Positions 1-64,000 of a stretch of 64,000 nucleotides of DNA are shown in pieces; within the stretch, counting starts at the first letter, position 1, and each line of letters begins with the position of its first letter. The notes under the pieces are model-generated. The model ran no database searches, was not told the origin of the DNA, and saw only the letters and a program-made list of their open reading frames with translations. Source of the DNA: Sminthopsis crassicaudata (lineage: Eukaryota); the NCBI RefSeq assembly GCF_048593235.1, contig NC_133618.1, positions 534,474,465 to 534,538,464 on the forward strand, given 5' to 3'. The position numbers were made by a program, and so were the translations under genes.

Positions 1-54
1 GCCACAAATCTGAGTTTGAATTAATTAAATGACTCCAACAGGGATGCTAAACAG

Positions 55-86
<32 letters not shown>
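55..86. repeat. poly(A)32 tract
   Basis: Uninterrupted A run in the sequence. Confidence 0.95.
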
Positions 87-89
<3 letters not shown>

Positions 90-299
90 ATTCTGAATGA
101 GGGCAAGGAGGCACCAGGAGCAGAAAAAGTATGAAATACCTCATATAAATGGTGTTCCTTAAAGAGAGATAGGAATTCTAGGAGTCAGTAGTAAAAAAGG
201 AAGGCGTTCATTACAAGGATCTTTAAGCATTGAGATGAGACATATAAAATATCATGGTTAAAGAATAGTAAGTAGGTTGAATTGGTTACAGGATAGAAA

Positions 300-520
300 G
301 CACGGAGTTAAGAGTAACATGTAATAAGCCTGGAAGGATAGGCTGGAGCCTAATAATTAGGAGCTTTTAATGCCAACAGAGGAGTTAGCATTTTATCATA
401 GAAGCCTTTGCTAACTGCCATGTTTGTGTGAATTTGGGCAAATCACTTAACCTCTGGAGCCACTAGAACTTTTGAGCAAGGAACTCAAACAGCCAGATCT
501 ATTTGGAAAGGGGAGAGATT
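300..520 (-). mobile_element. Old L2 LINE fragment
   Basis: Degenerate L2-like purine-rich motifs (GGAAGGATAGGCTGGAGCC, GGAGCCACTAGAACTTTTTGAGCA). Confidence 0.45.
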
Positions 521-1336
521 TGAAGCACCTATACTAATCCTATTCATCCTCCAAGACCTAGCTCAAATCCCTCTTCTCTCTCCATCCAAATTCATTTTCT
601 GTTTTACTTATTTTAATTAAGGGTTGCCTTATGACATTTTCTGTACTTATTAAACTTTGCATGAATTTATGTCATAAATCCCCAAATAGATTATAAACTC
701 TATGATAGTAAGGAGTCTGGGACAAGGAATGAATCTATGATTTCATTGGGATAGGGAACATTCAGATATAGAAAACTCCCTCTACATTAATTTAAGTTAC
801 CATTTTCTCTGCAATGTATAGAATTGCTTACATAGTCAGAGACAAGAGTTTTGTTCCTTATACTTACTACAGTTTCTCTCCTTGGGTCTTGAATATAATG
901 AGCATTCAAAAAGACTGATTTATTTCATATTCAATTTCATATTTGATTTTTCTTATTTTTCTCCCCTAAAATCATTACTTCTTTGTGTCTAATTGAATTC
1001 TAATTGGTAGATTTTTTTTTTTAAATTAAAGTAATATCATCCCAGCCCAATCCATAGATTCTAATGCCAAGTTCTTGAAAAAAATGTAACACTACATATA
1101 TAAAAATTTCTCTTGGTCACTTTTCCTGAGAATTAGCATGTTATTTAGTATGTGATATTAAGTTATCTTTTTTTTTTTTTTTATGTAGGCCAATAAGATC
1201 CCTATTTTTAAAAAAAACCAAAATACTACATGGTGATTTACTTTTCCTGTTCTCTGTCAGCTCAATTTGTCAGGAGTCAGTTTTATTTTTTTGTGATATT
1301 TATTTGGTCCCTCTCTCTTTTGTATTTTTCTCATCT

Positions 1337-1355
1337 CCCCCCCCCCCCCCCCCCC
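1337..1355. repeat. poly(C)19 (poly-G on minus strand)
   Basis: 19 consecutive C. Confidence 0.9.
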
Positions 1356-1449
1356 GCCCATGCTGTATAAGTCTATTCTTTGGCCACAAGGTCCTCTAGG
1401 TGATGGACAGAGACAAGGAGAGGTAGGATCATCTTAATTGAGCCACTTT

Positions 1450-1545
1450 GGTAGCCATTCAAGAAAGAAGGAAGAAGAAAGGAAGTGAGAGAGGGAAGGA
1501 GGGAAGGGAGAGAGGGAGAGAGGAAGAGAGGAAAGGAAGGAAAGT
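1450..1545. repeat. GGAA/GAGG purine-rich low-complexity tract
   Basis: Near-pure A/G run. Confidence 0.85.
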
Positions 1546-1667
1546 AGGCTTTTTCCAAATAAAATAAATTTGGGGATTATCTATGGATTTTAAAAAATCC
1601 ATGCAGTCCTTCTATTCAATTAGCTAGTCTTCACTGAGAGTTTCTCTTAAGAAAATAATAAATAAAA

Positions 1668-1980
1668 AGAATTCAGAGACTTGTATAAATTAATGCATAG
1701 TGAAGCAAAAAGAACTGAGGAGTAATGTATATGATGTCATTACGATGAAAAACAATAGTGAAAGGCTTTGGAACTATGATCAATGCAGTTGTGAATGAGA
1801 CAACAGACAAATGCACAATAGGTGCAGAATAGCATGACCAGTATGTTTATTTGTTTTTGAGTATGTTATTCATTATAAGGAAAAGTTCAGTGTTGGGATA
1901 TTTGAGTAGGAGTTATTAGAAAATGACAGTGACATTTAAAAAGAAAAGAATATCAACAAAACATTTCAAAAGAAAAAAAA
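1668..1980 (+). mobile_element. Old L1 3' end (ORF2 tail / 3' UTR)
   Basis: GACTTGTATAAATTAATGCATAGTGAAGCAAAAAGAAC matches the L1 'DLHELMxSE' region; ends A-rich. Confidence 0.65.
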
Positions 1981-2009
1981 GAGAGAAGACAATGAGATCT
2001 AATGATAAT

Positions 2010-2171
2010 AATAACTAGTATTTAAGTAGTACTTTCCCCATAACAATACAATGAGAATGGTTCTGTATTAATATCATCCCTATTAAATGAATGAAGAAAC
2101 TGAGGCTTATAATGATTAAATAATTTGTCAATGTTCACACTATCAATGAATTTCAAAGCCAAGATTTGAAC
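2010..2171 (-). mobile_element. MIR CORE-SINE
   Basis: CORE motifs ATGAAGAAACTGAGGC and AAGATTTGAAC; cut by the N gap. Confidence 0.6.
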
Positions 2172-2395
2172 NNNNNNNNNNNNNNNNNNNNNNNNNNNNN
2201 NNNNNNNNNNNNNNNNNNNNNNNNNNNNNNNNNNNNNNNNNNNNNNNNNNNNNNNNNNNNNNNNNNNNNNNNNNNNNNNNNNNNNNNNNNNNNNNNNNNN
2301 NNNNNNNNNNNNNNNNNNNNNNNNNNNNNNNNNNNNNNNNNNNNNNNNNNNNNNNNNNNNNNNNNNNNNNNNNNNNNNNNNNNNNNNNNNNNNNN
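2172..2395. other. Assembly gap (224 N)
   Basis: N run. Confidence 1.
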
Positions 2396-3020
2396 TCTCT
2401 CCCATTCTCTCTCTCCCTTTCTCTGTTTCTGTTCTCTTTCTCTCTGTGTCTCTCTGTCTCTCTCTTTTTCTCTTTCAGTTTTTCTTTTTTATCTCTCATA
2501 TTATCATTCTTTCATTCTCTTCTTTTTTATGTTTGTCTCATTCTCCTTTTCTCGTTCTCTTCATATCTCTGATTTCTTCCTCACCTCTTCCTTCTCTCTC
2601 TCTTTCTTTATCTCTCTGTCTCTGTGTTTCTGTTCTTTCTCTGTTTTTTATCTCTCTGTGTTTCTGTTCTTTCTCTTTTTATCTCTTTCTCTCTCTCCTT
2701 TCTCTTTCTTTCTCTGTTTTACTCTTTTTATCTCTCACATTATCTTTCTCTCATTCTCTCTTTTTGATCTTTGTCTCATTATCCTTTTCTCATTCTCTCA
2801 TATCTCTGATTCTTTCTTTCCTCTTCCTTCTCTCTCTGTTTCTTTTTTTATCTCTGTCTCTGTGTTTCTGTTCTTTCTCTTTTTATCTCTTTCTCTCTGT
2901 TTCTCTCTGTTTTCTCTTTCTCACATCACCTTTCTCTCATTTTCTGATCTTTTTTTCCTTTCATTCTCTCTGTCTTTATCTCCTTCTCCCTCTGCCCCTC
3001 CACATCACCCTCTCCCCTCC
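2396..3020. repeat. Long CT-rich pyrimidine tract with internal duplications
   Basis: Almost pure T/C; the block TCTCTGTGTTTCTGTTCTTTCTC recurs at about 2620, 2655 and 2860. Confidence 0.9.
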
Positions 3021-3109
3021 CCACCCCGTGTGCATGCATGTCTGAGAGAGAAGGTCATTACCATGAGTCTTTTAGTAACTCTGTTACTGGGATTATTTAA
3101 CATTTATTA

Positions 3110-3260
3110 AGTGTCCACCATGCGTGAGGCCCTGCACGTCCCGCCATGTTCATTTCTGACTGGCATGTTATTAAAACAGAGACGTGACTGGGGCTGTAAA
3201 TCGCTCGGGATGACACGTCAGAATCCGGGTTGGAGGCACGAGCATCCCCTCGGCTCCTTG
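3110..3260. promoter_or_regulatory. CpG cluster, candidate enhancer
   Basis: 10 CpGs in 3123-3252 in a CpG-depleted background; bZIP-like TGACACGTCA at 3211-3220. Confidence 0.4.
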
Positions 3261-5139
3261 TACCAAGGAAGCTCCCCCCTTCCCCTCACAGCAGTGCTGA
3301 GGACAGAGGTTGCTATGTGGGTGGCAGGCCAGGAGGGCTGGGGGGCAGGGAGGGGAGCCAAGAGGGCCATTGGAGAGGGAGCATCTTCCTTGCCATGATT
3401 CAATTAAATGTTTTTAGAAAACGACACCGTGATCTGTTTCATACCAGTAAATATGTGATTTACATTTAATTCTGGGTAACCTTTCTGTGATCAGTGAGGT
3501 GTGAAGGAATCTAATAGCACAAAGCTACGGTTATGAGGAGGCCATTCATATTCATTAGGGCCCACACATTAACAATCCGCAGGGTGACAGCTTCCTAACA
3601 CATGCTTTATGACTACAGTTTATGGGAGGCCAACAAACAATGCAGACAGTGCCTGTGGGAGGGGGAAGGAAGCAGGTGTGTGCTGGGGAGAGCTGGGGAG
3701 AATGGGGAAAAATCCCCAGAGCAACAGGCAACGCTGGCCAGGCTGCAGAAAGCCCCACATTGCAGGGGGAGGGGGGGGATTGTTGATTGGAGGTGCTGGA
3801 GGTTGCTGGGTTGAAGAGACTATTGATTTAGGAAGGTTGCAAACTACAAAGTGTGTGGGGGGGTGTGGGGGTGTTAATCTCATCTGTATGTACTCTGCAT
3901 GTATTTTTGAAAAGCAAAGTTTTGTTGTGTGTTTTTTCCCAAGCCTAAATAGTACAGTGGGAAAAGTACCAACTTTGAAGTTCGGGGGCCAAAGTTCAAA
4001 TCCTATCTCTTGACATTTTACAATCTATGTGATCCCAAATAATTTCTCTTTGTACAAGAGGATGGGAGGCAGCATGGTGATGGTGCAATGGAAAAAATTC
4101 TTGATTTGGAGCTCACCCCAGTTGTTATCTGTGGCTTTCAGTTTCCCCACGGGGCATGGGTTGGGCTAGATGTTCTCTTCCACCATCCTAAATTCTTATA
4201 ATCTTAAGATTAGGAGATTTCTAAGGAAACTTGTAGCCTTAAATGTATTATCCTTTGAATTTCACAACTCTATGTTATTAATGGCTGAGATATACAGGGG
4301 AGGAACAACAAATGGGCATTTTTGTGTCAAAGTAGGTAAACTGAGAAAGCAGATGAGTAGTTATTGTGCCTTGTCTCCTGTAGTATGCTGGTAAATGTTC
4401 AACAATCAGCTCTCCAGGAAACACACTTTCAAGTTTTATCTGAATTATTAACGTTTCCTCTATCACTTTCTTGGCATTTTCTCAGTTTCTTTCTTAGAAT
4501 AATCAATAAAACAGTAATTTACAGCATTTTCCAGTTTCCAAAGTATAAATGTTCACACTGAAAATTTAACAATGTGCCCTTCCAGCACACCCTTGATTGT
4601 CATTTATTATTTGTTCAGAGCTCAGCCAAACTCTGTGCCACTTCTGGTCCAGTGCTGGGACTGGGCATAGGCAAGGTGGGCGGTCACCATAGTGTGACTA
4701 ACAGCAGGCTATAATGAGGAATGTATTCTAATTTGTTTTTATAAATGACATTTTCAATGCCAGAAAATTCTATTATCCAGGGAAGACGGGTATCTATTTT
4801 GTAATGAGTTGAGTCACCTTATCAGTGAAAATCCAAAGACTGGGTAGTTGGAGGGGCTAGTGACACAGAGAATACTATTTTCAAAACTTGCCTATGTATA
4901 TCAATGTCTTCTGAATCTGCTCTGTCCTGGATGGGGTTTTATAACTGAGAGAGAAATGTTCTATAAAGTCACTGTGCAGGCCCAAAAGTGGGTATGAGCT
5001 GTGGGAGTAGAGCAGCCCCCCGGAACTATAGCTATAGCCTTACTTGTCTCACTTTATAAGTTTGTGGGGATTTTACTCTGGCTTTGTCCCCAGGAGGGAA
5101 TTTTCAATGACTCCTGATTACTTCAAAATAAAAGTAAAA

Positions 5140-5340
5140 AATCAGTCTATGAACGAGTATTTACTGGGCACCTACTCTGTGCCAGGTACTGACTGAGAGA
5201 CACAGAGAAAATCAAAACAAGCCCTTCCCTCTGTGTTAGGCCCTGGGGATACAAAGACAAAAGATTTGACAAATCAAAAGCTCAATCAGAGAGGGAGCCA
5301 GAATGCTCATCAAAAATAGTGGATAAAATAACTTTGTCAG
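5140..5340 (-). mobile_element. L2 3' end
   Basis: ATTTACTGGGCACCTACTCTGTGCCAGG is the antisense L2 terminal motif. Confidence 0.65.
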
Positions 5341-5569
5341 GTGAGGAGCTAGTAGCTAGTTATGTATCACCCATTATTGTAACTAACACATGAAGCTGCA
5401 CATTGTAACTTTGAAGCTTTATACCCATTCTCCATTCTAGGCAGACCAGTCTCCTCCTGGTTTCCCAAATGAAGAGGGTTTTTTCTCACTCCTGAAGATT
5501 CATGCTCTCCCCCATTTCTTGATGGCAAGAAGTCATTTAAAATCATCCAGAATAAGATTCTCATCTAGC

Positions 5570-6010
5570 TTTCTTCTCTGATTCCATTCTACTCTCCCTT
5601 CACAGACTCTTTTCTATCCATCTGGTCTACTGGTTTTATTATCCAATACTCCATCTCCGTTTCTTTGTGCTTTCGCTCAGGGTTTGGTATGGCTCCATAC
5701 CTGGAACACATTCCATCCTATCTTCTGTTGTTTGGAACTTCAAGCTTCCTCCAAGGCACTACTCAACTGATTGACACCAGTGATTGTTTTTCTTCCTAAT
5801 AATCAGCTTGTATGTGTTTTGCCTGTACTTAGCTCTGTACATGTGGGATCTTACCAGAAGAGCACAGGCACTTTGAAAGTGGAGACTATTTTGGCTTTTT
5901 TGTTTGATTGTTTTTTTGATTAATCAATTTTTTTATTTTTGTGTCCCCAGGGCCTAGCGCAGAATCCTGCATACATTGGAGCTTATTAAATAAATATTGA
6001 ATTTGCTTGG
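5570..6010 (+). mobile_element. L2 3' end
   Basis: Pyrimidine-rich L2 tail ending CCCCAGGGCCTAGCGCAGAATCCTGCATACA...TAAATATTG. Confidence 0.65.
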
Positions 6011-7627
6011 GCAGATTTTCTCCTTCACTTATTCAACTGCTTCTTCAAAGTCCTATTTTGTCCAAGTTATCTGAGACCATTACTAAAAAATAAAAAATAA
6101 ATTTAAAAAAAAAAAAAAAGAATCTTATTGGGGAACTTAGAATAAGCAAAGCTTTAATAGTAACAGAGAGACTTCTACAGGGACATATTTTATTATAGTA
6201 ACACAACTCTTGTATTCCTAATGCCTGCCACATTGCCTGGCACATAGTAAGTGCTTTTAAATGAAATAATACATATAAAGTGCCCAGCACTTTTAGGCAC
6301 TAGATCAAGGCTTCCATTTCTTCCCTCTTCCCCAATAAATATTTGTTGATTAATTGATTAATGTATTGACTGTCAGGATTGTGAGCTAAAATCTATTGGC
6401 CTATCAAACCTATGGGTTTTGGAGGGATGGGGGGATAATCAGGCAGGAAGACTTCCTAGAGGAATAACCCTGTGGACTACCATATCTAGTATGGGGAGTA
6501 ATGAAGCCCCCACCACCAATATTATGTCATATACTTAGAATGGCAGGAGCTCTGCAGCAATGTCTACTATTGGTACTGCCCAGTAACACTGACAGGTTGA
6601 CTGGCAGCGGTTGAGAGAGTCTGGAGGTATTAGGCACAGACCTCATAAAACAAGTGATATATTATGATGGCATGGTGCCCAAGGCAGGGCCACTAAAACT
6701 CAACTGCATATAGTGTTTTGATTTGTTGGTCTCTCCTGATATAAGTACACTGGTGGCCACCGAGTTTCCTAAAAAAAGGGTATGTGTGTCTGTGTAGATG
6801 TGTGTGTGTGTTGCATATATGTGTGTGGGGGGTGTATTGTGTAACTATATGTATGTGTATATACTTTTAACACTCATCTGCTCCTCATGGGATAGTCCAC
6901 ATTTCACCCCAGATAGGTAAACCCAGTGTCTACATCCTACATTAATTATTATGTGGTGTGCTCAGTGAGATCTAGGTGAGAATGAGCACCTACAGAACTG
7001 TTAGGTGCCAATATTAATTGCACAGGTGACTGAATTGAAGGTAGGGGCAGGGTACAGCATGTTCCTCATCCTAATAGGTATCCTTTAATTGATTGCTGAG
7101 GCCTGAAATGAATAACATGGAAAAGCCAAACCAATTTTTTTTAAATTATCTAATTTACTTCTTGTTAAATTTAAAGATCTGACCTATAAGAGGTACCTCA
7201 GGCTATATGATCTCAGTAGACTATTATGGGACACTAGGTCCCTTCCAAGTGAAGGCACTAATCCTAAAAAGCCTCTTCAATCACCTGAAGTTCTTTCCCA
7301 CCCTCACCCTTAAGTTGTATAATTGTTTTCAGCAGCCGATAGCTGAGGAAAATATGCTTAGAATCACTGTACTGTAAGGGAAGCAATGAATTTGGAGAAA
7401 GTAGCCCTTATTTGGTATATCAAGATCAACTCTTTTCTCAAAGGTAGTTCTTGAGGGTCTGGATATCAGCACAGGAGCAGTTGTGAAAATTTCCTTCAGT
7501 TCCTAAAAAACAGTACTGGAAGGAGAATTCCATTGAAAGGCACATTCTTTTGTGCCTGAACCAATCTGTCCCTGAGAAAGGTAAATGCAAAAAACACATT
7601 TATTTAGTGGTGGTTGTAACCAATAAA

Positions 7628-7855
7628 GGCAGCTAGGTGGCTCAGTAGGTAGAGTTCTGGGCCTGGAGCTAGAAAGACCTGAGTTCAAATTTGGCCTCAG
7701 ACACTAACTAGTGGTGTGAATTTGTAAGTCACTTAAACTCTGGTTGACTTAATCCATTGGAGAAAGAAATGTCAACTCATTTCAGTATTTCAGAAAATCC
7801 CATGAACTATATGATCCATGGGGTCACAAAGGGTTAGATATAACTAAACAACAAG
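7628..7855 (+). mobile_element. Mar1-type CORE-SINE (RTE-like tail)
   Basis: tRNA-like head GGCAGCTAGGTGG...GAGTTCAAAT; tail GGAGAAAGAAATG...GGGGTCACA...AACAAC. Confidence 0.8.
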
Positions 7856-8415
7856 TAACCAATCAATTCCAGAAATTTTTGAGTAATATCCCCTCTGGAC
7901 TACTCCCAAGTTTGTACTACCTAACTTTAGAAGATTGGATCCTAAGAAGACAGCTGGTACTTTCAGGTTTCTAAGGTTCATTCTCTGAGGCTGAATTTCT
8001 AACACTAACTCATAAGCCCCCACCAGTGTGTTTTCCTTTCAGCTATCACCATAGATTCAACTTTTAGCAAAGGCCTTTATTAAAATGATATATATGAACA
8101 ATCTGTACAAAACTCTTCCTCTCATAAATTTGCAACATAATGTAAATATTATGAGAAAAAGCATATGCATGCAAATGTATCAAAACTTAAATCCCAGGTT
8201 GTAAAGGAAGAGAGGAGGATAAGTGGGGGGAAGGAGGGGGAAATGTTTTCTAAAGAGGAAAAAAAAAAACTCAAAGTAAAAAGCCATCCCAATGACAAAA
8301 AAATGGAAATTGAATCAACATCATCTGAGGAAGGTAAAAGCATTACAATACTATAAGACTCTAAAAAAGAACAGTAGAACAACTCTAAAAACCTCCAGAA
8401 TGGTTAGAAAAAACA

Positions 8416-9065
8416 NNNNNNNNNNNNNNNNNNNNNNNNNNNNNNNNNNNNNNNNNNNNNNNNNNNNNNNNNNNNNNNNNNNNNNNNNNNNNNNNNNNNN
8501 NNNNNNNNNNNNNNNNNNNNNNNNNNNNNNNNNNNNNNNNNNNNNNNNNNNNNNNNNNNNNNNNNNNNNNNNNNNNNNNNNNNNNNNNNNNNNNNNNNNN
8601 NNNNNNNNNNNNNNNNNNNNNNNNNNNNNNNNNNNNNNNNNNNNNNNNNNNNNNNNNNNNNNNNNNNNNNNNNNNNNNNNNNNNNNNNNNNNNNNNNNNN
8701 NNNNNNNNNNNNNNNNNNNNNNNNNNNNNNNNNNNNNNNNNNNNNNNNNNNNNNNNNNNNNNNNNNNNNNNNNNNNNNNNNNNNNNNNNNNNNNNNNNNN
8801 NNNNNNNNNNNNNNNNNNNNNNNNNNNNNNNNNNNNNNNNNNNNNNNNNNNNNNNNNNNNNNNNNNNNNNNNNNNNNNNNNNNNNNNNNNNNNNNNNNNN
8901 NNNNNNNNNNNNNNNNNNNNNNNNNNNNNNNNNNNNNNNNNNNNNNNNNNNNNNNNNNNNNNNNNNNNNNNNNNNNNNNNNNNNNNNNNNNNNNNNNNNN
9001 NNNNNNNNNNNNNNNNNNNNNNNNNNNNNNNNNNNNNNNNNNNNNNNNNNNNNNNNNNNNNNNNT
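8416..9065. other. Assembly gap (650 N)
   Basis: N run. Confidence 1.
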
Positions 9066-9405
9066 TCTTCTTCCCTTAATATGGACGCACCCTGGCCCTC
9101 TGTATTATTATTCCCAAGATTGCTCATCTGGCTTATAATAAGCCAAAAATTTCATTGGATTTGAGTCATCTACCTCCTTACACCTTCTCTAATGGAGTCC
9201 CTGCATTTTTTGTAAAAGGAAAAAAAAAGGGAATATAATACCCTGAAGAAGAAGCTATATACATTAAGGGGAACCAACCCAAACTGACTTTCGCTGACTT
9301 TTTAGGACATCATAAAGGGAGTGCACCTTTGTTTTGGTCCACTAAGAAACATTTGTTCAGTGACCCATGATAGCAGAGGAACATGAGGATTCTTCTGTGC
9401 TGATT
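9066..9405 (+). mobile_element. Possible ERV remnant: coding-like tail, polypurine tract, LTR start
   Basis: About 50 open codons (GRTLALCIIIPKIAHL...PAFFVK), then a 20-nt purine run at 9214-9233, then TATAATACCCTG (possibly a decayed TGTAA LTR start). Confidence 0.3.
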
Positions 9406-9539
9406 CATGGGGTACTTAGCACAGTGTCTGGCATGTAGTTGGTACTTAATGAATGCTTATTTCCTTCTATCTGTCCCTTAGCCTTGGCTCCCTACATAAC
9501 CTTCTTTGTCCTTCTCATTAACTGCATGCTAGACATTCT

Positions 9540-9760
9540 TTCGTGCAGCTGATGGTATAATGAATAAAGTACTGGGTCTGCAGTCAAGATTTGAGTTCAC
9601 TCAGACACTTACTAGCTGCATGACCCCAGTAAGCCATTTAACCTATTTCCCCCCTTTAAAAAATTATAAAGTGGGGATAATAGTTTCTCCCTCCAGTGGT
9701 TGTGGTGAGGATCAAATGAGATAATATTTTATTTAGAAAGTGCTTGTTCCATGCCTGCCC
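9540..9760 (+). mobile_element. MIR
   Basis: Head plus CORE plus AGGATCAAATGAGATAATATTT...AAAGTGCTT tail. Confidence 0.75.
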
Positions 9761-10439
9761 CACCCCCAATCATCCATTTGGATCAATCCAAATCTTATTT
9801 TGCTTTCTGCCAGTTCCTACGGTACCTTACCACCCTTCCCTGCCACTAGGCCCTAAGTATTCTAGGAGAATAAAAGGAAGCTCTACTGGGTCCGAATACT
9901 AGCAAAGTATTGCAATGTCTTTACGAGAGCATACAAATGCCCAAGAGAAAGTAGAGGCAGGAAGAAAGGGTGCAAGATGGAACCCCATCAGTTAGTGTCT
10001 CTGGTCTAGGAAGGAAGGTGGCTGATCTGTCCATCTCGGTAGCACAGATTTCCCTAAGGCCCAGAAGGCTGTGCTCACTCTATCTCCGATAGCTGAGCTT
10101 GTCCCTTAGTCAGAGCTGACAACCCCCTACCTGGGTGATAGGATTCCAAAGTTAATAAGGAACATACCTCCTCCCCTGCTCATTGAGGCCTGAAAAGCCT
10201 TTTCCAGGGCACCTGCTGAACAATGGAGGATGGAAATACCAATACCCCCGAAAGGGCACAAAGCGATATCTGTTCCTACCAGGTCTTGGGCGAGAAGAGG
10301 GAAGATGGGAGAAGTGGGCGGTGACCCCCAAGCCCCGGAGGGTGGGAGCACCACAAAGTGGGGGAGGAGAGCCAGTTAGAAGGCCTGATTATTTCCATGT
10401 TTCCAGTGAGTTGGCAGGGGCCTAAGGCCCTGAGACAGG

Positions 10440-10700
10440 GGCTGACTTCCTCAGATGGGAGCCTCCTGATAATGACTGAGTAATTAGGGCTAATAATAGC
10501 AAGACAGACCGGTTTTTAATCTGTGCCTGACATCTGCTATGAAAAAAGTCCCGGTGGTGGATGGGGTGCGGCGGCATGTCTGTCGGCTGGGTGCCCGGAT
10601 GGGGTGTCATTAAAATGTGCCCTGCCATCCTGTCCCATTCCCCACACCACCAGTGAGACACCACTGTCACTCACTCTAACGGGGCTCCTCTGCCCCCTCC
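10440..10700. promoter_or_regulatory. Candidate developmental enhancer
   Basis: TAATGA at 10470, TAATTA at 10481, TCATTA at 10607, TGACA/TGTCA sites; 6 CpGs in 10510-10597; not recognisably repeat-derived. Confidence 0.4.
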
Positions 10701-11499
10701 CTCCCCAGTCCCTCTGGGCCATCCCCCACCTTTTCTTCTCTCTTTTCCCTTTGATCAGAACATGATCTCCAGGGAGCCGTGAGCTCCCTGCAAATGCCTT
10801 CCCAGGGATGAGGGCAAATGGGGTGGAACAAATGTCCATTTGCAATTTAGGTAGGGGGAGCACGTGGTCAGAATGCAATGAGCAGCCCTTCCTTTCCTTC
10901 TTTCTTTAGTCGCTGAGCAGTTGATAGCTCTCACCTACTAAAACAAACCCATTAGCACCTCAGGCTGCCATTCCCCACCCCTACTCCCCCCCCAGCACCT
11001 CCATCATTGCTCCCACCAAAGAGCGGAAGGAAGCCGGCACCCAAGCCTCCTTCGGGTTTATTTAAGGATTTTCACTCTTACAACATATGCAACTAGGGAG
11101 AGTTGTGTTTATGTATATGTATTGGGGTGGGGTGGGAGGGAGGGGGGAGGCTAGGGAGGCTTTGTTTAGGTTCCATGAATGCTTCAAGCCTTTGGAGTCG
11201 GATCAGAGCTTTGTGGAGGTTTCAAAGGGCACTTCTACCAAGACACAAAACCCCGCACCTGCCACAGGTAACATGGGAACGACTGCAGTGGTCACTAAAA
11301 GGTAACATATTTCTACTGGAAAAGTTCCCTGTCTTTAAACCACCCTCTCAGGTGACTCAGGGGTTTCCATCCTTGGAGCTCTAGCCCAAAGCCTGCCTCC
11401 TCTCACTAGCTTTCTTAGACCACCACAGCCCATATTGATCTTTCCCTCTTCTTAATTTCTCAAAGAATTATTGCTCCATTGAGCTATTATACACTCAGT

Positions 11500-11690
11500 A
11501 TAAAATGAGATATTTTAGTTTTTTAAAAGAGCACTAGAATCAAAGAGTACAACTAGCTGTCTTTTTTTTTACAGATAAGAAAAGTGAGGGCCAGAGATGC
11601 AAAATGGTTATCCCAAAGTCACACAGCTCATAAGTGGCAGAGGGCCTCCTTACCAGAGACATACTGAATGCAGAAAGTCCCCTGAAGTCA
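11500..11690 (-). mobile_element. MIR
   Basis: TTTTACAGATAAGAAAAGTGAGGGCCAGAGA...CCCAAAGTCACACAGC. Confidence 0.7.
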
Positions 11691-11834
11691 AGTCCACAAC
11701 TATTTATTTACAATCCATCACGCCACAGGATGACTTAGTTCTTATGTTGAGTATTTAACATTTTGCCCAATAAACCTTATGTTGTCAACAAGACCCCAAG
11801 TCCCATTGAGGACATAGACCATATCTTTTTTAGA

Positions 11835-12045
11835 GGTAGACAGATAGATAAATAGACAGACAGATGGACAGATGGACAGATAGACAGACAGACAGACAGA
11901 CAGACCGACATAGATAGATAGATAGATGAATAGACAGACAGATGAATAGATAGATAGATCAGACAGAGGATGGATGGACAGATAGATCGACAGATGGATA
12001 GGTAGATGACCAATGGATGGATGAATAGATGGATGGATATTGATA
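11835..12045. repeat. Compound (GATA)/(GACA)/(GATG) microsatellite
   Basis: Tetranucleotide arrays. Confidence 0.9.
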
Positions 12046-12561
12046 TACCTCACAGGATAAAATACCCTACACATATTGATAGGCTATTTCTAAAGTATCT
12101 TAAAGTTTCTAAAGCATAACAAATCTGTAAAGCAGGCATTAGAACCATTCATCAGCACCATTTTACAGAAGTACAGATTTGCCCATAGTTACATAGGCAG
12201 TAAATGCCTAATGATTAAAAATAATAATAATAACAGTCAAATATGTATACAAAACTTTAGAGTTTGCCCAATGCTTTACATCTTATTTGATCCAGAGCAA
12301 GATCTCCAATCTGGATCTGCCTTCAGGGCACTGCTCTTTCCACCTGACTACATTGCCTTCAACAGTGAGCACATGCTCAGCATTGCGGATTAGTTGGTTT
12401 ATTTCTCGACATCTATAATTCTGTCCCCATTGGATGGTGTACTTTGGGTGGACCGGGGCTCAGATTTCCTGCATCTCAGAGAGCTCTTAGGCCATGATTC
12501 CCAATACACAGATGATTATTATCACTGCAGCTAAAAAAATTTTCAGCTCTTTTGAAAACTA

Positions 12562-12810
12562 GAAGCATCTGGGTGGCACAATGAATAGAATGGTGACCTT
12601 GCAGTCAGAAGGAATTCAGCTTCAGACACTAATTGTACAATCCTGAATAAATCACTTAATCCTATTTGCCTCAGTTTTCTCATCTGTAAAACTGGAGAAA
12701 GAAATGGCAAACTATTTCAATATCTTTGCAAAACAACAATAAGAAAAGAACCAAAACTCCAACTGGGGTCACAAAGAGGAGGACACAATTGATAAAACAA
12801 CTACAAACAT
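12562..12810 (+). mobile_element. Mar1-type SINE
   Basis: CORE plus CTGGAGAAAGAAATGGCAAAC...TATCTTTGC...GGGGTCACAAAGAG tail. Confidence 0.8.
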
Positions 12811-13109
12811 TTTGAAAACTTTCTATGAGGCTCGCCCTAGACTGGACCCTGCCTGCTTTCCATGGGAGCCTAGGGGTGACAATGGGGTGAAAGGAAATGG
12901 AAGCAGTGGCTGTCAGCCAAATGTGCTTCCCACTGGGACTACTTCCCAGCAGCCTCAGCTCCTTCAAATGAAAAATTATTTGGGGATGAAGGAAGAGACA
13001 GGAACAGAGGCCAGAACATGAGAAACAGTATAGTATAAAGAAAAAAGTCCTGACCTAGGTTCAAAGCCCAGCTCTGATGTTAATCATGTGACAGACATTT
13101 GGCAATCAC

Positions 13110-13510
13110 AGCATTACAGAATCTATGAGTGAGGGGAGACCTCAGTGGCCATCTAGACCTGAACAAGAATCTCCTTCATGTCCCATATGAAAAAATAGCC
13201 AGCCAGCCTCTGCTGGAAGATCTCCAGTGAGGAGAAACCCACTACTGTTAGCCTGTTCTTTGGGGGACAGCTCTGATTATTAGAAGTTTTTCCTATATTG
13301 AACCTAAATCTTCCTGTCTTCAAAATCAACCCACTGTTCCTGCTTCTGGGACCAAGAAGAAAAGTGTAATCCCTTTTCCATATAAAAGCCCTTCAAATAC
13401 TTAAAAACAGTTGTCATGTTTTCCTAAGTCTTGTCTCAGTATTCCTCTTTCCTTCAGTTAATATGGCATGGATGTAAGGCCTTCACCATCCTCATTGCCA
13501 TCTTCTCTAC
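13110..13510 (-). mobile_element. L3/CR1 LINE 3' fragment
   Basis: GACAGCTCTGATTATTAGAAGTTTTTCCTATATTGAACCTAAATC and CCCTTCAAATACTTAAAAACAG are antisense CR1 3' motifs. Confidence 0.7.
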
Positions 13511-13899
13511 TTTATCAATTTCCTTCATTTCTTTGAGTCCCAATTTTCCCCATAAAATAAGGATAATATTATTCACCTTAAATAACTGTTATGAGGAAAG
13601 TGTCCTATAAATTATTAAAAGAGAGAGGGTTTTTGTGATACAGTAGTATTTTGACTTATGGCAAACAGTTACTAGCCTTGAAATGTCAAGTTACCTACAT
13701 AGCATAATTAGAGCTACCAGAAAGACCTCTAAAACCAAAAATTTCTCTTCTTCCAAGATGCTTGAAATCCCAACATTGGAGATTTCTTTCTTTGTGTTAA
13801 GACATGCCTTTTTCAAGCTATTCTTTCAAAATTAAAATTCCCTGAAGAGAGAATCCCACGTTGAGTCACTCATAACTTAGCGTAAATGAATTTATCATA

Positions 13900-14850
13900 C
13901 TGGTTTCTTCTCCAATGGAGTTCAGAGGACAATGACTATTATGAGTGTAATAAGCAAAATGTTTCATAGACATTTTGAGAAATGAAAGTGCTGATAGGCC
14001 TGAGGCTATCAAGGAAGACTTCTTGGAAAGGGCAGGTCTTAGAGTAGGAAAAAGAGTTGTAAAAGCAGAGAAGAAATATTTTAGATTGAAAAAGGTAATA
14101 AAAAATAAAAAAGCAAAGTTATTTAAAAAACAATAGAATCTTTTCAAACAAGTAGTAGTCAAGTCAAGCTGGAGCAATCAAATTCAGTTTATCACACATT
14201 TAAGTACCTACTAGGTACAAAACAGTGTGTTTGAGATGACAAAAACCATAGAAATGAAACAACTCTTGTTCCCTAGGGGCTTATACTCTATTACAAGACT
14301 GCAATCTGAACACAAAGAAAGAAAGATGGAGAAAGGAAGAAGGCTACACCATAGGTAGAGCAGGGAAGAAAAGGCTGAGACTCAAAGGCAGATGAGTCTG
14401 AAAGGTAAAAGTCAGTAAGGAATATATTCCAGGTGTAAGAGAGTACTTAGGTTAGTGCTGAGAAGTAGGAAATGAAATCAGGGAATATCCAGGAGTCCAG
14501 TTTGACTAGAACATGATACTATTAAGGGGAGTAAAATAAATTAATTCTAGAAAGGTAAATTGTTGAGAGGCTTGAATTCTAGGCTAAAAGTGTGCCCATT
14601 TTATCCTAGAGGCAATGGGGAGTAGCACTGAAGGCTCTTTGAACCATAAAAGTGGCAAAGTTGGATCTAAATATTGTTTTGACATTTGAAAGAGGAAGAG
14701 ATTAGAAAGGAGAAAGACTAGAAACAAGGCTAGAAATTAGGATACTATTATGGTAGTTTTGGGGAAAATATATGAGGGGCTAAACTGAGGTAGTAACTTT
14801 CTGAACAGAGAGAAGGGGTCAAATGAGAAGCATATTGTTTAAAGAGGAGA
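13900..14850 (-). mobile_element. L2 fragment(s)
   Basis: Antisense L2 motifs (CATTTAAGTACCTACTAGGTACAAAACAGTG, GGCAATGGGGAG...CTGAAGGCTCTTTGA). Confidence 0.55.
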
Positions 14851-14869
14851 AGATGAAAGGAAAAACAGA

Positions 14870-14962
14870 AAAAGAGAGACAGAGGGAGGGAGAGGCAGAG
14901 ACAGAGACAGATAGAGAGACAGAGAGATAGAGACAGAGACAGAGACAGACAGAGAGAGAGAA
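14870..14962. repeat. (GAGACA)n/(GA)n microsatellite
   Basis: Direct repeat. Confidence 0.9.
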
Positions 14963-15329
14963 GCAGGGGAAGACACAAGAAGAATTGGACAGAGTAAGGG
15001 ACAGCCTCTGGGAGCCTCAGTGAGAAAAGCTAGCTCTAGATCAGGGATGACTGGATGAGGCCACAAGTCAAACACAATGTGCCGTCTGCTTTACTCAGGA
15101 CAGCCCCGTCTCAGGGCTCTATTTATCCAGTGAGGGGATTAGCCAGACCATCCCTAAGGTCCCATGTAATTGGAATATGGTTTTCCAAACACTCCCTCCC
15201 TTCCCAAGAGATAAGACTAGAGGACCAGGGTGGGGGAGAATTCATTTCTTCCAGCCTGGTGTGCTGGGGATGGGGGTAGGGAAGAGGAGAGACGAGCAAG
15301 AGGAACAAGAAAATTACAGTATCAGCATG

Positions 15330-15740
15330 GAAATGACAATACCAGGCGTCTGATTCACAGCGGAGTGTGACTAGTTTCTCTTTTTTATTTTTAGCCGCTA
15401 TTATGTTGAGGAAGGAGGCCTGCACTCATTAACCTGTAATGCCAAAGCTAACAACTGTGTTAAGCGGGGCCTCATGAATAAATCTTCCCCTCTGATTTGG
15501 TTATTTATAGCCTTCCCGCTGGTAAATTAATTATGTTTCATTTGCGCTGCTGGTAGGCAGCAGGTTTTGTTATATCAGGGCTCCCTGTCAGTGCCTGTTA
15601 CATGAAAGTAGGGAAATGGGCCAATTATGAGAGTTGGGGGACTGTCACTTCCAGGCCGGAAGAAAACTGACTTGGGCAGGGAGGCCGTGCGGCCTGGCAT
15701 TCGAGGGCATTCCTTCTCAGAGACCCGCTTCTGGTCACTT
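15330..15740. promoter_or_regulatory. Candidate enhancer with two MEF2-consensus sites
   Basis: YTAWWWWTAR matches at 15385-15394 and 15501-15510; TAAATTAATTA at 15523; about 10 CpGs. Confidence 0.45.
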
Positions 15741-15799
15741 CTTAATGCCCTTGAAGCTCACAAGGGAAAAATATTTGCAAGGTAGGGATATATAAAGTG

Positions 15800-16020
15800 G
15801 ATAGCTAGGTGACTCAACGGACGAGCACTAAGCCTGGAGATTCACTTCATTAGCTGGGTGAAGCTAGGCAAGTCATCTCACCCTGTCTGCCTCAGTTTAC
15901 TCATCTGTAAAATGAAAGAAAAGGCAAATCACTCCTGGATCTTTGCTAAGGAAACCCCAAATGGGATCACACTGAGTTGGACATGACTGAAGTGATTGAA
16001 TAACTACATCAACAACAATA
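15800..16020 (+). mobile_element. Mar1-type SINE
   Basis: CORE TGCCTCAGTTTACTCATCTGTAAAATG plus RTE-type tail ending AACAAC. Confidence 0.75.
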
Positions 16021-16689
16021 TACAAGGATGGTTTAACATGGGAGTTATAACAGAATATGACTCCTCTCCTAATATAGCTTCTATATATTTTTTTTTGTTT
16101 TTTGTTTTTTAGTGTTAAAAACCTGTCGATCAAAAGTGTTAAGAATGATAGAGTTTGAGAGGCCTGGCTTCTAATCCTGTCTTGATTTTTTTTGTTTGTT
16201 TGTTTCCCTAATTTAGCAAAGTATTTAGCACATATTAAATGCTTAACGAATGCTTGTGGACTGTTGACAATCCACAACATTCATTAGCTGTGTGGTCATA
16301 GATAAATTCCTTAATTTAAATTCCCACTGAGTTCCTAAATCTTTGTGAACCTCAACCTTCTTATCCATAAAATGGAATAACAAAACTTTTAGTTCTGATC
16401 TCATAGGGTTCTTGGAGGATCTGGAAAGTGCTTTGCCAACCTTAAAGCTATTATTATGAGGCTGTGCTAGGCCCTATGGTAAGATTGCCTTCAGGGAGCT
16501 TATGATATAGTTGGGAATAAATGACCCATGTTGAGGGTAGAAAGGGAAAGGGATAAGCATGTATGCAACTCCTACTCTGTGCAGGCACTTTTTACAAATA
16601 ATATCTCACTTGATCTTCACAATAACCTTCAAGGTAGCTGCGATTATCCTCACTTTATAGTAATTAGTTTGTGGTAGTAGATGATTGTC

Positions 16690-19600
16690 AGGGAAAATTA
16701 GCACCTCTGGGATGAGGACTTGCTGAGCCCCTTTCAGGGCTGCTCCTCCACCTTTGGTGTCTATCTGCCACCTACTTCTCACCTGTGGCTGTGGTACAGA
16801 CAGTGACCACATCCTGGGAAACCATGTTGGCAAACTGACTAAACCAGGCTGAGAGTAATCAAAGGGACTCAAATCCGTTGGTGAGTTGGAGGCGGGGGTC
16901 CACCTAAGCATGTGAAGTCTTCCTCTGAAGAAATAGGCAGATATGAACATTGTGTTCCAAGGGGCCATGAAGATGGCTGTGGAACGCTCAGAAATTAGGC
17001 AGAAATTGAAGATGTCATTGATCTAGTTTCCCAGGTTACGCCAGTCATTTTGACTTTTGTCCTGCCATTGGAATTTGATGAGTCTGGAAGACAATGAGGT
17101 TGATGACTTCACATAACTCACTTAAATCCATATTAAACACAAATCATGAGATCACCTTTACCATTTTACCATGTTTACATATCTCAAAAACCTGTGGTGA
17201 GAGGCAAGTGATGAAGCAGCAGATTCAGAAAAACTGAGAATTGTAGTCACAACGCTGACTGTAGGCCACCTGAGCCATAGGGTTGTCTTCTCACTGTGCT
17301 GAGGGAGCGGTGAGATTTGGCAGCCCCCTGGGCGTCTGAGCAGCTTTTTCGGTTCACCTCGTGACATGAAGAGCAGACGAAAAAAGAAGCCTTAAAAATT
17401 GTCTGCTTACCAAAGCTTGACTGCTTATTGTAGCAGGCAGGGATCCTACCTTTGAAACACACACAGGCACACACCCAATGCCCAAAAGTTTTTACTAGGA
17501 TGACTCCACTCTCCATTGGTACCTGGAATGTGCACATGCTTATGGACAATAAATCCCTGAAAGACTAATAGCTCTTGTTGTCAGAAAACTCAGCAGGTAC
17601 CACATTTAAAAAGCAGCCCTGAGTGAATTGGGGCTAGAAAGTGAAGGAAAGCTTACTGAAGTTAAAGCTAGAGACATGTTACTGTTTTTTCTAGAGTGAC
17701 CAAACTCATCTCCTACCAAAAGGAATGAACAGCAGACTCATGACAATGACTGCCTTTTGCAGAAAAATGCCACACCATCATCATCAGTGGTTAAACTCCC
17801 ATCATGGGGTCAAAGAAAAGCTTTATGAAGCCCTGGCCATCAGTGTGCTAAAAAGAGAACAAAATTGCAATTTGGCGTGGTGCCACAGTAAGCAGAGACA
17901 TGGCAGGGAGGCCCTGGGAGGAATGGAGTCAGAAACAGCCACAGCAACAATCGCCACTGAAGACTTGTACATCGCATTACCAATAATACTACATTTTATT
18001 TGCTTAAACATCATGGATTGACCCTTGTAGCAAACATTGACACTTAATAGACATTTAATAAATATCATTGTAAGAAGAAGAAACAGACAAGATGTGAGAG
18101 TGATGAAGGCAGAGAGTGCTGGACCAATCACAGACTTATCATCTCCAACCTAAATATTTACATCCAACAAAAGCAGCAGGATCCAGGCAAGACATTACCA
18201 GACAACTTAATATCAACAGATTAGAATGCTTCTCTGAGCATTAACATTGCTAACTTGGAGGGAAAGCTGAGTCTACATATGGTTGACAACAATGTAGTAA
18301 AAAGGATTGTGTATAGCACTATATTTATTCACAAACAGCAAGTTAGATTTGATAAAAATGAAGGGGAAATTCAGAAGTTGCTAATGAAAAATGATAACTC
18401 CACAGGATTTACCAGCAGGATAATTCATCTGTCTTTAAGAAGATAATGTTTAACTCCATCAAAAATAAAGTGAAAGGGGCAACTAGGTGGGGCAGTGGAT
18501 AGAGCACCAGCCTTGAATTCAGGAGGACTAGAGTACAAATCTGGTCACAGACACTTAACACTTTCTAGCTATGTGACCCTGGGCAAGTCACTTAACCCCA
18601 GCCTCAGGAGGGGAAAAAAAAAGTGAAAGCAGAGCTTTGAGAGATGCAGTATTCTTGGCTCAGTAAGAAGGCAGATGAAATTCAGTTTTATACTGATAGT
18701 AATAAGCCCTGAAGGCTATGGGCTAAAGTATTATGGTGCATCTCAACTAGTCAGAGGTGATGAAGCCACATTGATTAGTGATAAAGACATGATCCTGTAG
18801 AGATGGGTTGAACACCTCTATAGAGTTCTCAACAGGCCATCATTGACCATTATTGAAATCACTGACCAAATATCTTAGGTTGAAATCAATCCCTCTTTAG
18901 CTAAACTTCCAATTGAAGAAGTTTTGAATGTCATTTGACTCCTTTCATATGGCAAAGTCCTGGTGCCAATTCTATTCTAGCTGAGATTTACAAAACAAGG
19001 GGGTCCATTTCTCATGCAAAAGCTGACTGAAATCTTCCAGGTTCTAAAGTAAAAGGAGGTTTCCCCCCAGGAGTTCAAGAATGCTTCCATTGTCCATCTT
19101 TATATGGTGTTTCCTGTCTGACAATTCCAGGAGAAATGCTAGGAGCAGAACAAAGGTTTCTCTCCTAACATTCATTCATTTGATCAAGATTTTTGATAAC
19201 CATCATTTGTAAAGACTTGAGGAAGCTCATGGCAAATCTGATTGCCTGGAGAAGTCCTTTAGTCTTGGACATCAGTTTCATGGCAGTATGCTTGCATGGG
19301 TTCTAGATAATGCACAATGTTCCCACATTTTCCTCGTCACAATAGAGTGAAGCAGGATTGGGTGCTTATTTCCATGCTTTCTAGCATGATGTTTTCAGCA
19401 ATGTGATTGGATACTTTCCAAAAGGACAAAAGCAACATTAAGGTCAGCTACCACACTGACAGTAAATTATTTAGTTTGAAAAGGCTATGAACCAAGAAGA
19501 GAAAGTGGTGGAAAGTTGGTGCATAATTTTTTGTTCATAGATGATACTGCACTCAATGCAGCCTCTGAGGCAGAGATGCAACATAGTGTGGATTCATTCT

Positions 19601-20541
19601 CTGCTACTTTTGTTAATTTTGGCCTAACAATTAGCACAAAGAAAACAGATTCTCTAACAACCAGCACCACACCATCCATTCATGAAATTGTTAGTTACAG
19701 CAAATGGAGAGATTTTGAATGCTATGGATAAGTCCACATAGCTTGGCAAATACTTTCCGGGGATGTACACATAGATGATGAGATTGGCAGATGCATTTCC
19801 AGGGCTAGCTCAGTGTTTGGGAGGCTCTGAAGAAAAGTGTGAGAGAGGAAAAGTATTAGGTTGCCTACAAAATTAAAGATCCTCAAAAGTGTTGTGCTGA
19901 TGTCATTTTTGGTACAACTGTGAAACCTGGACAGTATAATTGGCTCAAGTCAGAAAATGGAATTGCTTACATTTAAATTGTCTTAGAAAGATCCTAAAGA
20001 TTACCTGGCATGATAAGGTACCAGACACTGAGCTCATTCTGGAACTAAACTGCTAAGCATTCAATCTCTACTACAGAAAGAGCAACTCTGATGGTCTGGC
20101 CATTTTGCTCAAAATTTTGTCAAGCATATTTGCCAAAACTATATATTCAGAGAATTTGCACAAGGCAAGCACTCACATGGAAAAGTGATACAAGGACATT
20201 CTCAAGGTCTCTCTGAAGAACTTTAGAGTCTATAGTGGGACACAGGAGACACTGGCACAGGACCACCCAACATGGCGTGCCCACATAAAAGAAGACATTG
20301 TGCTCTATGAACAAAGCAGAATTGCAATGGCTCCAATAAATAAACAAACAAAAACCCCATGAGATGCACAAATTGAAAAACATCTCCTTCTTCCCAGTCA
20401 AATAATCTATTTTGCCCAACTTATGGTAGAAACTTCTAAACTTGTATTGGTCCGATCAGTCACAACTGGAGACACTGAATCTTGATCCCAAGAAAGATGA
20501 TGTGATTTTGATCCTCTTTGAGCATGAAGGACAACAACCAA
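16690..20541 (+). mobile_element. Near full-length degenerate RTE-clade LINE (5' region, APE, RT, 3' end)
   Basis: APE start MTPLSIGTWNVHMLMDN at 17500-17550; RT motif LFIDDTAL...FGLTISTKKT at about 19531-19635; terminus GATCCTCTTTGAGCATGAAGGACAACAACCAA at 20541. Many stops and deletions. 16690-17160 may be the 5' UTR or a separate RTE-derived SINE. Confidence 0.9.
18476..18622 (+). mobile_element. WSINE1-type young SINE inside the RTE
   Basis: GGGGCAACTAGGTGG...CCCAGCCTCAGG plus A tail; TSD AAAGTGAAAG at 18467-18476 and 18620-18629. Confidence 0.9.
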
Positions 20542-20674
20542 GTGACTTGCCTGGGGAAGCATAGCTTATAATTGTCTGAGGCTGGATTTTAACTGAGCCT
20601 TTCCTGACTCCAGGGCCAGCACTATTCCTACTGTACCACCCAGCTGAAACTGCAATAAATGATAGCTAATATGC

Positions 20675-20905
20675 TGTTGTTCAGTAATTCTTAGTCATGT
20701 CTACCTCGACATGACCCCATTTGTGATTTTCTTGGCAAAGAAACTGAAATACTTCTTTATTTTCTTCTTCAACTCATTTTATAGAGAATAAACAACCAGG
20801 GTTAAGTGACTTGCCAGGATCACACAGCTAGTAAGTCTGAGGCCAGATTTCAACTTAGGAAGCTGAGTCTTCCTGACCTCAGGCCCAATGCCTGTCCACT
20901 GCACT
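20675..20905 (-). mobile_element. Mar1-type SINE
   Basis: Antisense GTTGTTCAGT...CATGACCCCATTTG...TTCTTGGCAAAGA...GGTTAAGTGACTTGCC. Confidence 0.75.
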
Positions 20906-22344
20906 CCTGTACCATGCTGCTGGAGGAAGGATAAATTGAGGAAGGCTTCTCAGAGAAGCTTGAGCGGGGTGTTGAAAGATGGGCAGGGGTTTCCTAGACC
21001 GAGGAGCAGGGAGAGTCCTAGAGGCCAAAAGAGGCTAATGTAGGATGGGAGTGTGAAACATTGGCAGAGACTCAGAATTCAGCATCCACAAGATGATTTA
21101 AGGAAGTGGAGAATGGCCTGGCTAAAACAGAAGAATACTTAGATGAGCATAAGCACAAAATTGGAAGAAACCTTAGAGATATTCTCATCCAACCTTTTCA
21201 TATTCCGGATGAACAAATTGAGGCCAAGAGGAATGAAATAGGGACTTTTCCAGGGTCAAATGACTAGTAGGAATCAGGAAAACTGGTACTCAGACCTTGT
21301 TTCAGACAATTATTATTAGCCCTGCAACCATGATCTGCCTTAATTTCTCATCTACAAAATTGGAATAATGTTAAGTTCTACCTCCCACAGTTAGCTGAAT
21401 GTAAATTGAGATAGTATATGTAAAGTATGTTGCAAATCTTAAAGCACTGTATAAATTTTGCTTAGTATTAATAAATAGCAGAGGCAAGATTAGAATCCAA
21501 GTCACCCAGGACTGCTTAATGGCTTTTTCCAATAAACCTTCTGTTTGTTTCAAATCTTTGTGATTCCCACTTTAGTTATCAGTTAGCACTAAAAATTGTC
21601 AGGATCAAGCTGCAGAATATCCTTTTCTATACACATGGCAGGTCCAAGCTGATGAAGTATTTGTTTTGCTGGGTCTTTGCCCATTAAACTAGTGAAATTA
21701 GAGCTCTTTGCTCAACGCCCAGCAAAGGGAATTTCTCACTAGGTACAGTCTTTGGTTCAAATCATAACTGGTTTCTCATCGAGTTCTGCAATGTCAAGGG
21801 ATGGGGAGAGGTTTTGGTTCTATTGTTTCAAGGAAAAGCTAAATTTTTTTTTTTTAAAAGGACACTTTAGGAAAGGGAAGAAATAATATGAAATCATTTG
21901 GAAACGACTGACCTACTGGGAAACACAAATTATACTCGAGATCTAGATAAAAAAAACTTACTCTCAAAACTGGAAAGGTCCTTAGATTCATCTACCTGCC
22001 TTAGAACTTCAACACTGGTATGAACAAATAGATCAGATCTGCAGGGAGGGAGATTCTGGACCCTCCCCACAAGTGTTGGTCTCCTCCCCCAACAAATTTC
22101 TCTTCTTCCTTTGAGCTCCTGGAACCCTGTATAGTCTACACCGTAGGATTGTCAATCAAGAGCTTCAAAGGCCCTCTAGTCTACTCATTCTCCTTCCAAT
22201 TTTATAAATAAGGAAATGAGGCTCATAGAGTTTAAATAGCTTCCCCAAAGTTACTCAAATATTAAATAGCACAACAGAATTTGAACCCATGTCTTTCAAC
22301 AAGAAATCCAGTATTCATTCCCTTGTCCTATGCTGTCATTTATC

Positions 22345-22822
22345 CAGAAAGTGTCATAAATGCAACCTGTTGAGTAGATCTGGCCCAACACTCCCAGGAG
22401 AGGCCAGAACCAGATTAAAATGTAATTAGGAAATATCTAGAAAAAAAATAAAATATAGGCAACATTACACTTCAAAACTAAGTTAATATGTGACTTATAG
22501 GGACCTGGTAAGGGACAGCTAATGGCACCATAGTGTACAGAGCATCAGGCCTGGATTCAGGAAGACCTGAACTGAAATCTGCCCTCATGCACTTAGTAGC
22601 TGTGTGATCCTGTCCAAGTCATTTAACTACTATTTACCTAAGTTTCCTCATAAAAATGGATATAATAGCACCAACTTCCCAAGATTGATGTGAAGACCAA
22701 ATGAGATAATAATTGTAAAACAGATAACCCAGTGCTTGGAACATAGTAAATACTATCTAAATATTAGTTGTTGATGTTAACAGAATGGTAGTGCCCAATT
22801 ATATCTGAGTTTGATACCACTG
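22345..22822. mobile_element. Non-autonomous hAT-like DNA transposon (MITE) split by a SINE
   Basis: Right end TGAGTTTGATACCACTG (rc CAGTGGTATCAAAC); decayed left end CAGAAAGTGTCA; internal CCAGATTAAAATGTAATT; no TSD visible. Confidence 0.5.
22512..22790 (+). mobile_element. MIR inside the MITE
   Basis: Head, CORE and GACCAAATGAGATAAT...GTGCTTGGAACATAGTAA tail. Confidence 0.75.
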
Positions 22823-22839
22823 ACTTAGTTCATTCACAA

Positions 22840-23160
22840 AATCACAGAATTTTAGAGTCTTAAGGGATGTCAGGTGCCATCTGGTCCAATCTAGAAAAGG
22901 AATTCTTTCTACAAAATAATGAATGGCCTTCTAAGCATTGCCTTCAACAGAGACACTCTTCCTGAAGCAGCCCATTCCATTTTAGAATAGTTCTAATTGT
23001 TTTAGAAAGTTTTAACTCATGTGATAGATATAATTGAGGGTGCCCTGATTTCACCCATGACAGTTACATCAAGTCTAAATTTGCCCCTCTGAAACTTTTA
23101 CCCTTTGCTCCCAGTTCTATCCTCTGGGGCAAAACAGGACATGTCCAATTCATTTTCCAT
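22840..23160 (-). mobile_element. L3/CR1 3' fragment
   Basis: CAGCCCATTCCATTTTAGAATAGTTCTAATTGTTTTAGAAAG; CCAGTTCTATCCTCTGGGGC. Confidence 0.65.
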
Positions 23161-23435
23161 ATCCATCCCTTGCCCACATGTATTGTGTTCCATGCCCATA
23201 CACGTTATTGGAGTGTTCCCTCTCCTATGGTATGATAATCTTCTGAAGAGAATGCTCCTTATTGTATAGGGAAGAGGAGTAGTGTGTGAATCTATCTTGT
23301 CCTTTGTTTTATTGAGCTATTTAATTTAATGTTTTTGAACTCATGGTGGTTAGTAAAAGAAACTAGTTGGTGGAGTCTTTGGCTTTGAATGGATCCCCTA
23401 TTAAATCTGGAATGGCTTAGAAAATGGCCCACTTG

Positions 23436-23850
23436 GAATGGCTAAACAAGTTGTGGTACATAAAGGTAACAGAATATTATTATTCTATAAAAGATGATGA
23501 ACAAGCTGGTTATAGAAAGGCCTGGAAAGATTCACATAAACTGATGCTGAGGGAAACAAGCAGAACCAGGAATGCATCATACACAATAACAAGAAGAATG
23601 TGAGATGATCAACTATGACAGACTTGGTTCTTCTCAGTGATTCAGTGATCCAGGCAATCCCAATAAAATTTGGATGGAAAATGCCATCTGCATTCAGAGG
23701 GAGAACTATGGAAACTGAATGTAAATCAAAACATGCTATGTTCACTTCTTTTTTCTTTTTTTTTTTTTTATCTTTCCCATTTTCCCCTTTGTTCCGATTT
23801 TTCTCTCTCAATATAACTCATAAAGCAATGTGTATTAAAAATAAATAAAC
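23436..23850 (+). mobile_element. L1 3' end
   Basis: EWLNKLWY...DLHELML region followed by 3' UTR and AATAAA. Confidence 0.9.
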
Positions 23851-25118
23851 TTACTCCAACTACAAAAAAATGGCCCATTTGTAAACTGAACCTATTAGGT
23901 GCTATATGTTTGGGGTTAGTTTTAATAAAACCATAGGATTTTAGAGTTGGAAATGACCTTAGAGGTCACCAAATTCCAACCTTGCATTTGACAAGTGAGG
24001 AAACTGAGTCCCAGAAAAAGAAACAGGCTTCCAAAAGGTCACACAGTTAATGGTAGAACTAGATTTAAAAACTAGTTCCCTTGACCTTGACTGAAACTCT
24101 TTCCTTGTCACCAGGACTGATCCCTATTTCTTTTACTCACAAAGATGCTGAGGGCCCCAAAAAAGAATTTCCAAAAACAGCAAGAGAGACAATGAACAAT
24201 CAATGTAGATCTAAAACCAGAAGGTGCCCTGCTTCTAACTGGATGTACTTTCTACTTCCCTACCTGTCTCTCTTAATAACAAGGAGATGTTCACAAATGA
24301 CCATTTGATGACACTTCCAATTTCTGAAATTTCTGAAAAAGGTGTCAGGTAAGTGAAAAGGTCCCTAAGGGAAATAATAAGTATACTCATTGCTGGCATT
24401 TGTACAGTGCTCTGTAATTATTAAATACTTTCATATAGACAATGCCATTTGACCTTCACTACAACCTGTGCAGTAAATCATGTAAGTATGATTATCTCCA
24501 TTTAGCAGAGATATTTAAGTGAGTTGTTAATAGTCACATAATCAGTGAAAGTGGTAAGAAAGACTCAAATTCACCTTTCCTGACTCCTACTGCAACACAG
24601 GCTGGGTAGGGGGCAGAGAAAGTGCCCTGGGGCAGTGCCCAAGGAAAGTGGGCAAATCCTGCCTACAAGCATGACCTCAAGTTCCTGGCATGCAAAGAGC
24701 TTCTCGTAATGAGTAGCAAGCTGGAGCTTCTGGTCCCTGATGAAAGAGCCTACTGCTGTAGAAAGATATTCACATCCAAAGGAGTTGTCAAATGCCTTCA
24801 CTATGCACCTTGAACAACCTTGCTAAGTATCAATGATTAGTCCTCATCAGCACTAATGATAATATGAAAATAACTACAATTAAAGCCGCCAAGTTTGGCA
24901 AGATTTTTGGCAGGGACTGTAAGAGTTGCTTATGGAGAACCCCCTGCTCCCTCCTCCCCATTGACCCCCACCTCTAGCCATTCTCAGATCCTTCAGAAGG
25001 AAGAGAAGTCATATTCCCCATTGCCTTCTTCACAGGTCTGCCACCCCCCAATCATTTCTAATGCAGAGGCCAAGTTTTCAGCCCAGCCCCCTGGCTGTAG
25101 GTAGGAGTTCTGTGCCCA

Positions 25119-25204
25119 CAATTACCTACTTATGCCTGCAATTTGCCATTTGCACCTTCAAAATAGAGTGCAACTGGCTAATTGCCAGTGCAATTAAGTA
25201 ATTG
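25119..25204. repeat. Imperfect palindrome, 37-bp arms with 12-nt loop
   Basis: 25138-25155 pairs with 25168-25185 (16/18); 25119-25128 pairs with 25195-25204 (9/10) about the same centre. Confidence 0.8.
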
Positions 25205-25227
25205 CGAGTGCAATTAGTATCTCCGGT

Positions 25228-25900
25228 GAAGAAAGAGAGAGGGAGGGAATGGGAGGGCGACGGGAAAGAGGGAGTAGGGAGAGAAAGACACACAGGAAAA
25301 GGGACAGACTTGGAAAAGGAGAGAAAAACAGTCAGAAAGGCACAGAGACGAGACAGATACAGACACCAGGCAGAGAAAAGAGCAAAACGAGAGGAGGAGA
25401 GAGTGGAGAGGAGGCAGAATCTGAAAAATACACAGGGAAAAGGGGGGAGGGGGAAAGAGAAAAATAATCTGAAGAGAGAGGAAAGGGGGAAAGAAGGAAA
25501 GAGAAACAAGGAGAAAAGGATACATAGAAAAGGGTAGACTTGAAAATGAGGGACAAAAAGAGGAGAGAAATAATTTGAGGAGAAAGGAAAAAGATGAAGA
25601 GTGGGAAAGGAAGACAGGGAGAGAAGGGTACATAAAAAAGGATGGATTTTGAAAAAGAGAAAGAGAGAGAAAGCACATGATGAGAGAAGTACTTACATGC
25701 AGGCAAAGAGACAGACTCGAAAAGCAAGGAGAGAGGAAGAGAAACAGACATATAGAGAATTAGGCAAGAAAGGAGAAGAAAAAGGGAGAAGAAAAGTAGA
25801 TGAGAAGGAAGAGAGAAAAGATGCATTAGGGAAAGATAGAGGAAAATAAACTCAAAAGGGAGGAAGGAGATCAAGAGATGTTCAAAAGAGAGAGGGAACA
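25228..25900. repeat. Long purine-rich (GA) tract
   Basis: About 670 bp dominated by A/G. Confidence 0.9.
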
Positions 25901-26218
25901 ATGGAAGACAAAAATTTGACTCTAAAGCCCTGACCTTGTGGATTTCCCTCAGAATATGCCCTTGGTTGGGAGAGAAAGGAAGGGGGCAGAACTGCAGGTA
26001 GATGATTGCATTCACTTCTAATTCAGACAGATCCTTGTGAGTCCCAGAAATCCTATGGCTCCAGAAGACCTAATGTTTCCTAGGGAGGATCCATTGAGGA
26101 AGGGACTGAAATTGGATTTCAACACTGGATCATTTTCAGGCAGAGAGAGGAAGGTAATGTGCCCTCATTCTTGTCTACTTTCAATACCTAGAAAAGGACT
26201 TTCTTTAAAAAAAAAAAA

Positions 26219-26580
26219 TTTTAATAGAATCTTATTTTTCCAAATACATGCAAAAATACTTTTCAACATTCACCCTTGCAAAACCTTGACTCCCAAATTT
26301 TTCTCCCTCTCTCCCCATTCTAAGATAGCAAGCAATCTGACATAGGCTAAACATGTGCAATCTTCTAAACTATGTTTATTAACTATGTTTATTAAACTAT
26401 GTTCATATTCTTCATGCTGAACAAGAAAAATCAGATCCAAAGGGGTAAAAAGCACTAGGGAAAAAAACCAAACAATTACACCAACAAAAAGATGGAAATA
26501 CTATGTATGCTTTAATCTACATTCAGTCTCCATAATCTTTCTCTGGATGCAAATGACACTTTACATCACAAATGTGATGT
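26219..26580 (-). mobile_element. L1 3' UTR
   Basis: Antisense TTATTTTTCCAAATACATGCAAA...TTCAACATTCACCCTTGCAAAACC. Confidence 0.85.
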
Positions 26581-27369
26581 TGACCAAATTTCAAAAACAC
26601 AAATTTCATCACAATGACCTATTGTAGGTCAACAGAGGTCAGTGAAAGCCTAATCATTTAGTGGGAGAGATAATCTTTTTATCTCATGGACCTTTTTAAA
26701 TCATCTGATGCAGCCCTGGGGACCTCAATGTCTTGGTTCCATTTCTGAAGACTGCCAACATTCCAAGAAACTTTCTTTGCTTCAGTTCTTTCTCTCTGTG
26801 AGAATTAGACATAAATCTATTTGATCTATTTTTTTTCCTCCTGCTTTCCATGAAGGGATGGATTATGGTAAAGTTATAACGCTGGCCAAGTTATCACTTG
26901 TACATCCCTAGCACATTTCTACTCTCCCTCACTTAGCCACCTAGTATTGTCATGCTGTCAGTTTGTCAGAAATTAGCTCCTTCAGCATTCCTGACAATGC
27001 AGTACTAGACCTAGGTTTGGAGTGGGAATTGGAGAATGAATGAATGCACACATGCAATGTATGAATGAAGAGCTTAAGGTAGAATGTCAAGCATTAATGA
27101 GAGATTTTCCATTAAAATCCTATTCTGATGCTTTACCTGATTTACCTGAAAAGCATTCTGATGTATGTTTTTAGGATTTTCAAAGACTATACCAACCAAG
27201 CATGCACTCTGGCAGGTCTGATTAAACTAAAAAGACTTCAAGTGTAGACCTGTATATGGATTATATATGGGTTGTCTGAGGAGCAGCCTTCCTAAGCATG
27301 GAAAGGTTCATCACCCGGCTGTTGGATGGCAGTGGATTGTTTCCAGTTTGGAGCTCATGAAATCTAGAT

Positions 27370-28260
27370 ATTGAGGACATAGACATAGACACCGATATAG
27401 AAATAGGTTAGATATAGCTAGATGTAGAGATAGATACATATAAATGTGGGCATGGATATAGACATAGACATATGAATGAGTTATAGAGAACCTAAATGTA
27501 TAGATTAAATATAGGTGTATAGATAAGGGTAGGGGTAGATCTATATAAATATATATGTGTATATATAAATATAAATGTGGGTATGGATATGGACATAGAT
27601 GTTGATATATATAGATTATAGATATAAATGTAGGAATAACTATATATAAATGTAGTTATAGATATAAGTATAGATGTTGATATATAGATTAGATATAACA
27701 GATGGGATAGGTATATATACATATAAGCATGAATATGGATATAGACAGATAGTGATATGTGGATTATAGATATAGCTATAGGAATAATTACATATAAATA
27801 TAAATGTGATTATGGATATAAATGTAGATATTGATGTATAGAATAGAGATATAATTAGAGAATATAAGTATATATAAATATAAATGTGGGTATAGATATA
27901 AATATTGATATAGATTAGATGTAGATATAGATAGATGTATGGATAAATATATATGAATCTAAATGTGGATAGGGATATAGATATAAACATTGAAATATAG
28001 ATTGGATATAGATATATAGAAGAGGATAGAAGTAGGAGTAGTCATATATACATATGCGTATGGATATAGATATAGACAAATGGATATAGATAAATAAAGG
28101 CTATCAACATTCCAAGAAACTCTCTTTGAATATCAACATAGGTATATGGAGATCTAGAGAGATGTAAGAATAGATATTGTCATAGGTGTATGTAAATATG
28201 GATGTAGGTATGGATAGAGATGTAGACATAGATAAGATATAGGATAGATCTGTAGATATG
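27370..28260. repeat. Degenerate AT-rich minisatellite (ATATAAATGTGGGTATGGATATAGAT-like units)
   Basis: Unit variants at about 27436, 27564, 27625, 27790 and 27870. Confidence 0.85.
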
Positions 28261-28401
28261 GAGCCGGAAGACTCTGCAGAAGACACCCGGTACAATCTTT
28301 TTATAACTCAGGAAATTGGAGCCTAGGAAACCAATTGCCCCAAATCTCATACAACAATAAGCTTCAAGACGGGAAAGGTATCCAAGTCATAGGACTATAG
28401 G

Positions 28402-28668
28402 TTTAGATCTAGAAAGGATTTTTGTTGTTGTTTAATTGTTCAGTCACAGCAGACTCTTCATGACCCCACAGACCATCACACACCAATAATATCCATGGGG
28501 TTTTCTTGGCAATGACACTCAGCCAGTTTGCCATTTCCTTCTCCAATGGTTTAAGACAAATGACTTGCACAGGATCACACAGACTGTAGTGTCTAAGACC
28601 AGATTTGAACTCAGCTCTTCCTGACTCCAGTCCCAATGCTCTATCCACTGTACCACCTAGTTGCTTCC
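28402..28668 (-). mobile_element. Mar1-type SINE
   Basis: Antisense tail TTTGCCATTTCCTTCTCC and head CTCTATCCACTGTACCACCTAGTTGC. Confidence 0.85.
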
Positions 28669-29159
28669 AATTTTACCTATGAAAATTAAGGTAAACTGAG
28701 AGATAAGGTCCCAAGCATGATCAATTTATTAGTTAGGCTGGCAGTAACCGATAAATTGGGTCAATGGCCTCTTTCAATGTCCAAAAGCCAAAAGGGATTT
28801 CAGAAACCATCTAATTCATCCCCTTCACTTTACAGATAAGGAAATTGAGATTCAGGGAGGCTAATGATTGCTTAAATTCACTCAAGAAGCAAGTCTCAGA
28901 GACAGACTATGACTACTCCTCTAATTCAAGTGTGCAAACTTTCTGCAAGATTGTCACAATGACAAAAGGATACTGGAAGCAATGACAATAACAACTGTCA
29001 TTTACACAGAATTCCAACATTAAAAATCTTGTGAGGAGGATCCTGAAGATAATGTAGATCTCTGTATCATGGAAGCTAAAGGAGAAATGATTTGGCAGGG
29101 TCACATAGTTAGTAAATATAGGAATTATAAGTCCTGAGTTTGAATTAGTGCTTATACTG

Positions 29160-29370
29160 GGCCTGGAGTCAGGAAGCTCTGAGTTCAGCTTTGATCTCAG
29201 ACATTCAACTACTTGTTTTCCTCAGTTTTCTCACCTTAAAATGGGGGTAATAACAGTACCTCTTTCCCATGGTTGTTGTTAGCATGAAATGAAATAATAT
29301 TTATGAAGTGCTTAGCACAGTGCTGGCACATAGTATGAACTATAAGAATACCAGTTATCATCATCATCTG
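29160..29370 (+). mobile_element. MIR
   Basis: GGCCTGGAGTCAGGAAG...CTCAGTTTTCTCACCTTAAAATGGGG...AAGTGCTTAGCACAGTGCTGGCACATAG. Confidence 0.75.
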
Positions 29371-29995
29371 TATTGATCTGCGCTTCCTATCAAAAATAAC
29401 TGAATTTTTAAAGAAGTAGAGAAGACATCTTTGGGTGGAAAGGTCTTCCCAAGGCAAATAGTACCATCTGAGTGACTATATTCTTTTTCCCTATCTAGAG
29501 TCAATTCTCTTCAAAGAGAAACCCCAAGGGGGAGAGAAGGTTCTATTGAAAGGAGGTTAAGCAAAGCCACAGACTGAGCTTCATCCTCTGGTTCTTCTTT
29601 CCGGCTCCCCCAGAGCGGTTTGCCAGAGAGGATGTTCTGCTTGAGGGTACCCTTTCTAATCAGGATCAGGCCAGTGGTCTGACCTCCCTGATGGGCAGTC
29701 AATAAGTGACCCAGAGAGACCCTGCAAGAGAATTTCCTCCTGCTGAAAACCAGGATGTGGCTTTTTCTCCTCCCAGGCTCTGAATTATTCATACACTGAA
29801 AACACTATTAATAAATAATAGATCACAGGGAAGCAAAAGGTAGGATTGGACAGTTTGCTTCAGTCTGAGTTTTATTCCCCACATGTCTGGGCCTTGGTTA
29901 TTTTCCCTACAAATCCTCAGTGTATGACCTACACCGTTTGCATTTTCATAGAAGCAGCTGGATTTCATTATGAACAAATCTAAGAAGCAGACAGA

Positions 29996-29997
<2 letters not shown>

Positions 29998-30032
<35 letters not shown>
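29998..30032. repeat. (CA)n microsatellite
   Basis: Perfect dinucleotide run. Confidence 0.95.
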
Positions 30033-30034
<2 letters not shown>

Positions 30035-31112
30035 AGGATCAGAACCTTAATTCTTCCTTCATCAAAATAGTATGAAATGATGGAACGAGTCTAACACTTG
30101 AAGGTGAGACCTCTACTAAAATCCTGGTTCTAATACTTACGTGGTAGCTATGGATATGGATATGGGTATAGATATAGATATGGATATGGATGAAGGGATA
30201 GAGCTAGGGAGAGGTATAAATATATAGATATAGATAAATGTGGGTGTGGGTGTGCCCATCTGTAATGCTAAAGGAGTTTCACCCCTGGAAATTCCTTATA
30301 CTAATTAAATTATATTTCCTGACCTCCTCCCATCCTTCTCCACCACCACCACCCCCACCAAAAAAAGGGGGGGGGAGATGAAAATACTTATAGTACCAAT
30401 TTCACAAGGTTGTGAAAATGTGATTTTCAAATCTTAGAGGAATATATAAACATGAGCTATTGTTGCTCTAATAAGAAATTAAAACATGGTCCTTGTCCTT
30501 CGGTCCTTAGAAATTTTACATGATAATTTTGTTGTATATTTGGAGAGAATAGCAAGTTATACATGGTAGATTTGCAGTTTCATGTGCAATGATCTTTTTT
30601 ATTGTTATGTGTTGTGGAAATGCTTGATTTATTCTGTGACTTGAAAGTAAAATAATTTTTAAAAAATTAATTAAATACTAAAGTCCTATAGTTGGAAGGG
30701 TCCTTAGAAGTCATTTAACCCATTTTACAGATGAGGAAACTGAGGTCCAGGAAGGGGAAGTGATTTTTGCTTAATCATCAAAAGCAAGACTGAACCAATT
30801 CTAAATAAATTTGTAGTATTTCCTGACTTGTGAGATATAAAAGCTCATAGTGAAATTTTAACTATAGGATTTTCCCATTAGAGGTAGTTCCAGCACATTC
30901 CTTGGTCTTATAGTAATTAATGATCTTCCCCATCCCATTATAATTTCTATTCTCCTTAGCTCTGCTCTTAATTTTGAATTTCCCTCCCAATTTGCTTTTA
31001 GAATAATTATTGTATTTGAACTTTCTCTAGCTCTTCATTCATTTCTTACAAATGTTACCTAATGAGAACACCAATAACAGCCAATGGGCTAGCAGCTTCT
31101 CTGCAACTTATA

Positions 31113-31260
31113 TCTTTTTTTTTCTGAGGCAATTGGGATTAAGCGACTTGCCCAGGGTCACACAACTAAGAAATGTTAAGTGTCCAAGACCAGATTTGAA
31201 CTCAGGTCCTCCTGACTTCAGAGCTGGTGCTCTACCCACTGCTCCAACTAGCTGTCCCTG
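31113..31260 (-). mobile_element. WSINE1-type SINE
   Basis: T tail plus CTGAGGCAATTGGGATTAAG...CTAGCTGTCCC; TSD AACTTATA at 31105-31112 and 31262-31269. Confidence 0.9.
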
Positions 31261-32059
31261 TAACTTATAATCTTAAGGAGCATCTAGGACGTCAAGAAGT
31301 GACAAGTCTAGTGTCATACAATCATATACATTGAAAGCAGAACTTGAACCCAGTTCTTTCTCACTTCAAGGATGTCTTTCTATCCATGCTTCTCTCATCA
31401 AAAATAAGTAATAGAAGTGTTATTAACTATTATTTACATATGAGGAAACTGATAATGATCAGAAGATTAAGTGATATGCCCAAAGTCACATAATTATTAA
31501 GTAGGAGAGCTGTATTCAAAACCCCAGGGGGGGGCTTTTTCTGCATATACCATAGCTATCCCCCTAGAGTCCAGTGTTTTGAATAAGGACCTACCACTGA
31601 TTGGCTCTGTTAACTGTACAAATAACTTAGCCCTATTTTACATCTAAGGAAATGAAAGCCCAAAGAAGCTTTCAAAGATAGTCATCCTTGCCCTATCTGC
31701 TGAGGTCATTGTGATGATCTGATGAGTTAAAAATCATAGAATTATGGAGCAAGAAGAACTCTCAGAGAATATCAGGTCCAACTTCTTCACTTTACAAATG
31801 AGGAAACCCGTGGGTTTAAATGGCTTGTCCTTTCAGGGAAGATGGGAACATAGGGATTAGATGATAGGGAGATTCTAGACTTTAAACTGAAACAGCCAGA
31901 ACTGGCTGAACCACTGGTCTCAGTAAGTGTTGGTCCATGGTAGCCTGAAGGGAGGTCTCGGAGTACCCCAGGGTCTATGTTCAACAAAACAGAATTTATA
32001 AATGACTTGGATGATGGCAGACACATCGCATTTATCTAATTTGCTTTGTACATTGTAGC

Positions 32060-32670
32060 CAACTAAAAAATTGTCCTAGAATTGAATGGCATGAAGTTGG
32101 GAGGAAAAGCTAATAAATGATAAAATTCGGATCCAAAAACTCAACAGAGACTTGAATGATGGGTCAAATCTAATAAAATTAAATTTAAGAGGGATGAATT
32201 CCTGAATCTGGATTCAATAAATCAACCAGCACAAGATGAAAGAGAGATGACTACAAAGCGATTCATGTGAAAAGGCCCTGGAGTATTTTAGTAGACTGGA
32301 AGGTGAATATGAGTAAGCAATTTTACTTTATGGGCAAAAAAGCTGATAGAATCTTGTGCTCCATTAACAGAAGCACAAGTATATAAAAATGTAGTGTCAC
32401 CAGTCCCAAAAATTTTCTTGACCTACTTTCCTGATTACTAGAAGATTACTAGAAGAGAGAATAGATGCACAGGGTAAGTCATGGAAGAAAAATTGGATCA
32501 GGTACCAGTTGCAAGAATAAATTGAGTTCAAAATGAGAAAATGATGGTTCTACTGTATTCCGACTGGTCAAAGAAAACATGGAATACTGTGTTCAGCTCT
32601 GACTACACATATATAGACACTTACTGATTGGAGTACATCCAGAGGAAAGTGACCAGGATAGTGAAGGACT
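32060..32670 (+). mobile_element. L3/CR1 ORF2 3' fragment, interrupted at about 32380-32528
   Basis: CR1 motifs ATGTGAAAAGGCCCTGG...GTAGACTG...AATATGAGT; GAATACTGTGTTCAGCTCTG; GGAGTACATCCAGAGGAAAGTGACCAGGATAGTGAAGG. Confidence 0.8.
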
Positions 32671-33694
32671 CTGCCCTAAAAGGAAATGAATTAGGTTTAA
32701 AAGAGAGTTATGCTCAAAGTCTTCCAATATCAATATGTTTCTTTGTAGAAAAGGAACTTAATCTTTTGGAACAAACATAGTTTCACCAAGTAATAGTAAA
32801 GTAAAAAACTAGGAATACATCATTAGATTTGCTGATTGCAATTGAAAGTGATTTACCTCTAGATGGCACCTATGAAATAAATAACATTCAAAAGTAGAAT
32901 CAAAAGGCCTTTCATGAATGACAGCTACATGAACTTAATCAGCAATATATTGATTATGAGAAGTGTTGAACAAATGGCTGAGTCATGGAGATTTGTTTAT
33001 AGAAACAGAGGGAATTAGGGATAGAGTCATACTTACCAAAAATTACAAACAAATTGTCTTCAAGGAGCTTCAACTTACAAAACAATGTAGAGTATACAAG
33101 GGAATAGTAGAAATTACTCAACATGTTTTTTACAAGCCACCTACCAAATTTAGCCCCTACCAAAAACCTAGTAATGACCCGATGGCTAGAGTTAAAGATC
33201 ATCATTATTTTTCATAGACTAACAGATGACAAATTTTCACATTGCACATATAGATCTCTAGAAAATTCAACAAATAAGCTATACTTTAACTAGTCTATTA
33301 CCATAGAACTATTGCCTATAATTGCTCAGACATAGCATTGAACCATAAAAATTTAAGAACAATCTTAACAGATATTGTTAGAACAAATACTGAATCTCCA
33401 AGTTATGAAATTAAAAACTTTCAAAATATAGAGACTTAGAAAAAGAAATCAAAATAATGTGGGAGCAGGATAAATCACATACTATCCTCATCTTCCAGTC
33501 TTCTACAAGAATTGTTCTAAAGACACTTTCAGTAAACTGAAAATGAGATAACATTTATTCAATTGCAAGAAATTATTTTTATGCAACTATGCAATAGTCT
33601 AGAGAATAATAAATCTAAAAGACATGAGTATTTCTGCCTAACTTGATAAAACAAATTATTAGTTATTAATATAAATAATTATAATAACAATAAT
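32670..33694 (+). mobile_element. Dong/R4-clade non-LTR retrotransposon fossil (post-RT region, CCHC knuckle, RLE endonuclease, 3' tail); possibly Mam_R4-like
   Basis: Collinear across three frames: NQKAFH...IDYEK (32898-32963); NKWLSHGDLFIETEG-IRDRVILTKNYK (32969-33050); QCRVYKGIVEITQHV (33083-33127); LPNLAPTK; LENSTNKLYFN (33258); TIAYNCSDIAL...LTDI (33308-33375); KLSKYRDLEKEIKIMW (33415-33462); IQLQEII; then an AAT-rich tail. Confidence 0.88.
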
Positions 33695-33728
33695 GGGTGG
33701 CACAGTAACATTAAGAATAATGGACTTG

Positions 33729-34919
33729 CAAAGGATATGAACAGACAACAAAGGATATGAACAGATGATGAAATTGAAACTATTTCTACTCATATGAGTG
33801 TTCCAAATCACTATTGATCAGAGAAATGCAAATTAAGATAACTCTGAGATACCACTACACACCTGTCAGATTGGCTAAGATGACAGGAAAAAATAATGAT
33901 TAATGTTGGAGGGGATGCAGGAAAACCAGGACACTGATATATTGTTGGTGGAGTTGTGAATGGTTCCAACCATTCTGGAGAGAAATCTGGAACTATGCCC
34001 AAAAAGTTATCGAACTATGCATACCCTTTGATCCAGCAGTGTTACTACTGGACTTATATCCCAAAGAAATACAAAAGAAGGGAAAGGGACCTGTATGTAC
34101 CAAAATTTTTTTTGCTGCCAAAAGGCAGCCCTTTTTGTAGTGGCTAGAAACTGGAAAATGAATGGATGTCCATCAATTGAAGAATGGTTCGGTAAATTAT
34201 GGTATGAATGTTATGGAATATTATTGTTCTGTAAGAAATGACCAGCAGGATGAATACAGAGAGGCTTGAAGAAACTTACATGAACTGATGCTGAGTGAAC
34301 CGATCAGAACTAGGAGATCATTATGCACTTCAACGACAATACTTTATGAGGATGTATTCTAATGGAAGTGGATATCTTCAACATAGAGAGGATCTAGTTC
34401 AGCTCCAATTGATCAAAGATGGACAGAATCAGCTACACCCAGAGAAGGAACACTGGGAAATGAGTGTAAACTGTTTGCACTTTTGTTTTTCTTCCCAGGT
34501 TAGTTTTACCTTCTGAATCCAATTCTTCCTGTGCAACAAGAGAACTGTTCAGTTCTGCACAAATATATTGTATCTAGGATATACTATAACATATTTAACA
34601 TGTATAAGACTGCCTGCCATCTAGAGGAGGGGGTGGAGAGAGGGAAGGGAAAAGTTGGAACAGAAGTGAGTGCAAGGGATTATGTAGTAAAAAATTACCT
34701 AGAGTGGCAGCTAGGTGGGGCAGTGGATAGAGTACCAGCCCTGAATTCAGGAGGACCCAAGTTCAAATTTGATCTCAGACACTTAACACTTCCTAGCTGT
34801 GTGACCCTGGGCAAGTCACTTAACCCCAGCCTCAGGGGGGAAAAATTATCTAGACATATGTTCTGTCAATAAAAAGTTATAATTTAAAAAAATAAAGAAA
34901 GAGAAAAAGGGGGGAAAAA
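33729..34919 (+). mobile_element. Young 5'-truncated L1 (ORF2 C-terminus plus 3' UTR)
   Basis: KDMNR...SKSLLIREMQIKITLRYHYTPVRLAKM...CWRGC; A-rich tail; TSD AATAATGGACTTG (33716-33728) / AATGATGGACCTG (34920-34932). Confidence 0.95.
34704..34845 (+). mobile_element. WSINE1-type SINE inside the L1 3' UTR
   Basis: TSD AAAAATTACCTAGA (34690-34703) / AAAAATTATCTAGA (34841-34854). Confidence 0.92.
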
Positions 34920-35867
34920 AATGATGGACCTGGAGTCAGCAGGACCTGGATTCAATTCCTACTTCAGGATCCTGGACAAATCATGAACTTCTGTAAACCT
35001 CAATTTCCTCATCTTTAAAATGGGGGAAATAATAGCATTTATCTCACAGGGATATTGTAAAAATGGGGGAGCTACACTTAAAGTGCTTTGCAAACTTTAA
35101 AGTATTAGATAAATATTAATTAACTAGAAGCTTCTAGGTAGTACAGTAGGATAAAGCAGTTGGAAGTCTGAGTTCAAATCCAGACTCAGATACTTATTAG
35201 CTGTATGATCCTAAGCAAGTCACTGAACCTCAGTTTACCCTAATCCACTAGATTAAGATTGCCAAGAAAACCCCTATGAGGATACACATTGTTGTATGAA
35301 TAACAATAATTTTTAACCATTATCATATCAACTTGTCCAATGAGTCACTATCTAAACTCCTCAAAAAAGTAGATAAAAAAGAATAAGATGACATTTTTAC
35401 CATCATTAAAAAGTTGACATTTATATAATAAATAAGATTTATTAAGAGTAAAAGGTTTGCAAAATGCTTCACATATTATCTCATGAAAGCTTCACAACAA
35501 CCTGGTAAAATGGAGACCATAAAGAGACCTATTTTAGAAAGAATTAATGAAGGGCTGGTGATCACACAGACTGTGAGTGTCAGAGAAAGGGTGAGTGTGC
35601 ACCCATTTTCAGGCCCTGATTGCCCCTTTGCTCATGTGTAGTGAATTCCTTCAGAGTTTAGGTGACTAATTATGAGACATCCTGCAGAAGGGATTCCTTT
35701 TAAGGTTCTAGTTGGGCCAGATTGATTTTTTTAGAAACCCAGAATGGTCCCTGCTAATAAGAAAAACAATACAAGGTATTTAACATCAGATTCAGGACCG
35801 CAACTTAGTTCAAGACTTTTATCTATTCTAAACTAGTTACCAAAAATAAAATAAAAACTACTGAATA

Positions 35868-36568
35868 AACTAATCCAGCAGCATGTCTACTGGGCCTGTA
35901 TCCCAAAGAGATCATAAAAAAGGGAAAAGGACCTTTGATTGTAGCAGCCCTTTTTGTAGTGGCAAGGAACTGGAAACTGAGTAAATACCCATCAGTTGGA
36001 GAATGACTAAGTTATATTATATGAATACTATGGAATATTATTCTTCTGTAAGAAATGACCAGGATGATTTCAGAAAGGCCTGGAGAGACTTATAAGAACT
36101 GATGCTAAGTGGAGTAGAAGCAAAAGAACATTGTACACAACAACAAGACTATGTGATGATCAATTCTGATGGATGTGGCTCTTTTCAACAGCAAGGTGAT
36201 TCAGACCAGTTCCAGTGGTCTTGTGATGGAGAGAGCCATCTGCACCCAGAGAGAGACTGTGGAGACTGAGTGTGGACCACGACATAGTATTTTCACTCTT
36301 TTTGTTATTGTTGTTTTTTTGCATTTTTTTTCTTTCTCATTTTTTCCCTTTTGATCTGATTTTTCCTATGCAGCATGATCGTTGTGGAAATATGTATAGA
36401 AGAATAGCACATGTTTAACATATATTGGATTATTTGCTATGTAAGGTAGGGATGTAAGGAATGAAGAGAAAAAATTGGAACACAAGATTTTACAAGAGTG
36501 AACATAGAAAATTATCTATGCATGTATTTTGAAAACAAAAAGCTTTAGTTAAAAAAAAGAAAGATTTT
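35868..36568 (+). mobile_element. 5'-truncated L1
   Basis: ORF2 tail plus 3' UTR; perfect 15-bp TSD AAAAACTACTGAATA at 35853-35867 and 36569-36583. Confidence 0.95.
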
Positions 36569-36649
36569 AAAAACTACTGAATACTAAAATACTAAAATAC
36601 TCATCACTATTTTTTCATGTTTTACCAATTAATTTTGTGGCAGATCATT

Positions 36650-36850
36650 AAGAATCATAAAATAAAATATTTAAATCTGAAAGGGACCTCAAAAGTCATT
36701 GAGTCCAATTCCTTTATTTTTTAGATGAGAGAAAAATGAGACTTACATAATTTGTCTTGGGGTCTCCTGGCTAGTGAACATCTGAAATAGAATTCCAACC
36801 TATCTTCCTGGCTCCAGGTTCAACTTGTTACCTATTTCACCTTACGGCCA
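36650..36850 (-). mobile_element. MIR-family SINE
   Basis: AAGGGACCTCAAAAGTCATTGAGTCCAA...TTTTAGATGAG...ATTCCAACCTATCTTCCTGGCTCC. Confidence 0.6.
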
Positions 36851-37049
36851 GCTATCCAGCATCATAGAGGATCACTGCAGGGTCTGCAATGGGCCTTTGA
36901 GGCCTTCTTGCTAGAATCCCCAAGGTCTGCTTTCAGCTCAGTCCCTGCCTGGCCCTCCTTCCAGGAGGAGTGCTGGGCTTCCCAGAACCAATCACCCTGG
37001 CCCAGGCACTGGAGGAGGAGATCACCTGACTGGCATTTTCATGCATAAT

Positions 37050-37800
37050 TCATCGTTCACCTAATTAATCCCTTAAACCACTCTAAAAGGGAAGACAACA
37101 TGAAAAGCACTGATTAGGGTAGGGAAGATGAAAAGGAGCTCTGTGGGTTCATCCCCCACCCACCCAGCTTCAGCTTGTTGCTTCTGCTGCCCTGGCCCTT
37201 AATCTCATCATTTCTTTTGGGTTTGATCTGTTGTGGGGAGTTTTCCTGACTCATTAGAACCCCTGCAGTCCATCCAGCCACACTCCAGGACCCCCTAGGC
37301 CCTGTCACCTCTATCCCGCAGCAAAATTAGCAGTAAAAGTTGTTATCTGGGCCAGCAGTAGGCTCACACTCAGAAAGAGAAAGAAAGGAAAGGAGAGAGA
37401 TTTTGGCTCCTGTTACCAGTGTTTACAGAGACACGTGAAGGGGGGAGAAGGGGCGGGGTGGAGAAATGTGCTGAAGATGTCTGCATTTCATAAGACACGC
37501 AAACTATGTAAGTATTATCTCAGAGCTGACAGTTGCGGGCTAAACAGAAAGAATAAAGCCTGTCAGAATAGCAGAACAGAGATAGCTGCTCTAACCCACA
37601 GAAACCAAAACCACACAGTGAGGCTGGGGGGAGACTGCTAATGCTGCTGCGACAGTCAGATATTTCTAAACTCCAACAGTTCATTAGGAGGGGTTTTTTC
37701 CCCTTTCTTTCCTGCTATAATATTTTAAAAGACAGCAGCTCACAAAAGAATGCATTGAACAAAAGGCAAACATTCGGAGAGAGATGGCAAAAAGCATGAC
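37050..37800. promoter_or_regulatory. Candidate regulatory block
   Basis: TAATTAATCC at 37062, forkhead TGTTTAC at 37420, E-box CACGTG at 37432, GC box at about 37452, TGACAG/TGTCA sites; not recognisably repeat-derived. Confidence 0.3.
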
Positions 37801-37829
37801 AGCCAAATCCAGTGGAAAGAACCCAAGTG

Positions 37830-38220
37830 CTATTTTCTCCCTCCTTCTCTCTTCCTCCATTCCTTCCCCCCACCTGTGTCTTTCTGTTTTTTGTCCCCCC
37901 TCCTTGCTTCTCTCTCTCCACGTCACCATTTTCTCTACCTCATAGTCTTTCTCTTTTCTCCTTCCCTTGCTTTCTCAAACTATCAAAATTTCTTTCCATC
38001 CTCCTTTTTCTATCTTTTATCCCTGTTCATCTTCTCTTCTTCCTCTCTCCTACTTTCTCAAACACTCCAAGTTTTTCTCTCCTTTACTCTGTTAATTTTC
38101 TCTTTTTCTCCTTCCACTTTCTCAGACTCTCCTCAGCTTCTTTTTATCCCCCTTTCTCTCTCTCCTCTTTCTCTGTTCATCTTCTCTGCTTCCCTCCCTT
38201 TATTCTCTACTCTCCCCCCG
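37830..38220. repeat. CT-rich pyrimidine tract
   Basis: Composition. Confidence 0.85.
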
Positions 38221-39269
38221 CATTGTTAAATAAGCTATTCTGGGTAATGTTGAAAGCCACCACAGAAAAAAATGAAAAGAGATGGCCTTGTATTTGTGTA
38301 CAGGGCCCCAAGCAGCACTTCCTTTTTGGTCTTGAAGGGCTGGCCTGCCTCCCTGTCAAAGTCAACACCTCCTGATTCTCCAGGCATTGGGTCAGTAAAT
38401 TGGTCCCTTGGCAGCCGGCCCTCTGCCCTCCTGAATCTGCTCAGCTCTATCCCAGTCAGAAAATCCCTTGGCTGCTTGTGTAACCATGGTGCTGCCAGAT
38501 AAATGACTTACTTGTCACTTAATATATACTAACTACCTTGTACAAGAGTCACCTTGTATGTGTGTGTGTGTGTGTGTGCTTGCCCTAACCCTTCTTAATT
38601 CCAATTCTTTCTTTCTTTTACTTACTTCTTATTTACCTTGTATTTATTATCTTTGTAACTATTTGGTAACTATTCGTAACTATTTGTAACTCCCCCCAAA
38701 CAAACTCAGCTTTTACACTCCTTAAGGGCAGGGAATATCTCTTAACTCTTTGTAACCCCAGCCTTAGCACATAATGTAACACATAATTAATAAATGTTAT
38801 TTAAATTGAATTGATTGTTTCTGTCTCTTCTTGAGGTTAGAGAGCTTGTCTGATCACCTACAATATCAAATATGAGGCTAGATTTATAGCAAGTACTCAA
38901 TAAATAAATAAATTCATATAGCTGGAAGTGACCTTAAAGGCCATCTAGTCAAAACTCATTATTTATTAGTGAAGAGACTGAGACTGAGAGATGACTTGCC
39001 CATGGCAAAAGCAGGATTTGAATTCAGATTTTGCTGAATCCAAGTCCAGCCCTCTGATTACTGCCAGGTGTCTTGGGATTAATTTATTCCAAGAAGGAAC
39101 TGAGCTACAGGGCATATACCTCTCATAGCAGGCTGCTTCCAAAGAGCAAGCAGGGTGGGGCTGTCCCTAAGTATGGTTTACTGAAAGAACCATAAATATT
39201 GCAGGGTGACTTAGGGTTTCCTTGCCTCTTTAACAGGTACAAACAATAAGCTGCGTGACTAGACAGCAA

Positions 39270-39754
39270 GTATAGTTAGTATAACAGAATAACAAGAATT
39301 TACATGACAAATGCAACAAATATGGAGAAGCATGGAAAAATCTATGTGAACTGACACAGTGAAGTAAGCAAGAATCAAAACAATATCTACGATTGCAATA
39401 ATGTAAACAGAAAGAAGAATCACACACACAAAAAATCAAAAGTGGATGTTGCAAAAGTACAAAGGACGAGCATCATTGGAAAGAAGAGATATAAGAAAGT
39501 ACTCCCACCCCATTCCTTGATAGAAGTGGGAGGGCCACAAGTGTTGTACATTGCACATATTTTCAAATTGTTTCCATGCATTAATCACTTGTGTTGATCT
39601 CCCTCCCCCTCCCCTACCCCCATTTTGTCTTTGAAAATAGTATTTGTCATGTGAGATGGCTCTCTGGGAAGGGGAGGAGTACTGGGGGAAATTATAGAGG
39701 AAAAAACCCAAAAGACATCCACAAAAACTTATTTAAAAAGAAAAAAAAAAAAAA
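39270..39754 (+). mobile_element. Older L1/HAL1-type 3' end
   Basis: GAAGCATGGAAAAATCTATGTGAACTGA...AGTGAAGTAAGCA; poly(A) at about 39735-39754. Confidence 0.7.
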
Positions 39755-40454
39755 TCGGAAGCTCTCAGATAGCAGCATTGTCTCTTTTGGGAAGTTCCTG
39801 ACTCCATCCTTATCCCCTCAATCCCAGTTTATTCCATGTTAAGCCCAAGAGTGTTTGGGGGTACCCGGACATGCCAGTTAGGGCTCTGACAATAGGATGA
39901 TCGCTCCCGGGCTCTGCACTTTGGGGGAACCTGTGTTGCTATGGAAAGTAGGTGACTGTCACTGACTCAGACATAGGAAGAAGAGGTTACTGTCCCAGGT
40001 GGTACTACAGAGACCTAAGGCTCATGGACCCACAGTCAGCCCATCAATTTCCTCCTGTTACCAAACAAAGTAGATAAGACTTCCTTTCCTCTCCTTTCCC
40101 TCCCACCATACCCAAAAAAAAAAAAAAAATAGCTGTATGGTCTGGGCCTCTGTTCCTCTTCAAAGCTGTCTTTGATGCTCATTTTAACCTGATTTCATTT
40201 GAATTTCATTTTAAGAGGAAGATCTTGACTCAGTCCAGACCCCGCACCTTTCCCTCCCTAAATTTCCCTGCTTGGGGAGAATGTGGAGGTGGGAGAGCCT
40301 GCCCCGCTGGACATTTCCCTAGGAAAAGGGGGCTGGGCCCTCAGACCTGTGGCCTGGTCTCCTGGGCCTGTGGCAAAACCCCATTCCCCAGCTTCTTTGA
40401 TCCTCAGCCCCCAAGCCAAACACTGAAGCAGAGGAGGGGAGGTGTGGGGCAGCA

Positions 40455-40620
40455 GGAATTATGCTGAATCTGGAATCAAAGACCCAGCTTTGAACCTTGG
40501 CTCTGCCATTTCCTACCTGTGTGACTTTGGACAACTCCTTAACCTGAGGCCTCCGTCCCTTGTCCTAAAAATGAGGGGGGTAAACTAGAGGTCCCTCCCA
40601 GCTCTAAATCCATAGCTCTG
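40455..40620 (+). mobile_element. MIR
   Basis: CTGAATCTGGAATCAAAGACC...TGTGTGACTTTGGACAA...AAAATGAGGGGG...CTCTAAATCCAT. Confidence 0.7.
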
Positions 40621-40919
40621 TGGCTCACATTACCCATAAGCTGTTGCTCTGCCGAGGACCTGAACCCCATTCTTCTGCCCGCTGTAATGCGAGGCAAATT
40701 ACTTTTCTGACCTCTCTGGGTCTCGGCTCTTTAATGTGCAATATTATGAAGTTGGGCAGGAAGACCTCAAGGGTTTTTTCCCGTCCTAAATCTAGTCTTG
40801 TGACATTATCGACTGGCTGGTGGCTCTCAGGCCTCTGTTCTCTTCTCCCCAGATGGCTCTCATTCACGGCAGGAAATAATAAAAATCACTCCCATTTGTA
40901 CAAAGCTTTACAATTCACA

Positions 40920-41500
40920 GTGTTTTCCTGCGTACTATCTCCCCTAAAAGCTGCTGGGGGCCGGGGGCCGGGCGGCGGGGCGCTGGCCTCCATCTCTCCC
41001 CCTCCCTGCCACTGGGCTCCCTATCTCTCAGCTGGCTTCCAAGACTCATTTTGCGAGGGTTGCAGATAAACCGCAGGCAGTGTCTTTCCTGTGACATTTG
41101 AGGCTTGCACTTCTGCCTTTGACTGAGGTCAGGCACATAGAGAAACTTCACAACACACACACAGCCCCCACCAAACTTCCCTTAAAAAGTGAACACGATC
41201 TGTGAAAGCCTCAGAAAAGAGGAAGCAGGCCGGCGGGGGGAGAGAGCTGGGAAGCCAGGCTCAGGGGGCTCGGCTCGGACGGCTCCCGCCTGGGACTTCA
41301 GGACAAATCATCTTATTCTCTCTATTCCCCGTCTGGCTCCTCATAAATAAGTGAGATTGCAGAGAGCCCTGAGTCAGGAAGAATCCTGAGACGGTCACTC
41401 GCTGGTCACGTGTGTGACCCTGGGCGAGGGACGGCTCACTCACTTCTCCATAAAATGAGGATTAATAATATCCCTTCCTGCTCAGAGCTGCCGAGAGGAT
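40920..41500. promoter_or_regulatory. CpG-island-like patch with GC boxes
   Basis: About 22 CpGs in 40931-41493; GGGCGG box and G-runs at 40956-40980. Confidence 0.5.
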
Positions 41501-41560
41501 CAAAAGGGACAATACATGTGGAGTGCTTTGCAAACCTTAATATTGTTGTTGTTGTTGTTC
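41360..41560 (+). mobile_element. MIR with unusually many CpGs
   Basis: CCCTGAGTCAGGAAG...TGTGTGACCCTGGGCGAG...TAAAATGAGGATTAATA...AGGATCAAA...GTGCTTTGCAAACCTTAA. Confidence 0.75.
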
Positions 41561-41859
41561 TTATTATCAGTGCTGTAAAATGGGCTAAGAATTGGTACTA
41601 ACTGTAATCTTCTCAAGCACTCTATGGACTTCAGGGATTTAGGAGGAGTGTGTGTGTGTGAGATTAACATTTTGAGATTTCCAGGAGTGTTATTTCTTAT
41701 TCCTCTTCCACAGAGAATCCTTTGTCAGTCAAGACTCTTTGAGTAACTCCAATCTGATGTAACAGTTTTGCACCCAAATTAGACCAATAGTTTTCAGATA
41801 TTGTCAGAGGTTAGCTATCTATGAACAATGAGTATCCAAATTCTCCAGGGAATTTTTCC

Positions 41860-42232
41860 CTCTTCTCTCCTTCCCTCCCCTTCTCCTCTTCTCCTCTCCT
41901 CTTCTCTCCACTCTCTTCCTCTCCTCTCCTCTTCTTCCTTCTCCCCTCCCCTCCTCTCCTCTTTCTTCTCTTCTCCTCTCCTTTCGTCTCCCTCTCTCCT
42001 TTCTCCTCTCTGCTTCTCTTTTCTTCTCCTTTCCTTTCCCTTCCCTTCCTCCCCTCTCCTTTCCTTCTCTCTTTTTTCTCCCTTCCTCTCCTTTTTTCTC
42101 CTTTCCTCTCCTCTCTTTTCACCCCCTCTTCTCCTTTCCTCTCTTCTCTCCCTCTTTTCTCCTCTCTTCTTCTTTCCCTTCCTCTCCTCTCCTCCCTTTT
42201 CCCTTACCTTCCTCTCCTCTCTCTTTTTTCTT
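41860..42232. repeat. (CTCCT/CTTT)n pyrimidine tract
   Basis: Composition. Confidence 0.9.
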
Positions 42233-42899
42233 GTGTATTTTGAATCCCTATCCTTCATGTGAAAATAGAACATCAGTGTAAACTTTTGGAGTCTAACTAG
42301 AAGTTACTTTTGTCTAACCTGACCTTTGGATAGTACAGCATAGGCATTTTCTTGTTCTGCTAACCCTGTTGACAAAAGCAGCCTTCTTTGTTATTAAAAG
42401 TAAAAGCTTCTTTCATTTCTACGGTAAATGACATCATGGATCTCACTGACTAGGGCATTGTTTAGTACCATTTGAAATGTTAAGCTTAGCATCATTGGAG
42501 TTATTGTTGGAGGGCTTCATTGCAAAATACACATTCAAGAAAATCCCATGATTTATCCTTTAAAAGATTCCCCCCAAAGTGTCGGGTTCAATGGCAATAT
42601 AAGTAGCAATCTTCTTACCAGACTATTGATTCCGCTTGAGAAATTTAAATCTCTGAACAATGACAGATGATTTTAGGAAGAAGTGTGCTTCTAATCATCC
42701 CCAGTAGCTCCTCAGATTGCTTAGTCAAAATTGAGTGCTAGAGTACCTCAATCTGGAATAGGAGTCCTCAGCTTTGCTTTAAGACAGAAGCAAACTAATT
42801 TTTAACACAAAATCTTACCTGGATATTAAGTAGCTAATATAAAATGCTTCTATATGCTGTAGGATGCCCATTTTAAGTGCCTTTATCACTTCTTTCCTA

Positions 42900-43450
42900 A
42901 GTTATTATTATACACTCTTAGCTGCTTTCCCTGACCCCAGTTATTCTTCTCTCCAATTCTTCCTTTGCACAAATTAGTCCCTTTTAAGTATGTCTGAGCA
43001 CATCACCCCTCCAAAAAAACCTTCAGTCATTCCCCACTGCTTAACAAACAAAATACATGCTCTTTATCCTGATATTTCAGACCCTTGACAATCTGTTGCC
43101 ATCATAACTTTCTTACTTCACAATGCTCTTTTTCATCAGGATATACTTGAGCCAGACTGGACTACCCATTTTGCTTAATCTGGTCCCTAGCCTGCTCCTT
43201 CAATTGGCTCTGTCTAAATTGAACTTCACTTGGGTCTTCTTACCTGTTTTCTTAATTCACTCTCAGACAATTTTTCTTGGCTCTCTCCCTACATTCCTCC
43301 CTCCCTGGTGTTTTTGGAAATCAGGCTTGCCTCTACAACTGAGATTTCCTTGACTCCTCTCAAATATCCTCCTAGCCTCCTTGGCATCCCTGAAGCCAAA
43401 GTAGTGAGTACTTTCTGGCTATGGTATCTATCCCTCGAGATTCCTTGAGG
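42900..43450 (+). mobile_element. L2 3' region
   Basis: TGAGCACATCACCCCTCC...CTTCAGTCATTCCCCACTGC...AGCCAGACTGGACTAC. Confidence 0.65.
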
Positions 43451-43884
43451 TTTTAGAGTCTCTCTCTTACTGTCATCAGCTCAACCCCACCAGTTGTGTT
43501 CTACATTGTTAAGTGCCCATGATTAGCACCCTGGTTCCATTTAACCATTTCACTTCATTTCAGTTAGCTGCATTAGGTAGCTTTTTCAAGGTGATATTTT
43601 CTTTGAAACTATAGCAAGAGTAAAGTATAAACATTTCCCCCAATAGAGACAATAGTTTCTAGAAAAATAATCTCAATTTAATTTAATTCTTACATAACAT
43701 GACTCCCATCTAATTCACATCCAAGGGGTAAGGATTTCTCATTTCATCTACAATTGGACTGAATTTCAAAAGGTTATTCCAGAAGGTTCTTCTTGATCCT
43801 CAAGACTTTAGCTATAAACCTAGGGTCTGGAACTCTAGGGTACAGGAGTACCTGTGCACTAATCTGTGCAAAGGGATGGGATTG

Positions 43885-44270
43885 TTGATTGGTGGGTGTC
43901 CTTTATTTTCACTATGTTGGAATCAGTGTGTCTGACTGTGGCTGATCAGACCAATATGAGCTCAGAAAACTCTATCCCAGTCAGGCAAAAAGAGTCCACA
44001 TAAACATTTGGAAGAGATATCTCTGAATTTGCACATCTCACATTTTTTGAGCTACTGTAATTCTGTTTCATTCATAAAGCACACTATCTTCTTTGATGCA
44101 GATATACCAAGTTGAATGGTCCTGCGCCAGTCTTTCCCAAGTCAAAGTTCTTCAGAGAGACTTTAAGAGTGTCCTTGTTGTGCTTCTTCTGACCTCATTG
44201 TGAGCACTTTCCTTGTATATGTTCTCCATAAAGTCTTTTAGGCAAAAGCACATTTGACATTCAAAACTCT
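43885..44270 (-). mobile_element. RTE 3' end
   Basis: Minus strand encodes PKRLxxEN..GKCSQ...KDTLKVSLKNF; ends with the RTE terminal motif (rc of TTGGTGGGTGTCCTTTATTTTC). Confidence 0.85.
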
Positions 44271-44289
44271 TTGAATAGGAAGGGATGGA

Positions 44290-45790
44290 CGAAGAAGTCA
44301 CTGAAATCCCTCCAGAGTAACTGAGGCCAAAAGATGTGATAGCTGAAGTTGACAAGCCTTTTTAAATGCCTCTAAAAACTCAGTTAACAGACAAGACCCA
44401 GTTACTGAATGTCCTCTCCAAGGTACTTCCCTTAAATATTATCATGATTTTGCTGGAAGCAAGCTTCATAGCATTTGCTGCGTAGACAGGGTATATGAGC
44501 TGAGCAACCTAATGAGGTCTGTACATGTGCCAAACTCCCCATTAAACCTGGATAACAGCAGCTCTGTTCTTCCCCTTTACTATTCTGCGTATAACTGGCT
44601 GGCTGATTGATTGTAATTTTCTCAGCCAACATTATCTCTGATGAGGATCTCCCCAACAAAGCTTTAGGGTCTTCTCACCTGCTCTCATCTTAAAACTCCT
44701 ACTTCCTATCTCTTTCCTTCCACGAAGGAAGGATGTTCTAGCTTGGCATTCAATCTTTGCCAAAAAAATAGGGAAGGATGACTTCGGGGAGCTATCTCTG
44801 ACGCTATCTATACTCCAAAGTGGAAAGGATGTCCCAAACTTCCTGAATTTCATTTAATCTGTCATAAAAAAATCTATGAAGAAAGACTTCCATGAACTTC
44901 TTCATTGTGTGGCTAAACATACCCAACCATCCACCTGCCTTGGTCCTAGCTTTTGTTTACACAATTATCCCTTCAGTGGAATGAATTTTCTGTTCCTACT
45001 TGAAATGCACCCATCTTTCAAGGCCAGATTGTCATCTTTTCTGTAAAGGGGTGCCTCAATTGCCCAGGCCAGCCATGATCTCTCTGAACTCCCACTGAGT
45101 TCTTACCATCTGTAGGCACATTTGGCACTGAGACTGCAAGCTCAGAAAAAAAGGCACACCACAAACAGCCTCTGACATCTCTTAGGTTCTTATCTTTCAC
45201 AGCTTTTGGACTCTTCAATTATTGCTTAATTTCAGGTGAATATATTAAATCTTTCATAACCCAGGCTCTTTCCACCTCACCAATCTTCTCACAACTTACT
45301 CCCCAGTGACCCTGGCCGCCTGACTGTTGCACAAACAAGTCCATCCCTCAGCTCTGACCCTCTGTCTGATTGTCCCCTCTTCCTGAAATGCTTTCCCTAT
45401 TCTGCTGACTACTCTGGCTTCCTTTAAGTTTGGACTAAAATCCCTCCTCCTACAGGAAGCCTTCCTAAATTAGCTTGCTTGGGATAGATTTGTTCACATG
45501 TTGTCCCCTCTATTATAAGATTTGTTAACCTTGTAAAGGAACTATCCTTTTTTAAAAGCATTTTTTTCCCTGAGGCAATTGGGGTTAAGTGACTTGCCCA
45601 GGGTCACACAGCTAAGAAGTGTTAAGTGTCTGAGACCAGATTTGAACTCAGGTCCTCCTGACTTCAGGGCTGATGCTCTATCACCTGCAACACTTAGGTG
45701 CCCAAGGGACTATCTTTGGCCCTTTTTTGTATCCCCTACATTTAGCACATTGCCTGACACATTGGAGGTGCTTAATAAATATTTATTTAT
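44290..45790 (+). mobile_element. L2 LINE retaining part of ORF2 joined to its 3' tail
   Basis: Plus frame SPQQSFRVFSPAL / DVLAWHSIFAKKI / AKHTQPSTCLGP / ASHDLSELP is collinear with the L2 ORF2 pattern SPQRLFQTFSSLL / DLASYFTEKI / AKANPSTCxLDP / ASYRPISLLP; L2 tail from about 45245. Confidence 0.7.
45567..45706 (-). mobile_element. WSINE1-type SINE in the L2 tail
   Basis: TTTTTTCCCTGAGGCAATTGGGGTTAAGTGACTTGCCCAGGG...GGTGCCC. Confidence 0.88.
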
Positions 45791-45829
45791 TGACTTTATC
45801 CTTCTACAAGTACTTCACAATCCATCAAC

Positions 45830-46205
45830 ATTCACACTGGTCTTCTCATCCTTCCTCATCCCCTCTGAGTGTCTTTACTGGCTTCTCCATAGCTGGAAAG
45901 CTTTCCTTTCTCATTTTACCTCCTTGCTTCCCTGGATTCTTCAAGATTGAGGTCAAATTCCATTTTTTGCAGAACTTTCCAAGTCTTCTCCCATGCCTTT
46001 CTTCTGGCATTACTTCCCACTTGCATTATATTAATTTTGTATATACATATAATCATTTGTATGATATGATGCTTCCCTCATTAGAATGTGAGCTCCTTGA
46101 GGACTGGAACTATGTTTTTTACTTTCTTTATAATTCCAGCACTTAGAATAGAGCCTGGAACCTAGAAGTAAGCAATTAATAAATGCTTATTGATTGATTG
46201 ATTGA
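45830..46205 (+). mobile_element. L2 3' end
   Basis: TTAGAATGTGAGCTCCTTGAGG...CCAGCACTTAG...GCCTGG...TTAATAAATGCTTATTGATTGA. Confidence 0.75.
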
Positions 46206-48119
46206 TTTCTCTCTTCCATTGTTAGTTCCTCTAGTCATATGTTTTGGGGGATCTTTTAAAAATATTCCTCTCAAAGAAAAATATTCCTCTCTCTCCACCT
46301 CCCCAATCTCTATCCCAGCCCACCCCCAACATTTAGGACTGGACACGCAGTCCATTCTCAATAAATGTTTGTGGAATAAATATAAACATTTTAAGGATAA
46401 ATGAAGGAATTCATTTTCCTAGGGTCTGGGTTCACAGAGGCAGCAGAAGAGTTGAGCTAGAGCTGGGCAGGGCTGAATGAAGAAAATCTTGGTGCTCTAT
46501 TATCTATCTGTCTGATCCATCTTGGCAGTCACAATTGAGGCTGTTATGCTCCCATTGTCCTTAGCACTTTAAAAGGCCAGAACATCTCAAGGAATCTTTC
46601 CACAGAGACAAGCTAAAATAATACATTTAGACCTGCCAAACACAATCGCTTCTGTCTGTCAGGCTCCTGCAAATAGCACTTCTTAGCGGAGCTCTCAGAA
46701 GATATGGCTCCAAACAGCATGGGTGCAATCATACATCAATAGAAGAGAAACATTTTCCCTCCTCCCCTTCCCAGTCCCCATAATTGTGCTTTAAAATTGT
46801 TCCTGTGTTCTGGGAAGAGACATCACAATACCTGTTGCTTTCTAACTTAAAGCTGAGTACTGTGACAAAATGAGGCTAAACATGGCAAAGTTATTTTGAT
46901 TTATTTCTGAATGTTGAAATTTGAAGCTTGTTGTAGGGATTCAGCCATGAGAATGTGATCTGATAAAAATGTCTTCTCATGGTTTTAGCTTTTTTTTCTT
47001 TTCTTTCTTTTTCTTTTTCTTTTTTTCTTTTTTTTTGGTGGGAGTAGAAGGAGGAAGAGGGAGGGCACTCAGGACTAAGCCCAGTGTTCTATGGCTTTGG
47101 CTACCTATTTTGTCTCTGGGCAAGTTATTTGATATCCTTGAGTTGCAGTTTCCTCTTTGTAAAATGGAATTATTAGGCTAAGTGACCTTTAGGGTCATTT
47201 GTAGTTCTAAACCTATGATCTCATAATTGTTTTATTTGTTTGACAATGAAACCCCTTCCACCCCCACTCCTAACCTTATCACAATATCCAAAATTCCCAA
47301 ATTAGTGGTCTTTTCCTTTGCCATTCCTGTGGGCCTTTAAAAAAAATATGAAATCCCAGGGAGGTTCCTGGGGTGGTAGAATTTCATGGTTTCCATGGTT
47401 TCAAGAACATATTTTTAAGAAGACTGAGGAAAAAACCTTTCTTTCAGATCAAATCTCCTGATTTAGGGTTTTGGAAATAGGCAACATTTTGGTTGGAGCT
47501 CTAGTCTCAAAAGTCAGAAAGACCCATTGTTTTGAGCTCAGATTTTGCCTCAGACATTTACTAGTTGTCCCTGTTTGCTCCCACTAATTAGTCACCTGAA
47601 CCTGGTTAAGAAGGAGAGCAAGGGAAATATTTTCCTCAGTTAACAAGCTCCTCACTCACTGAGCAAAGATACTGTGTTGGTGATGCTACAGTTAATGGAT
47701 GTTAATGCTAATGACAACTTCATCAGAGCATAGACAAGGTTGTTAGTCTCTGGCCCTGGTCAGATCTATTAAAATGTTCCCACTTCTCTTTATGCAACCT
47801 CTAATCCAATCTAACAAAGCAATTTACCCTTCCATTTACACACCGAGTCTAAATCCTGCTTCTGTCCATCCCGTTCAGGAAGGGAGTTCAGAGGTTATTT
47901 AATCCAAACCCAACATTAGAGATGAAGAAAATGAGAACCAGAGAGCTTAGGGGACACAGCTAAGATTGCAAAGATAGCAGAGTCAAGTTTTGTATTCAAA
48001 CCCTCCGACTTCAAGTCCAGTCTGATCCGTTTTGCTTCCCTTGTTAGATAGCAAACTCCTTGAGAGTTATGACTTGAGAGAAAGCCATATCAAAAATATG
48101 GAGGTTGTCCACATGACAT

Positions 48120-48300
48120 AACAGTAGGATGTTGAACTAGTGATTGGGAAGGCCTTGGGTCGAAATCCTACCTCTAACAATTGCTTCTTGGGTCATCCTG
48201 GGCTCACCTGTCTGAGCTTTAGTTTCTTCATCTTTAAAATGTGGTTGCCAATAACTGTATCTTTCTCAAAGAGCTATTGTGAAACAACCAGATGCACATA
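48120..48300 (+). mobile_element. MIR
   Basis: GGAAGGCCTTGGGTCGAAATCC...CTTTAGTTTCTTCATCTTTAAAATG. Confidence 0.6.
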
Positions 48301-49067
48301 TGGATCAGTGCTCTCAATGATTCGGGAGGTCCTTCCATTGGAGCAAATCACAACCCATTTATGCCTGTCCATCCTATGGGACTCTGGTCCCTTTTTTCCC
48401 ATCGGTGTAGCACAGAAAGTTCATAGGCTGTGCTGGAGACCTTTCTCCAGCTAACATGGCAAGGGTACCAGTATAGCACTCTAGCTTTCTTCCTATCACC
48501 CTTCCATCCTTGTCACATGATCAGTCTATTTTATCTCTCTCATTTCCCTAATGACATCCATCACTCCTCTTCCTCTTCAAAGTTCTTCATTGATTATAGG
48601 CCATATCCACCATGTATCTCTCCTTTGTTCTCTGTGTAAAATTCATTTTGAATTCTTTGGGGGACTCTTAGTATTCCCTATATCACCGATCTGTACAGTC
48701 AAGCATTACCTGTACACACCTAGATTGTTTGTATTAAAAAGATGGGTTTTGGCTTTCAAGGGAAACTTGGGATCATTAAAAGAGCTTTGCAATTTCCCAA
48801 AGGCAATCCTGCCTGCTTCCTTCCTGGTGGAACATAAATGAGATAATATATGTAAAGTGCTTGGCAAATCTTAAAGCGCTGTGTAAATGTCAGTTATTAT
48901 TGGATGATCTCTAAGGTCCCTTCTTGGATTAAATCCTAAGATCCTATAACCATATCTTATGCTTCTTTTCCTATGTCTCATAGGATTGGGTCCAGTGTTG
49001 GGCACCTAGTAGAATATTCAAAAGTGTTTCAATAAATAGTCGGAAGGCAAGCAAAATATGACTTCTG

Positions 49068-49863
49068 ACTGTGCATACCCTTTGATCCAGCAGTGTCTCT
49101 ACTGGGGCTGTATCCCAAAGAGATCATAAAAAGGGGGAAGAGCTCACATACGCAAAAATGTTTGTGGCAGCCCTTTTTGTAGTGACAAGAAACTGGAAAC
49201 TGCATGACTGCCCATCAGTTGGGGAATGGCTGAATAAATTAAGCACCTTATGTTATAGAATATTATTGTTCTGTAAGAAACGACCAGAGGAATGATTTCA
49301 AAGAGGCCTGGAGAGACTTACATGAACTGATGCTGAGTGAAGTGAGTAGAACCAAGAGAATATTGTATGCAGCAACAACAATGTTATGTGATGATCAGTG
49401 CTAATGGATATGGCTCTTTTCAACAGTGAGGTGATTCAGATCAATTCCAATAGACTTGTGATGGAGAGAACCATGGTCATCCAGAAAGAGGCTGTGGGGA
49501 CTGAATGTGGATCACAGCATAGTAATTTTTCCTTTTTGTTGTTGTTTGATTGCTCTTTTTTCTTTCTCATTTTTTCCCTTTTTGATGTCATTTTTGCTGT
49601 GCAGCATGATAATTGTGGAAATAAGTATAGAAGAATTGCACATGTTTAACATATATTGGATTACTTGTTGTTTAGGGGAGGGGTGGGGGAAGGGAGAGAA
49701 AAAATCTACAACATAAGATTTTGCAAGGGTGAATGTTGAAAATTATGTATGTATTTTGAAAATAAAAAAACTATTATTTTAAAAAGACAAAAAAATTCCT
49801 TTTTCTGTCTTTTTCTATTTTGTTTTTTTCTTATCTTGTATTTAGTTTTTTAAAAGGTACTTA
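49068..49863 (+). mobile_element. 5'-truncated L1
   Basis: LCIPFDPAVSLLGLYPKEI...; 3' UTR; TSD AAAATATGACTTCTG (49053-49067) / AAAATATGGCTTCTG (49864-49878). Confidence 0.92.
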
Positions 49864-50352
49864 AAAATATGGCTTCTGTTCTGTTCAGTTGGGTTCATGA
49901 AAAGCTACCTTCACCAATTGTCATTTCCTCTACCACCACTTGGCCCTTTCTCTCCCCTCATCTCCCCCCCCCCCAACACACACACACAGACTGTGTTATT
50001 TCTTTCTGTAGGCTTCAATTTCCCCATCTTTCAATGGGGGAAATATAACAATCTCTGTTCTACCTACCACATGGGGACTTTTGAAGAGCTAATGAGATAA
50101 TGGATGGAAAAGTGCTTTGAAAAGTATGAAGTGTTCATGAATACAAGGTTATGTATTATCATCTGGAGGGCCTGGATTCCCAATGGCATGGCAATAGACT
50201 ATCATTCAGCAAACTGCTTCACAGGGACGTTGGAAAATGAAGTTACTCCAGAACAGGATCACTTGTTTCTCCCTCAATTCTTGGCCCAACCATCGTCAGC
50301 AACATGTTCCAGTTCTGTATAAAACTCTGGGAAATTATTTCTTTTTAACTAG

Positions 50353-50354
<2 letters not shown>

Positions 50355-50408
<54 letters not shown>
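50355..50408. repeat. (AT)n microsatellite
   Basis: Perfect run. Confidence 0.95.
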
Positions 50409-50415
<7 letters not shown>

Positions 50416-50609
50416 GAGGACATTTTTAAATGACTAGTTTTATGTTCAAGACCTCACATTGGTTATTATAGGCCCATCAAATGTCAGAGTTAAAAGGGGA
50501 CCACAAACAGAGCTGAGTCTAATGCCCTAATTATACAGATAAAAGAACAAAAGATTAGACAGGTAAAGTGAAATATCCAATGTCTCACATTTATAAGGAC
50601 AGGATTAAG

Positions 50610-51350
50610 GGAGAAAAGTTGAATTTCCTATAGGCACAATATAAAATTCCAGTAAAACAGAGTAATATATCATATGCCTATTGGACATTAGAATTAAATG
50701 TCCCATAGGTATCTCAAATTCAATATACTCAAAGCAGGAGTTAGTATCTTTCCTCCCAAACTCACTTTTCTTCTGAACTTCTCTTTCTCTATCAAGGGCA
50801 TTCCTATTCTCCCTGCCACCCAGGTTCAAGTATCAGCTCTGGTTTCTTGCTTTTGTCTCTTCCCAACCCACACAGCCACCACCCTAGTTCACTCAGGTCT
50901 GCTTTACCTCTCACCTGGATTACTGTAAGAAGCTCCAACTTGGAATCTCTGCCTTGTCTCTTCCCTTCAATTTATTCCCTCCATAGTTTGCCAAAGTGAT
51001 ACTCCTAAAATACAGGTCTGATCTTGCTGCTCTTTGGGTCAATAAATTCCTGTGGTTTCTCAACCATAAATTCCTCTGTTCCACATTTAAAACTCTTCAC
51101 ATCTTGGCTCCAACTTAACTTTCCAGATGTATTTATACTAGTACCCTTCGTGAGCTCTTTGGTCCAGCCAAACTGGCCTTCTAGATTGTCTTCATTCTAT
51201 AAAATGCACTCCCTTGGTCTCTACCTTTAGACTCTCTAATCCCAACTTGGATTCCTCCCCCACCACACTTCTAAAGCTGTCTTCTGTGTATTTGTGTATT
51301 TACTTGTATGTGGTTTTTTTGGTCCTTAAAGAATGTCTGCTCCTTGAAGC
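50610..51350 (+). mobile_element. L2 ORF2 end plus 3' tail
   Basis: TCCCATAGGTATCTCAAATTCAATATACTCAAAGCAG...TCACCTGGATTACTGTAA. Confidence 0.75.
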
Positions 51351-51449
51351 CAGGGACTCTACTTAAATTCCTTAAACAAAGATTGGTGGGATTGGAATAT
51401 AAGGAAGCAGGATGGGATTGGATTTAGGAAGAGATCATGTGGTTTTCTG

Positions 51450-51655
51450 AGCCAGGTGACTCAGTGGATACTGCTGGACTTGAACAAAAAGACCTGTGTG
51501 ATCTTGGGCAAGTCACTTAACCCTATTTAACTCAGTTGCTTGACTGTGAAATAAGCTGGAGAAGGAAATGGCAAACAACTCTGGTATCTTTGCCAGGAAT
51601 ACTCCAAATGGGGTCACAAAGAGTTGGACAGGACTGAAATGACTGAACAACAACA
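51450..51655 (+). mobile_element. Mar1-type SINE
   Basis: CTGGAGAAGGAAATGGCAAAC...GGGGTCACAAAGAGTTGGACA...GAACAACAAC. Confidence 0.85.
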
Positions 51656-51959
51656 CGTGTAGTTTTCCTGTATTTTAATTAACTGTTCTTGCTAATTAGG
51701 TACCAAGCTCAATTGCTTCTGCATAGCTAAAGGAATGTAAGTGGGGTCAGTGCTCATAAATTTTGGAGCCCTCGGGCAAAACCCCCATTGTCCTGCTCCA
51801 GTTTTGTCTAGGAGGTATTTATGTATAGGAAAGAGTTTCTCTCTCCCTCCCCTCCAAAGGCCTAATTACCTCCATCCTCATCTTACTGGACTGGGTTTCA
51901 TTAAAGTAGGAATTTAGCTCAACTTATCTTTGAAGATATCCTTCATTAGAAGGAATTGA

Positions 51960-52190
51960 GTCATTATGTGGGGTTTGGGGGGGATTCAGTTTTGTTTGAC
52001 TTTATGACTCCCTTTGTGGTTTTCTTGGCAAAAATGCTGGAGTGTTTTGTCATTTCTTTCTCCAGCCCATATGAAGAACAGAGATAAACAGCATTAAGTG
52101 ACTTGCTTAGTAAAAACCTGAGGCTGAATTTGAATTCAAGTGTTCCTAACTCAGTGCTCTATCTACTGCACCAGGAATTCAATGTTCAGG
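51960..52190 (-). mobile_element. Mar1-type SINE
   Basis: Antisense TTTCTTGGCAAAAATGCTGGAGTGTTTTGTCATTTCTTTCTCC. Confidence 0.7.
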
Positions 52191-52655
52191 CTGTGTTCTC
52201 AATTGTTAGGGAAATTCAATATAGTATGTTTGATCCCAAATTGACATTCTTCTCACAAGACATGAAGAGTTTGTCTTTGGTAGCTATCCCATCTCACCTT
52301 TCTGCACACCTTTTGCTTCTCTGTTCCCCTTTCATTTTCCACATTCCCAGATGCTGAGAGCCCTCACAGTACACCTATCTGGCTGAAGGTTTCTCATCCC
52401 CAGTCGAATATTTCTTCCTACAGTAAAGAATTTCAACTAGCTCTTGAAATGGAACTCCAAATAAGTAGTAGAATAAAGATAATCCCTTACTCTGTTCACA
52501 TATAATCTTATTTTATCTTCATTACAACTTCAGTAATTTAGGAAGAGACAGATCTTAAATACTACCTTTAAGAGAAAAGAAAATGGAGGTTCAGAAAATT
52601 GAAGCTACCTATATCCAAGTTCATACAAATTTAAGATAGAGTCTGGTGAAACTTA

Positions 52656-52905
52656 GGATAGCTGGATGGTGCAACGGATAGAGAGCAGGGCCTGGAGTCA
52701 GGAAGATTCATCTCCCTGAGTTAAAATCTGGTCTCAGACTCTTACTCACTGTCATCCTGGTCAAATCATTTCACCCTGTTTGCCTCAGTTTCCTCATCTG
52801 TAAAATGAACTAGAGAAGGAAATGGAAAACCACTTCAGTATCTTTGCCAAGAAAACTCCTAATGGGCTCATGGGGACATGACTGAAATGACTGAGCATCA
52901 ACAAT
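52656..52905 (+). mobile_element. Mar1-type SINE
   Basis: Full head, CORE and tail. Confidence 0.88.
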
Positions 52906-53350
52906 GGGGGGAATTCATGCTTTCTAATTCTCAATCTAGCAAGTTCTTTCTTTATACCATGATACTTCTTAGCAGGGTCCTTGTTTTGCTCTTCATTTAA
53001 GCTGCATTGTGGCTTTGTGTATTTTTTTCTAAAATCAATATATAAAATTCCCTTCATTCCTCAGATAGTACCATGTGGATCACCACTATGTTCTGCCTTG
53101 GAATCAATCAACCAATCAATCAGCAAGCATACTAGTGGCCACTCTGAAGGGTCTTTGCAAAGAGATGAGAGTCTGGATTTCATATTGAATAAAAAAGGGA
53201 TCCACTGAAGGTTTTGAGTCCAAATCTGAGGATCATGCATTCAGAGTTGAAAGGAAACTTAGAGGTTCTGACAATCCCACCCATTTTGCACAGGAGGAAG
53301 TCGAGGGAGTTGTCTAAGACCACACAGTGCTACAGGTGGGTAAGAACACA

Positions 53351-53570
53351 GGGGCAGCTAGGTGGCTCAGGGGATATAGTGCTGGGCCAGTTCAAATCTG
53401 ACCTCAGACACTAGCTGTGTGATCCTGAGCAAGTCACTTCACCCAGTTTGCCTCAGTTTTCTCATCTACAACATGAGCCAGAGAAGGAAATGGCAAATCA
53501 CTCCTGTATTTTTGCTAAGAAAATCCTAAAAGGGGTCATGAAAAATCAGACACTGCTGAAAATAATGGAT
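53351..53570 (+). mobile_element. Mar1-type SINE
   Basis: GGGGCAGCTAGGTGG...GAGAAGGAAATGGCAAATCAC...GGGGTCATG. Confidence 0.85.
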
Positions 53571-53594
53571 TTTTAAAATGCTAGTATCAAGGTC

Positions 53595-53596
<2 letters not shown>

Positions 53597-53640
<44 letters not shown>
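53597..53640. repeat. (GT)22 microsatellite
   Basis: Perfect run. Confidence 0.95.
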
Positions 53641-53644
<4 letters not shown>

Positions 53645-54968
53645 CCACAGGGTACCAGAATACATAATCACCACACAAAGATGTGTGATATGATTCATAC
53701 AACAAGCATTTATGCAGTTCTTGCAGTGCACCAGGTGTTGGACATACAAAAACAAAACAAAAAACATAAAACCCCTGTCCCTGCCCTCAAGAAGCATTGT
53801 CTTAGCCCTTGTACCTAATCCCCCCCCACTCCAGGGTGACAAGGTACTTGATTTATACCCTAAGCATTTCTATGGCAGACAGACATTCATCAAGCCCTGC
53901 TATGTACCAGGTACCACGCTGGTCTCTGGAAATACAAAAGCAAGCAAGAAGTATATGATTCTCAGAATCATTCGAAGCAAGGCAGCAGGGAGAGCCAGAG
54001 TGCCCTGGATAGTTCCTCTGAAGTGGACCAGGTGCTCCAAGCTACCACAGAGGTCATTCCACCCAGGGTACAGAAGGCTCTGGGTAACTGGGTTTTTCTG
54101 CTTTCCCCAAGCTCAGGAAATGCTTCATCTAGTCTAATAACCACGGTGGTCTACCTCTACCGGAGAGGAAACAAACCACATGCACAACCCACTCCGAGAG
54201 TTCACACACAAGAGACAGGCGGACGGCTATGAGAGCATGGGCCGGGAGCTGGGGCCACCCTGAGCTATGCAAATGGATATGGAAAGAATGAGTGGAGAGC
54301 CAGGGCCACAGGTTTCCTTTCTGCCTTCTGCAGAAGAGCAGGCAAGAAGGGTTGGTGGGTGGGGGGCTCTGAGGAGACTCACTCAAGTATCTCCAGCTCC
54401 AACACATCCAATCAGGGCAGTTTGTTTTGTCTCTCTGGGTCTCAGTTTCCTTGTTTCTAAGGACTGTTGTGAGAATCAAATAAATTCATTAAAACATTTT
54501 AAAATATGAAATATTACACAAACACAGCCTATTAATATGGCTTATTATTCTCAGTCTTTTCTTAGTTTCTTATAATAATCCTCAGAACACTCAGCCCCTA
54601 TAGAGAGGGACACAGGAAAACGGAAGGAATTGTGTTTGAGCTGAGTGTGACTGTGCCTTTTGCTATCACTTTCCAAATTTTAGTTTTCTCTTAGCAGGAG
54701 TCCTCTCCACCAGCTTTCTCTGTCCTTTGATTCTTATTCCCTCCCCTCAGGATCTCAGTGCCCCGAATCCCTCTTCTCGCCAAATCTGTCCTCAGCAAAT
54801 TTGTTATCAGTCATTTACACCTAGTCCTTAGTAAGAGCACATTTCTGCCACTACATGCCTCCCAGAGGGAGTTCCACTTTAACCTCTGATTTGTCACTGA
54901 GGAGAGATTCTTGTTAAGACCTGGAAAACAAGTAGGAAGATATTTTAGGAAGGTCACTGAAATGATAT

Positions 54969-55360
54969 TGTGGGATCAATTCAGATGGATGTGGCTCTCG
55001 TCCACAATGAGCTGATCCAGGCCAGTTCCAATGATCTTGTGATGAAGAGAGCCATCTGCACCCAGAGAGAGGATTGTGGATCACAACATAATATTTTCAC
55101 CTTTTTTGTTGTGGTATGCTTGCATTTTGTTTTCTTTCTCATTTTTTCCCTCTTGGATCTGATTTTTTTGTGCAGCAAGATATTTGTGAAAATATGTATA
55201 GAGTAATTGTACATATTTAATATATATTAGATCACTTTCCGACTTGGGGAGGAGGGGAAGGGAGGGAAAAAAATTTAGAACATAGGGTTTTGTAGGTGTG
55301 AATGTCAAAATTTATCCATGTATATGTTTTGAAAATAAAAAGCTATAATTTAAAAAAAAA
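54969..55360 (+). mobile_element. 5'-truncated L1 (3' UTR)
   Basis: 3' UTR plus poly(A); TSD TGAAATGATAT at 54958-54968 and 55361-55371. Confidence 0.92.
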
Positions 55361-56164
55361 TGAAATGATATCATGTAGACAACTATCTACTCTGTTGATC
55401 TGCAAAGACACTTGGATTGGCCATTTTTTAAGTCCAGGTTATGATTTTTCTTAAAGCCTGTGTACAATGTGAGAAGTTGAATGGACAGAGTCCCAACGCC
55501 AAACACGAGGCTGGGAAATGTAACGAAAGGTTGCTGTATTTGGATTCAAACAACTTGGGTTCTAGTATTTATTCTGTTCTGCTCTGGGTGAGCTTTGGCA
55601 AATCACACAAACTCTCTGGGGAAGCCACCTGCTCATCCTCCATGATGGCAGATAATAGACCTCTTGGCTAAGCACAAAGCAGTATGCAAATGTAAGAGGT
55701 TAATTATTATTGAAACCCAAACCTGGGCTAGAAACTAAACCTGGTTCAGTTCCAAGAAAGGAAGCCCATCTTACTTAGAAATGGACACTTTCATCTGAGA
55801 GGCTGCATTTGGAGGTTTGTCCTTGGGCCCCTTTCCTCACCACAGGAACTCAGAACAAGGCAGGGCTGCACTCCAGGTGACTGACTGCAGCAACACCTTT
55901 TGCCCTCAGGCGTCTGTGGTGGGGGGCCCAGGCCGTGTTTTTTGTTTTTTTTTTTGGTTTTGCCTTGAAGACCAACATCTGAAGTTAAAAGAGCTTCCTC
56001 CTGCACCCTCTAAGCTCTGTGTTAATGAGCGAGGAAATAAAACTCTATAGCTGGGGTTTTGATCTTTTTTGTGTGAGTGTTGGACTCTCCTTCCTCAAAA
56101 TAATGTTGTTTTGTCATAAAAATCATAATTGAAACAAATTCTGAATTTTGGTTAGATGAGGAAA

Positions 56165-56390
56165 GAAGGAACAAAATATTTATTAAGCACTTATTCTGTG
56201 AAAGGTACTGTGTTAAGTGCTTTACAAATATTACCTTATTTGCTTTTCACATCAATGCTAGGAGGTAGATATTGTTATTGTCCTCATTTTAAAATTGAGG
56301 AAACCGAGGCAAACAGAGGTTAAGTGACCCAGCTAGTAAGAATCTGAGGCTAAATTTGTCTTCCTGACTAGACCCACACACCTTTTGTCC
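56165..56390 (-). mobile_element. MIR
   Basis: ATTTATTAAGCACTTA...TGAGGAAACCGAGGCAAACAGAGGTTAAGTGAC. Confidence 0.8.
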
Positions 56391-57610
56391 AGGTGAATGA
56401 AATTTCTAGGTTATCAAAAATAAAGATGCAGTTTTTTTCCCCTTCTAAGTTTACAGAATCCCTGGAATCTACTCAGATCCTTAGAGGTTCTGGGACCCTG
56501 AGTGAAAGACTCAAGAGCATCATTAGCCTCTCTCCACCTTCCTTTGTCCTGAACAAACATGACCTAGGCCTTGGGCCAACTGGAGGCTTTTGTAGCCAAA
56601 CTGGCTTTCTGCACCATAACAGAGGGATGGTGTGACATCCTTGTTCATTCACCATTTCAAGTGTGTCAGTTCGTCTTCACAATAAATCTGATACTTCTAA
56701 AACTCTTCTGTACCCTCCTTGCTGCCCTCCACAGAGCTTAAATCCCTGTGAAGTAACTGGCAGATTGCAGGAGGATAGCAGGATTGAACGGGGGCTGATG
56801 TTACTCTGGCTTGCAGGTGTTGGAGCATTATTTGGTGTTCTAGGGGATCAATGGCATTCCTGCAGCTGGGACAGATGTAGATGATGATAAAGCTTTTCTA
56901 GAGCTGATAATCTGGCCTTCATCTCTCACTTCTCACATAGAATGACTAAGAAGTATATATCAAGACTCTCCCATTCCTACCTAACTCTTTAAAAAATTTT
57001 TTTTAAAAATTCTAAAATTATAATATAAGAAGACTGTGCATGAAACTGCAGATCTATTATGCATGACTTGCTATTCCTTTTAAATATGTAATATGGTTGT
57101 CATGTAAATTTATTTCCCTCTTCCCTCCTTTTTTTTTTCCTCTCCTACTTCCTTCCTAGAGATGCTTACCATTAGACACCCAAGAATGCTAGGTGGGGTC
57201 TGTTGGGATTTTTTTAGCTTTCTTTTTTTCTTTTCCAAATTTATTTAGTATTTTATTTTTCCCTACTTATATACAAGTTTTAAGATTTATCTTTAAAACT
57301 TTTGAGTTCCATTTATTTAGTATTTTGTTTTTCTTTAATTACATGTAAAAACTTTTCAAAGATTCATCTTAAAAACTTTGAGTTCAAATCCTCTCCCTTT
57401 CCTCATCCTGTTCATTGAAAAGATAAGCAGTTCACTATAGGTTATACATGTATAGGTCAAACAAAACATATTTCTAACCAACAACAACAAAAAAAAATCT
57501 CAAGAAAAATAAAGTTTAAAAAAAAAAAAAAGGTACGCATCAATCTGTTTTCAAACACCAACAAGTTTTTAGGGATGGATAACATTTTTCTTTATAAGTC
57601 CTTCAGAATT

Positions 57611-59065
57611 ATCCCAAAACTCAGGATTCCGGGATAAGAATTCACTATTTCACAAAAATTGCTTGGAAAACTGGATAATAATATGTCAGAAACTTGGCAG
57701 AAACCTATATCTCACACCTCATACCAAAATAAGGCCCAAATGGGTACATGATTGGGACATAAAGGCTGATGCCATAAGCAAATTAGTTTACTTATCAGAT
57801 CTGTGGAGAAGGGAGGAATTTATGACCAAAGAAGAACTATTATGAAATGCAAAATAGACAACTTTGATTACATCAAATTAAAAAGGTTTTGCATAAACAA
57901 AAGCAACACAAACAAGATTAAAAGGGAGGTACAAAGGTGGGGGGAAAATTTTACAATCAGTGTTTCTGATAAAGGCCTCACTTCTAAAATGTATAAAGAA
58001 CTGTGTCAAATTTATAATACAAGCTATTCCCCAATAGATAAATGGTCAAAGGATATGAACAGATAATTTTCAGACCTTGAAATTAAAGCCATCTAAAATG
58101 CTCTAAATCACTATTGATTAAAGAAGTACAAATTAAAACAATTCTGAGGTACCACCTTATGCCTCTCAGAAAAAGATAATGATAAATGTTGAAGGGAATG
58201 TGGAAAAAGGGGCACACTAATACACTGTTGGTGGAGTTGTGAACTGATCCAACCATTCTAGAGAGCAATTTGGTGCTTTACCCAAAGGACTATAAAACTG
58301 TGCATATCCTTTCATCCAGCAGTGTTACTCCTAAGGAAATCATAAAGGAGGGAAAAGGACCCATATATGCAAAATTGTTTATAGCAGCTCTTTCTGTAGT
58401 GGCAAACAATTGGCAAATGAGTAGATGCCCATTAATTGGGAAATGGCTGAATAAGTTATGGTATATAAAAATAATGGAGAATTATTGTTCTATAAAAAAT
58501 GATGAACAAGATGATTTTAGAAAGACCTGGAAAGATTTACATGAACTGATACTGCACAAAACAAATAAAGCCAGGAATACATTGTACATAATAACAGCAA
58601 AATTGTGCAATGATCAATTAGGAAAGATTTGGTTCTCCTCAGTGGTTCAGATATCCGAAGGCAATGACAATAAACTTTAGTTAGAAAATACCATCTACAT
58701 CCATAGAGGGAACTATAGACAATGAATATCAATCAACACATGCTATATTCACTTTTTTGTTTCCTTTTTTCTTGTTTTCTTTTCCTTTTATGGCTTTTCC
58801 CTTTGGTTCTGATTTTTCTTTCCCAACATGATTCATACAGAAATGTGTTTTCAATATTAATGTACATGTATGACCAGAAAAAAACAATAATATAAAGACA
58901 AAACAAACAAAAAATCTTTAGATCTAAGAGCTAGTCTCCAAATTGAAGAGTCAATCAAATAAATGAAAGTATTAAAATTGTAGAGAATCAGAAAAACATA
59001 AAATTGTCCCTAATAAACTGTGGGTGAATAAATGCTTAAAAAAACAAAAGAAAAAAAGAAAAAAA
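57611..59065 (+). mobile_element. 5'-truncated L1 with extra 3' segment, nested in the host L1
   Basis: ORF2 C-terminus (FDKNCLENW..., SDKGL, KWSKDMNR); perfect 15-bp TSD AAGTCCTTCAGAATT at 57596-57610 and 59066-59080. Confidence 0.92.
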
Positions 59066-61301
59066 AAGTCCTTCAGAATTGTCTTGAATTATTATATTGA
59101 TCAGAATGGCTAAGTTATTCACAGCTAAGTTATTCACATTATCTTATAATATTGCTTTTACTTTGTACACAGCACATTTCACTTTGCATCAGCTCATGGA
59201 AGTCTTTCCTGGTTTTCTTGAGAGCATCTGCTCATCATTTCTTATAGCACAATAGTACTCCATCACAATCATATACCACAATTTGTTCAGCCATTCATCA
59301 ATTCATGAATCATCCTTCCAATTGCAAACTCCCTACCACCAGAAAAAAAGCTGCTCTAATTATCTCCCTCTGTATAGGTCCTTTTCCCTTTTATTTTTTG
59401 TATCTTTTTGGATACAGACCAGATAGTGGCACTGCTACATCAAAGGATAGGCAAATTTTATAGCCCTTTGAGCATAGTTCCAAATTATTCTAAAATGATT
59501 GAATCAGTTTACAACTTCACCAATAATTTATTGATATATCATTTTTCCAATATACCCTTCAACATTTGTCATTCTCTTTTTCTGTCCTATTAGCCAATCT
59601 TATAGTTTTGAGGTAACACCTCAAAATTGTTTCAATTTGCATTCCTCCTATCAATAACAATTTAGAACTATAAATAACTTTGATTACTTTATCTGAAAAC
59701 TTTATAACTTTTGATCATTGACCATTTGGGAAATGGCTCCTATTTTTATAAATTTGACTCAGTTCTCTTTATTTTTGAGGAATAGGCCTTTTTCAGAGAT
59801 TGATTTTTTTTTTTTCACAATTATAATTGCTAAATGTATTTCCCTTCATCCTATTTCCCTCATCCTATTTTTTTCTATTTTTCTCTCCTTTCACCCTGTC
59901 CCTCTTCAAAAAAAAATTTTGGTTTTGGTCACCTCTTTCTTTAATCTGCTCTCCCTTCTATCACCTCTTCACTCTTGTTTTATATTCTTTCATTCCTACT
60001 TTCTTGCAGGATAAAATAGAGTTCTATATCCAGTTGGGCGTGTATGTTATTCCCTTTTTGAGCCAATTCTGATGAGATCAAGTTTCACTCACTCTCTCTA
60101 CCTCCCATCTCCACCATCTTCCCTTGTAAAAGCTTTTTCTTGACTCTTTTATGTAGAGATAATTTTATTTCATTTTACCTCTCCCTTTTCTTTTTTCCCA
60201 ATGCATTCCTTTCTCACCTCTTAATTTTATTTTAAAAATATAATTCTTTCATATTCAACACCTGTGCCTTCTGTCTATGTATTCTACTAACTCTCCTAAT
60301 AATGAGAAAGTTTTTATGAGTTACAAGTATCTTGCCATATAGAAATATAAATGGTTAAAACTTATTAAGTCCCTGATTATTTCCCTTTCCTGTTTACCTT
60401 TTTATGCTTCTCTTGAATCTTGTGTTTGAAAATCAAATTTTCTATTCAGTTCTGGTCTTTTCAAAAAGAATGCTTAAAAGCCCTTTATTTCATTGAATAT
60501 TCATTTTTTCCCTGAATATTTGAAGATTTAGTTTTGCTGGGTAGATGATTCTTGGTTGTAATCCTAGTTCTTTTTGCCCTTTAGCGTATTATATTCTAAG
60601 CCCTCCAATTCTTTAATGTAGAATATCTTGTAGTTCCATGATACATGATTTGTTTCTTTCTAGCTGCTTGAAATATTCTCTTTTTGACATGGGAACACTG
60701 AAATTGGGCTATATTAATCCTGAGATTTTTCATTTTGGAATCTCTTTTAGAATATATTTAGAATGCAAATGTATTTTTTGCATTTATATTTGATCTTCTG
60801 CTTCTAGGATATTAGCTATTTTTATATATAATTTCTTGAAAGATGACATCTAGGTTTTTGGGGGATGGTTTTTTTTTTTTTTATTGTTGTTTGTTTTTTG
60901 ATCACGGCTTTCATAGTCCAATAAATTTTAAATTATTTCTCCCGGATGTACAATTCAGTTCACTGTTTTTCCAATGACATATTTCAGTCTATTATTTCAT
61001 ATTTTTTTGTTTTGTTTTATTGTTTTTTGATTTCTCAAAAAGTTATTTGTTTCCATTTGCCCAATTCTAATTTTTAAGAAATTATTTTCTTTAGTGAGCT
61101 TTTGTACCCCCTTTCTATTTGGTCAATTTTACTTTTTAAGGAGTTTTTTTCTTTAGTGAATTTTTGTGTCTCCTTTTCCATTTGGCTTTCTTCTCCTCAT
61201 TGCCTTTTTGTCTCTCTTCTACCATTTTGCCTATTCTCTTTTTTAAGGTGCTATTCTCTTTGGTTTTTTTTTTTTTCCTTCTTTACCAAGCTGTTGCCTC
61301 T

Positions 61302-62989
61302 TTTTTGTTTTTTTCTTTTTCTTCTTTTTATTTGAAAAAAAAACAGAGTAAGAAAAAAAAAAGGAAAACAGAAAAGAAATATGCAAAATATGCTGTCATG
61401 TCAACAGAATATCAGGGAGGATTAAAAAATATATAAAAACAAATTACCACATCAAGAAAGCATAATTATTATTAATAAAAATTATATTCATGAATGACCA
61501 TTGTTTCTTTACTTCCTTGTAAATTGTTCTTTGATTTCCTATTGCTCACCTCATTTACTTTATTTTTTTTCTCCCCTCACCACCCTCAAGCAAGCTACAT
61601 TTAAGAAAAGATATATTTATATATACATATATAGAGACATACATCCATTCATACCCACACCCACTGCACATAGACACACATATCTTTCTATACTTGCTGC
61701 CTCTTTAATTAAATTCTACTCCATAACTTGCCTTGCTATTACTTAACCTCTCTCTACCCAAGGATCCCTCCTTTGTCTTCTTCCCTTACTCTTTGCTTCT
61801 CAGTCCATTCTTCTCCACTTATTTATTTATACATTTTGGAGGAAGTTATACCCATCATGTTATATAGGTAATGTTACCTATTAAACCCATTCCTGATGTG
61901 AGTAGGTTTTCAGAACTATAAGCCCTCCTCTCTCTTCTAATGACTCTATGTCTCTTCTTCCTCTGAACCTCATTTATATAACAAGATTATTATTTTTATC
62001 TTAACTTTGCCAATCTTTCTTTTGAGCTACCCTATTGTTGATGTGAATCTTAGATACATACATATATATATATATACACATACATAAAAACATAAATAAT
62101 TTGTCCATGTTTAAACAGTTTGTCCATGTTTAAGTTTCTTAAAATTGATTTTTCATATTGACTCTTATATGTTAAATTTTTTGTTAGGTTCAGGTTTGAT
62201 TGATAGAAAGTGAAAATCTACAAGTTTGTTGAATGTCCATTTTTTTTCTCATTCAGGATTATAGGTAATTTTGCTGGATATGATATTTTGGGGCACATGA
62301 CTAGTTCTTTTGATTGTCAATAGATGTGATTCCAGAACTTATGGCCTTTTATTATAGCTACTGATAAGTCTTGTATAATTTTACTTATAGCTTCCCATAT
62401 TTGAATTGGTTTTTTTTCTCATTTCTTGAAAAATTTTTCTCATTGATCTAGAGATTTCAAAATTTGGCAATCATATTCCTGTGTGTTTTCCACACAGGAT
62501 CTCTTTGAAGTAGATTTTTTTCTATTTTTACTTTCCCCTCATGTTCTATCATCCCAGGACAATATTCTTGGATTATTTTCTGCATTATTGTGTCAAAGTT
62601 TTCTTTTGGGTCAGAATTTTCTAGCAATCCAATTATTCTTTTATTTTCTCTTCTTGATCTGTTTTCCAGATCTACTGTTTTTTAATGTTTCACATTCTAT
62701 TCTATTTTCTCATTTTTTATATCTATTTTGCTCTTTCTTGGTCTCTCATAGCTTCACTGTCTTCCTCTTGCCCAATTCTAATTTTCAAAATATTTTTCAT
62801 CTTTGAGACTCTGTACTTCTTTTTCTAGATGGTTAATTTTTTTCATAAGCTTCTTGGGGTTTTTTGGATGGTTTTAATTTTTTCTTTAGTTTTTCCTCAA
62901 TGTCTCTCATATGATTTTTGAATTCTCTTTTGAGTTCTATAAATTCTCTTTGGGCAGGGAGCCATTTCACATTACTCTTTGGAATAGAA

Positions 62990-63021
<32 letters not shown>

Positions 63022-63683
63022 AAAGTATCTTCCTCTAAAGATGAATCCTGGTCTTCCCTGTTCCCACAATATGTTTCTTCTTTACCGATTCATTTTTAAA
63101 AAAAAATACCAAATGGTATTAGTGTAAGCACCTCAAAAGGGGATGGTAACTCAAGCTTCCCTTCAGCCCTCCATTCTGACCAGGAACTCCAAATCAAGAG
63201 CTCCACTCTCCTGCAAGTGCCCACAGTCAGCAGCATTCCTGATCAATGCCTCTGCACTCACCTGGTGCTGGTTCCTTCTGGCCGAGGGCTGTGTCTCAGC
63301 TGCACAGCTGGATGCTTCGTGCCCTACCCCTTAATGTTCTCCAGACTCAAATCCCAATCCACAAACAGTCTAGGAGGTGAAAGTTTCTGTGGTTCTTGCT
63401 GAGGCTCCAGCCACACCCATCTAGCCTGAGGGGTCCCTATTTGACTCTTCTGCTTAGCTAGCCCAGAGCTGTTCGCACTTCAGACAAGTTAGTCCCCAGC
63501 CCTGAGTCTTTCTTCATTTCTTCTGGGATTGTATCAATTGGAGCCCTATTCTGCTCCAACTCTTCTTGATTTTTCACCAGTCTGTGTTTGCCTTGAGGGG
63601 CAAATTCATTCTCTTTGTGGGGGAAATCAGGAGAGCTTAAAGTTTACAAACCTATTCAGCCATCTTCCCAGACTCCTCCCCCC
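61302..63683 (-). mobile_element. Full-length ORF1-only (HAL1-like) retroelement
   Basis: 5' end GGAGTCTGGGAAGATGGCTGAATAGG at about 63676; ORF1 motifs DLENRSRRENKRIIGL (about 62620-62670) and KISYPAKL (about 62265-62290); about 850 bp 3' region without EN/RT motifs; AATAAA plus poly(A); TSD TTGCCTCT at 61294-61301 and 63684-63691. Confidence 0.82.
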
Positions 63684-64000
63684 TTGCCTCTGTTTTCATG
63701 ATTTTATTACATCACTCACATTTCTTTTCAGTATTTCTTCTACCTCTCTTACTTGATTTTCAAAATCATTTTTGAGCTCTTTCATGATTGGAGACCAGTT
63801 TATATTTTTCTTAAAGGCTTTGGATGTTGTACCTTTGATTTTGTTACCTTCTGAGTGTGTGTTCTGATCTTTCTTGTCACCCTAGTAACATTCTATGTTC
63901 AGAATTTTTTTCTGTTGTTTACTCATTTTCTCCTCCTATTACTTGATTTTTAACTGTTTATTAAAGTAGGGCTCTGTTTCCAGGGAAGAAGGTGCATTGT

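Follow-up and report, generated by a model that had tools for sequence, protein, structure and literature searches.

LINE biology in mammals is dominated by APE-type elements. The locus described here lies in a stretch of 64,000 nucleotides from Sminthopsis crassicaudata (the window) and raises the question of whether a non-LTR retrotransposon of another kind, one with a restriction-like endonuclease (RLE), has left a readable copy there, and from which clade such a copy came. The original prediction had read a Dong/R4-like RLE-type C terminus at 32670–33620. We found that this reading stands: the nearest proteins combine a reverse transcriptase (RT), a CCHC zinc knuckle, and an RLE, and their full-length relatives lie in (TAA)n and carry no N-terminal zinc fingers. 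As judged from sequence comparison, the locus is probably (at about 0.85) a dead, 5′-truncated non-LTR retrotransposon of the Dong/R4 clade (LINE/Dong-R4), located on the + strand at ~32784–33695. It retains the last ~285 codons of a single open reading frame (ORF), followed by a putative 3′ UTR remnant and what may be a (TAA)n tail in decay. The core of the predicted span was correct; both of its ends had to be moved. Homology starts at ~32784, with 32670–32783 made up of a separate upstream repeat and a single-copy spacer, and the element extends beyond 33620 up to the end of the TAA-like tail at 33695.

The locus matches the C terminus of Dong-like proteins

The window is AT-rich. At the fossil locus GC is ~0.30 and a single CpG is left in 781 bp; the longest open piece spans 85 codons (32960–33214, + strand). 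Using phmmer, we compared this piece with 1.84e9 representative proteins and obtained seven matches with E<1e-3, the best at 2.4e-6. Six of the seven have one C-terminal region in common; the seventh, P0007, was an unrelated repeat protein and was discarded as spurious. Three short matches showed a weak zf-RVT signal below the Pfam cutoff. The full-length match, P0005 from the weevil Sitophilus oryzae (1139 residues), carries RVT_1 at residues 487–749 according to Pfam, and the 85-codon piece matched its residues 934–991. When P0005 was searched against the window by tblastn, three colinear matches were found (residues 874–932 at 32784–32960, 935–991 at 32969–33127, and 1096–1133 at 33415–33528), and there was no credible match elsewhere in the window.

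We further built an alignment and profile, A1, from the C-terminal ~310 residues of 30 relatives and searched it against all 3354 stop-free pieces on both strands of the window. Four of its seven matches were colinear pieces at the fossil locus, with E-values of 8.5e-11 (32960–33214), 1e-5 (33415–33537), 0.59 (33290–33436), and 9.3 (33111–33290). Aligned piece by piece to P0008, a complete weevil protein, six fossil pieces mapped monotonically to residues 879–1162, with 95 of 238 residues identical (40%); identity among the intact insect members in A1 ranges from 37 to 63%. Because of these E-values and the colinearity of the six pieces, we rejected a chance resemblance. At the level of sequence, these comparisons confirmed that the matched span corresponds to the last ~285 residues of insect proteins with an RT, a CCHC knuckle, and an RLE. 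The nearest proteins are of the RLE-type non-LTR kind. All motifs named in the original prediction were also recovered by three-frame translation, on the + strand and in the order given there. The features are as follows.

32784–32959, + strand: linker between the RT/thumb and the zinc knuckle; aligns to P0008 879–935; stops at 32802, 32895, and 32919
32960–33130 (open to 33214), + strand: best-preserved piece, carrying the NKWL..ETEG..TKNY block and the beginning of the CCHC knuckle; found by phmmer and profile
33132–33293, + strand: second half of the knuckle through LEN..KLY, ending at the stop at 33291; P0008 1003–1055, 17/46 identical
33299–33411, + strand: RLE core, with N-C-S-D and the second acidic Asp; profile positions 197–230
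33412–33540, + strand: RLE lysine block K-L-S-K-Y and the helix after it; profile E 1e-5, positions 238–276
33536–33626, + strand: extreme C terminus of the ORF, containing the predicted IQLQ; weak colinear alignment to P0008 1150–1162
33627–33656, + strand: putative short 3′ UTR remnant, assigned from its position
33657–33695, + strand: degenerate (TAA)n-like tail or target microsatellite; TAA periodicity 26/36

Reading through the fossil requires five frame changes (near 32960, 33130, 33296, 33412, and 33538) and crosses five in-frame stops (32802, 32895, 32919, 33291, and 33412). The linker piece shares 21 of 59 residues with P0005 in the tblastn alignment and 21 of 57 with P0008 in the piecewise alignment. 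The piece that follows (32960–33130) is identical to P0008 at 28 of 53 positions, although four codons present in the family are missing after ETEG. The second half of the knuckle matched profile positions 170–192 weakly, and the lysine-block piece showed 39% identity to P0005 1096–1133 by tblastn. The C-terminal piece corresponds to the family end QKAVIL..IVRKFL seen in A1, and we infer that the ORF terminates at ~33626.

Pfam scans of all fossil reading pieces and of both flanks gave no meaningful match, and the 85-residue piece yielded no candidate as query in a word-indexed protein search. Feature searches of the ESM Atlas stayed at noise level (UvrD-like fragments and, for the upstream repeat, a faint ALKBH8_N lead that was unconfirmed by Pfam). 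The other word-indexed protein searches retrieved only arthropod or unlabelled Dong-like proteins and no vertebrate comparator.

All named relatives that we retrieved are arthropods, with no vertebrate R4 protein among them, and this pattern could be taken to mean that the lineage entered marsupials by horizontal transfer rather than by vertical descent within vertebrates. The closest proteins are indeed all from insects or unlabelled assemblies, the 40% identity to the weevil protein is as high as that between some insect members, and one reference list cites a case in which an R4-clade element passed horizontally from one mosquito genus to another. We nevertheless consider such a transfer, which the original prediction had raised and for which our analysis gave no support, highly unlikely. 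Missing vertebrate matches are to be expected, as vertebrate transposable elements are masked ahead of gene calling and some of the searches were word-limited, and the blocks that matched are the most conserved of the domain. Moreover, the R4 clade is documented in fish, in a lizard, and among human relics (PMC5753468, PMC7998251), which makes vertical presence the simpler reading.

Zinc knuckle and nuclease residues remain legible

The original prediction had described a readable zinc knuckle and PD-D-K nuclease. We found legible remnants of both, and they line up with the columns that are invariant in A1. The invariant knuckle of the family reads C-R-x-C...E..H....C...R-H. The fossil has Cys at 33086–88 followed by Arg and Val, then Tyr (33095–97) in place of the second Cys, Glu at 33110–12, and His at 33122–24. 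The fourth Cys is lost after the frameshift, while LAPT and the Arg of the R-H pair of the family are retained. These residues agree with the predicted change of the second Cys to Tyr and loss of the last Cys.

In the nuclease, columns N203, P205, and D206 of A1 are invariant, and R204 and D221 nearly so. The N-R-P-D of the family reads N-C-S-D in the fossil (33320–33331), so the first catalytic Asp (33329–31) is retained. A CGC>TGC change by CpG decay is a plausible source of the Arg-to-Cys replacement. The second acidic residue is the Asp at 33371–73, within TDIV where the family has IDIA. The lysine block K-x-x-K-Y is intact at 33415–33429 (Lys 33415–17, Lys 33424–26, and Tyr 33427–29); the stop at 33412 stands where the family has Glu, and another at 33538 closes the piece.

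The A1 profile also matched the solved R2 proteins 9nl3, 9dou, and 9nl2 at ~1e-12, both in the knuckle block and in the KPD...D...K..KY block. As both blocks match, the domain is an R2-type knuckle plus restriction-like endonuclease.

Full-length relatives carry the hallmarks of Dong/R4

The clade is defined by phylogeny of the RT domain, which this copy lacks; the Dong/R4 call thus rests on nearest-neighbor similarity together with the target and architecture of the neighbors, and is to be read as probable. We examined assembled contigs of five full-length relatives and found (TAA)n at the 3′ end of the element in four of them and at both ends in three (TAA runs flank L002, L003, and L004 on either side, L005 has one at the 3′ end, and L006 ends within the element). 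Their 3′ UTRs measure 74–105 bp from the stop codon to the (TAA)n tail. None of the 30 relatives has a C2H2-like motif within the first 500 residues, all 30 have one C-terminal CCHC, and a Pfam scan of P0005 detected only RVT_1. This agrees with published Dong/R4 elements (PMC7998251, PMC3774820), which have an RT and a REL endonuclease but no N-terminal zinc fingers and which target (TAA)n in most insects, molluscs, and cnidarians; the species cited include Sitophilus and Spodoptera (PMC7998251). Dong itself is a TAA-flanked member of the R4 lineage, and an HDV-like self-cleaving ribozyme has been reported at its 5′ ends (PMC3774820). In L002 (1–130), L003 (170–445), and L004 (1–550), a GC-rich stretch directly follows (TAA)n, at the place where the Dong ribozyme was reported; an Rfam scan of L002 for an HDV-like ribozyme gave no match.

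A fossil from a different RLE-type clade (Hero, NeSL, or R2) would also present a CCHC knuckle and a PD-D-K nuclease, as these are common to all RLE clades. Our Dong-like profile accordingly detects R2 proteins as well, at 1e-12, and relics of Hero are present in amniote genomes (PMC9004415). Still, we regard an origin outside Dong/R4 as unlikely. Apart from the one spurious repeat protein, every match among the 1.84e9 proteins belonged to the TAA-flanked Dong-like family. The best piece, which finds Dong-like proteins at 2.4e-6, hit no chain at all in the PDB by phmmer, and hence none of R2, at E up to 10. The 3′ end of the fossil is a TAA-like tract, and mammals are reported to be without R2 (PMC5753468).

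The copy is truncated at its 5′ end and decayed

The profile of the full-length family found no RT part upstream of the fossil or anywhere else in the window. Since the RT domain is absent, the copy is 5′ truncated. At the other end, 33657–33695 contains the best TAA-periodic 36-mer on the + strand of the window (26/36); only three loci on this strand reach 24/36, and one of these is a poly-A run. The tract is short and degenerate, and TRF called no array on it, which indicates that it is heavily decayed. At the 5′ junction we saw no TAA repeat.

Five stops per ~285 codons suggest ~0.14 substitutions per site, and seven indels in ~840 bp suggest ~0.1; both are rough figures for the age of the fossil, derived without a family consensus. 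At the protein level the decay is moderate, since the fossil is no less similar to the weevil protein than some intact members are to one another. In combination with paralogs of at least 80% likeness (see below), these figures hint at a copy younger than typical ancient mammalian relics, although they cannot date it. The suggestion that the copy is unusually preserved was not borne out, given its 5′ truncation, five stops, and five frameshifts.

The same lesions bear on whether the fragment could have been exapted and maintained by selection in a regulatory or coding role. In human, Dong-R4 relics contribute far more than their share of exapted elements (797 exapted versus 550 genomic; PMC3428314), and an 85-codon stretch of the fossil remains open. 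Against this, the stops and frameshifts are spread over ~285 codons, residues of the catalytic motif have been replaced, and the stretch appeared in no RNA run. No orthologous spanning contig was seen in a second organism (organism B, see below), where the unique flanking bins are likewise empty, although such a hole proves nothing. We find exaptation barely credible. The fossil is a dead insertion without present function, one among many copies in the genome.

The fossil belongs to a multicopy family and lies between other probable LINE fossils

Assembled contigs of four public runs were aligned to the window at a likeness of at least 80%. In organism A, the likely source, in which the single-copy depth is 51, the depth over the fossil ranged from 120 to 3200 in most bins, that is, 2–60 times the single-copy level, and contigs of organism B also covered fossil bins. 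Because of this extra depth in two organisms, the fossil belongs to a multicopy family in both. The bin 33377–33457 is A-rich, and its extra depth may be partly low-complexity noise; bin 32729–32809 is single copy in organism A and empty in organism B. Within the window itself, no second copy emerged when the locus was compared with the remainder by blastn and tblastx, or in the profile searches.

The flanks of the fossil are probably other LINE fossils and not rDNA. Directly upstream, 32081–32728 on the + strand is a separate repeat with high depth in both organisms and a single-copy island at 32405–32485. Its pieces ILVDWKVNMSKQ.., LLYSDW.., and LEYIQRKVTRIVKD resemble what follows the RT motifs in CR1/L2-type elements, and the repeat may come from the C-terminal part of such an RT; neither Pfam nor the Dong-like profile found anything in it. 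We considered whether this repeat might be the missing RT part and rejected it, as the full-length family profile finds nothing there and the single-copy bin 32729–32809 separates the two repeats. On the downstream side, the + strand from 33701 to 34400 and beyond (EMQIKITLRYHYTPVRLAKMT..) is presumably a 3′ fragment of L1 ORF2. From 33701 onward, right after the TAA-like tail, all four runs reach depths in the millions. The A/T-rich tail was probably the insertion site of the L1 fragment, which would then be younger than the Dong/R4 copy.

Relation to known elements and proposed history

The nearest sequence relatives (40% over 238 aligned residues) are Dong of Bombyx mori and the Dong-like elements of insects, molluscs, and cnidarians. 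They share with the fossil the C-terminal organization of the NKWL..ETEG..QDQ..T.NY block, the C-x2-C..H-x4-C knuckle, and NRPD...D...K..KY. They also have a short 3′ UTR and a (TAA)n 3′ end, to which the putative UTR remnant and the TAA-like tract of the fossil may correspond. In contrast to Dong, the fossil is borne by a vertebrate, lacks the RT and the N terminus, is broken by stops and frameshifts, and has only a degenerate TAA remnant, with none at the 5′ junction. R4 of Ascaris and other nematodes and Rex6 of teleost fish belong to the same clade according to the literature, in which an RLE follows the RT and an APE is absent; R4 proper, likened here by description, targets 28S rDNA and not (TAA)n. 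R2 (9nl3, 9nl2, and 9dou) has a homologous knuckle and RLE, and the chemistry of target-primed reverse transcription is presumably shared. R2 differs in its N-terminal zinc fingers, its Myb domain, and its insertion into 28S rDNA, and the fossil, whose best piece does not detect R2, stands much nearer to the insect family.

Among mammals, the R4 clade is known from human LINE relics, with X4_LINE in Repbase (PMC5753468), and Mam_R4 and Hero are given as the sole RLE-type relics in human (PMC9004415). Mam_R4 (Dfam) and X4_LINE (Repbase) fall in the same class as the fossil, LINE/Dong-R4, and likewise reside in a mammalian genome; the comparison here is at the level of class. RepeatMasker annotation lists 550 Dong-R4 elements in human (PMC3428314) and 12,719 copies, amounting to 4.9 Mb, in the marsupial Antechinus (PMC9631953). 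The caution in the original prediction that the family may not be new was justified, as the class is already catalogued and numbers thousands of copies in Antechinus. The fossil is one unremarkable copy of a repeat class that was already known and annotated.

The following history would account for the locus. In an active family, the ORF protein would have bound its own RNA, and its RLE would have opened a nick in a (TAA)n microsatellite. From this nick the RT would have primed cDNA synthesis by target-primed reverse transcription. An early end of synthesis would have left out the RT-coding 5′ part. Neutral decay after insertion could then have introduced the five in-frame stops and five frameshifts and removed almost every CpG, and the L1 would later have landed beside the A/T-rich tail.

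The ~20-fold gap in copy number between the marsupial and human, together with paralogs of the fossil at 80% likeness or more, suggests later activity in marsupials but does not prove it. The estimate of ~0.1–0.15 substitutions per site hints in the same direction. That the copy belongs to a Dong/R4 lineage peculiar to marsupials, one that retained (TAA)n targeting and amplified well after the marsupial-eutherian split, is a tentative proposal, which we would sooner doubt than assume. If it were true, marsupials would stand alone among mammals in having had substantial activity of an RLE LINE after the split. The single locus matters little, and the modest interest lies in the family: a microsatellite-targeting RLE LINE that remained active in the marsupial lineage would give a useful natural comparison. 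We came across very little published description of the marsupial Dong-R4 family, with Mam_R4 named (PMC9004415) and Dong-R4 tabulated (PMC9631953). The family merits study as a whole, with regard to its age, its target preference, and its phylogeny.

Annotation of Dong-like proteins in public databases

Several of the retrieved relatives carry database labels at odds with their sequence. P0079, a Dong-like LINE protein of 1076 residues that is 48% identical to the weevil C terminus, is labelled as an RNA-directed DNA polymerase of Streptomyces narbonensis and lies on a 4-kb contig; it is most likely eukaryotic contamination in a bacterial assembly. P0173, a Dong-like knuckle/RLE fragment of 264 residues from the weevil Pagiophloeus tsushimanus, is named "GST" in nr, which looks like a misannotation. 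Last, the 6.8-kb Sitophilus oryzae "gene" span of P0008 (L001) contains a (TAA)6 run at 4524–4541, which suggests that in this gene model portions of two neighboring Dong-like insertions have been fused across a microsatellite.
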